Origin: an uncultured Clostridia bacterium
GTDB lineage: Bacteria; Bacillota; Clostridia; Christensenellales; UBA3700
NCBI GenBank assembly: GCA_945872615.1
Contig: CAMBZZ010000001.1
Span: 90,701 to 154,700 of the forward strand
Direction: 5' to 3'
DNA length: 64,000 bases
Shown here: one piece after another, positions 1 to 64,000 of the stretch
How positions within the stretch are numbered: the stretch's first letter is position 1
How the letters are laid out: each line of letters opens with the position of its first letter
Made by a program: the position numbers and the translations under genes
The notes under the pieces: generated by a model
The model's database searches: none
Seen by the model: the letters and a program-made list of their open reading frames with translations, nothing else
Told to the model about the DNA's origin: nothing

Positions 1-21
1 TTTATTTTCTCTCTTAGCCAT
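1..21 (-). CDS. rpsE: 30S ribosomal protein S5, first 7 codons only (truncated by window edge)
   Basis: Reverse complement of 1-21 reads ATGGCTAAGAGAGAAAATAAA (MAKRENK). GGAGG lies at 28-32 on the minus strand. Synteny: the position directly after rplR. Confidence 0.5.
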
Positions 22-32
22 AATCTACCTCC

Positions 33-401
33 TTAGAACTTCAAACCGGCTTCTCTTGCGCCGTCGGCAACCATCTTGACACGACCGGTATAAAGGTAAC
101 CGCCTCTGTCAAATACGACTTGCTCTATTCCTGCAGCCAAAGCCTTCTTAGCAATGGTTTCACCCACAAGCTTAGAAGCCTCGGTCTTGGTAAGTTCGGC
201 AACCTTGCTTGCAAGGTCTTTGTCGAGAGTCGAGCAAGATACCAAGGTAACTCCCTTGACGTCGTCGATTATTTGCGCCGTAATATTGTTCAAACTTCTG
301 TACACGTTAAGGCGTGGTCTTTCTGCAGTGCCGGAAATCTTGTATCTCATTCTGGCATGTCTTTTAGCTCTGACGGCATTTTTATCAATCTTCTTAATCA
401 T
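33..401 (-). CDS. rplR: 50S ribosomal protein L18
   Basis: 122-aa ORF with an L18-like basic N-terminus ([26 protein letters not shown]). Position in the spc cluster. Confidence 0.95.
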
Positions 402-415
402 ACTTTCTTCACTCC

Positions 416-958
416 TTATTTACCAGCCTTCTTGCCTTCCTTACGAGCGATCACTTCATCGCTGTAACGAACGCCGTATGCGTGATATGGATCAGGTACG
501 CGGATTGCTCTGATGTTTGCCGCAACTTGTCCTACTTTCACTTTATCGATACCGCTTACCACGATTTCGGTTTGGCTTGGGCACTCGAATTTAATTCCGT
601 CTGGCTCAACCACTTCGACGGTATGAGAATAACCTACGTCCATAACGATCTTGTTGCCTTGCTTAGCTACCTTGTAACCTACGCCGTTGATAACAAGACC
701 TTTCTTGTAGCCGTTGGTTACGCCCTCAACCATGTTGGCGATGAGCTTGCGGTACAAACCGTGCATTGCCTTATTCTCTTGTTCGTCGTTCGGACGCTTA
801 ACGTGCAATACGTTGCCCTCGACTTCTACCTTGATGTTTTTGTTGACGCTCAAGGTCAACACACCCTTAGGTCCCTTTACTTCTACTACGTTTTCAGGGG
901 AAACCTTAATTTCCACACCTGCCGGAATAGCAACCGGTAATCTGCCTATTCTTGACAT
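416..958 (-). CDS. rplF: 50S ribosomal protein L6
   Basis: 180-aa ORF starting [15 protein letters not shown], a typical L6 N-terminus. Cluster order supports the call. Confidence 0.95.
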
Positions 959-979
959 ACTCTACTATTCCTCCTTCTA

Positions 980-1378
980 TTACCATACGTAAGCGAGTAC
1001 TTCGCCACCGATGTGTTGAGCTCTTGCTTGCTTGTCGGTCATTACGCCCTTAGACGTGGAGATGATGGCGATACCCATTCCTCCGAGCACCTTAGGGAGA
1101 TTGTCCGAGCTAGCGTATATACGAAGACCCGGCTTGGATATACGCTTAATACCGGTAATGACCTTTTCGTTCTTTGGTCCATACTTAAGATTTACCTTCA
1201 TAACACTTTGAACACCGTTCTCGATTATCTCGACGCCATTCACAAATCCCTCGTCAACCAAAATATCGGCGATTGCTTTTTTCATCTTAGAAAAAGGCAC
1301 TTCTACGCTGTCATGTTTAACCACGAGACCGTTGCGGATGCGTGTCAACATATCTGCTATTGGATCAGTTATCATCAT
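980..1378 (-). CDS. rpsH: 30S ribosomal protein S8
   Basis: 132-aa ORF with the S8 signature [14 protein letters not shown]. Cluster order supports the call. Confidence 0.95.
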
Positions 1379-1398
1379 AGTAAATATCCTCCTCTATC

Positions 1399-1584
1399 TT
1401 ACCAACTTGCTTTCTTTACGCCGGGAATTTCGCCTTTGTAAGCCAATTCTCTGAAGCAAATTCTGCAAATACCGTATTTTCTCAAAACAGCGTGAGGTCT
1501 ACCGCAAATCTGGCATCTGGTATATGCTCTCGTAGAAAACTTTGGAGTTCTTTGTTGTTTATTTATCATCGCTTTCTTAGCCAT
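1399..1584 (-). CDS. rpsZ: 30S ribosomal protein S14 type Z (zinc-binding short form)
   Basis: 61 aa with CQICGR...CRICFRE (CxxC-x12-CxxC). Lies between rplE and rpsH. Confidence 0.95.
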
Positions 1585-1600
1585 TGCTTATATCCTCCTC

Positions 1601-2146
1601 TTACTTCACAAAAGGCATGCCCAAATGTGTGAGCAACGCTTTTGCTTGTTCGTCTGTCTTAGCAGTAGTAACGAAACATATGTCAAATCCTCTTACTTTC
1701 TCAATCTTATCGTAAGAAATCTCCGGGAAGATGAGTTGTTCCTTTACTCCTACACAATAGTTACCTCTACCGTCGAAAGAGTTGTTAGGCACGCCCTTAA
1801 AGTCTCTAACGCGTGGAAGTGCTACGCTGATAAACTTATCGATAAAGTCGTACATCTTCTTGCCGCGGAGAGTAACCTTTGCGCCGATAGCCATACCTTC
1901 TCTCAACTTAAAGTTTGCCACGCTCTTCTTAGCTTTGGTAACTACAGGCTTTTGACCGGCAATGAGTTCCAACTCGTCTACTGCTATTTGGAAGCTCTTG
2001 CTGTTGTCCTTTACGTCGCCAAGACCCATATTGAGCACTACTTTCTCAATCTTAGGAATTTCGTTGACGTTCTTAAAGTTGAACTCTTTCATCAATGCAG
2101 GAACGGCAACGTTTTTATAAAGTTCTTCGATTCTATATTCTCTCAT
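1601..2146 (-). CDS. rplE: 50S ribosomal protein L5
   Basis: 181-aa ORF with L5-like sequence ([19 protein letters not shown]-like). Cluster order supports the call. Confidence 0.95.
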
Positions 2147-2161
2147 CGTCTTGTTCCTCCA

Positions 2162-2599
2162 TTATTCTTTGTCTTCGGCTTCCGTTTTCTTGGTAACCTT
2201 CTTAGCGGTCTTCTTTGGAGCGGCTTTCTTAGCTGCTGCTTTAGCCTTAGAAGCCTTTACTTCGTCCAAAGACGCGCCGCACTTTTTGCAGATACGGCTC
2301 TTCACCGTCTTACCTTCTTCGTTTTTCTCGATTTTGTGAGCCACTCTCGTTGGTTGGTTGCAAGCAGGGCAGATAATCATAACGTTAGATACGTCGATTG
2401 CTCTCTCCTTCTTTACAAGACCGCCCTTTTCTTGAGCGTTGCGTGGCTTAACAAAGTGCGTTTGGGTGCTGAGTCCGTCGCCTTGTACCACTACTTTTCC
2501 CTTAGAAGGGTCAACTGACAAAACCGTGCCGGACTTGCCGTTATCGTTGCCCGCGATAATCTTTACCGCGTCGCCTTTTTTTACACTGATACTCATCAT
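2162..2599 (-). CDS. rplX: 50S ribosomal protein L24, extended form with an internal Cys4 motif and a Lys/Ala-rich C-terminal tail
   Basis: 145 aa. The KOW-like N-terminus (VKKGDAVKIIAGNDNGKSG) and the position between rplN and rplE identify it as L24. CPAC (res 77-80) and CKKC (res 104-107) plus the tail KASKAKAAAKKAAPKKTAKKVTKK are atypical. Confidence 0.9.
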   Translation of the reverse strand: MMSISVKKGDAVKIIAGNDNGKSGTVLSVDPSKGKVVVQGDGLSTQTHFVKPRNAQEKGGLVKKERAIDVSNVMIICPACNQPTRVAHKIEKNEEGKTVKSRICKKCGASLDEVKASKAKAAAKKAAPKKTAKKVTKKTEAEDKE

Positions 2600-2606
2600 A
2601 TACCTC

Positions 2607-2975
2607 CTAAATTACCTCCGGAGCAAGAGATATGATTTTCATAAACTCTTTCTCACGAAGTTCACGTGCTATCGGACCAAGGATAGCGGTACCTCTCGGT
2701 TGCTTTTGGTTGTCGATAATAACTGCGGCGTTGTCGTCGAATCTGATGTGAGAGCCGTCCTCTCTTCTGATTCCTTTGGTAGTTCTTACGATAACCGCCT
2801 TAACTACGTCGCCCTTCTTTACGATTCCGCCCGGAGCAGCCGACTGAACTGCAGCAACGATGACGTCACCGATATTACCGCTTCTACGGAACGAACCACC
2901 CATAACTCTGATGCACTTGATTTCTTTTGCACCGCTGTTGTCAGCGACAATAAGTCTAGTTTCTGCTTGTATCAT
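2607..2975 (-). CDS. rplN: 50S ribosomal protein L14
   Basis: 122 aa starting [17 protein letters not shown], the canonical L14 N-terminus. Confidence 0.95.
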
Positions 2976-2987
2976 GTCTGGTCCTCC

Positions 2988-3242
2988 TTATTTAGCCTTT
3001 TCGATAATTTCTACTACTCTCCAGCACTTATCCTTGCTGAGAGGTTTGGTCTCTACGATACGAACGGTATCGCCGATTCCGCATTCGTTGTTTTCGTCGT
3101 GAGCCTTAAACTTCTTGGTTCTGTTGACGATTTTACCATAAAGAGGATGTTTTACACGCTCTCTTATCTCGATAACGACCGTCTTGTCCATCTTATCGCT
3201 GGTAACGAGACCGACTCTGGACTTTCTAAGATTTCTTTCCAT
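2988..3242 (-). CDS. rpsQ: 30S ribosomal protein S17
   Basis: 84 aa, S17-like ([19 protein letters not shown]...). Cluster order supports the call. Confidence 0.95.
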
Positions 3243-3255
3243 GTTTCACTCCTCC

Positions 3256-3489
3256 TTATTTTGCTTTCTTTGCAGTCTTAGCTGCAGGCTCGGCGGAGAT
3301 GCCGAGTTGTCTTTGACGAATAATCGTCATAACTCTTGCTATATCTTTTTTGCATACGTTGAGTTGGTTAGCGTTCTCGAGTTGTCCTGCTCTGTGCTTA
3401 AAACGAAGATTGAAAAGTTCTTCTTTCAATTCGGTCAACTTGATATTCAACTCATCATTGGTCATTTCAAAAAACTTATTGGATTTCAT
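3256..3489 (-). CDS. rpmC: 50S ribosomal protein L29
   Basis: 77 aa with an L29 helix-rich motif ([12 protein letters not shown]). Overlaps the rplP end by 14 nt. Confidence 0.9.
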
Positions 3490-3907
3490 CGTTTACCACC
3501 TCATCTTTCTTCACGATTTTGCACTTAACCGGCAACTTGTGAGAAGCAAGTCTCAAAGCTTCTCTTGCTACTTCTTCGCTCACGCCTGCCATCTCGAACA
3601 TAACTCTACCCGGTTTTACGACTGCAACCCAGTATTCTACGCTACCTTTACCGCTACCCATTCTGGTTTCTGCAGGCTTTTTGGTTACAGGCTTGTGTGG
3701 GAAGATATTTATCCATACTTGTCCGCCACGCTTGATATATCTGGTCATTGCGATACGGGCAGCCTCGATTTGGTTAGAAGTAACCCAACTTGGCTCCAAA
3801 GCAACGAGACCATATTCGCCGTAAGCGATGACGTTACCTTTGTTTGCGTTTCCTTTGAGTCTGCCGCGATGAACACGACGTCTCTTTACTCTCTTAGGCA
3901 TCAACAT
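3476..3907 (-). CDS. rplP: 50S ribosomal protein L16
   Basis: 143 aa starting [16 protein letters not shown], a typical L16 N-terminus. Confidence 0.95.
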
Positions 3908-4590
3908 TACGCGTTACCTCCTTCCTTAGCATCGACAACGGTCTTACCTCCGAGAACTTCTCCCTTGTAGACCCATACCTTTACGCCGATAGCACCGTAA
4001 GTAGTTCTTGCGGTAGCTACACCGTATTCAATATCGGCTCTGATGGTTTGAAGTGGGATAGAACCTTCGTGATAATTTTCGCTTCTTGCGATTTCCGCTC
4101 CGTCAAGACGACCCGATACCATAGTTTTGATACCCTTAACGCCGCCCTTCATAGCGCGAGAAATAACTTGCTTCATTGCTCTTCTAAAAGCTACACGCTT
4201 TTCGAGTTGCTCTGCAATGTTCTCTGCGATAAGTTGAGCGTCGGTATCTGGTCTCTTCACTTCCATGATGTTGATAACCACGCTCTTCTTAGGAGCAATT
4301 TTCATAACTTCTTTCTTAATCTCTTCTACGTTTGCGCCGGCTTTACCGATCAAGGTAGCGGGTTTGGACGTGTAGATGTTTACCGTAACGATGTCGTTGG
4401 CAGAAGAAAGAACTCTGTTGATAGTAATTTTGGAGATACCGTTTTGATAGTATTTATTCTTCAAAAACTCTCTGATTTTGTGGTCTTCTACAAGATTGGC
4501 AGAAAAATTCTTCTTGTCGGCAAACCATTGAGCATTCCAATCTTTAATTACGCCTACTCTCAATCCGTGTGGACTAACTTTTTGACCCAT
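3907..4590 (-). CDS. rpsC: 30S ribosomal protein S3
   Basis: 227 aa starting [18 protein letters not shown], the canonical S3 N-terminus. Confidence 0.95.
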
Positions 4591-4604
4591 CTTAAACCTC
4601 CTCC

Positions 4605-4994
4605 TTACTCAGCCACAGCATCAAGAATAATCGTGATGTGGCTTGTTCTTTTGTTTATTCTGCCCGCGCTTCCCTTAGCCTTTGGAGTAATTCTCTTAAG
4701 GATAGGACCCGCATTGGCATAACATTCTGCTACGTACAACTCGCTCTTGTTCATGTTGAGATTGTTTTCCGCATTAGCGGCAGCCGAATTCAACACTTTG
4801 AGGAGAGGTTCGCTTGCAGCTTTTCTCAAAGTCTTGAGAATTGCAACCGCGTCCGTATATTTCTGACCTCTGATAACGTCAAGCACTACACGCACTTTGT
4901 CAGGAGATATTCTGATATATTTTGCAACCGCTCTCGGACGCTTGTCTGCGTTCTCTTGACGAGCAATAGCTTTTTCTCTAATTCTAGTAGCCAT
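4605..4994 (-). CDS. rplV: 50S ribosomal protein L22
   Basis: 129 aa, L22-like ([20 protein letters not shown]). Cluster order supports the call. Confidence 0.95.
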
Positions 4995-5006
4995 ATTATC
5001 CTCCTA

Positions 5007-5285
5007 TTATTTCTTGCCTGTTGTCTTTTCGCCGGCATGGCCTTTGAAGGTTCTGGTCGGAGCGAACTCGCCGAGCTTGCAGCCTACCATATCTTCGGTG
5101 ATATATACAGGAACGTGTTTTCTTCCGTCATGAACTGCGATGGTATGTCCTACCATGTCAGGAAAAATTGTCGAAGATCTGGACCAGGTCTTTACCAACT
5201 TTTTCTCGTTTGCTTGGTTCATGGCAATGATTCTTTTAATCAATCTTTCTTCTACGAAAGGTCCTTTTTTAACTGATCTGCTCAT
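5007..5285 (-). CDS. rpsS: 30S ribosomal protein S19
   Basis: 92 aa starting [11 protein letters not shown], with the [17 protein letters not shown] motif. Confidence 0.95.
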
Positions 5286-5299
5286 TTATACCGTTCCTC

Positions 5300-6124
5300 C
5301 TAGTTAATACGCTTAACAATATACTTGTTGCTCTTGTTCTTCTTTCTGGTCTTGTAACCCAAGGTTGGTACACCCCAAGGAGTTACAGGGCTTGGCATAC
5401 CGATAGGGCTCTTGCCTTCACCACCGCCGTGAGGGTGGTCGCAAGGGTTCATTACGACACCACGAACGGTTGGCTTAATACCCATATGGCGTTTACGTCC
5501 CGCCTTACCCAGCGAAACTATCTCGTGTTCGAGATTGCCTACTTGACCGATAGTTGCTCTGCACTTGAGAGGAATGTATCTCATTTCTCCGCTTGGCAGT
5601 CTGAGCGTTGCGTACTTGCCTTCCTTAGCCATCAACTGAGCCGCGTTACCTGCCGAACGAGCGATTTGTCCGCCCTTGCCGGGTTGCATCTCTATGTTGT
5701 GGAGCATGGTACCTACAGGTATCTTTTCCAAAGGAAGAGCGTTGCCTACTTTGATGTCTGCGTTTTCGCCGCTCATCACCTTGTCGCCCTTATTGAGACC
5801 AACGGGAGCAAGAATATATCTCTTCTCGCCGTCTGCGTAGTGGAGCAAAGCGATGTTTGCGCTGCGGTTTGGATCGTACTCGATAGAAGCAACGGTTGCT
5901 ACTACGTCGTCCTTATTACGCTTAAAATCAATAATTCTGTACTTGTTTCTGTTACCGCCGCCGATGTGTCTTACGGTAATTCTACCGTTAGCGTTTCTAC
6001 CGCCGGTTCTGTTTTTCGACTCCAACAAGCTCTTTTCTGGCTTTGTCGTAGTAATTTCGCTAAAAGTCGAAACCGTCATAAAACGACGAGCAGGAGAAGT
6101 CGGTTTAAATCTTTTTATAGCCAT
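5300..6124 (-). CDS. rplB: 50S ribosomal protein L2
   Basis: 274 aa starting [14 protein letters not shown], with the DHPHGGGEG motif. Confidence 0.95.
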
Positions 6125-6141
6125 TGTGTATTCCCTCCCGA

Positions 6142-6432
6142 TTAAGCCAGACTCTCGAAGAACTCGATTGCCTTGCTGTCTGCTTTAAGTTGAACGATAG
6201 CCTTTTTGTAAGGAGCGGTAGTACCTTCGTATCTTCCCATTCTCTTCTTTTTACCGTCAACGTTAGTGGTGTTTACTTTTGCGACCTTAACTCCAAAGAT
6301 GTCCTCGATAGCCACTTTGATTTGAGTTTTGGTAGCGTCCTTAGCAACTTTGAAAGTATATTTCTTATCAGGAATAGCGTCAAAGCTCTTTTCTGTAAGA
6401 ATAGGACAAATAATAATATCGTACTTATTCAT
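6142..6432 (-). CDS. rplW: 50S ribosomal protein L23
   Basis: 96 aa, L23-like (ILTEKS...[13 protein letters not shown]). Cluster order supports the call. Confidence 0.9.
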
Positions 6433-7052
6433 TATGCATATACCTCCTCGAGTTTACGGATAGCGGCTTGCGTTGCGATGCAATCTGCATTTGCAACTAG
6501 GTCGTATACGTTGATGAGTTCTACGTTGCATACGGTCACGTTTTGAATGTTAGCGCAAGCTCTCAAAACGGTTTCGTCGTCCTTGTCGGTCAACACGATA
6601 ACTCTACCCTTGATGTCGAATGCCTTAAGCATTTGAGCGGCGAGCTTGGTCTTAGCCTGCTCGAAAGCGAGGTTGTCAACCACTATCATCTTATTGTCCG
6701 CAACTTTTGCGCTGAGTGCGCTGATTGTAGCGGCAACTCTCATCTTCTTGTTGATTTTTTGGCTAAAGTCTCTTTGCTTTGGTGCAAATACCACTCCGCC
6801 GCCGGTCCATTGCGGACTTCTGATGCTACCTTGTCTAGCACGACCCGTGCCCTTTTGTCTCCAAGGCTTTGCGCCTCCGCCTCTAACTTCCGAACGGGTC
6901 AAAGTGCTTTTGTTGCCTTGTCTTTTATTTGCCAGTTGAGCAACGACTACTTGATGAATGAGAGCCTCGTTGTATTCTTGACCGAACACAGCCTCGTTCA
7001 ATTCCATATCGCCGACTTTCTTAGCTTCAAGATTAAAAACGTCTATTTTCAT
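6432..7052 (-). CDS. rplD: 50S ribosomal protein L4
   Basis: 206 aa with the L4 motif KPWRQKGTGRARQGSIRSPQW. Confidence 0.95.
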   Translation of the reverse strand: MKIDVFNLEAKKVGDMELNEAVFGQEYNEALIHQVVVAQLANKRQGNKSTLTRSEVRGGGAKPWRQKGTGRARQGSIRSPQWTGGGVVFAPKQRDFSQKINKKMRVAATISALSAKVADNKMIVVDNLAFEQAKTKLAAQMLKAFDIKGRVIVLTDKDDETVLRACANIQNVTVCNVELINVYDLVANADCIATQAAIRKLEEVYA

Positions 7053-7062
7053 AATTTACTCC

Positions 7063-7692
7063 TTAACCGTTCTTGGTTTGCTTAACGACTACGATACCGC
7101 CCTTAGCGCCAGGTATAGCACCCTTGATAAGCAGAAGATTGCGGTTTGCATCGACTTTTACTACGGTGAGGTTTTTCACGGTTACTCTCTCGTTACCCCA
7201 CTGACCGGACATCTTCTTGTTTTTGAAAACTCTCGAAGGAGAAGAGTTTGCGCCCATAGAACCAACGCCTCTGTGGTAGCCCGAGCCGTGAGCCATAGGA
7301 CCGCAGTGATGATTCCATCTCTTTACTACGCCGGTAAATCCGTGTCCCTTCGAAGTACCTACTACGTCAACCACATCGCCCTCTGCGAATACGTCGCACT
7401 TGATTTCTTGTCCGACTTCGAGGCTATCGATGTTGTCGAGTTTCAACTCTTTGAGGACTTTGCGTACGGCAACTCCCGCCTTTTTGTAGTGACCCTTGAG
7501 TGGCTTGTTGACGTTCTTCTCTTTTACGTCGCCGTAAGCGAGTTGCACTGCCTGATAGCCGTCTTTTTCAAGAGTTTTCTTTTGCACGACTGGGCAAGGA
7601 CCTGCTTCCACAACGGTTACAGGGATAACTTTGCCGTCTTTTGCAAAAATTTGACTCATTCCCAATTTCTTTCCAATGATTGCTTTATTCAT
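7063..7692 (-). CDS. rplC: 50S ribosomal protein L3
   Basis: 209 aa with [10 protein letters not shown] and [13 protein letters not shown] motifs. Confidence 0.95.
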
Positions 7693-7745
7693 AGATAAAG
7701 TTCACCTCCAAATATTTTCTGATTGCGATGCAATCTTTGTGTCAA

Positions 7746-8054
7746 TTAAAATTTAATGTTAATATCTACGCCTGCTGGCAAATCCAACTTCATCAATGCT
7801 TCCACAGACTTAGGGGTTGGATTGTAAATATCGATAATTCTCTTGTGCGTTCTAAGTTCGAACTGCTCTCTGCTGTCCTTGTCCTTGTGCACTGCTCTGA
7901 TAATAGTGATAACTTCTTTATCAGTTGGGAGTGGGATAGGTCCGGCGACCTTAACACCGCTTCTCTTTGCCGTCTCAACGATTTTGTCTGACGCAACGTC
8001 GATGAGGTTGTGATCGTAAGCTCTAAGTCTTATTCTGATTTTTTGTCCTGCCAT
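7746..8054 (-). CDS. rpsJ: 30S ribosomal protein S10
   Basis: 102 aa starting [15 protein letters not shown], the canonical S10 N-terminus. First gene of the cluster. Confidence 0.95.
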
Positions 8055-8225
8055 TTTTGTTTCTCCTTTCCTAACTTGTATTCACGCATCCGTGTGTTTC
8101 GCATTGCCCCTAATAAAAAGGACCAGCAGTAGTCCCTCGTTAGTCGCCCGATTGTCGGACTCTTGTCGGCGAAAGTTCTCTGCCAAGGCAGTAACCTCCC
8201 GCGTCATTCCTCACAATGCTCGTTT

Positions 8226-8254
8226 ATCTTATATTAAATTGAAAAACCTGTCAA
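8226..8254 (-). promoter_or_regulatory. Candidate sigma-70-type promoter of the S10 operon
   Basis: Minus strand reads TTGACA (8254-8249), a 17-nt spacer, then TAAGAT (8231-8226). An A/T-rich tract lies upstream. It sits about 170 nt upstream of the rpsJ ATG. Confidence 0.5.
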
Positions 8255-8462
8255 ACGTTTGAAAATAATTTTATAAAAAAGTTTTGTAAAATTTATGTAA
8301 AATTTACTTTTTTTGGTAATTTTTCCAATATCTTGTGTTGTTTGACCGTTATAGATACAATTTTTTATTGCCAATATTTTATTATGAAAGACTTTATTGT
8401 GTAAAGTTTGAATTTTAGACTATTCAATTTGTAAGCTAGTTATTATTATCTAAAATTTCATA

Positions 8463-8491
8463 TTGACTTCTTATTTAAAACCATTTATAAT
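8463..8491 (+). promoter_or_regulatory. Candidate sigma-70-type promoter for the peptidase gene
   Basis: TTGACT (8463-8468), a 17-nt spacer, then TATAAT (8486-8491). AGGTGA RBS at 8501-8506 precedes the ATG at 8510. Confidence 0.6.
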
Positions 8492-8509
8492 AAAATAAAA
8501 AGGTGATTT

Positions 8510-9583
8510 ATGAAAAATAAAGTTATCTCGAGCATTATTTTACTTTTAATTTGTTTGTCAATTATTTTTTTTAATTGTCAGATAATCGCCGAAGAAAATC
8601 CACAATCCTATATTTTAGAATATGCCGAAGAGTTTGTGAAAGGTTATGATTTAGAAGTTGCTGCCATAATACCTATTTACGATTTATATAATAATATTAT
8701 ACGGTATTGCGTTACATACAATAAAGATTCAAAAGAATTTGGTTATATTATTTTAGATAGTATTATCTCAAAAGGAAAAGCCCAACTAATAGAGTTTGCT
8801 TTTAATTGCAATAGTATAATTAAACCTAATAGAAAAAATGTATTAATTAACATAATGGAATATGGACAACAACGAGGTGAATTTATCGAAGTGGGTAATA
8901 GAGCGTTTTATTTATCTATGCTAAAAAAATATTTAGCAAACGATTCTGCGAATAGTATTTATGATGGCTACTTGGATATTGACATTAATTTAAATGATAT
9001 TTTAAATGGGCAATTGCAATTAGTTCCATATGCATTTACATTTAGACCATTTATTCAGGAGGACTTAGCCACAACATCACAAATAGATGATGGAATTTGC
9101 GGAGCAACTACCGCTATGAATGTATTGAAATATTATTATGATTCAGGTGAGGAGAAATATGACGACCTTTTCTATCAAAATGCTGACTATTCAATAAATG
9201 TAAATCAAACATATAATATTTTGAGATCATATCAATCTTCTTCTAATCCTTATAATATAGAAGATCAAGATAAAAGAAAAACTGCACTCAATAATTATAT
9301 TAAGAATAAAACCACTCTTAATGTTACAATAGTTAAATATTTATTTACAACTTGGACGTTTTTTTACAATGACATAAAAAATGGAAAATTAGTTGATGTT
9401 AGATATTCATATATGGATGCAGGACATGCAGTGTTAGCAATCGGTGCAGCAGTAGTCAAACCCGATATTTATCCTTTTGGCACAAAATTTTTATGTGTTG
9501 CAGATACTTGGAATTATAATGTTAGATGGTTGAATTATGATTATCACGATAATGTTAAAGGAATGAGTATTAATGTCTATTAA
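8510..9583 (+). CDS. Secreted papain-fold cysteine peptidase, C39-like (Peptidase_C39_2-like)
   Basis: 357 aa with an N-terminal signal/TM segment (KVISSIILLLICLSIIFF). Candidate catalytic Cys in DDGICGATTAMNVLKYYY, His in DAGHAVLAIGAAVV, and Asp/Asn in VADTWN. The gene is strongly AT-rich compared with its neighbours. Confidence 0.55.
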   Translation: MKNKVISSIILLLICLSIIFFNCQIIAEENPQSYILEYAEEFVKGYDLEVAAIIPIYDLYNNIIRYCVTYNKDSKEFGYIILDSIISKGKAQLIEFAFNCNSIIKPNRKNVLINIMEYGQQRGEFIEVGNRAFYLSMLKKYLANDSANSIYDGYLDIDINLNDILNGQLQLVPYAFTFRPFIQEDLATTSQIDDGICGATTAMNVLKYYYDSGEEKYDDLFYQNADYSINVNQTYNILRSYQSSSNPYNIEDQDKRKTALNNYIKNKTTLNVTIVKYLFTTWTFFYNDIKNGKLVDVRYSYMDAGHAVLAIGAAVVKPDIYPFGTKFLCVADTWNYNVRWLNYDYHDNVKGMSINVY

Positions 9584-9615
9584 ATTAGTATAAAAAATAT
9601 AGAGGTATATTTATT

Positions 9616-10032
9616 ATGAGAAAGGAAATGATAATTATTTGTATTCTATTTATAATATTAATAGTATTGGCGAGCATATTAATTTACAATGTAGCAACCC
9701 ACCCCCCAATCGACAAAATAGTAGAGTTGGACGGCATAGAAAAAGTGCAAGTCACCATTTCTTCTTGTTCCCCCAACGATAATATCCAATTCCAACTTTC
9801 TTCTAACGACGTCCAACTATTCGTTGCAATATTGCAATCTAGCCAAGTCAAAGCGTGTGGCAATCCTCACCTTGACGGTGGTGTCTACCGTATCAACCTC
9901 ATAGGCGCGCAAAAGGAACAATCCATCTCCATTTTAGGTCAATATATGATACTCGGCGGCAAATACTACCGCATCGGGGACGCTGCCCACACGTTGCTCA
10001 GTTCTTGCCTACAAGACATGCTTGCGCAATAA
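9616..10032 (+). CDS. Hypothetical membrane-anchored protein, paralog 1
   Basis: 138 aa with an AGAGG RBS and one N-terminal TM helix. The C-terminal two-thirds are identical to the ORF at 10605-11021. Confidence 0.7.
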   Translation: MRKEMIIICILFIILIVLASILIYNVATHPPIDKIVELDGIEKVQVTISSCSPNDNIQFQLSSNDVQLFVAILQSSQVKACGNPHLDGGVYRINLIGAQKEQSISILGQYMILGGKYYRIGDAAHTLLSSCLQDMLAQ

Positions 10033-10094
10033 TCGCACAAATCCAACGTCATTACTTTTACGTCATGCGGTGTATCGTAGACAATAGTTGTGGC

Positions 10095-10432
10095 GTCATT
10101 GTGCTGTGTACGTTTAGCATTAGCAAAGATATTACTTGCAATACTGTGGCAATCTCGTGTATCTTGTCATTCCGAGGACATTTATGTCCGTGGGAATCTC
10201 ATCCCTAGGGGATTATTCCAATCTCTCCTCCTTCTACTCGCACCTTTGCCGTCAAAAGGTTGTATGTCATTCCGCTGTGTACGTTTTGCATTAGCAAAGG
10301 CTATAAATAGCCACGGCAATCTCAATCCTATTAAATTCCTCCTTCGTGCAAATTAAGGTGGCGTGGCTATGCCGAGACGGAGAGATTGCTTATGTCATTG
10401 TGAGCGAGCAAGGCAAGTTTGGCTCTCTCAAC
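10095..10432 (+). repeat. Hairpin-repeat array A (5 units of the GTCATT...AATCTC family and associated modules)
   Basis: Units at 10095-10156, 10166-10201, 10266-10324, 10338-10389 and 10394-10432. Inner palindromes are GGACATttATGTCC (10176-10189) and GGCTATaaATAGCC (10299-10312). Confidence 0.85.
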
Positions 10433-10604
10433 ACCCCCTCCCCAAAGCAGTAGAATATGATACGATAAATCAAAAAAATAAAAAATAATATTGCTGTAAC
10501 AAAATGACGATTTTTTGTACCTTTATAGTAGAAAGAGTAATAATCAAAACGAATAATCAAAGTAATATGAAAACGAAATAATACAATTCGCGAGGTATCT
10601 TATT

Positions 10605-11021
10605 ATGAAAAAATCAACCGTTATCGTTAGTCTTTTGGCAATAGTTACGATAGTTTTGGCAAGTATATTGCTATACGGCGTCGCAACCCACCCCCCAATC
10701 GACAAACTAGTAGAGTTGGACGGCATAGAAAAAGTGCAAGTCACCCTTTTTTCTTGTTCCCCCGACGATAATATCCAATTCCAACTTTCTTCTACCGACG
10801 TCCAACTATTCGTTGCAATATTGCAATCTAGCCAAGTCAAAGCGTGTGGCAATCCTCACCTTGACGGTGGTGTCTACCGTATCAACCTCATAGGCGCGCA
10901 AAAGGAACAATCCATCTCCATTTTAGGTCAATATATGATACTCGGCGGCAAATACTACCGCATCGGGGACGCTGCCCACACGTTGCTCAGTTCTTGCCTA
11001 CAAGACATGCTTGCGCAATAA
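10605..11021 (+). CDS. Hypothetical membrane-anchored protein, paralog 2
   Basis: 138 aa with a GAGGT RBS and an N-terminal TM helix. Paralog of the ORF at 9616-10032. Confidence 0.7.
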   Translation: MKKSTVIVSLLAIVTIVLASILLYGVATHPPIDKLVELDGIEKVQVTLFSCSPDDNIQFQLSSTDVQLFVAILQSSQVKACGNPHLDGGVYRINLIGAQKEQSISILGQYMILGGKYYRIGDAAHTLLSSCLQDMLAQ

Positions 11022-11083
11022 TCGCACAAATCCAACGTCATTACTTTTACGTCATGCGGTGTATCGTAGACAATAGTTGTGGC

Positions 11084-11552
11084 GTCATTGTGCTGTGTAC
11101 GTTTAGCATTAGCAAAGATATTACTTGCAATACTGTGGCAATCTCGTGTATCTTGTCATTCCGAGGACATTTATGTCCGTGGGAATCTCATCCCTAGGGG
11201 ATTATTCCAATCTCTCCTCCTTCTACTCGCACCTTTGCCGTCAAAAGGTTGTATGTCATTCCGCTGTGTATGTTTTGCATTAGCAAAGGCTATAAATAGC
11301 CGCGGCAATCTCAATCCATATAAAAAGCCGTCCCTGTGCAAGGGAAGGGGGACCACCGTAGGTGGTGGAAGGGTTGTCTTACTCGTACCTATGCCGTCAA
11401 AAAGAATTATGTCATTCCGAGCCTTACTCGTAAGGCGTGGGAATCTCAACCTTATAAAAAGCCTCCTTTGTGTAAAGGGAGGCGTCAACGCAGTTGATGG
11501 AGGGATTGCTTGTGTCATTGCGGTGGAGCGAAGCGGAACCCCACAATCTCAC
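11084..11552 (+). repeat. Hairpin-repeat array B (7 units; the first three duplicate array A)
   Basis: Units at 11084-11145, 11155-11190, 11255-11313, 11328-11377, 11410-11449, 11461-11510 and 11514-11552. Same terminal motifs as array A. Confidence 0.85.
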
Positions 11553-11554
11553 TC

Positions 11555-11590
11555 AAAAAAAATACCCATTCCAACAAGAATGGGCTTTTT
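11555..11590. terminator. Bidirectional intrinsic terminator
   Basis: Stem CCCATTC/GAATGGG with a 6-nt loop, flanked by an A-run (11555-11562) and a T-run (11586-11590). On the minus strand it lies directly downstream of the DUF1858-like gene. Confidence 0.7.
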
Positions 11591-11610
11591 ACTATACGCT
11601 ATCGCTATTC

Positions 11611-11817
11611 TTACTCGCTCTTAGCGGCAACGTTGAGTTGCTTTACGAGGTCGTCGACGTCCACGCCGTGCACCATAGCGGCTTCTTCGACGGTTTCTCC
11701 TCTAGCCATTGCACAGCCGAAGCAATGCATACCGATAGATTGGAGAGTCGAAGCGATTGCTTCGGTATTGCCTGCTCTAAGAGCGTCTGCTATCAACATA
11801 TCTTTGGTTATTTCCAT
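11611..11817 (-). CDS. DUF1858-like small protein (hybrid-cluster-protein-associated redox disulfide domain)
   Basis: 68 aa from the ATG at 11817, preceded by an AAGGAGA RBS. Motif MHCFGCAMARGETVEEAAMVHGVD. The 105-aa ORF in the track is an upstream over-extension. Confidence 0.6.
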   Translation of the reverse strand: MEITKDMLIADALRAGNTEAIASTLQSIGMHCFGCAMARGETVEEAAMVHGVDVDDLVKQLNVAAKSE

Positions 11818-11876
11818 ATTATTCTCCTTTACTATATTGTTATAGATATTTATATTATATATTATTTTGGTAGTTT

Positions 11877-12344
11877 TTACAAGCGACTGATGAGACAACC
11901 TTCGTGCTCCTCGATCAACTCTTGCCACTTTTCATCGGTCATACACAGCGCCTTGATGCCCCAATACAGCCCGAATATCGAAGGGATACCCGTCCAACAA
12001 AAGAGCAAACTAAACACAAACCCCAGTATATTGCCTCTAAGTAGGTCGTGCGCGCCAAAGCCCCCCAGAAATATCGACAACACTCCGAATATTATCCTTT
12101 GTCTTTCCGCCGACTTTGACGACAATTTTTCCTTGGCATTGTCGATTTTTTCGCTTATCCTCTCGCCCACGTCTCCAAAGTCGAACGTCGCCTTATTGCC
12201 GCCCACGGTAAACTCCGCTTTGGGCGAATTCTTTTTTAGTTTATACCTCGTGTGGCAATACTCGCACTCGATGACGTTATTTGGCAAAACGATAAATTGA
12301 TTGGCACCGCAATTTTCGCATTTGTACTTAACTTGATTTTCCAT
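11877..12344 (-). CDS. Zinc-ribbon plus TM2-domain membrane protein
   Basis: 155 aa. N-terminal CENCG...CEYCH ribbon. The C-terminal segment FLGGFGAHDLLRGN...GIPSIFGLYWGI resembles a TM2 domain. Confidence 0.6.
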   Translation of the reverse strand: MENQVKYKCENCGANQFIVLPNNVIECEYCHTRYKLKKNSPKAEFTVGGNKATFDFGDVGERISEKIDNAKEKLSSKSAERQRIIFGVLSIFLGGFGAHDLLRGNILGFVFSLLFCWTGIPSIFGLYWGIKALCMTDEKWQELIEEHEGCLISRL

Positions 12345-12347
12345 GAC

Positions 12348-13424
12348 TTACCCCGCAAAAAACCTATACGCTATATAAGCAAGTCCCAATATAACCGCAC
12401 CGACGAAGATGCAAAAGCTTGCAATTTTTGGTGCAGATTTTGGATATTTTCCCGTCACGACGCCCGTTCTACCATTGACGTAATCGTTGTACTGCTTTTT
12501 GTTGTAATGATAACTTACAAGCCAAATCGGCACGAATATGTACTTATACTTTTTGTCTGCGTAGGTCGGATTTATCTTGACGTAATCCAACACGTCATAG
12601 TTATACTTGCTTTTTACAACTTCTTGTAGGTCGTCGTTGATAACGCCCGTGGCTTTATTCCAACACTCGTCGAGTCCCGTGCTATATCTCTCGCCTTGAT
12701 AGCCCGCCAAAAATTGCGAATGATACCCGCAAGAGTTTTTAGAGTCGAAGCCTCCCATGCCGTAGAGGTCCTTTTGCTCTATCATTTTGCTAGCCTCTAT
12801 TTGAATATCGTCGTAGGCGCGAGCGACGAAACCGCTATCCACGTACCATCTCGTTTTTTGCACGGTACGCCTATTTTTTCCGCTACCCACGGTGACGTAA
12901 TAGTGCTGACCGTATCTAATGGTATAAGGCGTACTTGCTTTGCAATCGAAGGTAAAAACGGGCAAATAAATTCCGCTCACGTCCTCTTTTTTGTTGTTTT
13001 TCTTAAACTTACTCGGAGCAAAGAGTTTTTTCTTTATCCAAGTCTTAAAGTTTTGTACCGCCGTCTCTTTAGCAACGCCGAACGGCAGAATTCCCGTAGG
13101 CTTGAGCCCCGGCAACTCGTCGGCAGATACGACGTTGTTGGCACCGCAAAACGGACAATTACCCGTCATATCATACTCGTTGAGTACGGTGACGGCGCCA
13201 CAACTTTTACATTTTACGCACTTTACATCGCCCCACGTTTCAAAGCCTTGCTCGCTGTTGTCGTCGTAGGCAATCTCAATGGCGTTGCCTACCGCCTCTA
13301 GGTCGTATTCAGAAGAGCAATGGTCACACTTAAGTTTTTTACTCGTAGGGTCGTAGTGCAAAAAGTTTCCGCAACTCTTGCATTTATAGGTGCGTGAGGT
13401 TATCGTTTTATTCTCTTCTTCCAT
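12348..13424 (-). CDS. Double zinc-ribbon membrane protein, YdjG-like
   Basis: 358 aa with CKSCG...CDHCS and CKSCG...CPFCG ribbons and a C-terminal TM helix. Its ATG overlaps the upstream stop (TAATG). Confidence 0.55.
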   Translation of the reverse strand: MEEENKTITSRTYKCKSCGNFLHYDPTSKKLKCDHCSSEYDLEAVGNAIEIAYDDNSEQGFETWGDVKCVKCKSCGAVTVLNEYDMTGNCPFCGANNVVSADELPGLKPTGILPFGVAKETAVQNFKTWIKKKLFAPSKFKKNNKKEDVSGIYLPVFTFDCKASTPYTIRYGQHYYVTVGSGKNRRTVQKTRWYVDSGFVARAYDDIQIEASKMIEQKDLYGMGGFDSKNSCGYHSQFLAGYQGERYSTGLDECWNKATGVINDDLQEVVKSKYNYDVLDYVKINPTYADKKYKYIFVPIWLVSYHYNKKQYNDYVNGRTGVVTGKYPKSAPKIASFCIFVGAVILGLAYIAYRFFAG

Positions 13425-14548
13425 TACAGTTTTTCACCACATTCAGGGCAGAACTTTGCTCCCGCTTTGACGTCGGCGCCGCACTTAGGGCATTTTACGC
13501 TACCGAGGCTCGCGCCGCACTCAGGGCAAAACTTGGCACCCTTTTTGACTGCCGTTCCGCACTTAGGGCATTTTTGAGTGCTTTCCATACTCTTGCCGCA
13601 CTCAGGGCAGAACTTAGAGCCCTTTTTGACCTTAGCGCCGCAGTTAGGACAAGTATCCTTAGCTTCCACGTCGGCGGTGCCGTTTGCGATACTGCTCATA
13701 CCGTCGGCAAAAACCTTGCCCACGCCGAGACCCGCGCCGAGACCGATACCAGCGCCTGCCAATCCTCCAGGATTTTTTGCGGCGGATTTCATTGCCTCGA
13801 TACTCTCCATCTGAGCGTATCCTTGCATAGCTCCGTTCATCACGCCCACGGAGGTACGCTTATCCATCATCTTCTCCACTTCTTCAGGCAAGGAGAGATT
13901 TTCGATAAAGAGAGCCTTGATTTCTATACCGATTTTGTCAAACTCTTCTTGCAGTTTGACCTTAGCCATATCGGTGATTTCGTCGTAATGCATAGCAAGG
14001 TCGAGCGCAGCCACTTTAGACTCCGCGATGACGTTGCTAAGAGTAGACGTGATAATCTTTTTGAAGTATTCGTCAACGTTTTTGACGGTGAGCTCGCCCA
14101 TCGAGCCAAAGAGTTCGTTCATAGCTTGAGTAGGCGTACCCACGGCAAAAGAATAGGTACCGAAGCCTCTCACTCTAATCATTCCGAAATCGTTGTCTCT
14201 CATCATCACGGGGTTAGATGTGCCCCACTTGTTGTTGATAAACTGCTTGGTGGAGATAAAGTACACGTCACCCGTGTATGGGCTTTCCCAAGCATACTTC
14301 CAACTATTGAGCGAAGTAAGGATTGGGATATTGCGCACGTCGCTTAGTTCGTATGTACCGGGACCGAATACGTCGGCAAGTTTACCCTCTTGGATAAATA
14401 GAGCCTTTTGTCCCTCTCTCACCACAAGTTGAGATTTTTTCATAATCTCTTCTTTTCTCTCAAGCGGATACTTCCACACGATAGTATTAGGATTATCGTT
14501 TTCCCATTGTATTACTTTTCTAAATTGTCTTTTTAGCCATCCAGCCAT
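13424..14548 (-). CDS. SPFH/band-7 domain protein with three C-terminal zinc ribbons (YdjI / COG4260-like)
   Basis: 374 aa with an SPFH-like core and a Gly-rich linker. The C-terminus carries three copies of CP(N/K)CG-x10-CPECG. Confidence 0.7.
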   Translation of the reverse strand: MAGWLKRQFRKVIQWENDNPNTIVWKYPLERKEEIMKKSQLVVREGQKALFIQEGKLADVFGPGTYELSDVRNIPILTSLNSWKYAWESPYTGDVYFISTKQFINNKWGTSNPVMMRDNDFGMIRVRGFGTYSFAVGTPTQAMNELFGSMGELTVKNVDEYFKKIITSTLSNVIAESKVAALDLAMHYDEITDMAKVKLQEEFDKIGIEIKALFIENLSLPEEVEKMMDKRTSVGVMNGAMQGYAQMESIEAMKSAAKNPGGLAGAGIGLGAGLGVGKVFADGMSSIANGTADVEAKDTCPNCGAKVKKGSKFCPECGKSMESTQKCPKCGTAVKKGAKFCPECGASLGSVKCPKCGADVKAGAKFCPECGEKL

Positions 14549-14673
14549 ATTTTTCTCCTCAACGCGCCTCTTGCCTCGCTTCTTTGAATAATGAACGTCA
14601 AAGCTATCCGAATAGTTGATGCCTTCATCGTCGCTAGCACGGCTTATCGCACGTTTATAAATTATCTTTTATT

Positions 14674-14702
14674 ATTATAATTCTATTTTTTCGCTCCGTC
14701 AA
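14674..14702 (-). promoter_or_regulatory. Candidate sigma-70-type promoter of the SPFH operon
   Basis: Minus strand reads TTGACG (14702-14697), a 17-nt spacer, then TATAAT (14679-14674). It lies about 120 nt upstream of the ATG at 14548. Confidence 0.6.
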
Positions 14703-14797
14703 TATTCTTACCGATTTTTTATTTTCAATATTCATTTCCAACTGCTCCATATTTTTATATACGCGTCATAAAAATATTGATAATCAAAATCCAATAT

Positions 14798-14825
14798 TTG
14801 TCACCGCGCATTTCGCGGATATATT
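14798..14825 (+). promoter_or_regulatory. Candidate promoter with an inverted repeat in the spacer
   Basis: TTGTCA (14798-14803), a 16-nt spacer containing CCGCGcatttCGCGG (14804-14818), then TATATT (14820-14825). Confidence 0.4.
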
Positions 14826-14873
14826 CCGTCAAATTGCCAACAATATAATTAGCTTATCAAAGGAGGTTGCACA

Positions 14874-14972
14874 ATGACTAAGAACAAGATGCAAAACAAG
14901 GCTACCAAAGGCTGCAAATGCAAAGCCGAAAGTACCGAAAAGAATTGCAAATGCACCAAAAGCAACGACTAA
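14874..14972 (+). CDS. Small Cys/Lys-rich peptide (32 aa), not in the ORF track
   Basis: AGGAGG at 14861-14866 lies 7 nt before the ATG. The product is MTKNKMQNKATKGCKCKAESTEKNCKCTKSND. A hairpin terminator follows at 15023-15060. Confidence 0.55.
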   Translation: MTKNKMQNKATKGCKCKAESTEKNCKCTKSND

Positions 14973-15022
14973 TGACGTTGCCTATATCGTCTAAATGACG
15001 ACTGACCACCTGATAAGTGGTA

Positions 15023-15060
15023 ATGAGGAGAGAAGACGACTTTTCTCCTCATTTTTATTT
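15023..15060 (+). terminator. Intrinsic terminator
   Basis: Stem ATGAGGAGAGAA/TTTTCTCCTCAT with a 6-nt loop, followed by TTTTATTT. Confidence 0.7.
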
Positions 15061-15075
15061 ATCTCGAAATATCAA

Positions 15076-15636
15076 CGCCCCACCTCGCACCTATTCCGTG
15101 AGAGTAACACAATATGTCGTAAGCAAAATAGGTGGCAAGACGGAGGGATAGTCCTATTACGTCATTGCGGTGGAGCGTAGCGTAACTTGGCAATCTCGTC
15201 ATCTTGTCATTCCGCTGTGTACATTTTGCGACAGCAAAGGACATTTATGTCCGTGGGAATCTCATCCCCCTTTGCAGCCTCCTTTGTGCAAAGGGAGGTG
15301 TCCGACGAAAGTCGGACGGAGGGATTGTTTTTTCATTGCGTTGCGTACGTTTTACATTTGCAAAGTGAGTAAAGCGACTGTGGCAATCTCAAGTAGTAAT
15401 GTCATTGCGAAGCCGTTAGGCTGTGGCAATCTCAATCAACAATATCATTGCCCCCAGTGCATTTTGCGTTAGCAAAGTAAGCAAAGCGAACGCGGCAATC
15501 TCAACCGCTTAAAAGCCGCCCCTGTGCAAGGGGAGGGGGACCACTGTAGGCGGTGGAAGGGTTGTCCACTTTTGTCATTACGGTGGAGCGTAACATTGTT
15601 ATGTCATTCCGTTGTGTACATTGGGAATCTCTATCC
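15076..15636 (+). repeat. Hairpin-repeat array C (about 10 units, the largest array)
   Basis: Class-1 units at 15161-15197, 15207-15264, 15333-15391, 15400-15434, 15444-15504, 15574-15593 (truncated) and 15603-15632. Class-2 units at 15277-15327 and 15515-15565. Confidence 0.85.
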
Positions 15637-15875
15637 TATTAAAAAGCCCCCTCTCACCATATCCAATTACGACAATTTCCCTTATACTCTAAGTTTTATC
15701 GCCAAAAATCAACAAAAAAGATTAAAAAAGACCTAGTTACCAAAAATAATATAACCAACGAGAAAGCAAAATAGTAAAAGAAGAGCGCAACCTTTTGGAT
15801 TGCGCAGTTCTTTATATAAGGGGGAAAATTATGAGTGATTTTGTCGGATAGGTTTCTTTTCCTATCGTCAAGGAC

Positions 15876-15904
15876 AGTATACCACTCATATTTTCCATAG
15901 TCAA
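15876..15904 (-). promoter_or_regulatory. Orphan strong promoter-like element
   Basis: Minus strand reads TTGACT (15904-15899), a 17-nt spacer, then TATACT (15881-15876). No credible CDS follows. Two hairpins and a T-run lie downstream (see findings). Confidence 0.4.
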
Positions 15905-15962
15905 TACTTTTTCGACAAACTTTCATTATTTTTTACAAAAAGTTTGATTTTATAATCTTGAT

Positions 15963-17150
15963 TTATTTCTTGATAACATTTCGTTTTACAAACTCTTTTA
16001 TTTTGACCATTGCCTTTTGCAGACTGTCTATAGAGTATGCGTAACTTATTCTTACGAAGTCCTCGCCGTTGTCTCCAAAGGCGTTTCCCGGCACCACGGC
16101 AAGCTTTTGTTCTTTGATAAGCCTACTTGCGAACTCTTCGCCGTTCATACCCAGACTACTCACTTTCGGAAAGACGTAAAAGGCTCCTCTCGGTTCAAAG
16201 GTTTCTAGTCCAATCTCGTTGAGCTCGTGCACGAGATAACGCCTACGCATATCGTACTCGTCTCTCATCTTGGTCACGTCGGCGAAGTTATTCTTCAACC
16301 CCGACTCCAATGCTTCGAGGGCGCAGTATTGAGCTGCGGTCGGAGCGCACATGATGACGTATTGATGTATCTTCAGCATTTGTTTAGTTAGAGGCTCGGG
16401 CGCACAGAAATACCCCAATCTCCAACCCGTCATAGCAAAGGCTTTGCTAAATCCGTTGATGACGATAGTTCTCTCACGCATATTAGGCAGGCTTGCGATT
16501 GAAGTATGTACCATACCGTAGGTCAATTCGCTGTAGATTTCGTCGCTTATTACCATCAAGTCGTTTTCTAGAATAATCGGAGCAATGGCTTCCAACTCCT
16601 CTTTGGTCATAATCGCGCCCGTAGGGTTGTTAGGATAAGGCAATACTATCGCCTTGGTCTTAGGCGTAATTGCTTTTTTGAGATTTTCCACGCCGAGGGC
16701 AAACTTGTCCTTCATCTCGCACTTTACGCCCACGGGCACGCCGCCCGCCATTACTACTCCGGGAGCATAAGAAACGTAGCTTGGGTCGGGTATGATAATC
16801 TCGTCGCCGGGGTCAATCAAGGAGCGGAAAGCAAGGTCGATTGCTTCGCTTGCTCCCACCGTAACCACGATTTCCTTTTCGGGGTCATAACTCAAACCGT
16901 ATCTCACGTTTTGATATTCGGCAATTCTTTTTCGTAGCGTAATCAAACCGCTGTTGGCGGTGTATTGCGTTTCGCCCTGTCTTATTGATTTGACGGCTCT
17001 CTCCCTTGCGCCCCAAGGCGTCTCGAAGTCGGGCTCACCCACTCCCAAAGATATAATATCCTTGCTGGTTGCCGCCATATCAAAAAACTTTCTTATACCG
17101 GAAGGCTTGATAGTCTTGACCTTCTCGCTTAGATATTTGTCGTAATTCAT
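15963..17150 (-). CDS. Pyridoxal-phosphate-dependent aminotransferase, class I/II (aspartate aminotransferase-like)
   Basis: 395 aa with SGIRKFFD, the SKAFAMTGWRLGY Lys motif, and NPTG. Confidence 0.85.
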   Translation of the reverse strand: MNYDKYLSEKVKTIKPSGIRKFFDMAATSKDIISLGVGEPDFETPWGARERAVKSIRQGETQYTANSGLITLRKRIAEYQNVRYGLSYDPEKEIVVTVGASEAIDLAFRSLIDPGDEIIIPDPSYVSYAPGVVMAGGVPVGVKCEMKDKFALGVENLKKAITPKTKAIVLPYPNNPTGAIMTKEELEAIAPIILENDLMVISDEIYSELTYGMVHTSIASLPNMRERTIVINGFSKAFAMTGWRLGYFCAPEPLTKQMLKIHQYVIMCAPTAAQYCALEALESGLKNNFADVTKMRDEYDMRRRYLVHELNEIGLETFEPRGAFYVFPKVSSLGMNGEEFASRLIKEQKLAVVPGNAFGDNGEDFVRISYAYSIDSLQKAMVKIKEFVKRNVIKK

Positions 17151-17635
17151 GCCATCACTTCTCTTTTCTTAGTATATTTTTTGTCTAGGATAATGCCTTC
17201 GGACTTATATTTTTTGAGTATAAAGTGGGTTGCCGTAGACAATACGTTTTCCATCACCGACAACTTCTCGGATATAAATCCCGCCACTTGTTTGATAGTC
17301 TTGCCTTCGACTATCACTACGAGGTCGTAGGCTCCGCTCATAAGGTATACGCTCGACACTTCTTCATAAGCCATAATCTCTCTTGCAATATTGTCGAAGC
17401 CGTGAGTGGATTGAGGGGTAACTTTGACTTCTATCAGCGCCGTCACGCTCTCGTCTTGCGTCAGTTCGCTATTGATTACGGCGGTGTACTTTACCAACAC
17501 TCCGCTGTCTTGCATATCCTCTATTCTCTTGGCTACTTCGCTCTCCTCCATACCGAGCATTGCCGCGATTGCGCCCGCCGAAATACGGCTGTCATTCTTC
17601 AAAATTTCCAGAATTTTTTTGTCGATGTCGTTCAT
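17147..17635 (-). CDS. Lrp/AsnC family transcriptional regulator
   Basis: 162 aa. N-terminal HTH (DKKILEILKNDSRISAGAIAAMLG) plus an AsnC-type C-terminal domain. Overlaps the aminotransferase start by 4 nt. Confidence 0.8.
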   Translation of the reverse strand: MNDIDKKILEILKNDSRISAGAIAAMLGMEESEVAKRIEDMQDSGVLVKYTAVINSELTQDESVTALIEVKVTPQSTHGFDNIAREIMAYEEVSSVYLMSGAYDLVVIVEGKTIKQVAGFISEKLSVMENVLSTATHFILKKYKSEGIILDKKYTKKREVMA

Positions 17636-17649
17636 AATTTTTCTCCTTA

Positions 17650-19224
17650 TCAGTCTATCATATCAAGATATTCCTCGTACGTTGTCAGTTTATCAAAGGT
17701 CTTGGTGCCGTTGATTTCTATTATTCTGTTTGCCACGGTTTGCATCAACTCTTGGTCGTGCGAAGCAAACAGCATGCTGCCCTTATAGTTTATCATGCCT
17801 TTGTTGAGGGCTTGTATCGACTCTAGGTCGAGGTGATTGGTAGGCTCGTCCAAGATTAAGAAGTTGCCGGCTTGAAGCATTGCCCTTGCCATCATACATC
17901 TCACCTTTTCGCCACCCGACAGCACCTTTGCCTTTTTGAGTGCCTCTTCTCCCGAGAAGAGCATTCTGCCGAGCCAACTTCTTAGGTAACTTTCGGTATT
18001 GTCCTTGCTATATTGGTTGAGCCATTGTACCAAGGTGAGATCGACGCCGTCGAAGAAACTGTCGAAGTTTTGCGGTACGTAACTAGGATTTATCGTCTTA
18101 CCCCATTTTACTATGCCCGCGTCGGGTTGCTCTTTGCCCATTATTACGTCGAACAGCATAGATACCGCAATGGATTTGTCCGACAAAAAGGCAATTTTTT
18201 CTCCCTTTTGCACGGTAAAGCTCACGTCCTCGAAGAAGCCCTTTTTGGTAAGACCTTCCACCGTCAAGGTATCCTTGCCAGGCTCTCCCTCGAAGTCAAA
18301 GTTGATATACGGATACTTTCTACTCGACGGTTTGATGTCCTCCAGAGTAAGCTTTTCGAGTTCCTTTTTGCGCGAAGTTGCTTGCCTCGACTTACTTGCG
18401 TTGGCAGAAAATCTTGCAATGAATTCTTGCAATTCTTTAGCTCTTGCTTCAGCCTTCTTGTTAGCTTCCCTCGCTTGCTTTGCCAGCAGCTGGTTGGTCT
18501 CGTACCAAAAGTCGTAGTTACCCACGAACATATTGATTTGACCGTAGTCCACGTCGCAGATATGCGTACACACCTTGTTGAGGAAGTGACGGTTGTGCGA
18601 CACGATAATGAGGGTGTTTTTGAATTCCATCAAGTATTTCTCCAGCCACATTATCGTCTTGGCGTCGAGGTTGTTGGTAGGCTCGTCGAGTATCAAAATG
18701 TCGGGATTGCCAAACAAGGCTTGCGCAAGCAAGATCTTGACTTTTTGCTTACCGTCGAGTTCGCTCATCAACATATAGTGGTATTCTTCGCCAAACTTGA
18801 GTTCGTTGAGTAGCGACGCCGCGTCGCTTTCTGCTTCCCAACCGCCGAGTTCGGCAAACTCTTCTTCGAGTTTGGACGCCTTGAGCCCGTCGGCTTCGTC
18901 AAAGTCCTCCTTGCAATACAATGCGTCCTTTTCGTCCATAATCTCCACCAAGCGTTTGTGCCCCATCAACACCGTTCTCAACACGGTGCAGTCGTCGTAC
19001 TTGTTTTGGTTTTGTTCCAGCACGCTTATTCTTTGATTTTTGCCAATGGACACCGTACCTCTGGTTGGCTCGAGTTCTCCCGACAAAATTTTGAGGAAGG
19101 TGGACTTACCCGCTCCGTTAGCGCCTATTACGCCGTAGCAGTTGCCCTCGGTAAACTTGAGGTTGACGTCCTCGAAGAGTTTTCTTCCTCCGAATTGCAA
19201 ATAAAGGTCGTTGACTTGTAACAT
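17650..19224 (-). CDS. ABC-F family ATPase, YbiT-like
   Basis: 524 aa with two ABC cassettes (GANGAGKST; LSGGEK; second Walker region) and no TM domain. The N-terminus closely parallels YbiT-type ABC-F proteins. Confidence 0.85.
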   Translation of the reverse strand: MLQVNDLYLQFGGRKLFEDVNLKFTEGNCYGVIGANGAGKSTFLKILSGELEPTRGTVSIGKNQRISVLEQNQNKYDDCTVLRTVLMGHKRLVEIMDEKDALYCKEDFDEADGLKASKLEEEFAELGGWEAESDAASLLNELKFGEEYHYMLMSELDGKQKVKILLAQALFGNPDILILDEPTNNLDAKTIMWLEKYLMEFKNTLIIVSHNRHFLNKVCTHICDVDYGQINMFVGNYDFWYETNQLLAKQAREANKKAEARAKELQEFIARFSANASKSRQATSRKKELEKLTLEDIKPSSRKYPYINFDFEGEPGKDTLTVEGLTKKGFFEDVSFTVQKGEKIAFLSDKSIAVSMLFDVIMGKEQPDAGIVKWGKTINPSYVPQNFDSFFDGVDLTLVQWLNQYSKDNTESYLRSWLGRMLFSGEEALKKAKVLSGGEKVRCMMARAMLQAGNFLILDEPTNHLDLESIQALNKGMINYKGSMLFASHDQELMQTVANRIIEINGTKTFDKLTTYEEYLDMID

Positions 19225-19505
19225 TTGTTGCTCCTATCTTATATTCTTGTTATTATTGTTATTTCGTTGTTATTTTTGTATTATCGTTTTTCGTTGCCTC
19301 TTAGGGCAACGCGGTTTTAGGCACTCCCGTCTTTGCCTTATTTTCGATATAGTTATCTTCGCTCTTTGACTTGTCTTCGTCAAAGGTTTAGTTTACACTT
19401 TTTGACTTGTTTTTAGTTGTCTTGTTGTCGCTACACTCAATCTTTGCTCGCAACGAGATAGTTCTGAGATAGCGTTTTAACCGACACGTATCGACTTTTC
19501 GCCGT

Positions 19506-19994
19506 TTATCGTATAGGCGAGCCTTGAAGACTACTGCCTATCGCCACCGCATAGCCGTAGCAATATAGTCTCAGTTCCGCGCCGCTTTCCTCTACTTCGA
19601 ATGCAAGTTTTATATCCTGCGTTTCGCCATTTTTGGCTTTGATTTTACTTGCAAGACAACCGTCTATCGTCTTATCGGGCGATACTCCGCTAAGGTCGAA
19701 GTCACTCGGCGCAATATTTTTGTCTTTTAGCGCGGTTACCTCTATCGTCACCACCGCCCATATATTGCCTTCGCTTGCGCTCTTGCCGTCTATATTCCTT
19801 GCGAAGTCCACGCTCTCTACCGACCACCGCATACCGCTACTGTCGTTGACTTGACCGATATAGCTCTTATCCCATCTGCTCTTGTCGTTTTTCTCTACGA
19901 GATATATCGTCAAAAATACCGCCGTCACTACTATCAGCGTCACTATTACGAGCATAGCTATTTTTAGTTTTTTGTTGTCTTTGATTGTACTCAA
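19506..19994 (-). CDS. Membrane-anchored hypothetical protein, DUF4352-like
   Basis: 162 aa with one N-terminal TM helix and a beta-rich ectodomain. The start is a TTG, so the start position is uncertain. Confidence 0.5.
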   Translation of the reverse strand: MSTIKDNKKLKIAMLVIVTLIVVTAVFLTIYLVEKNDKSRWDKSYIGQVNDSSGMRWSVESVDFARNIDGKSASEGNIWAVVTIEVTALKDKNIAPSDFDLSGVSPDKTIDGCLASKIKAKNGETQDIKLAFEVEESGAELRLYCYGYAVAIGSSLQGSPIR

Positions 19995-20218
19995 TTAGTC
20001 ACTTATCTTCCTTTTTGGGTTTAGTAAGTTTAGCGTAGTTTTGCTTTTTTACGCTTTCTTATTTTGATTTGCGTCGTACTTTTTAGCCGTTATCACGCTA
20101 TCCTTATTTTTAGTTGTCGGTCGTACTTTTTGCCTATATTCGCTCTTTATTCGTGCTTGGTTATCTGCAAAACACGACTTTGACGACTCGGCTTTTCTAT
20201 CCGACTTGGTTTGTCGCT

Positions 20219-21517
20219 TTATTTACTCGATTTGACTTGCTTTTTGATACGCGCGGTAATTTTCTCTGCCATAGAGTAAATTTTGTCCACGCTCTCGCCC
20301 ACGAAGTACTCGCCCTTTTCGTACTTGATTTCTCCCGCTACCATCGTCATCAACACGTCGGCTTTGCTTCCTGCGTACACCACGTTTTTGACTATATTGT
20401 TGATAGGTCGCATATTAGGCTTGCTAAGGTCTATCACGCATAGGTCGGCTCGTGCGCCCACGTATAGTCCGTCCAAGTCTTTGAGCCCCATTGCCTTAGC
20501 CGAGCCTTTGGTAGCCATATCCAGTACTACGTCGGCGGGCAAAGCGGATGCGTCGTTATTTATATACTTTTGCAAGGTGGTTGCAAGGTAAGTCTCTCTC
20601 AACATATCCAGGCTGTTGTTGCTTGCCGCTCCGTCGGTGCCAAGTCCTATATTGACGCCCTTTTTCCTAAGTTTCTCGAGAGGCGCGATACCGCTTGCAA
20701 GTTTTAGATTGCTGGCGGGACAACTCACCACGTTAGCCCCAGTCTCGGCTATTATATCTATATCCTCGTCAGACAAATGCACGCAATGATATAGCGTAGC
20801 GCCATTGGCAAACGCACCCATATCGTACATGAGCTTTATTGGCGACTTTCCGTACTTCTCGATACAGTTTTCTACTTCCGACTTGGTCTCGGATATATGC
20901 ATACACACGGGCATTTCGTTTTGCTTAGCATAATCGACAAATGCCTCTATATTGCTTAGGTCGTTGGTGTATTCGGCGTGCAAACCCAGTCTATATTCTA
21001 TTAGTCCGCCTTTGCCGTCAAGATTTCTTCTACCTTCGTCTAGCCTAGCCCACATCTTGTCCTTAGGTCCGTTGCCTTGCGTTATTCCTTCCATAATGAC
21101 GTTGCGCATACCGCTGTCAACGAATGCACCGGTAATGTCGTCTAAGAAAAAGTACATATCGCTGACTGCGCTGATACCGCTAGACAAATACTCCAAAATC
21201 GCAAGCCTGCTAAGCCAATAGCAGTCCTCTCCCGTAAGGCAAGCCTCGTAAGGGAAAACCTTGTCGAAGAGCCACCTATCGAGTGGCAAATCGTCGGCAA
21301 ACGACCTTAGGAAGGTCATAGGCGAATGGGCGTGCGCGTCCTTGAAGGACGGCATCACCAGATTGCCCTGCATATCAATCTCCCTATCCCACGGCTTGAG
21401 AATAAGCGGCGAGCATTGTGACAAAAAGGTGATTTTTCCCTCTTCTACCCACATTTCTCCGTCAACTACGCCGTGCTCGGCAGTCAATATTTTTGCATTG
21501 TAGATTCTATACTTCAT
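20219..21517 (-). CDS. mtaD: Amidohydrolase, 5-methylthioadenosine/S-adenosylhomocysteine deaminase-like
   Basis: 432 aa with the metal-binding HxH motif (DAHAHS). HISE and GTDG motifs are typical of the MtaD/SsnA/guanine deaminase group. Confidence 0.7.
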   Translation of the reverse strand: MKYRIYNAKILTAEHGVVDGEMWVEEGKITFLSQCSPLILKPWDREIDMQGNLVMPSFKDAHAHSPMTFLRSFADDLPLDRWLFDKVFPYEACLTGEDCYWLSRLAILEYLSSGISAVSDMYFFLDDITGAFVDSGMRNVIMEGITQGNGPKDKMWARLDEGRRNLDGKGGLIEYRLGLHAEYTNDLSNIEAFVDYAKQNEMPVCMHISETKSEVENCIEKYGKSPIKLMYDMGAFANGATLYHCVHLSDEDIDIIAETGANVVSCPASNLKLASGIAPLEKLRKKGVNIGLGTDGAASNNSLDMLRETYLATTLQKYINNDASALPADVVLDMATKGSAKAMGLKDLDGLYVGARADLCVIDLSKPNMRPINNIVKNVVYAGSKADVLMTMVAGEIKYEKGEYFVGESVDKIYSMAEKITARIKKQVKSSK

Positions 21518-21717
21518 TTCTTTTCCGTTTCGTCTATTTTGTTAGACGTCTAATTGGTTAGATGATCAACCTTAGTCTTATACGCCAATATATTTGCGTT
21601 ATTATCGTTGGCGATAGTTTTTATCGGGTAGACGATTGTGCCTTCCGAATAGTCGACTAAGTTTTAGATAACAATCCAAGTACTTTTTAGATATAATATC
21701 TTGTTTTTGAGCGTTTT

Positions 21718-22545
21718 TTACACGGTAGGCAATCTTATTATCGTCTCTCTAATGAGAAGTCCCAACTTCTCTCCCGCTATATCGGCGGCGTGTTGCACGT
21801 CGACGTGCGAAAGCGTGCCTTGAGACAGACCTGCGGCGGGATTGGTGATACAAGATATTCCCAACACTTGCATACCGATATGTCTTGCGGCAATTACCTC
21901 AACAGTGGTACTCATACCAACCGCGTCCGCGCCCATATTACGCGCCATTCTTATCTCGGCGGGCGTCTCGAACTGCGGTCCGTAGAATTGCATATACACG
22001 CCTTGCTTGAGGTCGATACCGTTCTCTTCCGCTACACTTTTTGCAATATCGGCAAGTTGTCGTGAGTAGGCTTGGGTCATATCGGGGAACCTAACCCCCA
22101 TATCTTCGTAGTTGGTACCGATGAGCGGCGAAGCAACCATACTCGAAATATGGTCGGTGATTAGCATAAGCGTGCCTATCTCTTTGTAACTTATTCCGCC
22201 CGCGGCGTTGGTAACTACGAGATACTTGGCGCCCGTCTTAGCCATAAGCCTAATAGGCATAACGACTTCTTGGGCGGTGTAGCCCTCGTACATATGCAAT
22301 CTTCCTTGCATAGCCACGACGGGGACCTCTCCTATATAGCCGAACACGAACTGTCCTACGTGTCCCTCGACGGTACTGCGTGGCATACCCTCTATTTGGC
22401 TGTAAGGCAAAGTCTTAACAACCTCGATGGATTGCGCAAAGCCGCCCAATCCCGAGCCGAGTACTATGCCTACTTTTGGCTCGAAGTCGACTTGTTCCTT
22501 CAAACTTGCGTAAGCCTTGTCTAGTTGTATCTTCCACTCTTGCAT
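21718..22545 (-). CDS. punA: Purine nucleoside phosphorylase (PunA-type, trimeric family)
   Basis: 275 aa from the ATG at 22545, preceded by a GGGGAAAG RBS. GSGLGG and GMSTVxE motifs are present. The upstream 86 codons of the ORF-track entry look non-coding. Confidence 0.8.
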   Translation of the reverse strand: MQEWKIQLDKAYASLKEQVDFEPKVGIVLGSGLGGFAQSIEVVKTLPYSQIEGMPRSTVEGHVGQFVFGYIGEVPVVAMQGRLHMYEGYTAQEVVMPIRLMAKTGAKYLVVTNAAGGISYKEIGTLMLITDHISSMVASPLIGTNYEDMGVRFPDMTQAYSRQLADIAKSVAEENGIDLKQGVYMQFYGPQFETPAEIRMARNMGADAVGMSTTVEVIAARHIGMQVLGISCITNPAAGLSQGTLSHVDVQHAADIAGEKLGLLIRETIIRLPTV

Positions 22546-22931
22546 AATCTTTCCCCTTATAAAATTTTGCCCGATTGCTATAGCACAATATATTGCGACA
22601 GCGTTGACTATACGCCGATTGATTGCGCATAAATCACGCATACTACGCGCAGTACGATGCGCACTCTGATTGTATAGCTCAAAACGTTGCCCGCGTATCA
22701 CGCAAAATCCACCCGCAATATAACAACCTCGCGACGCTATATAAACCGATACGTATCGACTTTTTGCACCTTTTGTACCATTCGTGCACGCGCCCGCCCA
22801 CAATAAAAGTCTCTTGTCAGGCGGGTCTCGCTATTGTCTAACTCACCTAATCGTCGCATTGATTTTTAGTGCGAGGCAGAGGCTTTGATATGCGCGTGCG
22901 TCAATGCGCCTCTATGGCGTTATCCTTAGCG

Positions 22932-23516
22932 TTATTTAGTAAAGATTTGTCTGCTACCCGGTTTGACGAGAGGGAGGTTGCCTTCTTTGCAAATAGGACA
23001 ATCTTCAGGCTCGTAGGATACGACGTCCATGCTGATGAGGTTGACGAACTTGACCCCGAAGTCTACCTTGCCGTTGCTTCTGTCGACGATTGAAGCGACA
23101 GCAGTAACTTCCGCACCCATAGATTGCATCAGAGCGATAACTTCTTTGACCGAGCCGCCCGTAGTAACTACGTCCTCGCACACGATAACCTTGGTGCCCG
23201 GCTCTACGCTAAAGCCTCTGCGCAACGTCATCTCACCGTTCTCTCTCTCGGCAAAGATATTAGGTTTACCAAGCTGTCTAGCCACCTCGTATCCCATGAG
23301 AATACCGCCGATAGCAGGCGAAATAACCAAGTCCACCTCGGTACCTTGCAACTTCTCGGCAAGTCCTTTGCACAAAGCTTCGCTGTACTCGGGATTGACG
23401 AATACCTTAGCACTCTGCATATAAGTGTCCGAGTGTCTACCCGAAGTCAGACGAAAATGTCCTTTGAGGATTGCTCCCGTCTTTTTGTAAATTTCCAATG
23501 CTTCTTGTTGGGTCAT
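22932..23516 (-). CDS. pyrE: Orotate phosphoribosyltransferase
   Basis: 194 aa with the PRPP-binding motif [13 protein letters not shown]. Lies in a pyr context. Confidence 0.9.
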
Positions 23517-23901
23517 AGTTTACTCCTTTTTATTCTTGATGTCGTATATTTTTGTTTGTTTTTGCTTTGATTTGTTTGTTTTTGCTTTGATATTGTCTAA
23601 TATTTGGCAGTCGGTCTTTGCTTGGGTCAGCGACATTTTCCCAGGTCGCCAGGCGATATATTATAATATCGTCTATTCTGCTGAATAGTTATCTATTATA
23701 ATAATATCCTTTTTGCGTGTTGTTATAGAGCCGATTAGTGCAATATAGCACGTTGCTTACCTACTCGCTCCCGCGCTCGACCAAACACCGCTATCATCGA
23801 TATACTATCTTGCTCGTTGCTAGGTTTTATTTTTTGCTTTGCTCGAAGATGCAGTCGACCGCTGTGCATGCCTATCGTGTAGAGCTGAAAAGTTGACTTC
23901 G

Positions 23902-24810
23902 TCAGCCGTTGACGATAAGGCTACCCACCAAGTCGTTGACGTCCATATCTTGCGCCTTGACGTACTCTTCCAAGTCCTTGACGATATTGTACGCGCCCAT
24001 TGGCTCGGTGAAGTTGTAGGTGCCCACTTGCACCGCCCTTGCTCCGCATATCATAAACTCGAGCACGTCGGTATAACTCTGAACACCTCCCATGCCTATG
24101 ATAGGTATCTTGACGGCGTTGAAGCAGTCCCACACCATCTTGAGTGCGACGGGTTTGACGCACGCACCGCTAAGTCCGCCGTGGTTGTTGTATAGGATAG
24201 GACGGCGGGTCTTGTAGTTGATTGCCATTGCCGATAGGGTGTTGATGAGAGATATTCCGTCGGCTCCGCCCGCTTCCGCCGCCCTCGCGTTGTCGGCTAT
24301 GCACGACACGTTGGGACTGAGCTTGGTGATGACGGGCTTTTTGCACACGTCCTTGACTGCCCTGGTTACCCTCTCTACGCTCTCGGGCAGTATTCCGAAA
24401 GCCATTCCGCCCGCCTTGACGTTGGGACAAGATATGTTGAGTTCTACCATTTGCGCCTTGCTCTCGTTGATTTTTTCGCCCATTGCGATATAGTCCTCGA
24501 GGCACGCTCCCGCCACGTTGGCGATAACTACCACGTCTTCTTTTGCCAATCTGACGTCGTCCTCGGCAAGATAGTGGTCGATGCCGGGGTTTTGGAGCCC
24601 CACGCTGTTGATTATGCCCGACCTAGTTTCGGCAATGCGTGGCGGTGGATTGCCTAACTTTGGATTGAGCGTCAAACCTTTGGTACATATTCCGCCCAAA
24701 GCCGACAGCGGATAGAATTGAGAATACTCTTTGCCAAAGCCAAAAGTACCGCTTGCCGTGATGATAGGATTTTTGAACTCTACACCCGCGATATTTACCT
24801 TGAGATTCAT
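23902..24810 (-). CDS. pyrD: Dihydroorotate dehydrogenase B, catalytic subunit
   Basis: 302 aa from the ATG at 24810 (MNLKVNIAGVEFKNPIITASGTFGFG). Overlaps the pyrK stop by 4 nt. Confidence 0.9.
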   Translation of the reverse strand: MNLKVNIAGVEFKNPIITASGTFGFGKEYSQFYPLSALGGICTKGLTLNPKLGNPPPRIAETRSGIINSVGLQNPGIDHYLAEDDVRLAKEDVVVIANVAGACLEDYIAMGEKINESKAQMVELNISCPNVKAGGMAFGILPESVERVTRAVKDVCKKPVITKLSPNVSCIADNARAAEAGGADGISLINTLSAMAINYKTRRPILYNNHGGLSGACVKPVALKMVWDCFNAVKIPIIGMGGVQSYTDVLEFMICGARAVQVGTYNFTEPMGAYNIVKDLEEYVKAQDMDVNDLVGSLIVNG

Positions 24811-25583
24811 AGTACCACCTCCGACAATTTGAACACGGGACCGTCCTTGCAAACTCGATAATAACCTTGCTTGCCGTCCCTCTCTATCATACAGTTGCAC
24901 ACGAGGCACGCACCTATACCGCAACCCATTCTTTGTTCCAAAGATATATATACGGGAATATCCACGTCCGCAAGCGCTCTTTTGAGTGCCTTGTACATTA
25001 CCTCGGGTCCGCAACAAAATACCGCCTCGACTCCCGACTTGATTATATCCTCCTTAGCCACGTCGGTGACGAAGCCCTTGCGACCGTAACTGCCGTTGTC
25101 GGTGGCTACCACGACCTCGGAACACAAACTACGCAGTCTATCTTCTAACACCGCCTTGCTCTTGTCGGCAAAGCCGAGATAGCATACGCAATCTACCCCC
25201 TCGCTACGCCTTGCCACGGCGGGGAGCACCGCACTACCCATACCGCCGCCCACAAGCATTATCTTAGAATACTTGCCGCGAGGGTCCCAGCCGTTGCCGA
25301 GCGGCAGGGTTGCCTTGAGAACTTCTCCCGTCTTGACGTGCGACAGCGTCTCGGTGCCTTTGCCTACTACGGCGTAACATATAGTAAAACTCTTGCGCCT
25401 CTCGTCAAAGTCACATAGGCAGAACGGGCGTCTTAGCAACGTATCGCTAGTCGGAAGTTTGATATTGACGAACTGCCCGCCCAATATATCGTCCACTCTA
25501 TCGGTAGACAGCTCCATCTCAAAAATGCCGTCCGCAACAGCCTTGTTGGATAATACGGTACAACTTGTTTCTCTTATAGACAT
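24807..25583 (-). CDS. pyrK: Dihydroorotate dehydrogenase B, electron-transfer subunit
   Basis: 258 aa from the ATG at 25583. FAD/NAD-binding fold with a C-terminal CGxGxCxxC 2Fe-2S motif (MGCGIGACLVCNC). Confidence 0.85.
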   Translation of the reverse strand: MSIRETSCTVLSNKAVADGIFEMELSTDRVDDILGGQFVNIKLPTSDTLLRRPFCLCDFDERRKSFTICYAVVGKGTETLSHVKTGEVLKATLPLGNGWDPRGKYSKIMLVGGGMGSAVLPAVARRSEGVDCVCYLGFADKSKAVLEDRLRSLCSEVVVATDNGSYGRKGFVTDVAKEDIIKSGVEAVFCCGPEVMYKALKRALADVDIPVYISLEQRMGCGIGACLVCNCMIERDGKQGYYRVCKDGPVFKLSEVVL

Positions 25584-26473
25584 CTCGTAATATCCTTCTT
25601 CATATCGATAGCCGCGGTAAGTGCCGCTTGTTTGTAGTCCATTCCCGCATATTGAGGCTTGCGATACGCGCACAAAATACCTCTCGACGAATTGACTATA
25701 CCTCCCATTTTGTTTTCGAAGCACACGGCGAGGTCTTCCGCCTTGCCGCCTTGCGCTCCGTATCCCGGAATGAGGAAAAACATATTAGGGTGAGCCTTGC
25801 GGATTGCTTGCGCTTGCTCTTTGTGAGTTGCGCCCACTACTCCGCCTATACTGCTGTAGCCGTACTTGCCGACGAGCTCTGCGCCCCAACCGTCCACGAG
25901 AGTAGCCATATTGTCGTACAGCGTCTTGCCGTTGTCCATAATCTTGTCTTGCAACTCTCCGCTAGTCGGGTTGGAGGTCTTGACGAGGGCAAATAAGCCT
26001 TTGTCGTACTTTTTGCAATCTTCTACGAAAGGCAAAATGCCGTCGCTGCCGAGATAGCCGTTGACGGTGATAAAGTCACTCTCGTAAGGGGTAACCTCCC
26101 CGCCCGCAAGCTTGCATTTGCCTATATATCCCTTGCTATACGCAGCGGCGGTACTACCTATATCGTTACGCTTGACGTCGGCGATGACGATTAGTCCGTT
26201 GCTCCTTGCATAGGCGATAGTATCTCTAAAGGCTTTCATACCCTCGACGCCGTACATCTCGTAATACGCCACTTGCACTTTGACGGCGGGTATTACGTCT
26301 TTGAGAGTGTCGATGAGGTCGAAGTTGAACTTGGTGATTTGTTTGCCCGCTTCTTCTAGGGTCGTGCAAACCTCTTGCATCTCTTGCGGGAGATAATCTA
26401 TACAAGTGTCAAGTCCTATGACGGAGGGATTGCCCGTCAGTTGAATTTTGTCTATAAGTGCGTCGATAATCAT
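25574..26473 (-). CDS. pyrF: Orotidine-5'-phosphate decarboxylase (type 2)
   Basis: 299 aa, the long-form PyrF (DVKRNDIGSTA motif). Lies in the pyr operon. Confidence 0.85.
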   Translation of the reverse strand: MIIDALIDKIQLTGNPSVIGLDTCIDYLPQEMQEVCTTLEEAGKQITKFNFDLIDTLKDVIPAVKVQVAYYEMYGVEGMKAFRDTIAYARSNGLIVIADVKRNDIGSTAAAYSKGYIGKCKLAGGEVTPYESDFITVNGYLGSDGILPFVEDCKKYDKGLFALVKTSNPTSGELQDKIMDNGKTLYDNMATLVDGWGAELVGKYGYSSIGGVVGATHKEQAQAIRKAHPNMFFLIPGYGAQGGKAEDLAVCFENKMGGIVNSSRGILCAYRKPQYAGMDYKQAALTAAIDMKKDITRCL

Positions 26474-27741
26474 TGTACGTCCTCGCTTTGGTATTTTATT
26501 TTTCCGCCTACGACGGTGTATTTGACTTTGCCCTTGACGACGAAACCGTCAAAAGGAGTATTCTTGCCCTTAGAATAGAACTTGCTGCCGTCTATCGTAT
26601 ACTTGGCGTCTAGGTCGACGAGCGTCAAGTCGGCAAGTCCGCCCACCTCGATTTGACCGTAAGGAATGCCCACGATTTCGGCAGGGGTCTTGGTCATAAG
26701 CCCGGACAACTTGTCCAAACTCATAATGCCGCTGTCCACTAGGTAGGTGTAGCACAGCGCGAATGCCGTCTCTATACCCGAAATGCCGTTGGCGGCAAAG
26801 TTGAACTCGCAATTTTTGTCCTCTTTAGTGTGAGGCGCGTGGTCGGTGGCGATACAATCTATAGTGCCGTCGGCAAGTCCCGCAATAACCGCTTGTCTAT
26901 CTTTTTCTTCTCTTAGCGGTGGATTGACCTTAGCCATAGTATTGTAGCCCGCAACGAGATCGTCGGTGCCCGCGATATAGTGCGGACAAGTCTCCGCCGT
27001 CACTTTGACGCCCCTTGCCTTGGCTTCTCGTATGAGTTGAACTCCGCTAGCCGTACTTACGTGCGCTATATGCACGCGCGTGCCTAACATCTCTGCGAGT
27101 ATTATTTCTCTTGCAATCATTACGTCTTCGGCTGCGCTAGGAATTCCTTTGAGCCCAAACCGCGTAGAATTGTAGCCCTCGTTCATAACGCCTTCGCCCA
27201 CCAGTCCTTTGTCCTCGCAATGACTGATGAGAAGCAGATTGAAGTCCTTGGCATATTCGAGAGCCAATCTCATCATTTGAGCAGTCGTTACGGGTTGTCC
27301 GTCGTCGCTCATTGCAACCGCGCCCGCACTCTTCATCTTGCCCATCTCCGCCATAGTTTCGCCCTTGAGCCCTACGCTGATGGCGCCTATAGGATATACG
27401 CGCGCCTTGTCGGCTTCTTTGGCTCTGTCTATGATATACTTGACGATATAAGGATTGTCTGTTACGGGCTTGGTGTTGGGCATACAGCATACGCTGGCGT
27501 AGCCTCCCGCAACTGCCGCCATACTGCCCGTGGCAATAGTCTCTTTGCCCTCGAAGCCGGGCTCTCTGAGATGGGTGTGCATATCCACGAAAGCCGGCAA
27601 CAACGTCAAACCGTCGGCTTGGATAACCCCGCAACCGTCGATATACTCGTCTATCTTGCCTATTGCGACTATTCTGTCGCCCTCAATCAATACGTCGGCT
27701 TTTTTGCCTAAAATATTTGCGTTTTTGATACAAAGTCCCAT
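26470..27741 (-). CDS. pyrC: Dihydroorotase
   Basis: 423 aa with DMHTHLREPG and DHAPH motifs. Confidence 0.9.
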   Translation of the reverse strand: MGLCIKNANILGKKADVLIEGDRIVAIGKIDEYIDGCGVIQADGLTLLPAFVDMHTHLREPGFEGKETIATGSMAAVAGGYASVCCMPNTKPVTDNPYIVKYIIDRAKEADKARVYPIGAISVGLKGETMAEMGKMKSAGAVAMSDDGQPVTTAQMMRLALEYAKDFNLLLISHCEDKGLVGEGVMNEGYNSTRFGLKGIPSAAEDVMIAREIILAEMLGTRVHIAHVSTASGVQLIREAKARGVKVTAETCPHYIAGTDDLVAGYNTMAKVNPPLREEKDRQAVIAGLADGTIDCIATDHAPHTKEDKNCEFNFAANGISGIETAFALCYTYLVDSGIMSLDKLSGLMTKTPAEIVGIPYGQIEVGGLADLTLVDLDAKYTIDGSKFYSKGKNTPFDGFVVKGKVKYTVVGGKIKYQSEDVQ

Positions 27742-27744
27742 ATT

Positions 27745-28653
27745 TTACTCCTTGCAAAGCATTTCTAACAACGCCATTCTCGTCACCATTCCGTTAGTTA
27801 CCTGCTCGTCTTTGACGCATATCGGGCTGTCGAGCACGTCGTGCGACAATTCTATGCCCCTATTGACGGGTCCCGGGTGCATTACAACCGCGCCCTTGTT
27901 GGCTAGTCTCATACGCTCTAAGTTGATGCCGTAAAATTTGTTGTATTCTCCCGCGCTGGGGAATAGACCTTTTTGTTGTCTCTCTAGTTGTATTCTCAAC
28001 CCCATAACTACGTCGCTGCCTACGAAGGCTTCTTCGATACTCGAGCAAACCTTGCACAACTTGTCCATATCCTTAGGCATTAGCGTAGCCGGTCCGTAGA
28101 CTTTGACGTTGGCACCCATGGTTGCCAAGCCTTCGATATTGCTCCTTGCCACTCTGCTGTGCTTGATGTCGCCTATTATAGCTACCGTCAAACCTTGCAA
28201 CCCGCCGAAAATCTCGCGCATGGTGTACATGTCCAATAACGCTTGGGTCGGATGGGCGTGCATTCCGTCACCCGCGTTGATAACGCTAGCGTTGACGTGG
28301 CTTGCCACCATATGCGCCGAGCCTGCCACCGCGTGTCTGATAACTATCGCCGAGGGTAAAAGCTTGTCAAGCGTGATTGCCGTGTCGATAAGGTTTTCGC
28401 CCTTTTGCACGCTCGAACCCGCCGTGGACATGCTTATAACTTCCGCACCGAGGTTTTTGCCCGCCGCTTCGAAGGAACACCTCGTACGGGTGGAATTTTC
28501 GAAAAACATGTTGACTACCGTCTTGCCTGCAAGAACGTCCTTGGGAGGATTGCCCTTGAGCATAAGTGCCTTGAGCTCGCTTGCTCTGTCGAGAAGTGAG
28601 GTAAGGGTAGCTTGGTCTACACCGCTAAGTTGTAAAAAATCTTTTTTTGCCAT
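27745..28653 (-). CDS. pyrB: Aspartate carbamoyltransferase catalytic subunit
   Basis: 302 aa from the ATG at 28653, preceded by a GGAGAG RBS. STRTR and HPTQ motifs are present. The 93-codon upstream extension in the ORF track is rejected. Confidence 0.9.
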   Translation of the reverse strand: MAKKDFLQLSGVDQATLTSLLDRASELKALMLKGNPPKDVLAGKTVVNMFFENSTRTRCSFEAAGKNLGAEVISMSTAGSSVQKGENLIDTAITLDKLLPSAIVIRHAVAGSAHMVASHVNASVINAGDGMHAHPTQALLDMYTMREIFGGLQGLTVAIIGDIKHSRVARSNIEGLATMGANVKVYGPATLMPKDMDKLCKVCSSIEEAFVGSDVVMGLRIQLERQQKGLFPSAGEYNKFYGINLERMRLANKGAVVMHPGPVNRGIELSHDVLDSPICVKDEQVTNGMVTRMALLEMLCKE

Positions 28654-28831
28654 TGTACTCTCCGCTCTCCGCACGCCTCTATAAATTTGCGTACGTTGAT
28701 ATATAAATATAATAACATAACATTGGCGCGTAAACAATAAAACGAGGACAGTAAATTTACATTTTTTGTCTTGCAACCTTAATAATTGCTTAAAACGCGT
28801 CAAAAAGTATTTTTTTAAGCGAATTTTGACA

Positions 28832-28871
28832 TAAAAAAACAACCGCCCGTATAAGCGGACGGTCGTTTTTG
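28832..28871. terminator. Bidirectional hairpin terminator after the ferredoxin gene
   Basis: Imperfect stem ACAACCGCCCG/CGGACGGTCGT, flanked by an A-run and a T-run. Confidence 0.55.
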
Positions 28872-28880
28872 TAATAAAGA

Positions 28881-29051
28881 TTACTCTTCGCTGATTGCGT
28901 CCACAGGACAACCTGCAGCGCAAGTTCCGCAACTGATGCAGGTATTAGCATCTATTACGAATTGAGTATCGCCCTCGGTAATCGCGCTAACAGGGCAGTT
29001 TTCTGCGCAAGAACCGCATTTGATGCAAGCATCGCCGATAACATATGCCAT
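28881..29051 (-). CDS. fdx: 2[4Fe-4S] clostridial-type ferredoxin (56 aa), not in the ORF track
   Basis: The minus strand encodes MAYVIGDACIKCGSCAENCPVSAITEGDTQFVIDANTCISCGTCAAGCPVDAISEE, with two CxxCxxCxxxCP motifs. An AGGAGA RBS lies upstream. Confidence 0.85.
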   Translation of the reverse strand: MAYVIGDACIKCGSCAENCPVSAITEGDTQFVIDANTCISCGTCAAGCPVDAISEE

Positions 29052-29138
29052 AGTCATAATCTCCTTTTGTATGTTGGTATCTCAATAATATCACATTATT
29101 TCGACTTTGTAAACACATTGCAAAAACTAATGCAAAAA

Positions 29139-30008
29139 TTATTCTTCTTTGAGCGAGTCGGAATCGTCGTCGCCCTCGTCGACGACTTTCGGCTCGACTT
29201 TGCCTATGACGCTAAATTCTCCGACTTTGTAGTATTCTTGCGTAATGCCGTCTTCTTTTTGGATTGCCACCTTGACCCTCTCTCTAAGAACGTCGGTCTC
29301 TACCACCTTGCCCACGCCCTTGTCGACCTTGACGCTTGCGCCCACTTTAGGCATTACCTTTGCCATAGACGCATAGTAGTCGTTTTCGTACTTGAGACAG
29401 CACATAAGTTTTCCGCACATACCGCTGACTTTGGTAGGATTGAGCGATATGTTTTGGTTTTTTGCCATTTTGACGGTAGCTTTTTCGTTGTGAGAAAGAC
29501 ACGTCAAACAACAACATTCTCTTCCGCACATGCCCATTGCGCCCTTGATTTTGACGTCGTCTCGCTCGTAGATTTGTCTAAGTTCGATACGCATCTTCAT
29601 CTCGCCCGCAAGGTCTTTGACCAATTCTCTAAAATCCACTCTACCGTCGGCGGTAAAACTGAATACCACCTTGCTTCTGTCAAAGGTGTACTCCGCGTCT
29701 ACGAGGTGCATTTTGAGCCCGTGAGCCTCTATCTTTTTGTTGCAAAGAGCAAATGCCGCCGCCTTTTTGTCAAGATTTTCTTGATGACGCTTCTCGTCCT
29801 CTTTGGTGGCTTTGCGTACTACGGGTTTTAGTTCCCCGACTATTTTGCTCTCGTCGACCTGGGTGTTGGCTTGTCCTATCTTGGCAAACTCCAATCCCCT
29901 AACCGTCTCGACGATGACGTTGTCGCCTACGCTAAACTGCTCCGACTTGGGGTCGAAATAATAAAGTTTGTTGGCTGCGCCGAATCTGACGCCTACTATA
30001 ATCGGCAT
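29139..30008 (-). CDS. ricT: PSP1-domain protein RicT/YaaT
   Basis: 289 aa starting MPIIVGVRFGAANKLYYFDP, with Cys-rich CGRECCCLTC and CGKLMCCLKYE segments. Synteny after holB. Confidence 0.85.
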   Translation of the reverse strand: MPIIVGVRFGAANKLYYFDPKSEQFSVGDNVIVETVRGLEFAKIGQANTQVDESKIVGELKPVVRKATKEDEKRHQENLDKKAAAFALCNKKIEAHGLKMHLVDAEYTFDRSKVVFSFTADGRVDFRELVKDLAGEMKMRIELRQIYERDDVKIKGAMGMCGRECCCLTCLSHNEKATVKMAKNQNISLNPTKVSGMCGKLMCCLKYENDYYASMAKVMPKVGASVKVDKGVGKVVETDVLRERVKVAIQKEDGITQEYYKVGEFSVIGKVEPKVVDEGDDDSDSLKEE

Positions 30009-30961
30009 ATATATTTTACCTCCAAAATGCCCATCAGCAATCTGTCCGCTACAAAGTCTTTGCGACAGTTGCTATCGATTTTTTTTCTGCTATCGCACAC
30101 CAATCTGTGCACGTTGACTATCATTGCGTTGTTGAAAGTTGCGCTCAAGGTTACAACTTGTTGTAAATCTTCGTCCTCAAAATCCTCTTGTTTGCCGCCC
30201 TGCCTTGACAACATTATTTGAAGTATAATCTCCAAGGCATCGAGATATACGGAAAGTTCGACTTCGTTGAGACGCATTTTTGCCAGCATATTGACCACGT
30301 CCTTGGAGGACTTCATAGATGTAAGCACGTCTATCATAGTCGAAAATGCCTCGATAAATATAGGGTCGCCCGCAATCTTTTCCGCTCTGCCGAGACTGCC
30401 CGAGGCGCAGACCGTGGCTTTTTGCACCAATTCTTCTTCTACTCCCTCTTGTCGTAAAGCAAGCGCGATCGTTGCGTCGTCGAACTTGTCGAGATAGAGT
30501 TTTTTTGCCCTTGACTTGATGGTGGCAAGTACCCCCGAAGGCTTGGTGGTGCCAAGTATGAACACCACGCCGTCGCAAGGCTCTTCCAACGTCTTGAGCA
30601 AGGTGTTTTGAAGTCTCGGCTCTATCTTGTCAAAAGCATCGATGAGCATAACCTTATAGTTGCCCTCGCCGATGCTGTAATACGAATATTCGACAAAATC
30701 TCTCACGCTGTCGGCGTTGTAGCGAGTAAGTCTGATAAGCTCGGTGTGAGAATCGTTGTCTACCCTAATGCAACTGCGACATACCCCGCAGCCGTCCTCG
30801 TCACACAAAACCAACCTAGCCAAAAGCGTACAAAGATTGCTGCAAGCTACTTGGTCGTCACATATAAGCATATAACAATGCCCCAGCATGCCGTGGGTCT
30901 TGTCGGTGAGCATCGTCTTATACGGTTTGCTTTGCATAAGCAACTTGGAATACTTAATCAT
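29996..30961 (-). CDS. holB: DNA polymerase III subunit delta'
   Basis: 321 aa with an AAA-like clamp-loader fold and a zinc module CGVCRSC. tmk-holB-yaaT synteny. Confidence 0.8.
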   Translation of the reverse strand: MIKYSKLLMQSKPYKTMLTDKTHGMLGHCYMLICDDQVACSNLCTLLARLVLCDEDGCGVCRSCIRVDNDSHTELIRLTRYNADSVRDFVEYSYYSIGEGNYKVMLIDAFDKIEPRLQNTLLKTLEEPCDGVVFILGTTKPSGVLATIKSRAKKLYLDKFDDATIALALRQEGVEEELVQKATVCASGSLGRAEKIAGDPIFIEAFSTMIDVLTSMKSSKDVVNMLAKMRLNEVELSVYLDALEIILQIMLSRQGGKQEDFEDEDLQQVVTLSATFNNAMIVNVHRLVCDSRKKIDSNCRKDFVADRLLMGILEVKYICRL

Positions 30962-30982
30962 CTCGTCTTACTCAATTATACC

Positions 30983-31612
30983 TTAGTCAACTATATCTCG
31001 CTGTTGCAAGGTGCGTATTATCGCATCGTGCACTTGCTCTTTGTCCCCGCCTGCATCGATAGCGACTATACGGTCGCTATATCTCTTACAAGCTATCTTG
31101 TATCCGCGATATACGGCATCGTGAAAAGAGCGGTCTTCTTGCTCTATCCTATCGTCCTTGTCGGCTCCGCCTTTTCGCGCAAAGCCGAGCCTAGGCTCTA
31201 AATCCAAAAATATCGTGAGGTCAGGCATAACGTCTCCGCACGCCAAAGTGTTGAGCGCGTCTACGTAATCCTCTCCCAAGCCTCTTGCCACGCCTTGGTA
31301 GGCAAAAGTGGAATCGGTAAACCTATCGCATACGACTATCTCGCCCCTCTCTAGCGCGGGACGAACGACTTGACCTATCAACTGCGCCCTAGAAGCAGAA
31401 TACAACAACGCCTCGCACTCCTTGGTCATACCCACGCTGTCGGTGGACAAGATAAGACTGCGTATCTCTTCGGATATTTTGCTACCACCCGGCTCTCGCA
31501 AAAACAACGCTGTGATACCTTTGTCTTGAAAATATTGCCTTAGCAATGCAATTTGAGTGGATTTGCCCACTCCCTCGCAACCTTCGAACGTAATAAACTT
31601 TCCTCTTTTCAT
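30983..31612 (-). CDS. tmk: Thymidylate kinase
   Basis: 209 aa from the ATG at 31612 (MKRGKFITFEGCEGVGKSTQ P-loop), preceded by an AAGGTGA RBS. Confidence 0.9.
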   Translation of the reverse strand: MKRGKFITFEGCEGVGKSTQIALLRQYFQDKGITALFLREPGGSKISEEIRSLILSTDSVGMTKECEALLYSASRAQLIGQVVRPALERGEIVVCDRFTDSTFAYQGVARGLGEDYVDALNTLACGDVMPDLTIFLDLEPRLGFARKGGADKDDRIEQEDRSFHDAVYRGYKIACKRYSDRIVAIDAGGDKEQVHDAIIRTLQQRDIVD

Positions 31613-31625
31613 ACTCACCTTTATA

Positions 31626-32912
31626 TTATTGTAACACGGCAACGCGACCGTTTACAAGACCAAAAACGCAAGTCGAGTTTTCCTCGATATACTTGGCGAC
31701 TTCTTCGTCGATGATTTCTCCCGCTCTCACTATCGGTACTCCCGGAGGATATACGCCTATCTCGCAAGCGCTTACCTTGCCCGCGCATTGGCTTAGTGCC
31801 ACGAATTCAACTCGTCCCTCCGCGCTCGAAGCCCTCTTTGACTGAGGCGGCACATACAAAGTTTGCTCCCCTTTTTTGGTAGGCGCTACCGACAACGACT
31901 TAGCCAAAAGCGCAAGACTAGTGTAATTGTACGGCGTGACGATGAGCACCATCTTGTCAAGATACGTCATCTCCACCTCGATACCACGCGCCGACAACCA
32001 TTCGGCGGTAAATCTCGCGTCGTTACCCTCGCTTTGCAACACGAGCCTCGTTGGGTCGTCGGTCGGAAGTATCTTCCACTTGCCTATCTCGCCGCCCAAA
32101 CTCTCTATCTCGTCTATAACCTTGTGGTAATATTCGTTGCCCTTGGCTTTCATTTCGCCTACAGCCCAATCCATACTTTGCATGACGAGATAACTTGGCG
32201 ACGTGGTATGGAAAAAATTGCGATAATAGGTAGCAATGTCGACGAGCCCCTTCCCATTGACGTTGAGTACGCTCGCCCCACCGTAGCAAGGCAAAGTCTT
32301 GTGCATGCTGTGTACGCAAAGATGCGCGTGTACGCTTGGATTATCGGGCAAGCAGTCGGCAAAAGCAAAATGCGCGCCGTGCGCAGAATCCACCCATAGC
32401 AACGAGCCGTGTTCGTCGGCTATTTTCCTAAGCTCCGCTAAATCTCGACACATGCCGAAATAATCGGGAGAAGTCGTGCAAATTGCCGACACGTATCGAG
32501 TTTTTTGCATATATCGGCGCAATTCGTCAAGGTCTGCGACCACGCTCACTTGCAACTTGTGCAGCAAGACGCCGTTCCAAAATGCCTTGTGCATATCTCC
32601 AAGGACAACCACCCCTCCCTCTCGCTGCGACAATACTCCCAGCGACGCCAAAATAGCGGTGGTGGAACCCGTGGTAAAGATAAGACTTCTATCCGCTCCG
32701 TACACTTGGGCAAGGTCGGATTCTAGCTCCGCTATAGCTCCTCGAGGATTGAGAAGATTGTCGGTGGAGCCTATCTCCGTCACGTCGTAGGGACACGCGC
32801 TCCAAATACCGCCCGCCAAGTTGCCACTATGCCCGGGCATGTGAAAGCGTGCTTTTGAAGAATCGATATATCCTTGTATTGCACCGAGTAACGGTCTGTC
32901 TCTGTCTTGCAT
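31626..32912 (-). CDS. Orn/Lys/Arg decarboxylase family PLP enzyme (YaaO-like)
   Basis: FHMPGH motif and the SMHKTL PLP-lysine motif. The start is taken as the ATG at 32912; the ORF track uses a TTG at 32921. No clear SD, so the start is uncertain. Confidence 0.75.
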   Translation of the reverse strand: MQDRDRPLLGAIQGYIDSSKARFHMPGHSGNLAGGIWSACPYDVTEIGSTDNLLNPRGAIAELESDLAQVYGADRSLIFTTGSTTAILASLGVLSQREGGVVVLGDMHKAFWNGVLLHKLQVSVVADLDELRRYMQKTRYVSAICTTSPDYFGMCRDLAELRKIADEHGSLLWVDSAHGAHFAFADCLPDNPSVHAHLCVHSMHKTLPCYGGASVLNVNGKGLVDIATYYRNFFHTTSPSYLVMQSMDWAVGEMKAKGNEYYHKVIDEIESLGGEIGKWKILPTDDPTRLVLQSEGNDARFTAEWLSARGIEVEMTYLDKMVLIVTPYNYTSLALLAKSLSVAPTKKGEQTLYVPPQSKRASSAEGRVEFVALSQCAGKVSACEIGVYPPGVPIVRAGEIIDEEVAKYIEENSTCVFGLVNGRVAVLQ

Positions 32913-32919
32913 ATCACTC

Positions 32920-32945
32920 AAAAAAGGCAGTCCTCGGACTGCCGA
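32920..32945 (-). terminator. Hairpin with T-run between lysS and the decarboxylase gene
   Basis: Minus strand reads GGCAGTCcgagGACTGCC followed by TTTTTT, which abuts the downstream start codon. Confidence 0.5.
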
Positions 32946-32948
32946 ATT

Positions 32949-34418
32949 TTATTTGTTAGGTTTCATCGTCGGGAACAACAAAACGTCTCTGATGCTAAAT
33001 TGGTCGGTAAACAACATTACCAATCTGTCTACGCCGATACCAAGTCCTCCCGTTGGCGGAAGTCCGTACATCAAGGCGTTGACGTAATCTTCGTCCATCA
33101 TTTGAGCTTCGTCGTCGCCCTTCTCCCTCTCGGCTACTTGAGCCATAAATCTTGCCTTTTGGTCGATTGGGTCGTTGAGCTCGGAGAATGCGTTGCCCAT
33201 CTCTCTCGCCGTGATGAAAAACTCGAATCTCTCGGTAAGTCTACCGTCGGTAGGCTTGCGCTTGGCAAGCGGTGAAACCTCAACGGGATAGTCGAGTATA
33301 AAAGTAGGTTGAACTAGGTGCTCTTCTACCTTTTGGTCGAACACTTCGTAGAGAAGTTTGCCCCACGTCAAGTTGTCGGACAAGCCAACGCCCACCGCTT
33401 CGGCTTGCTTTTTGAGTGCCTCTACGTCGCCCGTTGCGTCAAAATCGATACCCGTGTATTCCTTGACCGCCTCTGCCATGGTCATCTTTTTCCAAGGTCT
33501 TGCCAAAGATATAGGCGTGCCTTGATATACTATCTCCGTCGTGCCTTTGGTGGTGAGCGCGATATGCTCGAAGAGCCTCTCCGTGAGATCCATCATATGA
33601 TGATAGTCGGTGTAGGCTTCGTAGAGCTCAACCGTGGTAAACTCGGGGTTGTGCTTTGGATCCATACCCTCGTTGCGGAAAAGTCTACCCATTTCGTAAA
33701 CCTTTTCGAATCCGCCTACGATAAGTCTCTTGAGGTAAAGCTCGGGCGCGATACGCATATACATATCGATGTCCAAGGTGTTGTGGTGGGTGACGAAAGG
33801 TCTCGCGCTAGCTCCTCCCGCTATAGTGTTGAGGATAGGAGTGTCTACCTCGATAAAGCCCTCTCCGTCCAAGAAGGAACGTATAGCGCTGATAATGCGA
33901 CTGCGCATGACGAAGGTTTCCTTGACTTCGGGATTGGCAATGAGGTCTACGTATCTTTGACGATACCTGAGGTCGGTGTTGGTAAGACCGTGGAACTTTT
34001 CCGGCAACGGCAACAACGACTTGGAGAGCAACTCCATCTTTTCGGCGTGAATGGATATTTCGCCCATCTTGGTGGTAAATACCACACCCTCTACGCCTAC
34101 GATGTCGCCTATGTCGTATTTCTTAAATTCGGCATAGTTTTCTTCGCCAAGAGAATCTCTGCTGACGTAAAGTTGGATACTGCCCGTGCCGTCGAGCACG
34201 TGTCCGAAGCTTGCCTTGCCCATAACTCTCTTGGAGATAAGACGACCTGCAATACGCACCTTTTTGTCGGCGTACTCGTCGTAATTGTCCTTGATAACTT
34301 TGGCGTAGGCATTCTTGTCGAATTTGACTATTTCGAAAGGATTTTTGCCCGTAGCAATAAGATTTTCGAGTTTTTCTCGGCGTGCCTTGAGTATATCGTT
34401 TAAATTTTCTTGTTCCAT
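32949..34418 (-). CDS. lysS: Lysine--tRNA ligase (class II)
   Basis: 489 aa with an OB anticodon-binding domain and class II motifs ([17 protein letters not shown]). Confidence 0.95.
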
Positions 34419-34439
34419 CTCAATGTCCTTCGTGGATAT

Positions 34440-34916
34440 TTATTTTTTGATTTCCAAAATTCTGATTTTGTATGAATCGCCGTTTTTGATAACTACGTCG
34501 ACTTCTTCGCCCACCTTGCGTCCCAAAATGGCTTGCGCAAGAGGAGATTCGTTGCTGATTATGCCGTCCTCGATTGACGCTTCGGTATGTCCGAGAATTT
34601 GATAAGTAAACTCTTCTTCCATATCCATATCGTAGAAAGTGACGGTGTTGCCGATGTTGACTACGCCGTCTTGTCCCTCTTTGCTGTCGATGATGACGGC
34701 GTGCTCGAGTTGATATTTCATCTCGTCGATAGCTCTCTCGAGTAAATCGTACTCTTCCTTTGCCGACTTGTACTCCGCATTTTCGGAAAGATCGCCGTAT
34801 TCTCTTGCCTCGGCTATTCTGGCAATCAATTCTCTTCTTTTTACCGTCTCGTACTCTTTAAGTTTTTGCTCCAGTTTGTCCCTTCCCGCTTGAGAAAAGA
34901 TAAATTCTTCTGCCAT
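34440..34916 (-). CDS. greA: Transcription elongation factor GreA
   Basis: 158 aa with an N-terminal coiled coil including DLSENAEY, plus a C-terminal FKBP-like domain. Confidence 0.9.
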   Translation of the reverse strand: MAEEFIFSQAGRDKLEQKLKEYETVKRRELIARIAEAREYGDLSENAEYKSAKEEYDLLERAIDEMKYQLEHAVIIDSKEGQDGVVNIGNTVTFYDMDMEEEFTYQILGHTEASIEDGIISNESPLAQAILGRKVGEEVDVVIKNGDSYKIRILEIKK

Positions 34917-34928
34917 AATCCTATCTCC

Positions 34929-35552
34929 TTATACGTTGTTTTTTGTTCTATAACTCAGCACCAACAAGCTCTCCGACATAGATATGTTTTCGATAGAAAC
35001 GTAGTCGGGTACCTCTAAATCAATGGGTGCAAAATTCCAAATACTCTTGATGCCGCTACCGATGATTCGGTCGGCAACACTCTGCGCCGCCGCCTTTGGC
35101 GTAGCGATAACAGCCATATCTACCGTGTTGTCCTTGACATAGCTCTCGAATTGCGACATATTGTATACCTTAATACCGCCCACGTTGTCTATGACGGGAT
35201 TGGAATCGAACATCGCCCTTACCTTGAATCCGTACTTTTCGAAACCTTGATAACCGCCCAACGCTCTACCTATGTTGCCGGCTCCTACTATGACTACGTT
35301 GTAGTCGTGGTCAAGACCCATTATCGTTGCCAATTCTTGTTTTAGTTTGGCTACGTCGTAGCCGTAACCTTGCTGACCAAAGCCTCCGAAATTGCAAAAA
35401 TCTTGTCTAACTTGAGAAGCGGTGATACCCAACATCTCCGCCAAAGCGTTGGAAGATATTTTGTTTATGCCTTGGTCGGATAGATTTTTGACTGCTCGAT
35501 AATATTTGGGCAATCTCTTGACGACTGCTTCGGAAATAACTTTTTTTTGCAT
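34929..35552 (-). CDS. rex: Redox-sensing transcriptional repressor Rex
   Basis: 207 aa from the ATG at 35552 (AGGGGG RBS). KRLPKYYR wHTH and a GAGNIG Rossmann motif are present. Confidence 0.9.
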   Translation of the reverse strand: MQKKVISEAVVKRLPKYYRAVKNLSDQGINKISSNALAEMLGITASQVRQDFCNFGGFGQQGYGYDVAKLKQELATIMGLDHDYNVVIVGAGNIGRALGGYQGFEKYGFKVRAMFDSNPVIDNVGGIKVYNMSQFESYVKDNTVDMAVIATPKAAAQSVADRIIGSGIKSIWNFAPIDLEVPDYVSIENISMSESLLVLSYRTKNNV

Positions 35553-35646
35553 AATGCCCCCTAAAAATATTATAATTATTTTAATCGCATAACCTAGTTT
35601 TGTCAAGTCCTTTTTGACAAACAAACACATCTGCTAATACTATTCG

Positions 35647-35676
35647 TTGACAATACCGACGAAAATTGCGTACAAT
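35647..35676 (+). promoter_or_regulatory. Candidate promoter giving a leaderless or near-leaderless mRNA
   Basis: TTGACA (35647-35652), an 18-nt spacer, then TACAAT (35671-35676). The ATG lies at 35683, only 6 nt after the -10 element, and there is no SD. Confidence 0.5.
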
Positions 35677-35682
35677 ATATCT

Positions 35683-35940
35683 ATGAAACTGTGGATACGA
35701 CTGTTAGAAGACAACAAAATGATAAAGGACAAGATAGTCCAATGTAACAACATCGGCTGCGCCCTCGACCTCGAAGAGGTGCTGAGAGATATATGTCACA
35801 GCCTCGATTTGCCTACCCCGATAGTATTGCCTACGCACTATCGCAACTTCGTAAACTTCCATAACGCAAAATTCAAAAAAGACGACTTCGTAGAAAGCCT
35901 TGACGGCGATATATTGATAGTAGAGGACTGCAAAGAATAG
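35683..35940 (+). CDS. Hypothetical small protein (85 aa)
   Basis: ORF MKLWIRLLEDNKMIKDK...ILIVEDCKE. No family recognised. The TTG start at 35647 in the ORF track coincides with the -35 box. Confidence 0.45.
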   Translation: MKLWIRLLEDNKMIKDKIVQCNNIGCALDLEEVLRDICHSLDLPTPIVLPTHYRNFVNFHNAKFKKDDFVESLDGDILIVEDCKE

Positions 35941-36007
35941 CAGTCCTCTACTTAAAAACTCGAAAAAAGTCGATACGTGTCGCCAAAATCACCTACGAGC
36001 GGATTGA

Positions 36008-37006
36008 TTAGGCTATGTCGCAATGCTCGGCGTGATAGAGATTGAATATTGCGAAAACGACTTGATAAACCGTCGATATGATTATCATCGAAACGAGGTT
36101 CATACCTTTGAGCACAGGTCCCGTCAAACTGAGCGCCGACATAAAGTCGAGATTGATAAACATACCTACGTAGCCTACGTAGAGATAGCCAAGCAATCGC
36201 TCTAAGTTGGACGCGAATATGCATGCCAATATCGCAAGTGCCATTCCGTTGCCCTTTTTCCACGTAAGATTGCACATAAACGCGCCGAACTGGATATACG
36301 CAAACAAAGCAAACAGTTTGAATACTATCTGCAAAGCAAGATACCCCATATACGGCATTACTCCCACCTTGGTGGCGCCAACGACGTAAATTACTTTCTT
36401 AGTCGCAACGCCGAACTTGATCATTGCAACGATTTGAGCAAACAATATCAAGGCGATAAATACCAGCGCGCCGATACACCAGACGCTGAGCACCTTGGCT
36501 CCGTACATCTTTTTTCTACCGATAGGTCGCAAGAGTTGCATTTTGAGAGTGCCGTCGGACTTTTCTCCGCCCCAACTTCTACATATCATTATTACGGAAA
36601 AAAGCGCGATTATTCCAAACGACGAGCCCAAAACCGCGTCGATATATCCCGCGCTGTCAAATGCTTCTTGTCCCGCCAATACGAAATCGGAAGAGCGTAA
36701 ATTGCCGGCTTTGAGATATTTGAGATACGCCAACGTAGATTGAAGTTGATATAACTCGGTATCTATCAGTCCGTTTTTGATAGCGGGTGTGTAATTGGCT
36801 ATGGTTTCTTCCAACGCCGCTATCTCCTCGTCTATCGTATCCATATCTACGCTAATATCGAACGCGCCCCCGAAGTCTTGCAATATTTGAAAACCGAAGG
36901 TCAACAATAGCGCTAACGCCACGAGTACACCGAGCAAAATAAATATCTTGCCCTTTCTGAATATTTTGTAACACTCGCCCGCAAAGGCATTGGAAAAACC
37001 TTTCAT
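36008..37006 (-). CDS. ABC-2 type transporter permease
   Basis: 332 aa. A large extracytoplasmic loop follows TM1, with about five further TM helices. Overlaps the ATPase gene by 4 nt. Confidence 0.7.
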   Translation of the reverse strand: MKGFSNAFAGECYKIFRKGKIFILLGVLVALALLLTFGFQILQDFGGAFDISVDMDTIDEEIAALEETIANYTPAIKNGLIDTELYQLQSTLAYLKYLKAGNLRSSDFVLAGQEAFDSAGYIDAVLGSSFGIIALFSVIMICRSWGGEKSDGTLKMQLLRPIGRKKMYGAKVLSVWCIGALVFIALILFAQIVAMIKFGVATKKVIYVVGATKVGVMPYMGYLALQIVFKLFALFAYIQFGAFMCNLTWKKGNGMALAILACIFASNLERLLGYLYVGYVGMFINLDFMSALSLTGPVLKGMNLVSMIIISTVYQVVFAIFNLYHAEHCDIA

Positions 37007-37941
37007 TTTACCGTCTCCATATAAATCTGTTCCAGCGTTTTCTTCTTGGTATTGATTGACGTGATTGCTACGCCCGCCCCGACCAAAGCCGCCGTGACGT
37101 CGCTTATTTGTTGCTCAGACGTGCATTTGACGTAGAGATACTGGTCAACAACCTTGACTTGTATATCCTCCAATTCCGCTATTATTTGCGCCGCCTTGAT
37201 AACGTCGGAACAAGTCATGCGCAAGATAATCTCGTTGTTGTCCTTTTGGAGATTGGCAATGGTGTCTACGGCAATGAGTTTGCCACGCTTCATAATGCCA
37301 ACTCTGTCGCAAAGTTCTTCGAGCTCCGACAATATGTGAGAAGATACCAGTATAGTAGTGCCGTACTCTTTGGCTAAAGTACGCAACAAACCCCTCATCT
37401 CTATGATACCCTGCGGGTCGAAGCCGTTGATAGGCTCGTCGAGCAACAGTACTTGCGGAGAGTGCATTATCGCTTGCGCGATGCCAAGTCTTTGGCGCAT
37501 ACCCAAAGAATAAGTGGAAAACTTGGTATTGATACGCTCCTTTAAGCCGACAATCTCCACCACTTGGTCTATCCTCGACTGTGGCAAGCCTCCGCCCAGC
37601 CTTGCAAGCATCGTAAGATTTTGCATGCCCGTCATATCCTTGAAAAGCGTAGGCTCTTCTACTATTGCGCCGACGCAAGACAACACCTTTTCGCTATCCT
37701 TATCGCTGTCGTAACCGCATATCGTCACGCTGCCGCTGTCGGCTTTGGTAAGCCCTAGCATAAGTTTGATAAGCGTGGTTTTGCCCGCGCCGTTGGAGCC
37801 TACAAGTCCGAATATCTCGCCTTGCTCAACGTCCAAAGTCACATCGTCGACAGCCGTGATATATTGACTGTCCGACTTGAGACCCGTTTTGTTCTTGGTC
37901 TTATACGTCTTGGTAAGACCCTTGATAGATATAATTGCCAT
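37003..37941 (-). CDS. ABC transporter ATP-binding protein
   Basis: 312 aa with Walker A GSNGAGKTT, signature YSLGMRQR and Walker B LLLLDEP. Confidence 0.9.
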   Translation of the reverse strand: MAIISIKGLTKTYKTKNKTGLKSDSQYITAVDDVTLDVEQGEIFGLVGSNGAGKTTLIKLMLGLTKADSGSVTICGYDSDKDSEKVLSCVGAIVEEPTLFKDMTGMQNLTMLARLGGGLPQSRIDQVVEIVGLKERINTKFSTYSLGMRQRLGIAQAIMHSPQVLLLDEPINGFDPQGIIEMRGLLRTLAKEYGTTILVSSHILSELEELCDRVGIMKRGKLIAVDTIANLQKDNNEIILRMTCSDVIKAAQIIAELEDIQVKVVDQYLYVKCTSEQQISDVTAALVGAGVAITSINTKKKTLEQIYMETVK

Positions 37942-38096
37942 TTGCCCTCGTTGTGGTCGAAAAAGTCGATGAATACAATATTTTGTATGCGAAAAAACTT
38001 TTCGACAAAAGACTTGATATTTTTGATAAATATGGTATTATTTTATATACCGCAGTTTGATTGTAGCACATTTTATACGTTACTTCAAGGAGTTTT

Positions 38097-39536
38097 ATGA
38101 ATTTTTGCACCACTTCGGCAACGCTGGACGACAACGGATACACGCTGCTGAAAAACAAGTTTATAACCGATTATATGCCTCTATGCGACGAGATACAACT
38201 CAAGGTGTACCTCTACGGGTTGTATTTGTCCTCGTGTCCTCTATCCGTCGACAACAGCATAGACAATATGTGCTCCGTCCTAGAATTGCAAACAGACGAG
38301 GTGGAAAAGGCGTACAACGGACTTTCGGAGCTCGGATTGGTGAGCGTAACGAGCCTCTCTCCTCTCTCAATCAAGTACAACACCCTCGCACAAGCGGGCT
38401 ATAAAAAACACTACAAAGCGGAAAAATACGCCGACTTCAACAGACAACTCGAGAGCATATTCGGCGAAAATCTAACGCTTCCTTCGCAATATCTTCCTTA
38501 CTACGAATTTTTGGAAGAGAGCAAAATGGCACCCGAAGTTTTGCTGATGATTGCTCGCTATTGCGTAGGCATCAAAAACGAAAAAATCAAACCCAACTAC
38601 GTCATCGCCGTAGCCAAAAATTGGCTTAGCGAAGGAGTGAGAAGCATCGAGGACGTCGAAGCGCGCATCTCTATGCTTGAATTGACCTCCGACGGTCTGA
38701 GAGCTGTGGGCAAAGCACTAAACAAAAAGTCGGATATGAGCGTAGACGACAAAGACCTATATATCAAATGGACCAAGACTTGGGGATTTGAGTTGCAAGC
38801 GGTGCTTGCGGTCATCAAAACGGCAAAAATCAAGTCAAGCATGGCAAAACTCGACGCTACGCTGGACGAGTGTTTCCGCAACAACGCCATAAGCCTAAGT
38901 GAAGCAACGGCTTATATCGAAGGCAAACAACATCTCAAAGACCTTGCCATTGCCGTCAACAAAAACCTCGGTCTATTCTACGAAAGCGTGGAAAGCGTGG
39001 TGGAAAAATACATATCGCCGTGGCTCGCTAAGGGCTTGGAGGAGGACGCTATTCTATTGACAGCGGAATACTGTTTCTCCAACTCCGTGCGCACGCTGGA
39101 AGGTATGAACCACGTGGCGAATAAATTCGTCAAAGAAGGCAGACTGAGCGTACAAGCAATCAACGAATATCTGTCGGAACTAGCCGATATAGACAAGACT
39201 ATCGCCAAAATGTTGGAGGCGTGCGGTACTTCTCGCGCCGTCATCAAGTCGGATAGAGAACAGTACGCCGTGTGGAAGTCTTGGGGCTTCGACGACGAGA
39301 TTATACTCTACGCTTGCTCCTCTAGCGCGGGTAAAAATTACCCTATGGGCAACGCTCACTCGCTGTTGTCGCGTTGGAGACAAGCGGGGCTCGATAACTT
39401 GGAAGCAATCAAAGCCTATGGCACGGGCGCCTCGGATAAGAGCACCGTCGCCTTTAACGAGAGCGACAAAAAATATAGCAAAGACGAATTGTCGTCCTAT
39501 CTCGGTAGCATAGACGACTTGGGAGATCTCGTATAA
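38097..39536 (+). CDS. DnaD-domain replication initiation/helicase-loading protein (B. subtilis DnaB/DnaD-like)
   Basis: 479 aa with about four repeats of a DnaD-like C-terminal module (for example NYVIAVAKNWLSEGVRSIEDV and HSLLSRWRQAGLDNLEAI). Lies immediately upstream of dnaI. Confidence 0.7.
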   Translation: MNFCTTSATLDDNGYTLLKNKFITDYMPLCDEIQLKVYLYGLYLSSCPLSVDNSIDNMCSVLELQTDEVEKAYNGLSELGLVSVTSLSPLSIKYNTLAQAGYKKHYKAEKYADFNRQLESIFGENLTLPSQYLPYYEFLEESKMAPEVLLMIARYCVGIKNEKIKPNYVIAVAKNWLSEGVRSIEDVEARISMLELTSDGLRAVGKALNKKSDMSVDDKDLYIKWTKTWGFELQAVLAVIKTAKIKSSMAKLDATLDECFRNNAISLSEATAYIEGKQHLKDLAIAVNKNLGLFYESVESVVEKYISPWLAKGLEEDAILLTAEYCFSNSVRTLEGMNHVANKFVKEGRLSVQAINEYLSELADIDKTIAKMLEACGTSRAVIKSDREQYAVWKSWGFDDEIILYACSSSAGKNYPMGNAHSLLSRWRQAGLDNLEAIKAYGTGASDKSTVAFNESDKKYSKDELSSYLGSIDDLGDLV

Positions 39537-40468
39537 TGAACAAACAATTTGTGTCCAAACTCAACGCGGAATTTAGCAATAAGCGAGTAGAAGCCGAACA
39601 CGACTTGTCGGTGCGCTTTGCCGCGGCAATGCAAGACCAGCGCTTTGGAGAATTGTATACTGCCAAAAGAAGCTTAGAGAACGAACTGTTGAGAAGAAGT
39701 AGTATGAAGTTGGACGCGGGCGACCTAAGACAACGCCTCAAAGACGCTACCAAAGCCTACGACGAGTACGTAATTAGCCACAACTTAGACATAGAGGCTC
39801 ACTATCAATGCCCTATCTGTCACGATAAAGGTTGGGTGGACGACAAGCCTTGCAAATGCTATATGGAAGCGTATAGCGATTTGTTGAGAAAGGAAGCGTT
39901 GATTTCTCCTCTACCCGACTTTAATTTTGAAGACAATAGACTAGAAGAATTGGGCGTAAACGAAAAAACACAACAACTTTATCCGATGTTCCAAAAGTTT
40001 TGTGACAACTTTGACTACTCCAAACTGCGCTCGGTCTATCTGTCGGGCGCCGTAGGCGTGGGAAAAACTACTTTGCTCTCTTGCATAGCCAATAAGTTGA
40101 TAAAAAATGGCAAATACGTGGTGTATGTGACCGCGTTTGATTGGAGTAGAATAGTGCTCGCCAAACACTTGTCCAAAAACGACGCGCTAAGCGAATTGTA
40201 CGATAGTTTGTTGCAATGCGATTTGTTAATAATAGACGACCTAGGTACCGAGCCTATGTATAAAAACGTGTCTCTCGAATACTTTTTGTCGATAGTAGAC
40301 TGGCGTATCAATCACGGCAAAAAAACCATTTTGTCCAGCAATCTTACGGGAGATCAGTTCGTTAAGCGATACGGCGAAAGGGCTTTTTCTCGTATTTGTA
40401 ATAAGGCTTACGCCTACGCTACTTATATAGACGGAATAGATTTGAGAAAAATAAAGCCAAAACATTGA
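39536..40468 (+). CDS. dnaI: Primosomal helicase loader DnaI/DnaC family ATPase
   Basis: 310 aa with an N-terminal zinc module CPICHDKGW...CKC, Walker A GAVGVGKTT and Walker B LLIIDDLG. The start overlaps the upstream stop. Confidence 0.8.
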   Translation: MNKQFVSKLNAEFSNKRVEAEHDLSVRFAAAMQDQRFGELYTAKRSLENELLRRSSMKLDAGDLRQRLKDATKAYDEYVISHNLDIEAHYQCPICHDKGWVDDKPCKCYMEAYSDLLRKEALISPLPDFNFEDNRLEELGVNEKTQQLYPMFQKFCDNFDYSKLRSVYLSGAVGVGKTTLLSCIANKLIKNGKYVVYVTAFDWSRIVLAKHLSKNDALSELYDSLLQCDLLIIDDLGTEPMYKNVSLEYFLSIVDWRINHGKKTILSSNLTGDQFVKRYGERAFSRICNKAYAYATYIDGIDLRKIKPKH

Positions 40469-40493
40469 CAAAGACGATTTTGTCCTATATAAT
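40465..40493 (+). promoter_or_regulatory. Candidate promoter for tRNA-Thr
   Basis: TTGACA (40465-40470), a 17-nt spacer, then TATAAT (40488-40493). The tRNA starts at 40512. Confidence 0.6.
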
Positions 40494-40511
40494 AAGTGAG
40501 CAAACTAAATT

Positions 40512-40587
<76 letters not shown>

Positions 40588-40593
40588 TATTTA

Positions 40594-40626
40594 GCACCTA
40601 TGGATTTTCCATAGGTGCATTTTTTA
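40594..40626 (+). terminator. Intrinsic terminator after the tRNA
   Basis: Stem GCACCTATGG/CCATAGGTGC with a 5-nt loop, followed by a T-run. Confidence 0.8.
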
Positions 40627-40705
40627 TCGGGTGTTGCACTTGATAGTATAATTCACCGGAAACTATAGCGACCTTTCAAAAATTGAAAGGTCGTATTCGT
40701 CAAAA

Positions 40706-41257
40706 TTATTTTTCTAATAAGTTGATTATCTTTTTATTCTTGCTTTGCGCATATTTGTACGCAAGCGCAGTGCCGCTGTTGGTTTGATATGCCTCGCCTA
40801 ATGAATTGTAGCCGCCTTGCGGGCGATAATTTTTGTCATAATAGAATATACAATATTGACTGTCGTCTATCATTGCTCGGTTGCGCTCAATATAACTAGC
40901 TTTTCCTGCCTTATATTTGCCTGCAAACTCAAACTCTTCGTCAACCGTAAGAATGCCTTGCTTTTGCCCTAGAAAACGTGAAAAGATACTCTCCCACTTT
41001 TGCCGTTCGCTCTCCAAAAAACACCCTTCGCTCTTGCAAGTGTACGCTACCCTTTTGACTGAGGGATAGCAACGCTTGAGGTTAGAAACAATGCCGTGAC
41101 ACAACGTATTAAACTCACTGCGACTGCCAAACAAAAAGGTAGTTACTTGACGATGAGCTATCAAAAACTCGATACATGTCTTGACTTTTTCGACAAGTTG
41201 GTCGGTGACAGCTATATTTCTATGTCCGAAAAAAGAACAAGTTTTTTGATTTTGCAT
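40706..41257 (-). CDS. SLOG-superfamily protein, DUF1273/YpsA-like
   Basis: 183 aa with an N-terminal CSFFGHR motif and overall Rossmann-like alternation typical of DUF1273. Confidence 0.55.
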   Translation of the reverse strand: MQNQKTCSFFGHRNIAVTDQLVEKVKTCIEFLIAHRQVTTFLFGSRSEFNTLCHGIVSNLKRCYPSVKRVAYTCKSEGCFLESERQKWESIFSRFLGQKQGILTVDEEFEFAGKYKAGKASYIERNRAMIDDSQYCIFYYDKNYRPQGGYNSLGEAYQTNSGTALAYKYAQSKNKKIINLLEK

Positions 41258-41453
41258 ATTCCCTCTTTAGCTGATACGGTATAAAAAACCTTGTTTTGAC
41301 AATAAATATATCAATTTATATCAACCATACATACATTATATCATATATGAGTTTGTTATTATCTCATTTTGAACTAATAACAAAATTTTTGGTGTATTAT
41401 TTGTATCATCGTCTTGCGACAATACACTTACAATATAGTTAAGGAGTTGAGCT

Positions 41454-41768
41454 ATGACAAAAATTACCTACGACGAAGTGATTAATAGAATAGGATACTT
41501 TAGAACGAAAGCCAATTTGTCCTTGCGAGAAACTAGCGCAAGGCTCGGTTACAATCAGCAGTTTATGAAAACGATAGAAAATAAAAGCATCGAACTAAAG
41601 GTCAAAACGTTGTTGGACTTTTGCGATATAGTAGATATTACTCCTCAAGACTTCTTCTATCTCGGCGAGCACTACAACAAAGAGGATAAAAACGTGCTAG
41701 AGTTGTTCAACGCCCTCTCTGCAGACAACAAACAAACGATAATCGAATTGATGAAAAAACTCAAATAA
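41454..41768 (+). CDS. XRE-family helix-turn-helix regulator
   Basis: 104 aa with an HTH_3-like segment (KANLSLRETSARLGYNQQFMKTIENK). Confidence 0.7.
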   Translation: MTKITYDEVINRIGYFRTKANLSLRETSARLGYNQQFMKTIENKSIELKVKTLLDFCDIVDITPQDFFYLGEHYNKEDKNVLELFNALSADNKQTIIELMKKLK

Positions 41769-41776
41769 GGCGCGAT

Positions 41777-42016
41777 ATGACCACCGATGAAGCAATAAGA
41801 AAAAGAATAACGGAAATAGTCGAGCAAAATAACACCACTTTGACGGCGCTTTGCTTGCAATCCAATCTTACTCCGTCAACGATATTCGACTTGATGGTTG
41901 GCAAAAGCAAATGTCCAAAAGTCATTACCATAAAGAAACTATGTATGGGCGCCAATATAACGCTGAGAGACTTCTTTGACCGCGACTACTTTGACGATAT
42001 AGACGATATTTTGTAA
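41777..42016 (+). CDS. XRE-family helix-turn-helix regulator (short)
   Basis: 79 aa, HTH-like (TLTALCLQSNLTPSTIFDLMVGKS). Starts 9 nt after the previous gene. Confidence 0.6.
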   Translation: MTTDEAIRKRITEIVEQNNTTLTALCLQSNLTPSTIFDLMVGKSKCPKVITIKKLCMGANITLRDFFDRDYFDDIDDIL

Positions 42017-42041
42017 TAATTTTGAATAAACTTGACTGTAA

Positions 42042-42078
42042 GATACGATTTGACATAGACAAGTCGTATCGTTTTTTT
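42042..42078 (+). terminator. Intrinsic terminator
   Basis: Stem GATACGA/TCGTATC with a 15-nt loop, followed by GTTTTTTT. Confidence 0.55.
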
Positions 42079-42097
42079 GTAAAAAATAAAACGGCTA

Positions 42098-42126
42098 TTG
42101 ACAAAATACGATAGACGTGATATTAT
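42098..42126 (+). promoter_or_regulatory. Candidate promoter of the Fur-family gene, with a downstream inverted repeat
   Basis: TTGACA (42098-42103), a 17-nt spacer, then TATTAT (42121-42126). CTTATT...AATAAG at 42127-42151 overlaps the predicted transcription start. Confidence 0.5.
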
Positions 42127-42165
42127 CTTATTGAGAATGAATACTAATAAGGAAAGAGTTTTGTT

Positions 42166-42552
42166 ATGACACAGCGCAACACAATTCAACGAACGTTGGT
42201 TTTGGACGCGGTAAGGCAGCTGCACAATCACGCTACCGCCGAAGAAATCTATCAATCGGTGGTAAAGTTGCATCCAAGCGTCAGTCGTGCTACCGTGTAT
42301 AGAAATCTTTCTCGCTTGGTTGACGACGGCGAGATTAGAAGATTGGAAATTCCTAACGAGCCCGACCGTTTTGACCACCTTTGCCACCAACATTATCACG
42401 TCAAATGCGTAAAATGCCAGAGAATCTTTGACGTGGATATGGAATATTTGGGAGAAATAGAAAGTAAAATCAAGGATAGCCACGGCTTCGATATTGTTGG
42501 GCACGACCTTGTGTTTTGGGGAATTTGCCCCGAGTGTAAAAATAGTAAATAA
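42166..42552 (+). CDS. Fur-family metalloregulator (Fur/Zur/PerR type not resolved)
   Basis: 128 aa with a wHTH (ATAEEIYQSV...SRATVYRNL), an HxH region (HQHYHVKC), and the structural CxxC pairs CVKC and CPEC. Confidence 0.8.
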   Translation: MTQRNTIQRTLVLDAVRQLHNHATAEEIYQSVVKLHPSVSRATVYRNLSRLVDDGEIRRLEIPNEPDRFDHLCHQHYHVKCVKCQRIFDVDMEYLGEIESKIKDSHGFDIVGHDLVFWGICPECKNSK

Positions 42553-42580
42553 CGGGCGTTGCCCAAAAAAGGAGATTTAT

Positions 42581-43144
42581 ATGAGAAGCATTACTACATT
42601 GGATTTGCAATACGCACACAGATTTTACGGATTTAAGGGAGAGGCGCAATATTTGCACGGACACACGGGCGTGTTGACCATCGAGGTGGAAGACAGCATC
42701 GAAGCGGGCGTCAATATGGTATTCCCTTGCAACGAAATCCAAAAGACCGCTTGGGAAGTGCTAAAGAACTTTGACCATGCGTTGATTTTGAGAGAGGACG
42801 ACCCACTTCTTCCCGCTATACTCGGCGTGTACGAGGCTCAAGGAATTAAAAACGGCGCTCCTAGCAACAAAATGAAAGGTCCTGCCTTCGAAACTTCGCT
42901 GGCAAAAGCATATCCCGATTGCCGCCTCGTGGTAACCAAAGAGACGATGACCGTCGAAGGTATGATAAAAATCGTCTACGACTTGCTCAAAGATAAGTTG
43001 AATATCGCAAAACTTACCTTTACCAGCGGTGTAAATGCGGCAAGCCAAGAATATCAACCAACCAAGAGCATTGACCGTTGTCCTCTCTGCGGTATCGCTA
43101 TGAACGAAAAAGGCATTTGTCCTAAGTGCGGATACCGTAAATAA
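42581..43144 (+). CDS. 6-pyruvoyl-tetrahydropterin synthase/QueD-family protein with a C-terminal zinc ribbon
   Basis: 187 aa from the ATG at 42581 (GGAG RBS at 42571). It has the PTPS-like HGH motif (YLHGHTGVLTIEV) and a C-terminal CPLCG...CPKCG ribbon. Confidence 0.6.
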   Translation: MRSITTLDLQYAHRFYGFKGEAQYLHGHTGVLTIEVEDSIEAGVNMVFPCNEIQKTAWEVLKNFDHALILREDDPLLPAILGVYEAQGIKNGAPSNKMKGPAFETSLAKAYPDCRLVVTKETMTVEGMIKIVYDLLKDKLNIAKLTFTSGVNAASQEYQPTKSIDRCPLCGIAMNEKGICPKCGYRK

Positions 43145-43152
43145 TCGTCATC

Positions 43153-43187
43153 AAAAAAATAAGCGACCTAAGGTCGCTTATTTTTTA
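43153..43187. terminator. Bidirectional intrinsic terminator
   Basis: A-run, stem AAGCGACC/GGTCGCTT with a 3-nt loop, then T-run. Lies between convergent genes. Confidence 0.8.
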
Positions 43188-43208
43188 CTCTATCGGTAGT
43201 ATCTTTAC

Positions 43209-44165
43209 TTACTCGCCCACTATCGACCAAGAAATTATTTTGCTCATCGTGCCGTCTGCGAAAACGTAGTCGCCGGGATATTCTAAATCGGGATTGATTA
43301 TCACGTTGACGCTATATTCGCCTACTTCGGTGGCTTGGGTAGTGCCTAATATCATAACGTAGTCTTTGATATTTTCGTATTCTTCCCAATTTAGTGAGAA
43401 GGTTATCTCCTCACCCGTATAGGTAAATTGGGTACTGTCGTAAGTAGGAAGGGCTATCTTCTTAGGCGTTATCTCCCAATAGACGGACACAATGTCACTA
43501 AGATTGCCACTTTCGTCGGCAAAATAATAGTTGTCCGCAGTTTTGATATTGAAAAAGTATTCGTTACCCGCATTGACGTGCGTCTGCGAAGTTGCGGTTG
43601 TGCCGTACGGCTCGCTGGCGCTCACAATCTTTATTTTACCTTGAGCGAGCAACTGACTGATCGTAGGTAGTCCCGCCGCTACTTGCAAAGGGTCGAGTAA
43701 ATCGGTAATACAATCTATCTCATCGCCCGTAAACTCGATATTGCATTCTCCTCTGTCGGGGATAATTGGCATTGCTATAGTAATCGCTTCTACCACTACG
43801 TCGATATAGGTATCGAAGTCGTTGTAACGGAAGGTAACGGCGTAAGTGCCTGCATCGGGCGTTCCCGCTACGGCGGACGCGTCCAAAGTGTATTGGTCTG
43901 CCGTCAAGGTAATAGGCGCATCTTGGTCGCTTTCATACAACACTTCTACCTTGAAGTCGTCCTTGGAAATATCTATAGTTTCGCCATATTTGTAGGTGAT
44001 GACTATATGTCCGCTCTCGTCTTGCGTTGCGTTGGCAAAAGTGCCTTGAAGCGATACTTTTATGGCTCTTTCCACGGGCTCGGAATTGTTGCACGCCGAA
44101 AAGACAACGGCTATAGTCGCTATCGTCAATATGGTTATCATCAAAAATAATATCTTTCTTTTCAT
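43209..44165 (-). CDS. Lipoprotein with repeated Ig-like beta-rich segments
   Basis: 318 aa from the ATG at 44165 (MKRKILFLMITILTIATIAVVFSAC lipobox). The upstream 72 codons of the ORF-track entry run into repeat sequence. Confidence 0.65.
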   Translation of the reverse strand: MKRKILFLMITILTIATIAVVFSACNNSEPVERAIKVSLQGTFANATQDESGHIVITYKYGETIDISKDDFKVEVLYESDQDAPITLTADQYTLDASAVAGTPDAGTYAVTFRYNDFDTYIDVVVEAITIAMPIIPDRGECNIEFTGDEIDCITDLLDPLQVAAGLPTISQLLAQGKIKIVSASEPYGTTATSQTHVNAGNEYFFNIKTADNYYFADESGNLSDIVSVYWEITPKKIALPTYDSTQFTYTGEEITFSLNWEEYENIKDYVMILGTTQATEVGEYSVNVIINPDLEYPGDYVFADGTMSKIISWSIVGE

Positions 44166-44267
44166 AACCTCTCCATTGATAAATAAATTATAGCACAAGT
44201 ATTGATATGGTGTAAAGAGGTAATTGTTGACAGATTTAGTCGTACTCTCATGGATAGAATAAAACAC

Positions 44268-44432
44268 AATCCCCCACCCGACAAAGTCGGGAGCCCCCTT
44301 TGCACAAAGGGGCCTTTTTATAATGATGAGATTCCCACGCTCGCTTTGCTCGCTCTGAATGACAAACTTCTTGGTTGTCACTCCACGGCAATGACATACA
44401 ACCCTTTGACGGCAGAGATGCGAGCAAGACTA
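44268..44432 (-). repeat. Hairpin-repeat array D (same family, inverted orientation)
   Basis: Reverse complements of class-2 (44268-44314), class-1 (44328-44363), truncated class-1 (44376-44395) and the CTCGCA...GCCGTCAAAGGGTTGTAT module (44393-44432). Confidence 0.8.
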
Positions 44433-44433
44433 G

Positions 44434-44459
44434 GAAAAAGGCAACTTTATCAGTTGCCT
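44434..44459 (-). terminator. Intrinsic terminator downstream of cysK
   Basis: Minus strand reads AGGCAACTgataaAGTTGCCT followed by TTTTT. It lies about 190 nt after the cysK stop. Confidence 0.6.
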
Positions 44460-44652
44460 CAATTTGTTATTAGTTGCAATGGTGCTGCTCTCTCGCGGTG
44501 TAGATGCGAGTTAGGCGCGAAGAGCGAGGATTGGGCGACAGGAGCATACTCCTTGTATGTGACTAAGCACAACCGCAAGTTCGACAAAGCATAACGACGC
44601 ACATCCGCCACGAGAGCGACACAGTATTTCGAAGTATATATACCGTGAGAAA

Positions 44653-45585
44653 TTAGTCGGAGAAGAGAGGAGTAGAAAGATACCTATCCCCACTATCCGG
44701 CAACAACACTACGATATTTTTGCCGGCGTATTCGTCTTGCTTGGCTAGTTGAATTGCCGCTGCCAAGGCTGCGCCAGACGAGATGCCAACCAACACGCCC
44801 TCGGTGGAGGCGATGAGTTTGCCCTTTTCGAAGGCTTCTTCGTTGGATATGGCGATGATTTGGTCATATATGGTCGTATCGAGCACTTTTGGCACGAAGC
44901 CCGCTCCGATGCCTTGTATCTTGTGCGCTCCCGCTACGCCCGTGGATAGGACTGCCGAAGTTGCAGGCTCTACCGCTACGACTTTGACGGAAGGCTTCTT
45001 GGATTTGAGGTATTGTCCTACGCCCGTGACCGTTCCGCCCGTGCCTACGCCCGCAACGAATACGTCGACTTCTCCGTCGGTGTCTTCGAAAATTTCGACG
45101 CCCGTGCTAGTAAAGTGAGCCTTTGGATTGGCGGGGTTATCAAACTGCGAAGGAACGAAACTACCCTCTATCGTCTCGGCGAGTTGGTTTGCCTTTTCGA
45201 TTGCACCCTTCATACCCTTGGAGCCGTCGCTAAGGACGATTTCCGCGCCGTAAGCCTTGATAAGTTGACGGCGTTCTACCGACATGGTCTCGGGCATAAC
45301 TATAATAACTCTATAGCCTCTTGCCGTGCCTACCGCAGCTAGTCCGATACCCGTATTGCCAGACGTCGGTTCGATAATCGTGCTACCTGTATTGAGTTTT
45401 CCGCTCTTTTCCGCCTCGGTTATCATTGCCAAAGCGACCCTATCTTTGACCGAACCCGACAAGTTGAAGTATTCGAGTTTGGCAATGATTTTGCCCTTGA
45501 GCCCCAACTTTTGCTCCAACTTATTAAGTCTTAGAAGTGGGGTTTTGCCGATAAGGCTATCTGCCGATTGATATATTGCACTCAT
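44653..45585 (-). CDS. cysK: Cysteine synthase A (O-acetylserine sulfhydrylase)
   Basis: 310 aa with the PLP-lysine motif (NLSGSVKDR) and the TSGNTG and GTGGT loops. Confidence 0.9.
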   Translation of the reverse strand: MSAIYQSADSLIGKTPLLRLNKLEQKLGLKGKIIAKLEYFNLSGSVKDRVALAMITEAEKSGKLNTGSTIIEPTSGNTGIGLAAVGTARGYRVIIVMPETMSVERRQLIKAYGAEIVLSDGSKGMKGAIEKANQLAETIEGSFVPSQFDNPANPKAHFTSTGVEIFEDTDGEVDVFVAGVGTGGTVTGVGQYLKSKKPSVKVVAVEPATSAVLSTGVAGAHKIQGIGAGFVPKVLDTTIYDQIIAISNEEAFEKGKLIASTEGVLVGISSGAALAAAIQLAKQDEYAGKNIVVLLPDSGDRYLSTPLFSD

Positions 45586-45587
45586 AA

Positions 45588-46877
45588 TTATTCCTCCTCT
45601 ACAGCTTTGAATGCTTGCTCTAAGTCTTGCAGAATGTCATCGATATGTTCGGTACCGATAGACAGTCTGATTGTGCTTTGCGCTATGTTTTGTTCCTCAA
45701 GTTCTTGCTCGTTGAGCTGACTGTGAGTAGTGGTCGCCGGGTGGATAACCAAGCTCTTGACGTCGGCTACGTTGGCGAGCAACGAGAAAATTTTGAGGTT
45801 GTCGATAAATTTGTGCGCCTCTTTTTGTCCGCCCTTGATGTCAAAGGTGAATATCGAAGCACCGCCGTTAGGGAAATACTTGCGATACAACGCGTTGTCG
45901 GGGTGGTCAGGAAGCGATGGGTGATTGACCTTGGCTACCAATCTATGACCCGAGAGGTACTCTACCACTTTGGCGGTGTTGTAGGCGTGACGCTCAAGTC
46001 GCAAGGACAATGTTTCTACGCCTTGCAAGAGCAAAAACGCCGCAAACGGTGATATGGGCGCACCCGTATCTCTAAGTAAAATCGCTCTGATATAAGTTAC
46101 GAACGCCGCTGCCCCTACCGCCTTGGTAAAGGATACGCCGTGATAGCTTGGCGTAGGGTCGCTGATTGCCGGGAATTTGCCCGACTTCTCCCAGTCGAAT
46201 TTGCCCGAATCTACGATTATACCGCCGAGCGTCGTGCCGTGTCCGCCGATGAATTTAGTTGCCGAATGCACTACTATATCGGCACCGTGCTCGATTGGTC
46301 TGATGAGGAAAGGTGTACCGAAGGTGTTGTCCACTACGAGTGGCAAAGAATACTTATGCGCTAGGCTAGCCAATGCGTCTATATCCGGTATGTCGCTGTT
46401 TGGGTTGCCCAAAGTCTCTATGTAGATGAGTTTTGTGTTGTCTTGGATTGCCTTCTCTACTTCGTCAAGGTCGTGGATATTGACGAAAGTCGTGGTGATG
46501 CCAAACGCCGGCAAAGTGTGACTCAACAGGTTGTAACTGCCACCGTATATCGTCTTTTGCGATACGACGTGTCCGCCGTTTTGCGCCAAGGCTTGTATGG
46601 TGTAGGTGATTGCAGCGGCGCCCGAAGCGAGTGCAAGTCCCGCTACTCCACCCTCGAGAGCGGCTATTCTCTTTTCGAGAACGTCTTGGGTGGAATTGGT
46701 AAGTCTACCGTATATGTTACCCGCATCGGTAAGTCCGAATCTGCCCGCCGCTTGCGCGCAGTCTTTGAAGACGTAAGAGGTGGTGGCGTAGATAGGCACA
46801 GCCCTTGCGTCGGTTGCTATATCGGGCGTCTCTTGCCCTACGTGAAGTTGTTGCGTTTCGAATTTATAGTTGGACAT
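45588..46877 (-). CDS. metY: O-acetylhomoserine sulfhydrylase/aminocarboxypropyltransferase
   Basis: 429 aa of the Cys/Met-metabolism PLP family (SATKFIGGHG lysine motif). The N-terminus is typical of MetY. Confidence 0.9.
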   Translation of the reverse strand: MSNYKFETQQLHVGQETPDIATDARAVPIYATTSYVFKDCAQAAGRFGLTDAGNIYGRLTNSTQDVLEKRIAALEGGVAGLALASGAAAITYTIQALAQNGGHVVSQKTIYGGSYNLLSHTLPAFGITTTFVNIHDLDEVEKAIQDNTKLIYIETLGNPNSDIPDIDALASLAHKYSLPLVVDNTFGTPFLIRPIEHGADIVVHSATKFIGGHGTTLGGIIVDSGKFDWEKSGKFPAISDPTPSYHGVSFTKAVGAAAFVTYIRAILLRDTGAPISPFAAFLLLQGVETLSLRLERHAYNTAKVVEYLSGHRLVAKVNHPSLPDHPDNALYRKYFPNGGASIFTFDIKGGQKEAHKFIDNLKIFSLLANVADVKSLVIHPATTTHSQLNEQELEEQNIAQSTIRLSIGTEHIDDILQDLEQAFKAVEEE

Positions 46878-47134
46878 AATTGATTCTCCTTGTCTAAATG
46901 TGTGTGTAGTGTAATTTGCGATTGGGTTGCCGACGTACTACCTTCTACACATTCGACCGAATCTAAAATTGTGACGTATAAGTCTTGTTAAGTATTTTTC
47001 CATTTTGATAAACCTACTTTGTTACTATGTTGAGTAGATAATACCACAATTAACATATGTTGTCAATAGGTTTTGTGTGTTTTTTATTGTTTTTTTCAAA
47101 AATTTGTGTTAGACTATGTTTGGAGGACGACAAA

Positions 47135-47554
47135 ATGATTTCTACGAGAGGAAGATACGCTCTGAGAGTGATGATTGATATAGCCGAAAACGGCAACGGA
47201 AGATATATCCCACTAGACGAGATTGCAAGTAGACAACAAATATCCGAAAAATACTTGGAGAGCATTTTGGTTATACTCACCAGAGGCGGAATGCTCAACG
47301 GTTTGAGAGGCAAAGGCGGCGGGTATAAGCTCACCAAAGCCACGTGCGACTATACCGTGGGCGATATTTTGAGGTTGACCGAAGGCTCGCTTGCTCCCGT
47401 TGCTTGCCTAAAAGAAGGCGCCGAACCTTGCGCAAGACAAAACGAATGCAAAACTCTCGGCGTGTGGAAGGGACTTGACACCGTAATCAACAATTACCTA
47501 GATGGCATTACCCTCGACTCGCTGGTGGGACAAGGAGCGGATTATAGCATTTGA
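47135..47554 (+). CDS. Rrf2-family transcriptional regulator (CymR/IscR-like)
   Basis: 139 aa from the ATG at 47135 (GGAGGA RBS), starting MISTRGRYALRVMIDIA. Three Cys lie in CLKEGAEPCARQNEC. Divergent from metY-cysK. Confidence 0.85.
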   Translation: MISTRGRYALRVMIDIAENGNGRYIPLDEIASRQQISEKYLESILVILTRGGMLNGLRGKGGGYKLTKATCDYTVGDILRLTEGSLAPVACLKEGAEPCARQNECKTLGVWKGLDTVINNYLDGITLDSLVGQGADYSI

Positions 47555-47617
47555 AAACGTCGGCAATATAATACTAATTGAATAACACAATATTGATTAT
47601 AGTATAAAAATATAATA

Positions 47618-47656
47618 ACCAAGACCGTGTCGCATCGATACGGTCTTGGTTATTTC
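47618..47656 (+). terminator. Intrinsic terminator after the Rrf2 gene
   Basis: Stem AACCAAGACCG/CGGTCTTGGTT with a 13-nt loop, followed by ATTT. Confidence 0.7.
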
Positions 47657-47692
47657 CGTAAGGCTAAAATTCGGTAAGTCGTGATATAAGAT

Positions 47693-47720
47693 AAAAAGAC
47701 CGCAATATTGCGGTCCTTTT
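47693..47720 (-). terminator. Intrinsic terminator after the GH18 gene
   Basis: Stem GACCGCA/TGCGGTC with a 4-nt loop. A T-run follows on the minus strand. Confidence 0.7.
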
Positions 47721-47740
47721 GCATTTTAGTCTTCAAACAT

Positions 47741-49198
47741 TTATTTGCGGGCGTCGATTGCCGCCTTCATTGCCATCCATAGCGATAGGTCGTCCTCGGG
47801 CGGTACGTCGCAAGTGTAGTGCCACACCATAAGTCCTCCCACGCCGTGGTCGATGGCAAATGCCGTCTTGTCGTAAACCATTTGCCAGCCGTTGTAGTAC
47901 AGTCTCTTGACCTCGTTGCCGTCCACGTCTACGAGCGGATTGCCGTAATCGTCGACTTTGGCGTCGTAGATATTGCCGAACTTGCCGAGCGAATGAGCAA
48001 CCGCGTTGTAATCTCCCCAAAATAGTGCCGTGTCGATAGGACGAGAATAGAACGGTATACCCATATTAATCTTAGATACGTCGGTGTAAGAATAAGGCGC
48101 GTTGAGGGTGAGCGCGTTGAGATTCTCCATTTCGCGTATGCCACGATACGCCGACTCGGCAAAGGTGGAGTGATAGCCGTGCTCTTCGTAGGTTTCGTCG
48201 TAGTTCATGACCTCGACCCAGTCTACGTTGTCAAGTCCGCTATGGTCGAACAATCCGATTTTGTAGATTGCCCACGAGCAGAGTGCAACCGTCACGACCT
48301 TTTGAGGAGGCATTGCCTCTTGCAACGCTCCGCAAAAATCGAAGAGGTGTTTGTACTCGGTAGGGTTGGTAGGATATTCGTAGTCAAATGAGAGACCGTC
48401 AAGGTCGTACTTTTCGCAAAAAGCCGTGGCGTTCTTAAGCAAGTTGTCCTTGTAAGTGGTAAAGGCAGGATCGTGGATTTCGTTGGGATAACGATTGCCC
48501 TTGAGGTCTTGACCGAGTATCGTGCATACTATAGTTGTGCCGGGCTTAGCAACTGCTCTAACGTTGGCAAGCGCCGTCTCGAAAATCTCTTGTCCGTCCT
48601 TGAGTACGCCGTCTACGGTAAAGTCATTGAAATACAAGTTGCCATACTCGTCAAAGTAGGTACAAGTGATGAGGTTGACGTGATTGATAACCTCGAAGTG
48701 CTCGGGGTGCAAAGACTCTATCTTTTGCACGTAAGGCGCAACGACGTACGCCGTTACTCGAAAGTCGTCGTCGTAAGAGCCGTGAATATCAAAGACTTCT
48801 ACGTCCTTTATCTTGACGCTCTTGCCTGCCATTGGCGTGATTTTGACGACGAGTTTGTCTGTCGTGACGCTGTCGAAAGCACAGTACCTATAAGGTCCGA
48901 TGAGGTCTTGACGATAGAAGAACACTTCGTTGCCCTCTTGGTCTTGATAATACATCTCGAATTGCTCGACGTTGTTGTCCCTTTCTTTGAGCACCACCGT
49001 ATTGAAGGTCTGCTCGGCGTCAAACTTGACGGTAACGGTTTCGCTCGTCTTGGTGACGCGGGCATTAGCCGTCAAGTCGACATGGTCGCCCAAGTACCCT
49101 TCGGTGTCGGTCAGGGTATAATGAACGCCTACTCCCACGCCTACCGCTAATATTGCGACCACTATAACTATGGTCAGAATTTTTGCTTTGATAGTCAT
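47741..49198 (-). CDS. Glycoside hydrolase family 18 protein (chitinase/endo-beta-N-acetylglucosaminidase-like), membrane-anchored
   Basis: 485 aa from the ATG at 49198. It has an N-terminal TM helix, a beta-sandwich-like domain, and the GH18 catalytic motif DGLSFDYEYP. Confidence 0.75.
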   Translation of the reverse strand: MTIKAKILTIVIVVAILAVGVGVGVHYTLTDTEGYLGDHVDLTANARVTKTSETVTVKFDAEQTFNTVVLKERDNNVEQFEMYYQDQEGNEVFFYRQDLIGPYRYCAFDSVTTDKLVVKITPMAGKSVKIKDVEVFDIHGSYDDDFRVTAYVVAPYVQKIESLHPEHFEVINHVNLITCTYFDEYGNLYFNDFTVDGVLKDGQEIFETALANVRAVAKPGTTIVCTILGQDLKGNRYPNEIHDPAFTTYKDNLLKNATAFCEKYDLDGLSFDYEYPTNPTEYKHLFDFCGALQEAMPPQKVVTVALCSWAIYKIGLFDHSGLDNVDWVEVMNYDETYEEHGYHSTFAESAYRGIREMENLNALTLNAPYSYTDVSKINMGIPFYSRPIDTALFWGDYNAVAHSLGKFGNIYDAKVDDYGNPLVDVDGNEVKRLYYNGWQMVYDKTAFAIDHGVGGLMVWHYTCDVPPEDDLSLWMAMKAAIDARK

Positions 49199-49284
49199 AA
49201 TCTCTCCCCGTGACAAAAATTGCATAGCGATATTTTATCGCCGCGTATCTATACAAAATTATAATAAAATAATAGACGTTTGTC

Positions 49285-49299
49285 AATATCGTCGATATT
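49285..49299. promoter_or_regulatory. Perfect 7-1-7 palindrome in a divergent promoter region
   Basis: AATATCGtCGATATT lies between the GH18 start (49198, minus) and the transporter start (49383, plus). Confidence 0.35.
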
Positions 49300-49382
49300 T
49301 GTATTTCACAACCGCTACTTTTGAAAAAACATACTTGTAATGAAAATAATTGTATGTTATTATTATCTTATAGGAGAAAATT

Positions 49383-51078
49383 ATGGGTAAAATCAAAAGC
49401 GCCTTTAGCAAAATCGGAAACGTTTTCAAAGGCTTCGTTACTTATTGGAACAAACCGCCTAAAGGACGATATTTGTCCTACAAGGAAGCCGCAGCTTATT
49501 GTGTGGGCGGTATGGGCGCGGTCGGCGCAACGGTCATTCCTAACTACGTGACCTTGCAAGCGGGTATCTATATCGCCGCCGCTCTCAACATAGCCGTCGA
49601 CCACATCATCATCATAGGTATAATAGGCAATAGTCAACATACTAAGAGCGCCGATTTATTCGATGTTAGTCGACAACACCAATACCAAATACGGCAAGTT
49701 TAGACCATATTTGATATGGATGCCTATACCAATAGTTATATGCATGTTTGCCATAGGTTGGATTCCGCAAATGTTGACCGACCACTATATGGTGATGCTG
49801 GTAGTATATACTATAATCTTCCAGTTGTTGCAGTTCTTTGTGGGGCTATACTCTTTGGCTTTTACCACTCTGCTGCAAGTCATAACGCCTGCTCAAGGCG
49901 AAAAAGAATGGCTGATGGGTATCGGCGCAACGGTGTATTCCCTCGGACCTTCTTTGGTCAATATGGTTATACCTTTTATCGGTAACTTGTTGTACACTTA
50001 CACTCTCGCCTCAGGCGACAAAATTATGGGTATCAATACCGTAGGTCCTTTTAAGTGGGTGACACCTATAGCAATGATTATCTGCCTTGCCCTCGGATAT
50101 TGGACGGCTTTCGGCACCAAAGAAAGAACGGCAACCTCCAAGCAATATAAGCAAAAAGTCAACTTCAAACACGGCATAGTGTCGACTGCTAAAAATAAAT
50201 ACTTTTGGCTCTATACGTCGAGTTCTATACTCGGCACATTCAAACTTGCGGGCACTTCCTTCGTCGTTTGGTTGTGTAGCTATGCAATACAACAAGATTG
50301 GGCGCAATCACTCTTCGTGACGATAATGGGCTCGGCATGCGTTCCGGGAATGGTGCTTGCTCCGCTGTTTATCAAAAAGTTCGGCAAAAAGAACATAATT
50401 ATATTTACCAATATTCTTTGTGTGGTACTGACTATTCCGCTACTATTCGTATCGATGAGTTACAACTCATTTACGCCCTACTTTATAATCATAATATCTT
50501 TTATCATAACACTTGCCAACTCGCTACAACTAGTTACCGCTCCCGCTATCCAAACCCAAATGTACGACTATCAACAATTCCAAACGGGTGAAAGACAAGA
50601 GGGCTTCATATCGCAATGCGTTGCTATGCTTACTATGGCGATAGGTATCGCTTTGTCATTCGTCAACCCCGCCATCTACAAGTTGCACGGTTTCAACGAC
50701 GACGCTACGGTACTAACAAATCCCGACGTTTTGTACGGAATTATCGCAACGAGCGCAATACTAGGTATAGTCAGCGGCATACTCGGTACAATACCTATGT
50801 TATTCTGGGATATAACTGAGAAAAAGCACGCTTGCATTATCGAAACGCTCAAGGTTAGAGCATTGGCTCAAGACGGAATAGTGGACGCGGAAACGGCTAC
50901 TTCTCTAGAAGAGAGATTGATGGGCGGCGACGTGGAAGCTTTGAACGAGTACGTTAGAGAAACGGGCATCGGCGGTGAGGACTTCCTATCCGTCAAAGAC
51001 GCGCCAACCGATAGCTTAGAAGAGGTGACCGTGGACGTGCAAGAAAGCGTAATCGACGAAGGCGAGAATAATCAATAA
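49383..51078 (+). pseudogene. GPH/MFS-2 family glycoside:cation symporter, interrupted by a +1 frameshift near 49629
   Basis: ORF 49383-49703 encodes TM1-2. ORF 49663-51078 continues with the family motif DNTNTKYGKFRPYL. Skipping one base at about 49629 gives a continuous ...IIGIIGIVNILRAPIYSMLVDN... Confidence 0.7.
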
Positions 51079-51118
51079 TTTCGCAAAAAGTCGATACGTA
51101 TAAGCAAAAACACAAGTT

Positions 51119-51165
51119 GTGGCGTAGTGATAAGAAGCTGTCACTACGCCACTATTATATTTTAC
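51119..51165 (+). terminator. Intrinsic terminator after the transporter gene
   Basis: 12-bp stem GTGGCGTAGTGA/TCACTACGCCAC with a 10-nt loop, followed by a T-rich tract. Confidence 0.7.
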
Positions 51166-51325
51166 TTACGGCAGGTATGTACATTAGAAGTGAGGTGTGT
51201 CTGTCGACAAGTGACGTGCCTTCGGCGTGACGTTTGCCTGACGGTGAGTGAGTTACTCCTAAAGGAGAATATACGGATAATAATCAACTACCGTCGGCGT
51301 AGCCAGCATCACTTTGACCGTAGGT

Positions 51326-51907
51326 CTATGCGTTAGAGTTGCTAAGCGGAAAAGAGTCGTTAGGGTTATCCAAGAACTTGTCTTTGAACTTGGTCAATAC
51401 ATTGGCAAGAGGTAAAAACAATAGCGGAAAGACGATGGCGTTGCACGCGATTTGCACTACGTAAAAGACTATACCTCGGCTGTAATATATGGCAAACCTT
51501 TGCCAAAAGTTGTCCCAAAAGCCGCTGAAAAGTCCTACGTCAACGAGCGAAGTCAATACACCGAAAAACGCCGTCAGCACGACTATGACCGCCGTAATTA
51601 TTAGTCGGCTTTTGACCTTGTGCCGACCGAGTAACCAATATATCATGCACACCGTTGGCCAATAAATTAGGTAGGATAATACCCACGTGTTGACGCCCCA
51701 TATCAGCGTTTCTATCCCCACGAAAAGCACTATCGACACCACACCGACAAGTCCGAATACGTAGCCGTAAACCGCGCAAAGCAGACTGACGACTTCTACG
51801 TTGGGAATAGCCGACAAGGCGAGTTTTCCCGCTTCGATAGTAGCCGTCATTATTGCTATTAGGGCGACCTTTTTGGCACCTATACTAGTGGCGTGCTTGA
51901 GCGACAT
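51326..51907 (-). CDS. ECF-transporter S-component-like membrane protein (candidate cobalamin-related substrate-capture subunit)
   Basis: 193 aa with about six TM helices. It is the second gene downstream of a cobalamin riboswitch. The family assignment is inferred from size, topology and context. Confidence 0.5.
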   Translation of the reverse strand: MSLKHATSIGAKKVALIAIMTATIEAGKLALSAIPNVEVVSLLCAVYGYVFGLVGVVSIVLFVGIETLIWGVNTWVLSYLIYWPTVCMIYWLLGRHKVKSRLIITAVIVVLTAFFGVLTSLVDVGLFSGFWDNFWQRFAIYYSRGIVFYVVQIACNAIVFPLLFLPLANVLTKFKDKFLDNPNDSFPLSNSNA

Positions 51908-51908
51908 A

Positions 51909-52373
51909 TCAATATTTGATAAGCGTTATATAGATAATTGCTCCGTCTTCTATCGACATAGACGATACACCGACGCCGGAACTCGTCAAGGTTTTGCCTT
52001 GGTATTCCACGGTGCTTGCATACTCTGAAACGTCAAAATCTTTAGCAACCGAAGTGTAAATATAGATATATTCGCCCGTGGCATAATTTTGTTGTAAGTT
52101 GCCGACTTTGGTAAGATATGCCCCGTATCCGCTATCCTCGCTGCTATACTCTAGCCCTTTATTAGCTTGGAGATAATCCAAAATTGCGATAACTCCACCG
52201 TCCTCGGCGATGTCGGACAAGTCAACCTCGTATTCGGTTGCTTCGCCCTCTAGCGGTGCAACGACGATAGTTACCTCTCCCTTGGAGGGCATTTCGGGCT
52301 GACAAGCCACGGCGCACAAAACAAGTGCGAGCGCAAGACATACAATGACTGCTACTTTGCTAAAATTTTTCAT
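51909..52373 (-). CDS. DUF4430-like lipoprotein (transcobalamin-like domain)
   Basis: 154 aa with a lipobox (LVLCAVAC). The segment GYGAYLTKVGNL...GEYIYIYT is typical of DUF4430. It lies directly downstream of the B12 riboswitch. Confidence 0.6.
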   Translation of the reverse strand: MKNFSKVAVIVCLALALVLCAVACQPEMPSKGEVTIVVAPLEGEATEYEVDLSDIAEDGGVIAILDYLQANKGLEYSSEDSGYGAYLTKVGNLQQNYATGEYIYIYTSVAKDFDVSEYASTVEYQGKTLTSSGVGVSSMSIEDGAIIYITLIKY

Positions 52374-52397
52374 AGTTTGTTCTCCTTATCGTAGGGC

Positions 52398-52575
52398 AAA
52401 AGAAAAACCTACTCGTAAGAGTAGGCAAGCAAGACGTAAGTCCATTCTCCCTTGCCCAAGAATTTCTTAGCTTAGTGATTGACAGGCAGGTTATCCGACT
52501 GTGACGGTAATGGCTGTTGCGACGGAATTTCACCGTTCTTCCCACTGCTCTTAGCCCTAAGGCAAGTCTGTCAAA
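52398..52575 (-). promoter_or_regulatory. Cobalamin (B12) riboswitch with a terminator expression platform
   Basis: Minus strand reads ...AGTGGGAAGAACGGTGAAATTCCGTCGCAACAGCC...CACAGTCGGATAACCTGCC... This covers the GGGAA/GGTGAAAUUCC core and the B12 box. Candidate P1 is CTTGCC/GGCAAG. The terminator is CCTACTCttacGAGTAGG plus a T-run at 52398-52425. Confidence 0.8.
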
Positions 52576-52680
52576 CTATTGATATTGATATGTTAGCATA
52601 ACCGATACGCTTTGTCAAACAATGATTGCTAACATTATAAAAAATCCTAATAAGTATCGACTTTTTGATGCTTTTGTAGG

Positions 52681-53004
52681 TTACTCTTTGTCGATATAAT
52701 AACAAACTAAGTCGACGACGCCTCGATTGTTAGTGCCGCCGCCCTTGATAGTGCATTCGAAGGTCATGCCCACCTTTTGCATTACTCTTCCCGACTTGGG
52801 ATTGTCATAGTCGTGCTTGGCAATTACTCTCCTAAAGCCGACCTCGTCAAACAAAAACCTAATAACCTCTCGCGCCGCTTCGGGCATTATTCCACGCCCC
52901 CACCAAGCTCTGCCTAGCACCCAACCGAGTTCCGCCACTCGTGCCTCTTCGACTATATTGACGACGGCAATATTGCCGATTAGCTCCTCCGTATCCTTGA
53001 GCAC
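52681..53004 (-). pseudogene. C-terminal half of a GNAT acetyltransferase domain (fragment downstream of an in-frame TGA)
   Basis: 107 codons in the same frame as 53011-53775, containing the acetyl-CoA-binding region (WWGRGIMPEAAREVIRF). There is no ATG; the track uses a GTG. Confidence 0.55.
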
Positions 53005-53010
53005 GACACC

Positions 53011-53775
53011 TCATTGATAGTTGGCGGGATTGTCATATTCGCCTTCGCACATAGTTAGATATGCTATCGAATCGTCTACGCTTTGATGCGTCTGCCAAGT
53101 CAAATACTTGGTAACCTCGTCGTCGGACGCCCAGTTGTCGAATACCGATTGAGCGTCATCTAAGGTGAGCGGACGCAAAATCAGTCTGTCCGTAGTCAAA
53201 ACTTTGGTTCCTTGATGATTCATAATAGTATTGCTTTGCTTCTTTGGGTTGTTGAGCCTAAGTCGATATAACTTGCCTATCGTGCGTATCGTGCCGCCGT
53301 TGCACTCGTATGGTACCTCTTTTTCTAATGCAAAGCCGAGTTTTTGAATTACGCGGGCGGACGCCTCGTTGTCAACCGCGTGCAAGGCTATGCAATTCTC
53401 TATCGCCAATATCTGTTGCGCAAACCTAAGCACCGCGCGCATTGCCTCAGTCGCATAGCCCTGCCCCCAATACTCCTTGCCGAGATTGTAGGATATATCC
53501 CACTCTCCTTGCTCGCCGTCGAAATATATCAAGCAAGTGCCTATAGTCAAGCCCTCCTTGGTAATTATCAACCACCTATACCAATCGTCGCTTTCTATTT
53601 TGGTCAACTCTTCCTTGACGAATCGGCGGGCATCCGCTATATCGTCGCTCGCCTTCCAATACATATATCGCGACACGTCCTCGTCGCTCATCCAACAATG
53701 GAATATATCGTCGACGTCGCTCTCTTGTATCGGGCGTAAAATTAGTCTATCCGTATATAAAGTTTCCGTTGTCAT
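53011..53775 (-). CDS. GNAT family N-acetyltransferase (RimJ/RimL-like), fused to the N-terminal half of a second GNAT domain
   Basis: 254 aa. The first domain is complete (TDRLILRP...WGQGYATEA...). The second begins at TDRLILRPLTLDD and ends at the TGA at 53011-53013. Confidence 0.75.
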   Translation of the reverse strand: MTTETLYTDRLILRPIQESDVDDIFHCWMSDEDVSRYMYWKASDDIADARRFVKEELTKIESDDWYRWLIITKEGLTIGTCLIYFDGEQGEWDISYNLGKEYWGQGYATEAMRAVLRFAQQILAIENCIALHAVDNEASARVIQKLGFALEKEVPYECNGGTIRTIGKLYRLRLNNPKKQSNTIMNHQGTKVLTTDRLILRPLTLDDAQSVFDNWASDDEVTKYLTWQTHQSVDDSIAYLTMCEGEYDNPANYQ

Positions 53776-54545
53776 CGACCTAATTGCTCCTTGGTAAATA
53801 AAACGTTGAGTACCCTCTGCGTAATAAAAATATATCGTCCGTCGTCGCTTACATGAACTCCGTAGCTGTCCACGACTTGTTGACCGTGTTTTTCTTTGAT
53901 TTGCTCATAGTTTACTGCCGTGGATATGAGCCGAGGAAACGTGATTGAAGTTTCGAAAAAATCTACCGTCTTTAGCCCTACGGATTGCCCGAGTTGCTGC
54001 CACTCTGACAACGTATAAAACTTGATATGCCCATCGGCTTTCATCTTCATATAGTCGTCGACAAAGCGCGTAGTATCGTCGTCGTTGGGCGTTGGATCGG
54101 CAATAAACAGCTCTCCGCCAGGCTTAAGTACTCTGCTTATTTCTCCGAAAGTGGAGCGAATATCGGGAAAATGATGCAGCGCGTATCGAGTTACGACTAC
54201 GTCAAAAGTGCCTGCTTGTAATGGAAAGTTCTCGCCGTCGTAAGATATAAAAACTACGTTGATTAGTCCCTCTTGCTTGGCGCTCTCCGTATTCTTTGCC
54301 AATGTTTTCTTTACAATATCCAATCCAACGACGCGTACCTCTTGGTAGCGTCTTGCGATTGCTAACGCAACGTACCCCGTGCCCGTGCCTAGGTCAAGCA
54401 CTTTGGCGTTGGGCTTTAGTTGCAAAGAGTCTATTATTTGGGACAAGTGCTTTGCATCTTGAGTTTGCCTATCGTACAACTTGCCTTCTGCAAAACTCTT
54501 TTCGAATCCCTCTTTGGTTGCTTGAATACTTATTTTGTTTTCCAT
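53772..54545 (-). CDS. Class I SAM-dependent methyltransferase
   Basis: 257 aa with motif I VLDLGTGTGYVA and a Methyltransf_11-like core. Confidence 0.8.
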   Translation of the reverse strand: MENKISIQATKEGFEKSFAEGKLYDRQTQDAKHLSQIIDSLQLKPNAKVLDLGTGTGYVALAIARRYQEVRVVGLDIVKKTLAKNTESAKQEGLINVVFISYDGENFPLQAGTFDVVVTRYALHHFPDIRSTFGEISRVLKPGGELFIADPTPNDDDTTRFVDDYMKMKADGHIKFYTLSEWQQLGQSVGLKTVDFFETSITFPRLISTAVNYEQIKEKHGQQVVDSYGVHVSDDGRYIFITQRVLNVLFTKEQLGR

Positions 54546-54633
54546 TTTTCTTATCGTTTTTATTAGTTATTGACTGTATGAGGTTTTTATCTTGATTGAC
54601 ATTTTTCTCCCTTTTCTATTCTTACGTAGCCTA

Positions 54634-54999
54634 TCACTCGATTTCGTATCCGGCAGTATTTAGCGCCTCGATTGCCTTGTCGTAATTTTCCGCTTTGACC
54701 AAAATATAGTCCGTGTTGTACGTGGAGATAACGAAAATGCCAATCTTTCGCTCCGCTAGAATACAGCTTAATTTGGACAACACGCCCGTCAAAGAAAAGT
54801 CCAAGGTGCCTTGTATGCGAAAACCTCGCCAACCGTCTTCTCTAGCCAGCGCAGACAATGGCGTATCTTCCGTCTTGCAAACTAGCGAGATTTCTTCATC
54901 GGTCTTGCCAATAAAGAAAATTTCTCGAGTTGGGTCTATATCCGTGATGAATTTTACTTTGCAAATAGTAAAATCGTAGTTTAATTTTTTTAGTTTCAT
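54634..54999 (-). CDS. ACT-domain-containing protein (ACT_7-like)
   Basis: 121 aa with the pattern FTICKV...ISLVC...GWRGFRIQGTLDFSLTGVLS...GIFVISTYNTDYILV. Confidence 0.6.
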   Translation of the reverse strand: MKLKKLNYDFTICKVKFITDIDPTREIFFIGKTDEEISLVCKTEDTPLSALAREDGWRGFRIQGTLDFSLTGVLSKLSCILAERKIGIFVISTYNTDYILVKAENYDKAIEALNTAGYEIE

Positions 55000-55045
55000 A
55001 ATCGTATAACGTATTTTGAATAACTGCCGCGTTGTAATCCTATTC

Positions 55046-55399
55046 TTAGGAATTCTTTTTTGCAGTTGTAATGGAGGAAATTAAAAGTTTTCTTATTTTG
55101 CTACATTTGGCAAATAGGTCAGTATATTCAGTTTCTTCAAGGATGTTTGCTTTCATGAATACATCGAGCCAATATTCGGTTTCGTAACATTCTTTTAAGG
55201 CTATTTGAAACTTGTTAATAAAGTCTGCTTTGCTAGAAGCATAGTTTGCTTCATGTATATTAGCTCCGATGCTTGTACCACTACGAAGCAACTGATTGAC
55301 AATCGCTACCGCTTGTTTTCTATCTTTGAGGCTATCGCAAATAGCTATTATATTTACCGCAAAAGCTTTGGAAAGCAACACTAATTGATTATCTTTCAT
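55046..55399 (-). CDS. Four-helix-bundle protein (23S rRNA intervening-sequence protein family, TIGR02436-like)
   Basis: 117 aa from the ATG at 55399 (AGGAGA RBS), with the motif QLLRSGTSIGANIHEA...E..YWL. Confidence 0.75.
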   Translation of the reverse strand: MKDNQLVLLSKAFAVNIIAICDSLKDRKQAVAIVNQLLRSGTSIGANIHEANYASSKADFINKFQIALKECYETEYWLDVFMKANILEETEYTDLFAKCSKIRKLLISSITTAKKNS

Positions 55400-55411
55400 T
55401 TTTTCTCCTAA

Positions 55412-55573
55412 TTGCATGAATTGACGGCGTTGCCTTCATGAATTTGCTTCGCCATGATTTCTCGCTTCGCTCCATGAATTAAATTGCTCCTTAATGCACC
55501 GTTGGTGCAATTCATGCCGTTAGGCAATTTATGCAACCTGTTGCAATTCATGCTTTGCAAGGAGCAATTCATA
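55412..55573. repeat. Array of eight CATGAATT / AATTCATG half-sites (4 forward, then 4 inverted)
   Basis: Forward copies at 55415, 55437, 55453 (variant) and 55473. Inverted copies at 55509, 55526 (variant), 55545 and 55566 (variant). Spacing is 16-22 nt. The array fills the gap between rumA-like and the four-helix-bundle gene. Confidence 0.8.
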
Positions 55574-56945
55574 CTCTCGTCAATTTGACGAGAGTCTCGA
55601 CGTGTCCCGTCATCGGGAACATATCGTACGGCTGAACGAAATCTACGCAATACTTAGGTAGTAACATCGCCATATCGCGAGCGAGGGTGGCGGGATTGCA
55701 AGAAACGTAGATTATTTGTTTAGGACGAGCTTGCAGTAAACAGTCGATGACCTCGGGCGAGCAACCTTTGCGCGGCGGGTCGACGACGACTATTCCGTCG
55801 GACAGTTTGTCTGCCGAATATTTGGCGATTTGCTTAGGTAGTTCCACCGTCACGTCTCCGCAAACGTTGGTTATCTTGTCTTGATTGCCGTTGAGCTTAG
55901 CTAGCGTATCGGCGTTGCGGACGGCGTCGGGTACTATCTCTATACCCACCACCTTATCGGCGTACTTGGCAAATATGTTGCTCATTACGCCCACACCGCT
56001 GAATAGGTCAAAGACTACGCTATGACTGCTCTTAGATATTATTTCGCCGACTTTAGAATAAATCATATCTCGCACGCCGTCGTTGATTTGCATAAAGGAC
56101 AACGGCGACACCCCTACCTTGACCCCCAGTATCTCGTCAAACAACGTATCTCGTCCGTAGAGCGTCTTGATGCACTTGCCGTAGATGACGTTGGTGCGGT
56201 CGGTATTGATAGACAAATATAGCGAAAAACTCAAACCGTGTGCCACAAAATCGTCAATTAAGCTATTATGATTAGGAAGCTTGTTGCCGTTGACAACGAC
56301 GACTATAGCAAAGGAATTGCCTACCTTTCTTACGCAAAAATGTCTGAGGAGTCCGCGATGAGAAGTTTCGTCGTACACCGAAAGGTCGTTGCGATTTGCC
56401 CATTCCAAAAAGACGTCTATCACCTCTTGCATTGCTCTATCGTGGAGCGGACAATCGCCTAAAGTACCGTCCTCCACCTTGCCAAGAGGCACGACCTTGT
56501 GTGTACCGTTCCTAAAGTAACCTACCGCAATCTTGCCGTCTACCAAGGTGATAGGCAGTTGGACTTTGTTGCGATAACCCCACTTAGATGGAGAAGCAAT
56601 CGTCGGCAAAACCGGTATGTCTTGACGGCATTGTTTGCGAATACAATCGGCTACTCTATTGGTCTTGATTGCTAGCTGATGAGCGTAGTCGATGTGTTGC
56701 ATTTCGCAACCGCCACATCCAAAATAGATAGGGCAAAGCGGTGCTACCCTAAGAGGTGAGGGCTGAAGCATTTTGATAACTTTGGCGGTGGCAAAAGCCT
56801 TTTTGTCCTCTGTTATTTGCACTTTGACCTGCTCTCCCTCAAGCGTCATGGGCACGAAAACCACCTTGCCGTCCACCTTGGCAACGCCCTCTCCATTCAT
56901 ACCCGTGCCGACTATCTCGACTTGCAATATATCTCCCTTGTTCAT
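55569..56945 (-). CDS. 23S rRNA (uracil-5-)-methyltransferase RumA/RlmD family
   Basis: 458 aa with an N-terminal TRAM domain, a Cys cluster (CPIYFGCGGC) and a C-terminal SAM MTase with a catalytic Cys region (YVSCNPATLARD). Confidence 0.85.
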   Translation of the reverse strand: MNKGDILQVEIVGTGMNGEGVAKVDGKVVFVPMTLEGEQVKVQITEDKKAFATAKVIKMLQPSPLRVAPLCPIYFGCGGCEMQHIDYAHQLAIKTNRVADCIRKQCRQDIPVLPTIASPSKWGYRNKVQLPITLVDGKIAVGYFRNGTHKVVPLGKVEDGTLGDCPLHDRAMQEVIDVFLEWANRNDLSVYDETSHRGLLRHFCVRKVGNSFAIVVVVNGNKLPNHNSLIDDFVAHGLSFSLYLSINTDRTNVIYGKCIKTLYGRDTLFDEILGVKVGVSPLSFMQINDGVRDMIYSKVGEIISKSSHSVVFDLFSGVGVMSNIFAKYADKVVGIEIVPDAVRNADTLAKLNGNQDKITNVCGDVTVELPKQIAKYSADKLSDGIVVVDPPRKGCSPEVIDCLLQARPKQIIYVSCNPATLARDMAMLLPKYCVDFVQPYDMFPMTGHVETLVKLTRV

Positions 56946-57031
56946 AGTATTATCATAACATTTTGGAGGGCAAAATACAATAAAAACGAATAATTATCAC
57001 CGCCTTTAACAAAATAAAAAGGGAGGGATAT

Positions 57032-57175
57032 ATGAAAAAACGCGGAACGCCCGCAAGACGTAGGGCAAGACAAAAGGATATTGACGATATGGCTATGAGC
57101 CTAAAAGACGAGGCAAACGATATATATCAATTTGAAAGAGACATAGCAGACTTTATCACTCATCCAAAAAAATAA
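57032..57175 (+). CDS. Small basic hypothetical protein (47 aa), not in the ORF track
   Basis: GGGAGGG RBS at 57021-57027. The product is MKKRGTPARRRARQKDIDDMAMSLKDEANDIYQFERDIADFITHPKK. A terminator hairpin follows immediately. Confidence 0.4.
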   Translation: MKKRGTPARRRARQKDIDDMAMSLKDEANDIYQFERDIADFITHPKK

Positions 57176-57198
57176 GTGGCTACGAGCCACTTTTTTAT
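57166..57198. terminator. Bidirectional intrinsic terminator
   Basis: Stem AAGTGGC/GCCACTT with a 5-nt loop, flanked by an A-run and a T-run. Lies between convergent genes. Confidence 0.7.
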
Positions 57199-57222
57199 TG
57201 CTTGTTTGTCCAAAATATTCTT

Positions 57223-57429
57223 TCAATATTCCTTCAGTCCCAACAGATAATCGCTGGACACGTCCAATGCAATCGCTATGTCGACTATCGTTTGCATAGG
57301 CGGTTCGTTGTGGTCGTTGAGCCATTCGCAAAGCGTAGACGTCTGCACTCGCAACTGCGCCGCCAGTTGTTTTTGGGTCATTCCTTTGTCTTTGAGCGTT
57401 TGCTTTACCCTTTCTCCGAATATTTGCAT
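57223..57429 (-). CDS. XRE-family HTH regulator (68 aa; possibly leaderless)
   Basis: MQIFGERVKQTLKDKGMTQKQLAAQLRVQTSTLCEWLN is a classic HTH_3 motif. There is no SD. TATAAT lies 6 nt upstream of this ATG on the minus strand. An alternative ATG is at 57435. Confidence 0.75.
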   Translation of the reverse strand: MQIFGERVKQTLKDKGMTQKQLAAQLRVQTSTLCEWLNDHNEPPMQTIVDIAIALDVSSDYLLGLKEY

Positions 57430-57462
57430 ATTCATATTATATAAATTATTGTTGCCATAATA

Positions 57463-57491
57463 TTGACAATTCATAAAATATGAATTATAAT
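57463..57491 (+). promoter_or_regulatory. Consensus sigma-70 promoter with a palindromic operator in the spacer
   Basis: TTGACA (57463-57468), then a 17-nt spacer that is itself ATTCATaaaatATGAAT (57469-57485), then TATAAT (57486-57491). Confidence 0.65.
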
Positions 57492-57519
57492 AAGCTTACT
57501 AAACATTGGGAGGATAATT

Positions 57520-57843
57520 ATGAAGTATTGTCAGCATTGTGGAGCTCCGATAAACGATAATGCGGAAATTTGCACGAAATGTGGTTGTAGAGTAAAAAAT
57601 AGTATAGAAGAAAACCTTAAGGGTAGTTTTGCTTTGGGCTTTTTAGCTAGTTTTTTCTTTGGCATTATTGGTTTGATTATCGGGCTTATTTGCGGTGGAA
57701 AAACTAAAAACGGCGCTGTAAAAGGCTTTATCGTTTCAATCATCTTGTCAATCATCGTTGTAGTATTATACTTTGTCGTAATTGCCGGAATGGTCGATTA
57801 CGGAGAACTATGGGCAATGGCAAATAGTATAATTGCTTTATAA
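57520..57843 (+). CDS. Zinc-ribbon membrane protein
   Basis: 107 aa with a GGGAGGA RBS. The N-terminal ribbon is CQHCG...CTKCG, followed by two TM helices. Confidence 0.7.
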   Translation: MKYCQHCGAPINDNAEICTKCGCRVKNSIEENLKGSFALGFLASFFFGIIGLIIGLICGGKTKNGAVKGFIVSIILSIIVVVLYFVVIAGMVDYGELWAMANSIIAL

Positions 57844-57876
57844 AAAAAGAGAGGGATTCCTCTCTTATTTTGTTTT
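57844..57876. terminator. Bidirectional intrinsic terminator
   Basis: Stem AAGAGAGG/CCTCTCTT with a 4-nt loop, an A-run upstream and a T-rich tract downstream. Confidence 0.75.
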
Positions 57877-57893
57877 GATTAATAGCGAATCTT

Positions 57894-58286
57894 TTATAAA
57901 TTAAACGCTAGAGGAAAAAGGTCGCTGAGATTGCCCTCTATCTTGTCGCCCTTGACGTTGAGCGCGACGATATACAAGTCGGAAAACTCGCTGAGCACCT
58001 GCCTACATATCCCGCAAGGTACGGGTATGCTCGCTCCGTTGGAAACGAGTACGATCGTACTAAACTTTCTCTCGCCTTCGCTGACTGCTTTGCCGAGTGC
58101 AACTCTTTCGGCACAAAGCGTTGCACCGTAACTTGCGTTTTCAATATTGCAACCCGTATATTCTTTGCCGCTCTCGGTGACGAGCACGCAACCCACGGCG
58201 AAGCGAGAGTACGGACAATAGGCATTATCCATTGCGCTCTTTGCCTTGTCTATCAAAGTTTGGGGGTCTTTTTCCATATTCTGCAA
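57894..58286 (-). CDS. cdd: Cytidine deaminase
   Basis: 130 aa with the CAER and PCGICRQ zinc-binding motifs. Confidence 0.9.
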   Translation of the reverse strand: MQNMEKDPQTLIDKAKSAMDNAYCPYSRFAVGCVLVTESGKEYTGCNIENASYGATLCAERVALGKAVSEGERKFSTIVLVSNGASIPVPCGICRQVLSEFSDLYIVALNVKGDKIEGNLSDLFPLAFNL

Positions 58287-58305
58287 TTCTCCTTATTGTC
58301 TAAAA

Positions 58306-59172
58306 TTAAACTCCTTGCAAGTCAAAGTCGGGGGTGTACTCGGCGTCGGCACTACTTAGGTCTTGTATCAACACGTTGCCAAGCCCGAGTTTTTCGGCTT
58401 TGGATATAGCAAGCTTGTATTCTATAGGCTTGAGTTTTCGGCTCACTTCCTCGTACTTGCCACTGTCACCACAAGGGTAATATTGCCCCATAAGCGAAAT
58501 GTAATGACTGCTATCGAGATTGTCCTTGAGCCACTCAAGTACTCCGTAAGTGTTGGGCAGACTATTAGGCAAAACGAGGTGCCTAACACACATGCCCTTG
58601 CGCATAATACCGTCTTCGATTAAGCTCCTGCCCACCTGTCTCTGCATAATATCTATCGCCTTGCTTGCAACCTCGAAGTAGTCGGGAGCTTTGCTGTATC
58701 TAAGTGCTAAATTATTGTCGCTATATTTGAAGTCGGGAAGGTAAATATCCACCAAACCGTCTAGCATATTGAGCGTATCCTCGCTCTCGTAACCACCGCA
58801 GTTGTAGACGATAGGTATCTTTGGGCGATATATATTGAACGCCTCGACTATTTGTCTGACAAAGTGCGTGCCCGTGACGAGATTGATATTGTGTACTCCG
58901 CTACCCTCTAATTCGGCGAAGATCTCCGCCAAACGGTGAACGTCTATATCCTTGCCAAAGCCACGCGATACGGAATAGTTTTGACAAAAAACACACCTCA
59001 AGTTGCAACCGCTGAAAAAGATCGTTCCGCTACCTTGGTGTCCGCTGATAAAGGGCTCTTCCCAAAAGTGCTTTTGCACTTTGGCAACTCTCAACCCCTC
59101 GCCCATTCCGCAAAATCCGACCACTTGACTACGGTCTACTCCGCAACGCCTCGGACAAATATCACAGCGCAT
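58306..59172 (-). CDS. Radical SAM protein, PflX-like (COG1313-type, pyruvate formate-lyase-activase homolog)
   Basis: 288 aa with an N-terminal CDICPRRC and the radical SAM CNLRCVFCQN motif. Confidence 0.7.
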   Translation of the reverse strand: MRCDICPRRCGVDRSQVVGFCGMGEGLRVAKVQKHFWEEPFISGHQGSGTIFFSGCNLRCVFCQNYSVSRGFGKDIDVHRLAEIFAELEGSGVHNINLVTGTHFVRQIVEAFNIYRPKIPIVYNCGGYESEDTLNMLDGLVDIYLPDFKYSDNNLALRYSKAPDYFEVASKAIDIMQRQVGRSLIEDGIMRKGMCVRHLVLPNSLPNTYGVLEWLKDNLDSSHYISLMGQYYPCGDSGKYEEVSRKLKPIEYKLAISKAEKLGLGNVLIQDLSSADAEYTPDFDLQGV

Positions 59173-60028
59173 ACACTTGCTCCACCACGTGGTCGGCGAT
59201 ATATTCCGCCATATCTATCGCACCGACACAATATAGCGTGCCGAAGTGCGCCGAAGTATTGAGTTCGCACACCACCAAGCCGCCCTGTCCGTATATGAGG
59301 TCTACGCCAACGTAGTCCGCCCCAACCGCCTTTGCCGCCGCCTCGGCAAGCGTCGCCATCTCTTGAGTGAGATTGATACACTCCATTCTTCCGCCTTGCT
59401 CCACGTTGGAGCGGAAGTCGTGTTCGTTACTACGCTGAACGGCGCAAATAGCCTTGCCACCCACGACGAACACCCTTACGTCCTTGCCGAAACTCTCGGA
59501 TAGATATTGTTGCAGAATTGCCGTTTCGTGCACCGACGACATGATATTTTGGGCTTCAAAGAGGTCTTTGGCAAGGAAAACTCCCATTCCGTAAGACGAC
59601 CTCGATAGCTTGATGACCATTGGAAAACCAAGTTTTTCGCCCGCCTTGGCAACAAAATCCATATTATCGTAGCCGATATTGGGATAAGTCATAGGCGCGA
59701 TTATCGTCTTGGGACATTGAACACCGTGCGCGCTGAGAGCTAGGTGCATACTCGCTTTGTCGTCACAAATCTCTATACAACTTGCGCTGTCAAATAGGCG
59801 CACGCCTTGCATCTCCAAGCTCTTGGCAAGCATAATGTCCTTGTCCCACATAAGCGCAAAATCGGGCTTGTCCGCCATGCTTTCGCCCGTGACGTCAAGA
59901 CAAAATTCGTCGTTGCGTCTTATTATAAGTTGCACTCCCCTCTTGGAAAAAGCCTTGATAAGCATATCGTACTGTTCCAATAGCTTTGGAGTAGAAAAAT
60001 ATCTATTAACTATCAAATATCCCGTCAT
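59162..60028 (-). CDS. ATP-grasp ligase, RimK family
   Basis: 288 aa with an ATP-grasp layout (MVIKLSRSSYGMGV, QQYL, DVRVFVVGGK, GVDLIY...CELN). Its 3' end overlaps the radical SAM gene by 11 nt. Confidence 0.7.
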   Translation of the reverse strand: MTGYLIVNRYFSTPKLLEQYDMLIKAFSKRGVQLIIRRNDEFCLDVTGESMADKPDFALMWDKDIMLAKSLEMQGVRLFDSASCIEICDDKASMHLALSAHGVQCPKTIIAPMTYPNIGYDNMDFVAKAGEKLGFPMVIKLSRSSYGMGVFLAKDLFEAQNIMSSVHETAILQQYLSESFGKDVRVFVVGGKAICAVQRSNEHDFRSNVEQGGRMECINLTQEMATLAEAAAKAVGADYVGVDLIYGQGGLVVCELNTSAHFGTLYCVGAIDMAEYIADHVVEQVYAL

Positions 60029-60037
60029 ATCCTACCT

Positions 60038-60070
60038 ACAAAATAAGCGACCGCGGTCGCTTATTTTTTC
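60038..60070. terminator. Bidirectional intrinsic terminator
   Basis: AATAAGCGACC/GGTCGCTTATT stem flanked by A/T runs. The stem sequence is the same as in the terminator at 43153-43187. Confidence 0.7.
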
Positions 60071-60079
60071 TTTTGTCTC

Positions 60080-60568
60080 TTATTTTTTGCGTTTTTTGCA
60101 TACGGGCTGTCCAAAAACCTCGCCCAAAACTATGCTCTTAGCGAGCTTTTTGTACTTGTCCTCGCCCAATATCTCAACCGCTATGCTCTTGTGCTTGACG
60201 TTGCAGTCTTGCTCGTGTCTATCTTGCATCTCCTTGTCGTAGTCCTTGGTCTTGGACTTGAGCGTAGGTTGCATTACGGTGAGATTGGTTTGATGCTGAG
60301 CCGTGGAGGTCGACTTGTTCGCCGTTGCATTATTTGTGCTTTTGGTCTTTTTGTTTGGTTGGCTCGACTTGGCGGGCTTAGCAACCTTGCGAGGTGCCAC
60401 GTTGCTATATTCTAACCCGAACACATCGTTTTGATTCTCTCCCGCTACGCTTGGTCGCGTAGGCTCGTTGCCGTTTCTTCTTTTGGCTTTGACCTTGGAC
60501 TGTACAATGCTAACCCCGACGAACAAAATCGTCAGAAGCATTAGCATTGCAATCGAATATCCTGCCAT
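60080..60568 (-). CDS. Membrane-anchored low-complexity protein in the YqfB position
   Basis: 162 aa with an N-terminal TM helix and a Lys/Ser/Thr/Asn-rich region. The start overlaps the floA stop. The call rests on synteny with nfeD-floA-yqfB only. Confidence 0.5.
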   Translation of the reverse strand: MAGYSIAMLMLLTILFVGVSIVQSKVKAKRRNGNEPTRPSVAGENQNDVFGLEYSNVAPRKVAKPAKSSQPNKKTKSTNNATANKSTSTAQHQTNLTVMQPTLKSKTKDYDKEMQDRHEQDCNVKHKSIAVEILGEDKYKKLAKSIVLGEVFGQPVCKKRKK

Positions 60569-61584
60569 TATTCTTTGTCTCCGTCGGCATTGCCGCTAAT
60601 TGCGTTGCGCATTGCCGTATCGGATTGCAAGTTTTGAAGATTGTAGTAGTCCATTACTCCGAGTTTGCCCTCGCTGAGCGCCTTTGCCATTGCCTTAGGC
60701 ACTTCGGCTTCCGCCTCGATAACCAACGCTTTCATCTCTTGAGTTTTGGCTCTCATCTCTTGCTCCAAAGCCACAGCCATGGCTCTACGCTCTTCGGCTT
60801 TAGCCTCAGCAATCCTCTTGTCGGCTTCGGCTTGGTCCATCTGCAACTGTGCACCGATGTTTCTGCCTACGTCGATGTCTGCTATATCGATAGATAAAAT
60901 CTCGTAAGCGGTACCGCTGTCAAGTCCTTTGCCAAGCACCGTCTTGGAGATAAGGTCCGGATTCTCGAGCACTTCTTTGTGCGAGCCCGCGCTACCTACC
61001 GTGGTAACGATACCTTCACCGATACGGGCAATAATCGTATCTTCGCCCGCACCACCGATAAGACGGGTGATGTTGGCTCTTACCGTAACTCTTGCTTTTA
61101 CTCTAAGTTCGATACCGTCCTTGGCGATTGCCGCTATAGCAGGCGTCTCGATGACCTTAGGGTTGACCGACACCTTGACTGCGTTGAGTACGTCACGACC
61201 CGCAAGGTCTATGGCGCGCGCCGTCTCCGGCTCGAGTACTATGTTGGCGCTGTGAGCGCTGATGAGTGCATTGACGACCTTGGTTACGTCACCCTTAGCG
61301 AGCACGTGGCTCTCCAATTCGTTGATAGACAAATCAAGTCCTGCCTTTTTGGCTGAGATAAAGGCGTCTACAACTTGGTTGACCTTGATACCTCTCCACT
61401 TCATACCGATAAGTCTTGCCATTGATATTTTGACGCCCGATACCAACGCCCTAAACCAAATACGGATAGGCAATACCGTAAACACTATGGCGATAAGAAT
61501 CAACAGCACTACTACCGCGATTACTATACCGACGATTGATCCCGCGTCAAGCGGCGCACACAAAAGTGTCATAATAAAATCCAT
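60568..61584 (-). CDS. floA: Flotillin-like protein FloA (UPF0365/YqfA)
   Basis: 338 aa with an N-terminal TM helix and an SPFH core. The motifs [14 protein letters not shown] and [10 protein letters not shown] are typical of FloA. Confidence 0.85.
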
Positions 61585-62153
61585 TATTCCGTCTCCTTGT
61601 TTTTGTATTCTCTAACTACGATTCTCACGCCCTCTACCTCGATGACCTCCACAAGTTGGTCTTTGTCAATAAAGTCGGCTTGAGAAACGACGTCGTACTT
61701 TTTGCCTTCTATCTCCACCGTGCCGCTAGGTCTGAGTGCGGTAAGAGTGGTGCCTCTTTGTCCTATCAAAAAGCTAAAATCGCTAGTGCCTTTGCTGTAA
61801 TCTTTGGACACCGCAGTGCCGTTTTCGACAAAAGCCGTGCGAGACAGCCAACCCATCTTGATAGAAATAAGCATAATCGCCAGCGCTATCAGTAGTATCA
61901 GCGCCACGACGCCCACCATAACTATCAACTGTATGATAGGATTGCCCGCTCCGCTATAATACATTCTTACGGCGATGCCCACCGCTACCAGTATGCCGCC
62001 GCAAATGCCGAAAAAGCCGAATCCCGGTTGGAATATCTCAACAATAATAAATATCAGACCCAAAATAATGCAAATGGCAGGTATCCACCCTATCTCGGTA
62101 AAAACCAAAGCCACTTCTTGCCAAAAGGTCAAACCTTGCGCTAAAATAGCCAT
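61584..62153 (-). CDS. nfeD: NfeD-family membrane protein
   Basis: 189 aa with about four TM helices and a C-terminal OB-like segment ([18 protein letters not shown]). Lies upstream of floA, with start/stop overlap. Confidence 0.8.
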
Positions 62154-62191
62154 TTTGTCCTCCTTTGAAAGTCCCTATCTTATATTATTAT

Positions 62192-62220
62192 ATTTTACAC
62201 TATAATAATACCCTTGTCAA
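62192..62220 (-). promoter_or_regulatory. Candidate promoter of the nfeD-floA operon
   Basis: Minus strand reads TTGACA (62220-62215), a 17-nt spacer, then TAAAAT (62197-62192). Confidence 0.5.
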
Positions 62221-62365
62221 TATTAGTAAGAAAACTTACGATTACCCTTGGCTTTTTATTCGGTTATCGGCTTACGCTTACTTAAGATTTTGCGCGCACC
62301 GTAGCTTTTTAGCAGCACCGAATTATTTATTGCAATCGACGAGCCCCGAAAGCCAATATGGTTGA

Positions 62366-62419
62366 CGAAAAAAATAATACGGCGGAGCAAAAGTTTGTAT
62401 ATTAATTTTGCTCCGCCGT
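62366..62419 (-). terminator. Intrinsic terminator after the nanA-like gene
   Basis: 14-bp stem ACGGCGGAGCAAAA/TTTTGCTCCGCCGT. A T-run follows on the minus strand. Confidence 0.75.
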
Positions 62420-62450
62420 GATAAGGTCTGTTGCCGAATAATAAATAATT

Positions 62451-63323
62451 TTATTTGAGCATCTCTACGATACGCTTGCAAGCGGCTTTTCCCTCTTGAC
62501 TAAGCGGCAAGAAAGGGCGTCTGCATTCTCCCATATCGATACCCATCTCGGTAAGTACGCCCTTCTCCATTGCAAAGACGCCGTATTTGATGAGCATACC
62601 GATAATCTCGTTGACCTCGGTTTGGGTACTCTGCGCCTTGGCGATATTGCCCGCCTTAAATTCGTTGTAGATTGCGATAAACTTCTCCGCCATAAAATTG
62701 TAGGTAGAGCCGATACCACCGTCCGCGCCCATTGACAAGCCCGCTACGAACATTTCGTCAAAGCCGTTGTAGACGATTGGCTTGCACGCCATGGTCTTGA
62801 ACTGTTGCAGCAAGTAAAGGTCGGAATTGGTGTGCTTGATTGCGATAAACTTAGGATTGGCAAACATATCTTCCGCAAGCGCTTTGGTAAAGTTGAAGCC
62901 GTTGGCGTTGGGGAAATTGTACATAATCATTGGTATCTCTACACTATTAGCAATAGCGTAGTAGTGCTCCTTGATTGCTTGATAACTGAAGCCGTAATAA
63001 AAAGGCGCAACTGCAGATATTGCATCGAAACCTACGCTCTCGGCGTACTTTGCCATCTCGATTGCTTGGTCGGTGGCTATCGTACCTACGTGCGCAATGA
63101 GAGTTACTCTACCCTTGTTGACGTCGGCAACTATTTTGAAAAGTTGTTTGCGTTCCTCTATCGTAAGCAACAAGCCCTCGCCCGTCGAGCCCGCAACGTA
63201 AAAGCCGTTGACGCCTTTGGCTATGTTGAGTTCCATAAGTTTTGCTACCGAATCGGCGTTGATCTTGCCGTCTTTGTCAAACGGCGTCAACAATGCGGGG
63301 AATATCCCTTTGAATTTGTCCAT
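62451..63323 (-). CDS. nanA: N-acetylneuraminate lyase / DHDPS-family aldolase
   Basis: 290 aa from the ATG at 63323 (GGAGAA RBS). GSTGE and IKHT (Schiff-base Lys region) motifs are present. It neighbours a ROK kinase. The upstream 60 codons in the ORF track are rejected. Confidence 0.7.
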   Translation of the reverse strand: MDKFKGIFPALLTPFDKDGKINADSVAKLMELNIAKGVNGFYVAGSTGEGLLLTIEERKQLFKIVADVNKGRVTLIAHVGTIATDQAIEMAKYAESVGFDAISAVAPFYYGFSYQAIKEHYYAIANSVEIPMIMYNFPNANGFNFTKALAEDMFANPKFIAIKHTNSDLYLLQQFKTMACKPIVYNGFDEMFVAGLSMGADGGIGSTYNFMAEKFIAIYNEFKAGNIAKAQSTQTEVNEIIGMLIKYGVFAMEKGVLTEMGIDMGECRRPFLPLSQEGKAACKRIVEMLK

Positions 63324-63370
63324 ATTGTTCTCCTTGTAAAAAATGTTGATACGTATTGATTTTTTGCTAT

Positions 63371-64000
63371 TTATTGGCGTTGAAACACTCCGTTGAGAGC
63401 GCAATATACCGCCCCCGTAACGCCCGCAGCGTTGCCAAGCGTCGCTCGTCTTAATTTCGCCGATATTTGCCTCTCGCAAGGCTCGCTCCATCTTTTCCAC
63501 CACAAGTCGCCAAGCTCCACCACTCCGCCGCCTACCAAAATAAGGTCGGGGTGATACTGCTCGCTAGCAATCTTGACAACCTTGGTAAAGTCTTCGAAAA
63601 AGCCTTTTAGTGCTTTAGTATACTTGCCGCTTTTGTTGCTAAACACTTCTCTTAGGTCGCCCGTAGCGGCACTCTTTTTGAGCCCCGTAGCCGAAACGTA
63701 ACATTCCGCACAACCTCTCTTGCCGCAAAAACACACTCTGTCGCCGTTAGGGTATAGAGCGTAGTGTCCAAGTCGCGTATCTACCACCGAGCCCTCGTCA
63801 AGCCGTCTGTCTACGAGCAACCCCGCGCCAAGCCCCGTGCCGAGAGTAAGCATCATCACCCTTTCGTATCCTACGCCCGCTCCGCAAAAGCACTCGGCAA
63901 CCAAAGCGCCGACGGCGTCGTTGACAACGGTGACCTTCGTACCGAGTTTTTTCGTTAGCACCTCGGAAAGTCTCAGTCCCGTAAAGCCCATAAGAGCGTC
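63371..64000 (-). CDS. ROK-family sugar kinase (NanK/glucokinase-like), 5' end outside the window
   Basis: ROK signature CFCGKRGCAECYVSATGL and a GTGLGAG loop. The reading frame continues to the window edge. Confidence 0.75.
   Translation of the reverse strand, partial: DALMGFTGLRLSEVLTKKLGTKVTVVNDAVGALVAECFCGAGVGYERVMMLTLGTGLGAGLLVDRRLDEGSVVDTRLGHYALYPNGDRVCFCGKRGCAECYVSATGLKKSAATGDLREVFSNKSGKYTKALKGFFEDFTKVVKIASEQYHPDLILVGGGVVELGDLWWKRWSEPCERQISAKLRRATLGNAAGVTGAVYCALNGVFQRQ

Follow-up and report, generated by a model that had tools for sequence, protein, structure and literature searches.

Split-stem hairpin repeats in mosaic arrays of a Christensenellales genome probably belong to the CGTC/TGTC-tagged REP superfamily

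The closest described counterparts of the repeats analyzed here are the CGTC-tagged REPs and the Ssn-related motifs (SRMs). The CGTC-tagged REP superfamily includes Neisseria dRS3 and Rickettsia RPE-4 and RPE-6, and no dedicated transposase was found for these REPs (Di Nocera 2013, PMC3733652). SsnA is a single-domain GIY-YIG nuclease of ∼95 aa that binds its hairpin on one strand only (Chenal 2025, PMC11893778). Binding requires a C immediately 3′ of the palindrome and cleavage requires GTC on the 5′ side; the nick falls a few nucleotides upstream, and the content of the loop is irrelevant. The enzyme cuts single-stranded DNA and neither binds nor acts on RNA (PMC11893778). In Neisseria, the counterpart sites lie around variable surface genes and restrict the transforming DNA that enters the cell.

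The window, i.e., the whole stretch of 64,000 nucleotides analyzed here, derives from an uncultured Clostridia bacterium of the Christensenellales and contains four repeat arrays, located at 10095 to 10430 (+), 11084 to 11552 (+), 15084 to 15631 (+), and 44253 to 44433 (−). Together they hold approximately 18 class 1, 6 class 2, and 4 to 5 class 3 units. These classes were named in an earlier note made from the sequence alone, which placed them in the first two arrays but missed the other two. The class 1 termini recur as that note described: GTCATTSYG occurs 16 times in the window (1.7 expected) and GGSAATCTC occurs 18 times (0.8 expected), no shuffle reached either count, and both motifs cluster on the + strand of the first two arrays. 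We consider it probable (roughly 0.75) that class 1 falls within the CGTC/TGTC-tagged REP superfamily, equivalent to SRMs, and that its units are DNA-level hairpins that act while single-stranded.

Class 1 units are 29 to 62 nt long and follow the formula (T/C)GTC-ATTSC-GA-[variable hairpin]-GYG-GSAAT-CTC. The design is that of a split stem, in which a GA/GYG internal loop separates the 5-bp ATTSC/GSAAT outer stem from a hypervariable inner hairpin. The unit ends are thus complementary, as had been noted, and the palindromes GGACATTTATGTCC and GGCTATAAATAGCC were located where previously quoted, at 10176 to 10189 and 10299 to 10312. All intact units in the window have T or C at position −1, followed by GTC and a stem that begins with AT, and a C directly follows the palindrome in every unit (...AAT-C-T-C). 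Pairing of the outer stem was supported by covariation in a set of loci chosen independently of the repeat, where 268 of 416 candidates were complementary compared with a permuted mean of 76 (maximum, 100), with four pair types among the complementary candidates. Watson-Crick pairing in the inner hairpin reached 80% family-wide versus 30% after shuffling. When the units were folded, a check that the earlier note had proposed, the short ones formed the outer 5-bp stem, internal loop, and inner hairpin better than their shuffles did (z-scores of −2.2 to −3.0). Under nearest-neighbour DNA parameters, neither the 62-nt unit nor the GGTGGAGCG(A/T)AGCG units folded better than shuffles, and 3 of the 7 window units tested folded poorly.

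The window units share with SRM/NTS (Neisseria Transformation Sequence) sites an oriented hairpin of 20 to 50 nt, an upstream (C/T)GTC, an AT-initial stem, a C directly after the palindrome, and a loop that is free to vary or be extended. Further points of likeness are the presence in many phyla, the clustering around variable genes, and, at the level of the family, the bracketing of a nuclease gene by inverted units, which was recovered independently here from metagenome loci. They differ in the 5-bp outer stem, the conserved GA/GYG internal loop, and the hypervariable inner hairpin, as well as in their Gram-positive Clostridia host, the head-to-tail units interleaved with other repeat families, and the lack of ssnA nearby. 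The likeness to CGTC-tagged REPs includes the CGTC/TGTC tag at one end, A and T at stem positions 1 and 2, a short unpaired tail, several subfamilies per genome, and large clusters in some taxa. However, CGTC-tagged REPs have an 8- to 9-bp stem with a 4- to 5-nt loop, a tail that is mostly CCA, a mostly head-to-head dimeric arrangement, and mainly alphaproteobacterial hosts (PMC3733652), whereas the window units have a split stem, a CTC tail, a head-to-tail arrangement, and a host in the Bacillota. Class 1 matches a named repeat family with a known role, an outcome that the earlier note had listed as a refutation, and therefore the earlier statement that the units have no assigned function does not hold.

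Integron attC sites also function as hairpins of single-stranded DNA, in which conserved outer boxes are combined with an unpaired internal region and with a terminal structure that varies between a triloop and a large branched insert, but the attC consensus (RYYYAAC/GTTRRRY), the tyrosine integrase, and the cassette-separating role are all absent here. The attC and K-turn/ribozyme readings were rejected on consensus and architecture. At the level of the arrays, the locus resembles Neisseria intergenic mosaic elements (NIMEs) and bacterial interspersed mosaic elements (BIMEs): short tagged palindromes alternate with other repeat modules in intergenic arrays that are polymorphic between strains and adjoin variable genes. 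The RS elements that serve as filler modules of NIMEs are not known to be related to class 2 or to the 125-nt core hairpin described below, and the BIMEs of Escherichia coli, unlike the window arrays, consist of GTAG REPs in alternating orientation that are served by a Y1 transposase (RAYT).

All-against-all clustering of the ORFs near class 1 units yielded phage structural proteins and spurious high-GC frames, with no obvious partner. A nuclease partner emerged only from the ORFs bracketed by inverted units. The family is putatively cd10448, an assignment based on Pfam PF01541, a length of 94 to 101 aa, and the flanking units. A search with this family returned at least 8000 matches, and those listed were mostly from Oscillospiraceae; NCBIfam has no model for the nuclease, and the PDB holds only distant UPF0213 proteins. 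Units were then counted around the gene in 80 metagenome loci anchored on it. Within 150 bp of the nuclease gene, 66 of 79 loci have a unit on the downstream side and 38 of 71 have one on the upstream side. The density adjoining the gene is 8.7 and 5.1 units per kb compared with 0.16 per kb beyond 500 bp, a 30- to 50-fold enrichment. Upstream units are mostly in the orientation of the nuclease gene (61:23), and downstream units are mostly inverted (99:30). The base at −1 of the units adjoining nuclease genes is T in 212, C in 47, G in 5, and A in 4 cases. Split-stem ATTGC units of exactly the type in the window bracket the nuclease gene in an Oscillospiraceae metagenome-assembled genome (MAG) (L143) and a Phycisphaerae MAG (L225), as well as in three further loci (L154, L219, and L270).

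This gene association also bears on whether the units could instead be classical REPs or REPINs mobilized by a RAYT, i.e., a Y1 HUH tyrosine transposase of the IS200/IS605 type. Such elements have the same architecture, in that a short tag adjoins a hairpin and the units occur in inverted pairs and mosaic arrays, and inverted tail-to-tail pairs of class 1 units are frequent in other taxa (90 pairs). However, the gene actually bracketed encodes a GIY-YIG nuclease, the tag is (T/C)GTC rather than GTAG, and the lack of a dedicated transposase is a published property of CGTC REPs (PMC3733652). When 2.1 Mb of unit-containing loci were searched by phmmer with IS608 and IS200 TnpA as the two queries, which could miss distant RAYTs, no homolog was detected. 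We regard mobilization by a RAYT as exceedingly improbable.

The published degenerate SRM motif, HGTCWYN(0-2)YYVSBRHN(0-5)WNVSBRGN(0-2)RNCYNB, has no match in the window (0.18 expected) and matches only 10 of the 80 nuclease-anchored loci, though most of these carry tagged hairpins. Since it misses most nuclease-anchored loci, the motif is a narrow operational filter and not the boundary of the family. Carriers of class 1 termini span more than 25 bacterial phyla and include two other Christensenellales MAGs. The very widespread split-stem subfamily, which is also present in many phage-like contigs, is missed by the motif; published site counts are therefore likely underestimates. This reading extends the Ssn motif family to a gut Christensenellales lineage.

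By analogy with SsnA, for which cleavage of single-stranded DNA was described (PMC11893778), the arrays could be read as places where probable cut sites of a strand-specific nuclease for single-stranded DNA are concentrated. In the mechanism that we propose, class 1 units would serve as target hairpins for such a nuclease while the DNA is single-stranded. The nuclease gene is typically bracketed by two inverted units in an IS-like layout, and the solitary units and arrays elsewhere in a genome would be its dispersed target sites. In this Christensenellales genome, split-stem units are strung together with class 2 and the 125-nt core into mosaic arrays, whose turnover proceeds through unequal recombination among the units and through tandem changes in copy number. 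We infer that the window units are cut by a cognate Ssn nuclease in this organism and that the consequence may be restriction of incoming single-stranded DNA or modulation of recombination around the flanked genes. The protein-binding or recombination role suggested earlier was a reasonable guess.

The composition of each array was resolved to individual units, which are separated by conserved linkers of 5 to 10 nt or by other repeat modules; class 1 units run head to tail within each array. The first array (A0, 10095 to 10430, +) lies behind a gene encoding a 138-aa protein (paralog 1, 9616 to 10032) and contains class 1 units at 10095 to 10156, 10166 to 10200, and 10266 to 10323, a truncated class 1 unit at 10394 to 10430, a class 3 copy at 10237 to 10265, and a degenerate class 2 unit at ∼10337 to 10390 (all +). 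The second (A, 11084 to 11552, +), behind paralog 2 (10605 to 11021), contains class 1 units at 11084 to 11145, 11155 to 11189, 11255 to 11312, 11411 to 11447, and 11514 to 11550, class 3 copies at 11226 to 11254 and 11382 to 11410, and class 2 units at 11326 to 11377 and 11460 to 11509 (all +). A bidirectional terminator at 11564 to 11585 marks its end, and array A lies between the stop codon and the terminator, inside a 3′ untranslated region (UTR). The paralog gene is single copy in relatives and tandemly duplicated here together with the head of the array, as a 989-bp duplication (9611 to 10599 and 10600 to 11588, +). Arrays A0 and A are largely this one duplication and are therefore not independent. 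An exact-protein look-up of the 138-aa paralog returned no match.

The two arrays that had been missed were resolved likewise. Array B (15084 to 15631, +) begins with a remnant at 15084 to 15150 that joins the 3′ end of the core to the 3′ arm of a class 2 unit, followed by class 1 units at 15161 to 15197, 15206 to 15263, 15401 to 15433, and 15603 to 15631, a truncated one at 15574 to 15597, variant-tag class 1 units at 15332 to 15390 (TTCATT) and 15444 to 15502 (ATCATT), and class 2 units at 15276 to 15328 and 15514 to 15565 (all +). Convergent terminators at 15022 to 15053 (+) and 15785 to 15805 (−) flank it. Array C (44253 to 44433, −) lies downstream of cysK (44653 to 45585, −) and consists of a class 1 unit at 44328 to 44363, a truncated one at 44364 to 44395, a class 3 copy at 44396 to 44424, and a class 2 unit at ∼44253 to 44312 (all −). 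The 125-nt rod-like core hairpin is present in full only once in the window, at 44491 to 44615 (−).

The co-orientation of every array (4 of 4) with the gene immediately upstream would be expected if the units were structured RNAs (3′-UTR stabilizers, processing sites, or attenuators) transcribed with that gene, one of the roles that had been suggested for them. The position of array A between a stop codon and a terminator, the few G-T pairs in the stems (30 G-T versus 17 A-C), and the published remark that REPs are often situated 3′ of genes, where their transcription is plausible (PMC3733652), agree with this account. However, class 1 units across taxa have no orientation bias relative to genes: among 512 intergenic or ORF-embedded units, 105 were sense, 90 antisense, 70 convergent, and 62 divergent relative to the flanking genes, and in phage-like contigs such as L100 all 28 units were antisense. 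The loops are mostly C-GNA-G triloops (77 of 229) and not the UUCG or GNRA type, with few GNRA tetraloops. No Rfam family matched the units even at an E value of ≤10; searches that covered the window with its arrays and core as well as three related loci, another check proposed in the earlier note, gave nothing credible at E values of ≤10 or ≤1. A function as structured RNA is disfavored because of the absence of an orientation bias, the DNA-type loops, the location of array B between convergent terminators, and the inactivity of SsnA on RNA (PMC11893778), and we rate it as highly unlikely. An additional RNA-level effect on top of a DNA-level function is compatible with the co-orientation of all four arrays and the location of array A in a 3′ UTR. 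The sole Rfam match in the window to reach its gathering score was a tRNA at 40512 to 40584.

The arrays, which adjoin strain-variable accessory genes, change by unit-level recombination and tandem copy-number change. Array A measures 181, 489, 589, or 751 bp depending on the strain, and the copy number of unit plus linker ranges from 1 to 4. In one relative (L126), two units have recombined cleanly between the 34-nt 5′ modules that they share. Because close strains differ by whole-unit insertions and deletions, the arrays are noncoding. The units nevertheless generate spurious ORFs, and masking is advised in annotation. The units differ in sequence and length and lack unique regular spacers, and a CRISPR array was accordingly rejected. 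The earlier interpretation is thus partly supported, in that the arrays are modular, noncoding, and not CRISPR, but not in regard to the lack of an assigned function or to class 3 as a module of its own.

The same turnover could be that of orphan relics, in which the nuclease was lost or never present and units acquired, e.g., by horizontal transfer or from phage persist as recombination-prone junk that changes by slippage or unequal crossing-over. A hidden Markov model (HMM) built from 117 family members detected no Ssn-like ORF or remnant at an E value of ≤10 in the 64-kb window, in ∼20 kb around the syntenic locus of each relative, or in two other Christensenellales contigs, and the cognate nuclease of this genome therefore stays putative. 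Homologous recombination or tandem duplication could account for all of the strain differences observed, truncation or a degenerate tag affects several units (such as the TTCATT and ATCATT variants and the copy at 10394 to 10430), and 19% of the genomes with more than 200 SRMs were without an SsnA homolog in a published survey (PMC11893778). However, the part of the genome examined is small, most unit termini are intact and conserved between strains that differ elsewhere, and the units are multicopy in three Christensenellales species representatives. We consider the relic account unlikely, with some chance of being right.

The interleaved modules were also compared across loci. Class 2 units, as the earlier note had recognized, are real, with four clean copies, one degenerate copy, and one more on the minus strand. 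They have the form CCTCCC..GGGAGG-TGG-[hypervariable hairpin]-CGGAGGGRTTG, are present in 117 IMG/VR stretches, and had no literature or Rfam match. Class 2 is a separate, undescribed repeat family that recurs in many contigs. Its conserved arms again enclose a variable hairpin, and the family would merit follow-up. Across 1 Mb of class-2-anchored viral loci, neither a GIY-YIG gene nor a recurrent small neighbor was found. The core was found in no loci other than those of Christensenellales; related strains carry it nested within class 2 units, where it replaces their second (variable) hairpin. Class 3 is the 3′ end of this core: each copy directly abuts a class 1 unit, as had been described, but it is not an independent module. 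Strings taken from the unit termini, translated peptides, class 2, and the core matched nothing in the literature searched except unrelated primer sequences.

The nesting of modules raises the idea, which we judge quite unlikely, that the mosaic arrays act as a hub where several systems of single-stranded DNA hairpin repeats meet, Ssn being one of them. In that case, a second structure-specific DNA enzyme, as yet undescribed, could use class 2 and the core together as its recognition site and nested cargo. Another option is that Ssn-type GIY-YIG proteins are true single-stranded DNA transposases that copy modules into each other's loops or linkers. Across taxa, pairs of class 1 units were tail to tail in 90 cases, in the same orientation in 83, and head to head in 22 (by our own convention). 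Relative to GC skew, unit orientation was even in genome loci (125:123) and strongly biased in viral contigs (186:59).

The termini of the class 1 repeat units are markedly overrepresented in the window: GTCATTSYG occurs in 16 copies against 1.7 expected, and GGSAATCTC in 18 copies against 0.8 expected, counts that no shuffle reached. Both motifs are concentrated on the + strand at 10095-10430 (array A0) and 11084-11552 (array A), as had been claimed from inspection of the sequence, and the two palindromes quoted at that stage were each found at the claimed coordinates. Two arrays beyond those coordinates were identified at 15084-15631 (+; array B) and, downstream of cysK, at 44253-44433 (−; array C). 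In total, the window carries about 18 units of class 1, 6 of class 2, and 4 or 5 of class 3. Arrays A0 and A are mostly one 989-bp tandem duplication (9611-11588) of the gene for a 138-aa paralog and the head of its array, which is absent from the relatives, where a single copy is present. The two copies are 88% identical over the first 300 nt and nearly identical in their 3′ portion and where the array begins. This pattern is suggestive of a recent event, either a duplication or a gene conversion, which the repeats may have mediated.

The class 1 consensus, (T/C)GTC-ATTSC-GA-[variable hairpin]-GYG-GSAAT-CTC, falls within a wider group of the form GTC-AT(T/C)NN...NN(A/G)AT-C(T/C), of which the subfamilies ATTGC, ATTCC, ATTCT, ATTTC, and ATCCTGA were found together in one contig. 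Di Nocera et al. (2013) defined a superfamily of CGTC-tagged REPs by a CGTC/TGTC tag, stems starting with AT, and a short tail; it covers Neisseria dRS3 and Rickettsia RPE-4 and RPE-6 and, according to its authors, "apparently lacks a dedicated transposase" (PMC3733652). Longer, oriented Neisseria Transformation Sequence (NTS) motifs make up about half of the dRS3 copies (Chenal et al. 2025, PMC11893778). The same study characterized SsnA (cd10448), a 94-aa single-domain GIY-YIG protein whose homologs are flanked by NTS-like Ssn-related motifs (SRMs) across phyla. Hairpin binding by SsnA is confined to single-stranded DNA and to one strand; the protein leaves double-stranded DNA and RNA unbound and cuts a few nucleotides upstream; cleavage is governed by the three bases before the palindrome and binding by the C after it, and the loop can be extended and its identity is irrelevant. 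In N. meningitidis, the SsnA system restricts transforming DNA (PMC11893778).

The class 1 units of the window have the defining sequence features of this family, namely, the tag, the AT-start stem, the post-palindrome C, and hairpin potential. They differ from the CGTC-tagged REPs described in 2013 in stem architecture, tail, and arrangement, which is head to tail in the window, and their mosaic arrays are comparable to NIMEs and BIMEs. The published degenerate SRM search motif has 0 matches in the window; since it matches just 10/80 nuclease-anchored loci, it was treated as a narrow filter and not as the family boundary. By these sequence features, class 1 joins a known family, one with a known partner enzyme, as a new member of variant structure, and the earlier note's view that such repeats have no assigned function that it knew of is superseded for class 1 (PMC3733652, PMC11893778). 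The possibility that the units form a CRISPR array, which that note had dismissed, is disfavoured here as well.

When folded with DNA parameters, short class 1 units adopt an outer stem of 5 bp and an inner hairpin separated by an internal loop (z −2.2 to −3.0); folding no better than that of shuffles was obtained for the GGTGGAGCG(A/T)AGCG units and for the unit of 62 nt. The common inner sequence GGAGCGAAGCGAC or GCGTAGC (e.g., in units 11514-11550 and 15161-15197 and in many units elsewhere) is a GCGAAGC-type mini-hairpin amid tandem G-A mismatches, which nearest-neighbour folding does not score as structure. In loci selected independently of the repeat, the two variable positions of the outer stem are complementary in 268/416 candidates (permuted mean, 76; maximum, 100). 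Watson-Crick pairing of the inner stem reaches 80%, versus 30% when shuffled. C-GNA-G triloops prevail among 229 loops (GAA, 38; GCA, 23; GTA, 12; GGA, 4), of which few are GNRA and none UUCG. The d(GCGAAGC)-type triloop is a classic, very stable DNA mini-hairpin, which speaks for units that function as single-stranded DNA; a role of the units as RNA structures is disfavoured.

A GIY-YIG protein of about 95 aa was found among the ORFs bracketed by inverted units, and a profile search of 2.1 Mb yielded four GIY-YIG genes, each within 70 nt of a unit. As an independent test, 80 metagenome loci anchored on the GIY-YIG protein were analyzed. A unit was located within 150 bp downstream of the gene in 66/79 loci and upstream in 38/71, and unit density was 8.7/kb in the first 100 bp downstream, 5.1/kb in the last 100 bp upstream, and 0.16/kb beyond 500 bp, with a detector background of ∼0.02/kb on simulated sequence. 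Upstream units are mostly gene-oriented (61:23) and downstream units mostly inverted (99:30); thus, the gene is bracketed by units with their GTCAT ends outward. In five loci, namely, L143 (an Oscillospiraceae MAG), L225 (a Phycisphaerae MAG), L154, L219, and L270, the nuclease gene is bracketed by split-stem ATTGC units whose design is identical to that of the window units. This association reproduces that of Chenal et al. (2025) without having used that paper. A search for Ssn-like genes or remnants at E ≤ 10 was negative for the window, for the two other Christensenellales contigs, and for ∼20 kb surrounding the syntenic locus in every relative. Mobilization of the units by a RAYT, the Y1 transposase of REPs, is disfavoured; no IS200/IS608-type transposase was detected in the 2.1 Mb of unit-containing loci.

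Scanning IMG/VR for class 1 returned at least 120 stretches, most with canonical units that share the same termini and have unrelated inner hairpins. A stricter pattern, applied to one genome per GTDB species, also returned at least 120 stretches; the matches listed span more than 25 phyla, including CPR groups, Planctomycetota, Chloroflexota, Bacteroidota, Pseudomonadota, and Bacillota, and comprise two further Christensenellales MAGs. Unit orientation is not biased with respect to the neighbouring genes (105 sense, 90 antisense, 70 convergent, and 62 divergent). The GTCAT strand is the C-rich strand in viral contigs (186:59 units and 61:16 loci; L001-L120), with no bias in bacterial genome loci (125:123; L134-L253), and in the window it is the locally C-rich strand that carries all four arrays. 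In some phage-like contigs, nearly every intergenic gap holds a tagged hairpin, on a single strand and antisense to the genes (e.g., L100, with 28 units, all +; L087, with 19 units, all −; and L049), with four or five subfamilies intermingled within a contig.

Class 2, of the form (A/T)AG-CCTCCCTTGTGYAAAGGGAGG-TGG-[variable hairpin, often C-GNA-G]-NCGGAGGGRTTG, is a family separate from class 1, with copies at 11326-11377, 11460-11509, 15276-15328, and 15514-15565. It folds into two tandem hairpins and a G-rich tail (z −2.6 to −4.3, DNA parameters). Class 2 is present in 117 IMG/VR stretches, against ∼3 expected by our own estimate, and class 1 is enriched only about threefold in class 2 loci. 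Two conserved arms and a hypervariable hairpin recur across these widespread viral-contig copies (L334-L446; also L025, L060, L080, and L088), and a frequent neighbour is the related inverse module CAAYCCCTCAGTC-[hairpin]-GACAGCTCCCC..GGGGAGC. In the class 2-anchored IMG/VR loci, neither a GIY-YIG gene nor any recurrent partner ORF was located near class 2. The Rfam search proposed in the earlier note gave no match for class 2, nor did a literature search by sequence string.

Strain comparison revises the status of class 3 (CTCGCACCTTTGCCGT...), previously considered an independent module: it is the 3′ end of a ∼125-nt core element, TCTCACGGC...GCCGTGAGA, which in relatives takes the place of the second class 2 hairpin. 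The closing stem of the core, CACGGC-GTA-GCCGTG, is the commonest stem of that hairpin elsewhere. The core folds into a long rod, with compensatory changes at 16/38 pairs among only 8 sequences; nhmmer located it in Christensenellales loci only, with the sole full copy in the window at 44491-44615 (−).

In three relatives, array A consists of one unit and measures 181 bp; its length is 489 bp in relative L126, 589 bp in the window, and 751 bp in relative L128. Its two outer ends, 5′ in the first unit and 3′ in the last, are constant in the window and the relatives compared. L126 has a clean 171-nt deletion between 34-nt 5′ modules common to two units, and a unit with its 10-nt linker is present in 1 to 4 copies across strains. 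These changes are consistent with slippage or unequal recombination, and nuclease-driven mobility is neither needed to explain them nor excluded by them.

The S10 ribosomal operon is directly downstream of the arrays, which are surrounded by small strain-variable genes; exact copies of the window's L3 protein and aminotransferase are annotated from Christensenellales/Eubacteriales MAGs. The variable neighbours are the 138-aa membrane-anchored paralog (9616-10032 and 10605-11021), a 357-aa gene that some strains lack, and a 410-aa Flg_new/DUF6273 gene found in one relative. Comparison of window positions 8510-11021 with relatives L124-L133 placed the 357-aa gene in the window, L125, and L129 and found it missing from L124 and L126-L128. 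The 410-aa gene is extra in L125, with repeat modules on its flanks, and strain-variable gene content spans the S10 operon to the DUF1858 gene. Array A is bordered by the paralog stop codon on one side and a bidirectional terminator on the other, and array B by convergent terminators on both sides. The bidirectional terminator (11564-11585), between array A and the DUF1858 gene, has an identical stem and an inverted loop between strains (CCATTCCAACAAGAATGG in the window versus CCATTCTTGTTGGAATGG in L126 and L128; alignment A3, columns ∼709-730), a difference that looks like a hairpin-loop inversion. An SPFH/Band-7 protein (ORF 13424-14548) ends in tandem zinc-ribbon modules, which are encoded at 13437-13655 (−) by three direct repeats of 60 nt that are 75-80% identical; this intra-coding repetition has no relation to the hairpin arrays. 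A 32-aa Lys/Cys-rich ORF (MTKNKMQNKATKGCKCKAESTEKNCKCTKSND, 14875-14973, +), followed by a strong terminator (15022-15053), is a gene call in two relatives; six relatives share its first 40 nt without a change.

Follow-up and report, generated by a model that had tools for sequence, protein, structure and literature searches.

A four-gene SPFH operon with homologs of YdjI and YdjG and no linked pspA in gut Clostridia

The ydjGHI (samGHI) genes of Bacillus subtilis are among the few bacterial SPFH systems for which genetics is available, and they have so far been read mainly through their link to PspA. In B. subtilis, the soluble SPFH protein YdjI reaches the membrane only together with YdjG and YdjH, and all three proteins are needed for the formation of PspA foci (PMC8581546). 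The domains of YdjG, YdjH and YdjI have been described (bioRxiv 10.1101/2020.09.24.301986), and YdjH, a TPM protein, is the conserved partner of PspA. Can such a system exist without PspA? The question is raised by a minus-strand locus of gut Clostridia, located in a 64-kb stretch of DNA that was analysed as a whole and that we refer to as the window. A preliminary description of this locus proposed a ydjGHI-like membrane module of three zinc-ribbon genes. The host organisms, gut Christensenellales, are abundant and mostly uncultured.

All three open reading frames of that description lie where it had placed them, and we refer to them as G1, G2 and G3. A fourth member of the operon, a DUF1858 gene at 11611–11817, was absent from the three-gene module first described. 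The features of the locus are the following.

14674–14702, minus strand: candidate sigma-A-type promoter, TTGACG-17-TATAAT, the best regional match (11/12 positions)
13424–14548, minus strand: G1, SPFH protein (PF13421, E 5.9e-74)
13437–13655, minus strand: tandem 78/81-nt repeats within G1 that code for its three ribbons (repeat family D3)
12348–13424, minus strand: G2, YdjG/SamG family (BLASTP, hhalign, AF2 model, TM helix)
11877–12344, minus strand: G3, ribbon plus TM2 (PF05154 above cut-off)
11611–11817, minus strand: DUF1858/TIGR03980 gene, 68 aa (PF08984, TIGR03980)
11564–11585, minus strand: intrinsic-terminator-like hairpin with T-run at the end of the four-gene unit

The stop codon of G1 overlaps the start codon of G2 (TAATG) and only 3 nt separate G2 from G3, which agrees with the translational coupling proposed earlier. 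The gap between G3 and the DUF1858 gene is 59 nt and holds a promoter-like match; the DUF1858 gene has its own RBS. From G1 to the DUF1858 stop codon, no terminator-like site was found in any intergenic gap. The promoter-like site precedes the start codon of G1 by about 125 nt, and its -35 ATATTGAC and -10 TATAAT are without variation in an alignment of six relatives. This conserved sigma-A-like TTGAC-17-TATAAT is the only control signal that we could read upstream of G1, and an Rfam search of the 5′ UTR and flanking repeats returned no structured RNA at E <= 0.1.

G1 is a protein of 374 aa with a Band_7_1 domain (PF13421) over residues 24-235, scoring 248.7 bits against a cut-off of 24 and covering the profile (1-210) fully. 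It contains a Gly-rich linker and, at residues 300-370, three CxxC-x10-CxxC ribbons for which DZR and Zn_Ribbon_1 exceed their cut-offs. The SPFH protein with three tandem C-terminal ribbons was thus correctly recognised at the outset; the motif given for it, CPxCG-x10-CPECG, is right about the ribbons and trivially off in the spacing, which is x9 after the G or x10 between the CxxC pairs. At the DNA level the ribbons form a 3 x 60 nt tandem repeat with 75-80% identity and spacings of 78 and 81 nt. G1 has no TM segment, its peak 19-residue Kyte-Doolittle hydropathy being 1.45 against a threshold of 1.6. For comparison, the B. subtilis-group ydj locus was retrieved via a published ydjG primer. 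G1 matches YdjI/SamI by BLASTP at 1e-29 (residues 4-321 vs 3-322) and by phmmer at 3.3e-33; judged from these alignments, the two are homologous along their full length, the C-terminal zinc ribbon included. By fold and by sequence, the PDB yielded no significant match to the Band_7_1 domain.

Triple SPFH ribbons are the norm of the clade, with three in 40 and two in 30 of 70 homologs. The SPFH homolog search gave close relatives only and so did not reach as far as B. subtilis YdjI. A one-to-one pairing of the three G1 ribbons with two on G2 and one on G3 was considered and ruled out, because 30 of the 31 loci of the S-G-d group that have no G3 carry three ribbons all the same.

G2 (358 aa) carries two ribbons, C15/C18-C33/C36 and C72/C75-C90/C93, whose eight cysteines are all invariant, and it is tail-anchored by a single C-terminal TM helix at about residues 330-358, as the preliminary description had it. 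Its alignment with YdjG spans residues 12-358 vs 4-340 in 357 columns (BLASTP 1e-38), and hhalign gives a probability of 100% with E 4.7e-47. By both comparisons G2 is a full-length YdjG/SamG homolog. In the AF2 model (pLDDT 87.8) the cytoplasmic domain is rich in beta-strands and includes a long hairpin, each strand some 30 residues in length, whose tip is an invariant VGSGKN motif that reads VGSGKNRR in the window protein. GSGKN is not a Walker-A P-loop, because the G at position -5 is absent and the motif sits at the tip of a beta-hairpin. The central domain has no significant match in the PDB by fold or by sequence.

The association of these two genes extends far beyond the window. G2-type YdjG relatives occur in at least 382 species genomes, and neighbourhoods were sampled at the best 80 loci of these. 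In 71 of these 80 species loci an SPFH gene lies beside the G2 relative, in most cases directly next to it and in the same orientation, so that the co-conservation on which the module had been staked is found for G2. The conserved core of the system is therefore an SPFH–YdjG-like pair, observed in about 70 species. Clustering of the neighbours around related loci revealed no further recurrent membrane partner. With B. subtilis-group PspA as query, phmmer returned nothing at E < 0.01 among the open reading frames of the window and within ±8 kb of the 80 loci, in keeping with the earlier remark that no pspA or liaH is adjacent, and TPM homologs are likewise missing from the 64-kb window and from ±8 kb of the 80 related loci.

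We conclude that the four-gene operon probably encodes an SPFH membrane-scaffold module that faces the cytoplasm and is of the YdjI/YdjG (SamI/SamG) type, with no linked PspA or YdjH. By analogy with B. subtilis YdjG/YdjH, G2 would draw oligomeric G1 to the cytoplasmic side of the membrane. Since YdjI in the B. subtilis two-hybrid contacted YdjH and not YdjG (PMC8581546), it is from the conserved pairing that we infer a direct contact between G1 and G2. The complex may organise or monitor a membrane patch and serve, again by analogy, as an envelope-stress or homeostasis device. As all components lack an extracytoplasmic domain of appreciable size, sensing, if any, would be confined to the cytoplasm or the inner leaflet. 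Expression may be constitutive, to judge from a candidate promoter of sigma-A type rather than of the sigma-W stress type.

Alternatively, the module could still serve a PspA/LiaH (ESCRT-III-like) effector as its receptor at the membrane, with pspA located elsewhere in the genome. The dependence of PspA foci on YdjI, YdjG and YdjH in B. subtilis fits this explanation, our search covered 64 kb of the genome and ±8 kb per relative, and Ravi et al. suggest that abbreviated Band-7 operons may act with PspA homologs encoded elsewhere. We nevertheless regard it as rather unlikely: no PspA or TPM homolog turned up within 8 kb of any of the 80 related loci, the protein that partners PspA in B. subtilis, YdjH, is absent from this locus, the candidate promoter is sigma-A-like and not of the stress type, and SamGHI itself shows a PspA-independent phenotype (bioRxiv 10.64898/2026.02.06.704340).

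If the operon is a scaffold module built on the SPFH–YdjG pair, its two remaining genes are candidate partners. G3 (155 aa) has the ribbon and TM2-like domain attributed to it: a YdjG-type ribbon (C9/C12-C27/C30), a disordered linker, a TM2 two-helix hairpin (PF05154, 29.6 bits, cut-off 27.9) and a short C-terminal helix. The TM helices span residues 84-102 and 105-127, both protein ends are predicted to be cytoplasmic, and the AF2 model is a helical hairpin at pLDDT 82-86. The ribbon matches YdjG ribbon 1 with an hhalign probability of 95% (E 2.9e-8). The third gene had been taken for a YdjH-type partner, and this does not hold: YdjH is a TPM-domain protein (TPM_phosphatase PF04536, 3.1e-23), whereas G3 shows no similarity to it (BLASTP E 14) and no TPM match by profile search. 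The likeness to ydjGHI thus extends to G1 and G2, both full-length homologs, and stops at G3.

G3 is a subclade-specific membrane partner, confined to the window's own subclade and missing in 76 of the 80 species loci. Within the subclade it is co-conserved, and homologs at 46% and 33% identity retain the four-gene context; it evolves fast, with 33-46% identity between relatives against 57-58% for G2. A word-based homolog search recovered 3 clusters only, and the wider ribbon-TM2 family came into reach with exhaustive HMMER, which gave 1112 library matches at E <= 1e-3. Of 5 informative unrelated contexts, 3 have a distant ribbon-TM2 protein encoded next to another Band_7_1 gene, inside or beside a Band_7_1-GYF_2 operon. 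With TM2 proteins in general G3 shares the two-helix hairpin and the CWT-IP...G-I motif, and many small bacterial ribbon-TM2 proteins of ~135-155 aa have the same layout; what sets G3 apart is its operon link to Band_7_1 SPFH genes, of which we found no mention in the literature searched. The same literature offered no role for bacterial TM2 proteins and, to our knowledge, no function has been assigned to them. By analogy, G3 may be a second anchor in this subclade that stands in for YdjH without being its kin.

The DUF1858 protein passes both of its models, PF08984 (2.9e-16, 59.8 bits vs cut-off 32.2) and TIGR03980 (1.4e-22, 79.5 vs cut-off 44.95), and has NMR-solved homologs (2k53, 2k5e). 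The G[ML]HCxxC motif is retained by every one of the 62 copies. The gene lies beside the SPFH–YdjG pair in 61 of the 80 best loci, in two gene orders, a count to which synteny shared among related Christensenellales genomes contributes in part; in lineages that have none of the other neighbours in common, DUF1858 and YdjG also occur by themselves as a pair. DUF1858 is thus co-conserved with the pair as a broadly conserved third partner. TIGR03980 is named a 'hybrid cluster protein-associated redox disulfide domain', whereas here the family is linked to the SPFH–YdjG pair and not to a hybrid-cluster protein, a context of which the literature searched made no mention. We know of no bacterial function for either the TM2 or the DUF1858 domain.

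That G3, the DUF1858 gene or both are unrelated passengers beside the SPFH–YdjG pair would account for the rarity and rapid divergence of G3, for the separate RBS, gap and promoter-like match of the DUF1858 gene, and for the annotation of DUF1858 elsewhere as hybrid-cluster-protein-associated. This we hold to be distinctly improbable. G3 begins 3 nt past the G2 stop, is kept across the subclade and has a ribbon of the YdjG type, and unrelated ribbon-TM2 genes have come to lie beside other Band_7_1 genes; DUF1858 follows the pair through both gene orders and stays with YdjG where the other neighbours change. An anti-phage defence or toxin-like system, in which the G2 beta-hairpin perforates the membrane and the SPFH protein restrains G2, is suggested by the long modelled hairpin and by pore forms of beta-barrel toxins as the top PDB Foldseek matches, yet it is highly improbable, as these matches are weak and non-significant (E >= 0.05, TM-scores <= 0.12) and were rejected as artefacts of the hairpin, the tip GSGKNRR is basic and polar rather than amphipathic, PADLOC models gave no match to G1, G2 or the DUF1858 protein and a lone, non-significant one to the G3 ribbon (PDC-S64, E 0.0014, 15.6 bits), and those Christensenellales-type relatives that were examined have the locus near the S10 ribosomal operon, not in a defence island.

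The scaffold module that we favour invites a wider, and doubtful, generalisation: soluble Band_7_1 scaffolds may use a hitherto unrecognised set of zinc-ribbon membrane receptors, both tail-anchored YdjG-type and small ribbon-TM2 proteins, in PspA-free, DUF1858-coupled membrane assembly under redox control. In these anaerobic Clostridia, assembly of the scaffold would depend on the redox state, thiol or zinc, of roughly 26 cysteines; that the DUF1858 CxxC protein has a thiol or zinc-redox link to the 24 ribbon cysteines is conjecture. If true, it would be the first cellular role for DUF1858 and for the bacterial TM2 domain. Whatever its fate, the YdjI-YdjG pair emerges as a self-standing, widely conserved unit, with no PspA or TPM homolog encoded within 8 kb of the loci searched; on this view the B. 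subtilis operon may have come from the joining of two pairs, PspA-TPM and SPFH-YdjG. Our analysis also nominates two new partner candidates, ribbon-TM2 and DUF1858, neither of which is described as a partner of the ydjGHI module in the literature searched.

Compared with B. subtilis pspA-ydjGHI, the locus shares a Band_7_1 SPFH protein that has a C-terminal ribbon and lacks a TM segment of its own, and an adjacent gene for a two-ribbon, beta-rich partner with a C-terminal TM helix. It differs in that neither pspA nor a TPM-domain ydjH is linked, the gene order is reversed with the SPFH gene first, the SPFH protein has three ribbons where YdjI has one, and the ribbon-TM2 and DUF1858 CxxC proteins are extra partners. 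The promoter is a sigma-A-type candidate in place of a sigma-W promoter, and the absence of a sizeable extracytoplasmic domain is a further difference. The hairpin tip VGSGKNRR, an insertion in the YdjG homolog here with its VGSGKN invariant, is missing from B. subtilis YdjG; for this reason, and because G1 and G2 are only 24-25% identical to their B. subtilis counterparts, functions may have diverged.

The window also holds a second, canonical SPFH system, as noted from the start: NfeD at 61584–62153 and FloA at 60568–61584 (PF12127, 3e-150). The locus and the NfeD-FloA, NfeD-stomatin (QmcA-YbbJ) and HflK/C-FtsH systems follow a common logic, in which an SPFH oligomer is encoded with a dedicated membrane partner. 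FloA, stomatin and HflK/C are anchored in the membrane by a TM segment or hairpin of their own, with NfeD or FtsH as partners. The SPFH protein of the present locus, by contrast, is soluble, and the zinc-ribbon membrane proteins that partner it show no kinship with NfeD.

The unit described here comprises four genes rather than three. The three minus-strand open reading frames of the preliminary description, encoding an SPFH protein (G1), a YdjG-like protein (G2) and a ribbon-TM2 protein (G3), were confirmed at their coordinates as a close-packed series, which a DUF1858 gene extends:

14702-14674, minus strand: promoter-like site TTGACG-17-TATAAT, best match, upstream of G1
14548..13424, minus strand: G1, 374 aa, Band_7_1 SPFH domain and three ribbons
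13424..12348, minus strand: G2, 358 aa, two ribbons and one C-terminal TM helix
12344..11877, minus strand: G3, 155 aa, one ribbon and TM2
11817..11611, minus strand: DUF1858 / TIGR03980 gene, 68 aa, own RBS
11585-11564, minus strand: terminator-like hairpin, the sole good one on the strand, 3' of the DUF1858 gene

The start codon of G2 lies inside the TAATG that closes G1, only 3 nt separate the G2 stop from the G3 start, and the DUF1858 gene starts 59 nt after the end of G3. When the upstream sequences of six relatives are aligned, the -35 and -10 promoter elements are invariant. Between this conserved promoter and the G1 start lies a leader of ~125 nt (14549-14673, minus strand), found in the window and in the related loci L002-L004 and missing from L083 and L084; an Rfam search with it matched no family. 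The second SPFH system reported for the window, NfeD plus FloA, is likewise present at 60568-62153.

The proposed likeness to ydjGHI (samGHI) of B. subtilis holds for two of the three proteins. A B. subtilis-group ydj locus (L082) was taken from a metagenome contig that contains the published ydjG forward primer without mismatch, and the ends of its four ORFs agree with those that published primers give for pspA, ydjG, ydjH and ydjI. G1 aligns over its full length with YdjI (BLASTP, 1e-29) and G2 end to end with YdjG (BLASTP, 1e-38, 24% identity over 357 columns); comparison of the G2 family profile with YdjG by hhalign gave a probability of 100% (E 4.7e-47). These full-length alignments place G1 in the YdjI family and G2 in the YdjG family. 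No similarity was detected between G3 and YdjH, which a Pfam search identifies as a TPM_phosphatase-domain protein; G3 is therefore not a YdjH homolog.

In G1, PF13421 Band_7_1 matches residues 24-235 (5.9e-74), and three CxxC-x10-CxxC ribbons (residues 300-370), visible in the DNA as a 78/81-nt tandem repeat, follow a Gly-rich linker. A hydropathy scan found no hydrophobic stretch of membrane-spanning length in G1. A Gly-zipper-like hydrophobic linker, GGLAGAGIGLGAGLGVGKVF (residues ~258-285, window 13700-13790), connects the SPFH domain to the ribbons and, with a hydropathy just under the TM threshold, could be a peripheral membrane-binding element; the Band_7_1 protein of comparison locus L088 has a similar linker.

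Searches of G2 against Pfam and NCBIfam gave no family above cut-off. Its architecture agrees with that published for YdjG, in which an uncharacterised NTF2-like domain is combined with two ribbons and a TM segment (bioRxiv 10.1101/2020.09.24.301986). The AF2 model, built from a 20-sequence alignment, is confident (pLDDT 87.8, pTM 0.80) and comprises two ribbons, a beta-rich domain and a C-terminal helix (331-357). In the beta-rich domain, strands 148-179 and 186-210 form a very long hairpin whose tip is the invariant VGSGKN motif (VGSGKNRR in the window protein); B. subtilis YdjG is without these ~10 tip residues. Foldseek found no solved structure in the PDB resembling the domain (best E 0.05), and a sequence search of the PDB matched the ribbons only. 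A BFVD fold search with the model matched two giant-virus proteins (E 7e-10 and 6e-8), labelled 'DnaJ-like subfamily C member 3', of Yasminevirus and Edafosvirus. These sole significant fold matches suggest that the YdjG-type domain may extend to nucleocytoplasmic large DNA viruses.

A one-genome-per-species scan identified 382 genomes with a G2 relative bearing TVGSGKN[RK][RH], and the neighbourhoods of the best 80 loci, mostly from Christensenellales and other Clostridia with some Bacilli or Mollicutes-like MAGs, were read by ORF calling and phmmer. Co-conservation extends to the SPFH gene, present in 71 of the 80 loci and in most of them the immediate upstream neighbour on the same strand; for two of the nine exceptions the contig leaves no upstream room. 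Among species loci, G3 was found in the closest four only. The SPFH homologs of 30 loci have two ribbons and those of 40 have three, three being the rule in the Christensenellales-type arrangement with or without G3. By phmmer, no PspA or TPM homolog was detected within 8 kb of the 80 loci or in the 64-kb window, in keeping with the earlier remark that no pspA is adjacent.

Unexpectedly, the DUF1858 gene adjoins the SPFH-YdjG pair in 61/80 loci. It lies 3' of the YdjG-like gene in 36, and between the two genes or directly 5' of the YdjG-like gene in 25 (in five of these the DUF1858-YdjG pair has no SPFH gene in its vicinity). No other neighbour gene is conserved across the lineages of the 80 loci. 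A G[ML]HCxxC motif is kept in all DUF1858 copies (62/62); this CxxC motif and the module's 24 ribbon cysteines would allow a speculative thiol or zinc-redox link between DUF1858 and the ribbons.

The TM2 domain of G3, with two TM helices, barely passes the Pfam cut-off (29.6 vs 27.9 bits). In its AF2 model, a ribbon leads through a disordered linker (38-74) into a helical hairpin (pLDDT 82-86), with a short helix at the C-terminus; hhalign assigns the ribbon to the YdjG ribbon-1 type (probability 95%, E 2.9e-8). A word-based homolog search returned three clusters only. Exhaustive HMMER searching yielded 1112 TM2 proteins at E <= 1e-3, and among the top 150 matches ~25 have the full-length ribbon-TM2 layout, at 135-155 aa. 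The nearest, P0244 (46%), P0246 (33%) and P0253, share the window's context of SPFH, YdjG-like, ribbon-TM2 and DUF1858 genes, and for P0244 and P0246 the flanking genes are also the same. This shared context indicates that G3 is kept across a subclade, and it evolves much faster than G1 and G2.

Among distant ribbon-TM2 proteins, P0249 and P0251 are encoded by the final gene of another operon (Band_7_1-GYF_2, 240-aa multi-TM protein, ribbon-TM2), and P0247 is encoded beside the genes of a Band_7_1-GYF_2 and a GYF_2 protein; P0274 and P0329 have no Band_7_1 neighbour in the contexts examined. A Band_7_1 gene is thus linked to ribbon-TM2 in three of five informative independent contexts, those of P0259 and P0297 being uninformative and left out. 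We take G3 to be a genuine membrane partner of the module, specific to its lineage and analogous to YdjH by position, not by homology.

A distinct SPFH operon type was seen at L088 (3143-5435), L092 (1353-3631) and L097 (835-3345). Band_7_1 is there fused to a C-terminal GYF_2 with poly-Pro tracts, the second gene encodes a 240-aa multi-TM protein (4 TM by inspection) or a GYF_2 protein, ribbon-TM2 follows, and there is no YdjG-like gene.

The flanking DNA has features of its own. A 989-bp tandem duplication (9611-11021) yields two ORFs of 138 aa each (9616-10032 and 10605-11021); their N-terminal membrane anchors differ, their C-terminal halves are identical, and neither has a Pfam match. The stretch at 8001-10000 is low in GC (0.31 vs ~0.45) and contains a 357-aa secreted-looking ORF (8510-9583), also without a Pfam match. 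The stretch from the DUF1858 gene to rpsJ differs between relatives (~700 bp in L083; a 1438-aa Peptidase_M64 / Flg_new_2 protein in L084) and looks like an insertion hot-spot. Short dispersed repeats on both sides of the module (10235-11486 and 15205-15566; families D2, D4, D5 and D6, 40-96 nt, 71-100% identity) give rise to spurious ORFs, have no Rfam match and may be REP- or MITE-like elements. A divergent 32-aa Lys/Cys-rich ORF, MTKNKMQNKATKGCKCKAESTEKNCKCTKSND (14874-14972, plus strand), has a strong RBS by inspection and a terminator-like hairpin downstream (15022-15053, plus strand). L083-L087 have a called Lys/Asn-rich gene of 31-36 aa in the same position and orientation, that of L084 being dissimilar in sequence.

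The YdjI and YdjG families, ribbons included, are already described. The literature searched yielded no description of the SPFH-YdjG pair as a unit that is widespread without PspA and TPM, of DUF1858 as its conserved partner or of the recurrent Band_7_1 / ribbon-TM2 gene link. In B. subtilis, soluble YdjI (SamI) reaches the membrane only with YdjG and YdjH, SamGH signalling is held back by SamI, and PspA is not needed for the SamI-SamGH phenotype (PMC8581546; bioRxiv 10.64898/2026.02.06.704340). If the present module works in a similar way, G2 with its tail anchor would bring the G1 oligomer to the membrane's inner face, and the TM2 hairpin protein G3 would aid this recruitment in the window's subclade. 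All domain mass is predicted to be cytoplasmic, so the module lacks the extracytoplasmic TPM domain that YdjH supplies in B. subtilis. The two systems also appear to differ in control: TTGACG-17-TATAAT upstream of G1 has the features of a housekeeping sigma-A-type promoter, not a sigma-W type, whereas a sigma-W-type promoter drives pspA-ydjGHI in B. subtilis (PMC8581546).

Follow-up and report, generated by a model that had tools for sequence, protein, structure and literature searches.

The segment at 15076-15636 of the window (the 64-kb stretch of DNA analyzed here) is probably best explained overall as a non-coding hairpin mosaic of the SRM/NTS type in a gut Christensenellales, which in the inferred part of this explanation would be a target of an Ssn-type nuclease. 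The array is a local version of a repeat type that was described recently, and not a new system, since strains gain and lose units and nothing is encoded. By profile, the units show a family resemblance to hairpins that are associated with ssn-type genes in other genomes. At the strain level, we observed gain and loss of units, nested indels at fixed points, and replacement of the whole array.

The first description of the Ssn-SRM system dates from as late as 2025. SRMs flank ssn genes, the NTS reads CGTCATTCCCGCGMAVGCGGGAATCYRG, and SsnA, a GIY-YIG protein of the cd10448 type, is a site-specific ssDNA nuclease (Chenal et al., Nat Commun 2025, PMC11893778). The Neisseria and Wolbachia Ssn enzymes bind the hairpins as ssDNA and nick upstream of them, at a distance of a few nucleotides. 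Binding depends critically on the C that follows the palindrome, and cutting on the three bases that precede it (PMC11893778). Ssn activity has been demonstrated for proteobacterial enzymes only (PMC11893778).

The array consists of seven class-1 units (one truncated), two class-2 modules, and one class-3-like module, all in the same orientation (+ strand) and situated between two convergent terminators (Table 1). The frame of a class-1 unit is GTCATTSCG...GGSAATCTC, in which the arms, ATTGC/GCAAT or ATTCC/GGAAT, are preceded by a conserved (T)GTC and directly followed by a C. The pattern GTC-ATTSC...GSAAT-C is found in U1, U2, U4, and U7, while U6 has the 5' half only, and the first G of GTC is replaced by T or A in U3 and U5. 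Every complete class-1 unit of the array keeps the 3' C. Head-to-tail units are separated by linkers of 8-11 nt, with identical junctions of ~30 nt between units (GGCAATCTC-linker-GTCATTGCGA). Tandem Repeats Finder found no tandem repeat at the array locus, so we describe a mosaic cluster rather than a regular array. The unit inventory of the first-pass annotation agrees with ours, with its listed units found in the sequence to within 1-2 bases, and the chimera it had proposed is exact: U2 is a 10166-type unit (GTCATTCCG-AGGACATTTATGTCC-GTGGGAATCTC) plus a 23-nt insert of the 10266-type kind. The array's type of class-3-like module and a unit identical to U7 are also present in the sister species L067.

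Table 1. Features of the array, its flanks, and the sister clusters (window coordinates; R1, covariance model described in the text)
Feature	Position	Strand	Description
Intrinsic terminator of 32-aa peptide gene	15022..15053	+	14-pair stem and T-run; left edge of variable segment
Strain-variable segment	15057..15741		Holds whole array; homology with L001 stops at 15056
Class-3-like module	~15076-15115	+	Core CTCGCACCTATTCCGT at 15084-15099; within part 15076..15160
Class-2-tail-like piece	15139-15149	+	GACGGAGGGAT; after class-3-like module
U1, class 1	15161..15197	+	GTCATTGCG...GGCAATCTC, SRM-type hairpin; R1 match 15158-15201, E 7.8e-5
U2, class 1, long form	15206..15263	+	10166-type hairpin with 23-nt insert; R1 E 0.026
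U2 insert	15215-15237		23 nt, immediately 3' of 5' box; CTGTGTACATTTTGCGACAGCAA
Class-2 module 1	15264..15327	+	Two hairpins, then GGAGGGATTG; based on alignment of 7 copies
U3, class 1, long form	15332..15390	+	5' box TTCATTGCG, first base mutated; R1 E 0.63
U4, class 1, short	15401..15433	+	Canonical hairpin; R1 E 3.1e-5
U5, class 1, long form	15444..15502	+	Degenerate 5' box ATCATTGCC; R1 E 6.9
Class-2 module 2	15503..15564	+	
U6, class 1, truncated	15574..15602	+	Left half of U1-type unit (family D6)
U7, class 1, short	15603..15631	+	GTCATTCCG-TTGTGTACATT-GGGAATCTC; R1 E 0.0024
Class-2 module head, truncated	15632..15660	+	CTATTAAAAAGCCCC...; by-eye comparison with class-2 heads
Intrinsic terminator	15785..15805	-	Of aminotransferase operon or candidate small RNA; near right edge of variable segment
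Promoter-like site	15904-15876	-	With terminator 15805-15785, bounds ~95-nt candidate small RNA
Sister cluster A	10048..10440	+	Same module classes as array
Sister cluster B	11037..11560	+	Duplicate of A plus extra units; best R1 match 11408-11451, E 6e-6
Sister cluster D	44258..44440	-	Modules in the order class 3, two class-1 units, class 2

The window holds 13 distinct boxed units (both boxes, at most 1 mismatch) against 0.29 in 100 dinucleotide shuffles, a ~45x excess. For GGCAATCTC at up to 1 mismatch, the count is 47, where 11.9 would be expected. The class-2 and class-3 cores are likewise enriched. All boxed units are intergenic and confined to four clusters (10.05-10.44, 11.04-11.56, and 15.08-15.64 kb, and 44.26-44.44 kb on the minus strand), and within each of the four all modules share one orientation. 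The first-pass annotation had allowed for the units being absent from the rest of the genome; we found them at these other loci and in the sister species, where the ortholog of cluster D has two additional class-1 units. Clusters A and B start right after stop codons, and a transcript would contain them in its 3' UTR. In clusters A-C, the hairpin sense lies on the C-rich strand, to which we attach no meaning.

Membership in a wider family is indicated by a covariance model, R1, that was built solely from 50 gene-flanking hairpins of unrelated contigs. Against the window, R1 matched eight units at E 6e-6 to 0.026, all oriented as in the array and all in clusters, including four in the 15-kb array; nothing else in the 64 kb fell below E 0.05. 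The class-1 unit is also not lineage-specific, as the same boxes are found in MAGs of many phyla: at least 120 MAG stretches match GTCATTSCG-N8-38-GGSAATCTC, with the consensus GTCATTGCGAG-(variable GC hairpin)-CGYGGCAATCTC. Unbiased clustering of neighboring ORFs at 120 diverse loci gave a sole recurrent partner, a GIY-YIG protein of ~98 aa (PF01541), whose gene always lies within 70 bp of the hairpin in the clustered loci. Among 80 metagenomic loci encoding small GIY-YIG homologs, 63 have a hairpin within 250 bp. Hairpin density at these 80 loci is 3.7-4.7/kb in the 250-bp flanks versus ~0.2-0.3/kb beyond 500 bp, a 15-20x enrichment near the gene. The most frequent arrangement has a plus hairpin upstream and a minus hairpin downstream (IS-like), and several of the GIY-YIG loci bear NTS-like hairpins, TGTCATTCCCGCGAAAGCGGGAATCCAG. 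The units are thus not the local curiosity that the first-pass annotation took them for, as their hairpin family flanks Ssn-type GIY-YIG genes across bacterial phyla. The best 120 of at least 7970 GIY-YIG homologs are all of the Oscillospiraceae type. Neither the window (tblastn) nor ~60 kb of strain contigs contains an ssn/GIY-YIG gene. At 73 diverse loci, hairpin strand showed no bias with respect to GC skew or gene strand (31 vs 42, p 0.24), which leaves a replication-linked role unsupported.

A full-text search found the literal box sequences printed in no paper, and we reached the literature link via GIY-YIG. The published SRM string, HGTCWYN(0-2)YYVSBRHN(0-5)WNVSBRGN(0-2)RNCYNB, has 0 matches in the window versus 0.22 in shuffles. 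This same string misses 44 of the 50 ssn-type gene-flanking hairpins (26/26 of the ATTGC type and 18/24 of the ATTCC type), so we see in it a search tool of narrow reach, not a definition, and do not regard its 0 window matches as decisive. Because the most widespread hairpin form in MAGs, GTCATTGCGAG...GGCAATCTC, escapes the string, current censuses probably undercount the family.

How far does the likeness to SRM/NTS go? The array units, like the hairpins of the Ssn system, are oriented semi-palindromes with a 5' (C/T)GTC, arms of the form ATTCC.../...GGAAT, and a C after the 3' arm, and U2 and U7 have GTCATTCC and GGGAATC in common with the Neisseria NTS. In the window the units are many, intergenic, and clustered, as are SRM/NTS, and in metagenomes the same hairpin clan lies on both sides of small GIY-YIG genes. 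There are also differences. In most array units the arm is ATTGC/GCAAT and the last bases are CTC, a form that the search string omits, and a nested insert of 23-25 nt brings their loops up to 40 nt, beyond anything biochemically tested. Packing head to tail with such short linkers is likewise unlike SRM/NTS, and the host, in contrast to those of the characterized Ssn systems, is a Gram-positive-lineage gut anaerobe. Several observations count against the Ssn reading: the absence of an ssn gene from the window and the ~60 kb of strain contigs, the loss of the first G of GTC in U3 and U5, the weak folds, the loops lengthened by inserts, the 0 matches to the SRM string, the lack of raised divergence in the flanking genes, the lack of strand bias at the 73 loci, and the restriction of demonstrated Ssn activity to proteobacterial enzymes. 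When folded as ssDNA, most units are weak (z +0.7 to -2.4, with U1 at 0.1 and U4 at -2.4), and several are no better than shuffled sequence; class-2 module 1 is the sole strongly structured unit (-17.7 kcal/mol, z -4.96). The term "hairpin" used in the first-pass annotation is overstated for the several units that fold like shuffles.

We compared the arrays of the window and four spanning assemblies (five arrays), plus a sixth strain contig, L001, all from the same Christensenellales species. Complete assemblies of this species that cover the locus include GCA_019973095.1, GCA_019973235.1, GCA_034114385.1, and GCA_051883435.1. The five arrays are all different, with 6, 8, 8, 9, and 7 complete class-1 units and 2, 2, 3, 2, and 1 class-2 modules. 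In the sixth strain sequence the count of complete class-1 units is 0, since this ~99% identical contig has, exactly at the site of the array, a 1.69-kb cassette with an intact TetR-like regulator and an intact PETase-like hydrolase. At the U2 position, strain L134 has a short 10166-type unit without the 23-nt insert. U4 and a 10-nt linker make up a 43-bp unit of strain-variable copy number, present in several copies in L131, L132, and L133, with up to four in L133. In strain L132, the second hairpin of class-2 module 1 is replaced by a MITE-like element of ~150 nt with inverted ends CTCACGGCA...TGCCGTGAG. The first-pass annotation had proposed modular shuffling and a look at the same locus in related strains; every strain's array differs, and the differences in unit number, insert (including the insert-free U2 of L134), and nested element support such shuffling. 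Between strains, the array flanks have 0-3% substitutions per 250-bp bin, and a divergence gradient toward the array, which would be the signature of a recombination hot spot, is absent from the flanks in this small sample of five strains.

This variability is reminiscent of the NIME arrays, in which dRS3 repeats (ATTCCC-N8-GGGAAT) separate other repeats and syntenic arrays vary in number and length (PMC1797815). NIME arrays were described as Neisseria-specific, and the genes next to them as diverging more than the average gene (Bentley et al. 2007, PMC1797815). As in NIMEs, inverted repeats of the ATTCC(C)...(G)GGAAT type (here the seven class-1 units) are interleaved with other short repeat families, the chromosomal position is fixed while repeat number and array length vary by strain (6, 8, 8, 9, 7, 0), and other small elements are nested inside the arrays. 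Unlike in NIMEs, the spacers are mostly the 8-11-nt linkers or class-2 modules of 60-65 nt, not RS families of 50-150 bp, and the genes adjoining the array show no raised divergence among the five strains, a small sample. There is some likeness to MITEs such as Correia elements as well, in that the element in L132 and the class-3 modules have the appearance of a MITE and its ends. The class-1 units that make up most of the array, in contrast, each consist of one hairpin of 29-62 nt and lack both separate terminal inverted repeats and recognizable target-site duplications.

In the explanation that we favor, the class-1 features are those of the hairpins that flank genes for small single-domain GIY-YIG "Ssn" nucleases across bacteria, and class-1 frames are interleaved with two lineage-specific modules. 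Class 2 consists of two hairpins, the first of which has a stem that reads as an opposite-strand terminator, and class 3 is similar to the terminus of a ~150-nt element whose ends are inverted. The outcome would be a NIME/BIME-like array parked in transcriptionally quiet space between convergent terminators. Slippage or unequal exchange at the ~30-nt junctions may lengthen and shorten it, as may gene conversion from other clusters. An Ssn-type nuclease of the host would recognize the plus-strand units in ssDNA, and the cluster would then be a set of strand-specific ssDNA cut sites in DNA uptake, repair, or replication, acting neither as an RNA nor as a protein-coding element. A bolder reading is that class-1 frames are Ssn-type docking and cutting sites in Clostridia and that the strain differences are footprints of cut-and-copy SRM mobility; we offer it tentatively and doubt that it is right. 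The footprints would be units added with their linker, a 23-nt mini-palindrome present or absent after GTCATTSCG, and the MITE-like element in a class-2 hairpin. If this mobility reading is true, evidence on the growth of NTS/NIME-type arrays would be in hand for the first time, the Ssn-SRM pair would be a mobile element outside Proteobacteria, and arrays between convergent terminators would be safe landing pads and exchange points for cassettes like the TetR and hydrolase pair.

The likeness to proteobacterial REP/BIME raises a different explanation, namely that the units are REP/REPIN-type extragenic palindromes spread in BIME-like fashion via a RAYT or an IS200/IS605-type HUH (Y1) transposase, with a coincidental or secondary resemblance to Ssn sites. 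The units are indeed imperfect palindromes, short and extragenic, that have a conserved, oriented 5' flank and sit in mosaic clusters with accessory motifs; as with REPs, they often lie at gene 3' ends or between convergent genes, and the cognate enzyme gene is flanked by repeats. The Ssn paper itself draws the REP/RAYT/BIME parallel (PMC11893778), and nested insertions at fixed positions are easier to picture as the work of a transposase than of a hydrolytic nuclease. We nonetheless consider this explanation unlikely. The boxes fit the profile of GIY-YIG-flanking hairpins and not any described REP, and they are common to many phyla rather than species-specific. The partner enzyme family that emerged here is GIY-YIG, not HUH; no Y1 transposase family recurs as a neighbor at the 120 diverse loci, and a Pfam scan of 19 window ORFs gave no Y1 transposase. 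Within each cluster, moreover, units are direct, without alternation or the inverted doublets typical of REPINs.

Could the array instead function as RNA? The first-pass annotation had called the ~900-bp gap gene-free and non-coding. We found no convincing ORF in it, which bears out the non-coding claim, and the block is made of the three module classes. The gap is not featureless, since it holds two facing terminators and a promoter-like site. The latter had been called an orphan promoter; it is followed by a structured stretch of ~95 nt and a terminator. This arrangement suggests that the minus-strand site may drive a candidate small RNA of ~95 nt, predicted to run from about 15868 to 15776. 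An RNA or protein product of the array itself is made less likely by its position between the facing terminators, by the lack of a relevant Rfam family at gathering and permissive thresholds, and by the lack of a credible ORF.

A functional RNA element, be it a terminator, an attenuator, mRNA-stabilizing hairpins, or a structured non-coding RNA for the flanking convergent genes, would be in keeping with the class-2 modules. Their first hairpin plus an A-run reads as an intrinsic terminator of the opposite strand in other clusters (11345-11331 minus; 44295-44312 plus), module 1 is strongly structured, and in a direct reading of the 7-copy alignment the second hairpin keeps its pairing with different sequences among copies. 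The 3' UTR-like position of clusters A and B would also suit such a role. The array, however, lies outside both transcription units, beyond the plus-strand terminator on one side and the minus-strand terminator on the other, and most class-1 units are no more stable than shuffles and no Rfam family matches. Unit number and order are specific to the strain, and L001 does without the array with its flanking genes intact. We therefore think an RNA function of the array quite unlikely.

The first-pass annotation had also raised the possibility that relatives carry an intact gene of which the units are remnants. Intact genes do sit in the exact interval in L001, but blastn and tblastx between cassette and array gave chance matches alone (best E 0.4), so the array is an alternative allele and not what is left of the cassette genes. 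With the same units at other loci and in another species, descent from a TetR and hydrolase pair of this kind is highly improbable, and equally so a degenerate CRISPR-like array, which the conserved boxes with variable interiors superficially suggest as repeats and spacers but which does not fit palindromic interiors that recur at other loci, irregular unit lengths, and the lack of a periodic repeat.

An SRM/NTS-type mosaic at this locus means that in a Christensenellales lineage common in the gut the same hairpin clan builds arrays that are NIME-like and hypervariable between strains, whereas in the 2007 view such arrays were confined to Neisseria. The locus offers natural alleles, which differ in unit number, in the presence of the insert, and in array versus gene cassette, and these are suited to asking if Ssn nucleases are what turns the repeats over or if they limit recombination. 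The arrays also break short-read assemblies of the species, and most of its metagenomic contigs end within the array. Several short-read contigs break at 15494, inside U5.

The array at 15076-15636 is non-coding. The 909 bp from the terminator of the 32-aa Cys/Lys peptide gene to the stop codon of an aminotransferase gene (15963, minus strand) contain no credible ORF, and the array is placed between two facing terminators. The first-pass annotation had seen no protein-coding signal across about 900 bp and had counted seven class-1 units (one truncated), two class-2 units and a class-3-like module, all of which agrees with the sequence. Every module in the array is in plus orientation, and Tandem Repeats Finder detects no periodic repeat there. 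Class-1 units consist of GTCATTSCG, a variable interior and GGSAATCTC, and are closed by a 5-bp stem, ATTSC/GSAAT. Thirteen distinct units in the window carry the two boxes with one mismatch at most, versus 0.29 in dinucleotide shuffles. These boxed units are confined to four intergenic clusters (A, 10.05-10.44 kb; B, 11.04-11.56 kb; the array; and one at 44.26-44.44 kb on the minus strand), which also contain the class-2 and class-3 cores, oriented alike. U2 was earlier described as a chimera, and it is one: it equals the 10166-type unit of cluster A exactly, plus a 23-nt insert (CTGTGTACATTTTGCGACAGCAA) directly 3' of the 5' box, and the 10266-type unit of the same cluster carries an insert of this kind.

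Modules of the array and the adjoining terminator
Feature	Position	Strand
Terminator stem of 32-aa Cys/Lys peptide gene	15022-15053	plus
Class-3-like module (start of array)	core 15084-15099	plus
Class-1 U1	15161-15197	plus
Class-1 U2	15206-15263	plus
Class-2 module #1	15264-15327	plus
Class-1 U3	15332-15390	plus
Class-1 U4	15401-15433	plus
Class-1 U5	15444-15502	plus
Class-2 module #2	15503-15564	plus
Class-1 U6, truncated	15574-15602	plus
Class-1 U7	15603-15631	plus
Further class-2 module, truncated head only	after U7	plus

Folded as single-stranded DNA (ssDNA), most class-1 units are no more stable than shuffles (z +0.7 to -2.4), and several are degenerate, with weak folds and long inserts. 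Class-2 module #1 is strongly structured (z -4.96). Direct reading of the class-2 copies shows that their second hairpin keeps its pairing despite differing sequences (ACCACC/GGTGGT, TCCGAC/GTCGGA, TCAAC/GTTGA). The first hairpin and its T-run scored as terminator-like at 11345-11331 (minus) and 44295-44312 (plus), and the T-runs are weak in the array; opposite-strand termination may be an additional role of these modules.

Many metagenomic contigs and four NCBI assemblies encode the proteins on either side of the array in unchanged form. Short-read contigs stop within the array, at 15494, 15515 or 15542, and the comparison of related strains proposed in the first-pass annotation was made with the window and the four assemblies spanning the locus. 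These five sequences have five different arrays, with 6, 8, 8, 9, and 7 complete class-1 units and 2, 2, 3, 2, and 1 class-2 modules, and unit number, inserts, and nested elements all vary, which backs the earlier reading of modular shuffling. A 43-bp unit of linker plus U4 is present once in the window and several times in other strains, with up to four copies in L133. Strain L131 has an extra unit of distinct interior (GAGCCTTTGGCG) between copies of the same linker, and L134 has, at the U2 position, a 10166-type unit without the insert, identical in sequence to the 10166 unit of cluster A. In L132 (GCA_034114385.1), the second hairpin of class-2 module #1 is the nesting site of a ~150-nt element with inverted ends (CTCACGGCA...TGCCGTGAG), which takes the hairpin's place. 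This element is MITE-like and nested in the array; related copies are present in L067, a contig of a sister species ("Christensenellales bacterium LOHA21_bin.035"), and the class-3 modules look like its right end.

A sixth strain sequence, L001 (ERZ27258020 k141_418667), is ~99% identical to the window in both flanks, and in place of window positions 15057-15741 it has a 1.69-kb cassette (3545-5235) with genes for a TetR-like regulator and a PETase-like alpha/beta hydrolase. The cassette is bounded by the same two terminators as the array, so the inter-terminator gap is a swap site. If the units were the decayed remnants of a gene, an intact counterpart might be expected in related genomes; L001 does carry intact genes here, but we found no similarity between its cassette and the array. 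Between strains, substitutions in the array flanks amount to only 0-3%, and among the strains compared we saw neither a divergence gradient towards the array nor raised divergence of neighboring genes. Synteny between the L067 contig and window 41.3-45.6 kb (85-91% identity) identifies the window as DNA of a related Christensenellales species, and the L067 ortholog of the 44.26-44.44 kb cluster has two more class-1 units. Altogether, the structure of the array turns over much faster than its flanks.

To place the class-1 units more broadly, we scanned one genome per species for GTCATTSCG-N8-38-GGSAATCTC. At least 120 stretches matched, in metagenome-assembled genomes (MAGs) of Dehalococcoidia, Oscillospiraceae, Nitrospirota, Gammaproteobacteria, CPR lineages, Bacteroidota, Planctomycetota, Rickettsiales, and others, and the consensus of those listed is GTCATTGCGAG-[variable GC-rich hairpin]-CGYGGCAATCTC. 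When all ORFs within 1 kb of these stretches were clustered, the sole recurrent neighbor was a ~98-aa GIY-YIG protein (PF01541), found at three loci, in each case no more than 70 bp from the hairpin. No Y1 transposase was found among the recurrent neighbors or among 19 window ORFs scanned. In a second sample of 80 metagenomic loci encoding homologs of the GIY-YIG protein, 63 have a TCATT(GC|CC|CT)...AATC hairpin within 250 bp. The 250-bp flanks hold 3.7-4.7 hairpins per kb versus ~0.2-0.3 per kb beyond 500 bp, and the most frequent layout is a plus hairpin upstream and a minus hairpin downstream. Across diverse loci, hairpins show no strand bias relative to GC skew. A covariance model built from 50 gene-flanking hairpins only, searched against the whole window with filters off, matches eight units (E 6e-6 to 0.026), all in array orientation; those in the array are at 15398 (3e-5), 15158 (8e-5), 15600 (0.002), and 15203 (0.03). 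Nothing outside the clusters matches below E 0.05, and the lower scores of long units are due to their inserts. The GIY-YIG protein has at least 7970 homologs at E <=1e-10, and among the matches listed the best are all of Oscillospiraceae type.

A related system is known from Neisseria, where the repeat CGTCATTCCCGCGMAVGCGGGAATCYRG, termed NTS, an oriented extension of dRS3, flanks the gene for SsnA, a 94-aa single-domain GIY-YIG protein (cd10448); relatives in other phyla, the Ssn-related motifs (SRM), likewise flank an ssn gene (Chenal et al. 2025, PMC11893778). Single-stranded DNA is the only form in which SsnA binds the hairpin, and the cut falls a few nucleotides upstream; binding depends critically on the C after the palindrome and cutting on the three bases before it, and the authors described the NTS-ssnA-NTS layout as IS-like and drew a parallel with REP/RAYT/BIME (PMC11893778). 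The biochemistry of Ssn comes from proteobacterial enzymes only. In the window's units these critical positions are kept, the palindrome being preceded by GTC and followed by C, except for the 5' G lost in U3 and U5, and U2 and U7 share GTCATTCC and GGGAATC with Neisseria NTS. Several ssn-type loci in our sample bear NTS-like hairpins (TGTCATTCCCGCGAAAGCGGGAATCCAG), which ties the sampled GIY-YIG family to Ssn. The degenerate search string of PMC11893778 has no match in the window; since 44 of the 50 gene-flanking hairpins, including all ATTGC-arm forms, escape it too, we take this as a limit of the string and not as an exclusion. The closest match for the array's architecture is the neisserial intergenic mosaic elements (NIME), in which dRS3 repeats (ATTCCC-N8-GGGAAT) are interleaved with other repeat families at fixed positions; NIME arrays differ in number and length between strains and were reported in 2007 as not observed outside Neisseria (PMC1797815).

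The array combines SRM-type frames with two lineage-specific modules, and its units are a local, elaborated version of the hairpin family associated with Ssn, in a NIME-like mosaic. Turnover could proceed via slippage or unequal exchange across ~30-nt identical junctions (GGCAATCTC-AATCAACAAT-GTCATTGCGA), and conversion from other clusters may also contribute, as suggested by the cluster A sequence at the U2 position of L134. There is no ssn gene within the 64-kb window, and the plus-strand units would be recognition sites of a putative Ssn-type ssDNA nuclease whose gene would lie elsewhere in the genome. On this reading the cluster would work at the DNA level, in uptake, repair, or replication. 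This widens the 2025 Ssn/SRM finding to include gut Clostridia, the ATTGC-arm form, and an array architecture, and the array alleles offer a natural set for testing how such arrays evolve.

Other ssn-type loci show further arrangements. In a Candidatus Falkowbacteria MAG (L044, 2700-2855), a ~150-nt insert with perfect inverted ends (GAGATGGTTACAAAACTATTT...) interrupts an ssn-type GIY-YIG gene after the conserved KYN, and an SRM hairpin lies 3' of the gene. A Clostridia-like contig (L142, 829-1220) has an ssn-type gene with one hairpin per side in inverted orientation, apparently between a recF-like 3' end and a gyrB-like 5' end (flanks identified by reading the sequence only); the layout looks like insertion of a whole hairpin-gene-hairpin unit. 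Most contigs with ssn-type genes (L141-L220, proteins P0001-P0120) are shorter than 2 kb, and in the window's species contigs end inside the array. Because hairpin clusters break short-read metagenome assemblies, ssn-type genes and arrays are probably under-represented in MAGs.

Downstream of the array, on the minus strand, a promoter-like site (TTGACT-17-TATACT with TG, 15904-15876) precedes a ~95-nt stretch with a 5' hairpin, a single-stranded C-rich tract (UUUUCCCCCUU), and a terminator (15805-15785). Its RNA fold is -23.5 kcal/mol (z -5.04), it has no Rfam match (15776-15904), and conservation extends to every strain contig, the array-less one included. We consider 15776-15904 (minus) a candidate small RNA, whose C-rich tract could pair with Shine-Dalgarno sequences. 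On the other side, the 32-aa Cys/Lys-rich peptide gene (MTKNKMQNKATKGCKCKAESTEKNCKCTKSND; 14874-14972, plus) has a promoter-like site (14798-14825), a strong Shine-Dalgarno sequence, and its own terminator, whose stem shows compensatory changes in L001; the peptide matches no Pfam family. Clusters A and B lie in a tandem duplication (9616-10440 / 10605-11560), each copy comprising a 138-aa ORF with a hydrophobic N-terminus and no Pfam match plus a downstream repeat cluster, with extra units in the second; most other strain contigs have a single copy of the gene. A low-GC island at 8001-10000 (GC 0.31 versus ~0.46 elsewhere) adjoins a ribosomal-protein operon and contains a 357-aa ORF (8510-9583) without a Pfam match. 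Finally, an 81-bp tandem repeat (2.6 copies, 75% matches, 13443-13648) within a Band_7/zinc-ribbon gene corresponds to repeated C-terminal zinc-ribbon modules of the protein.
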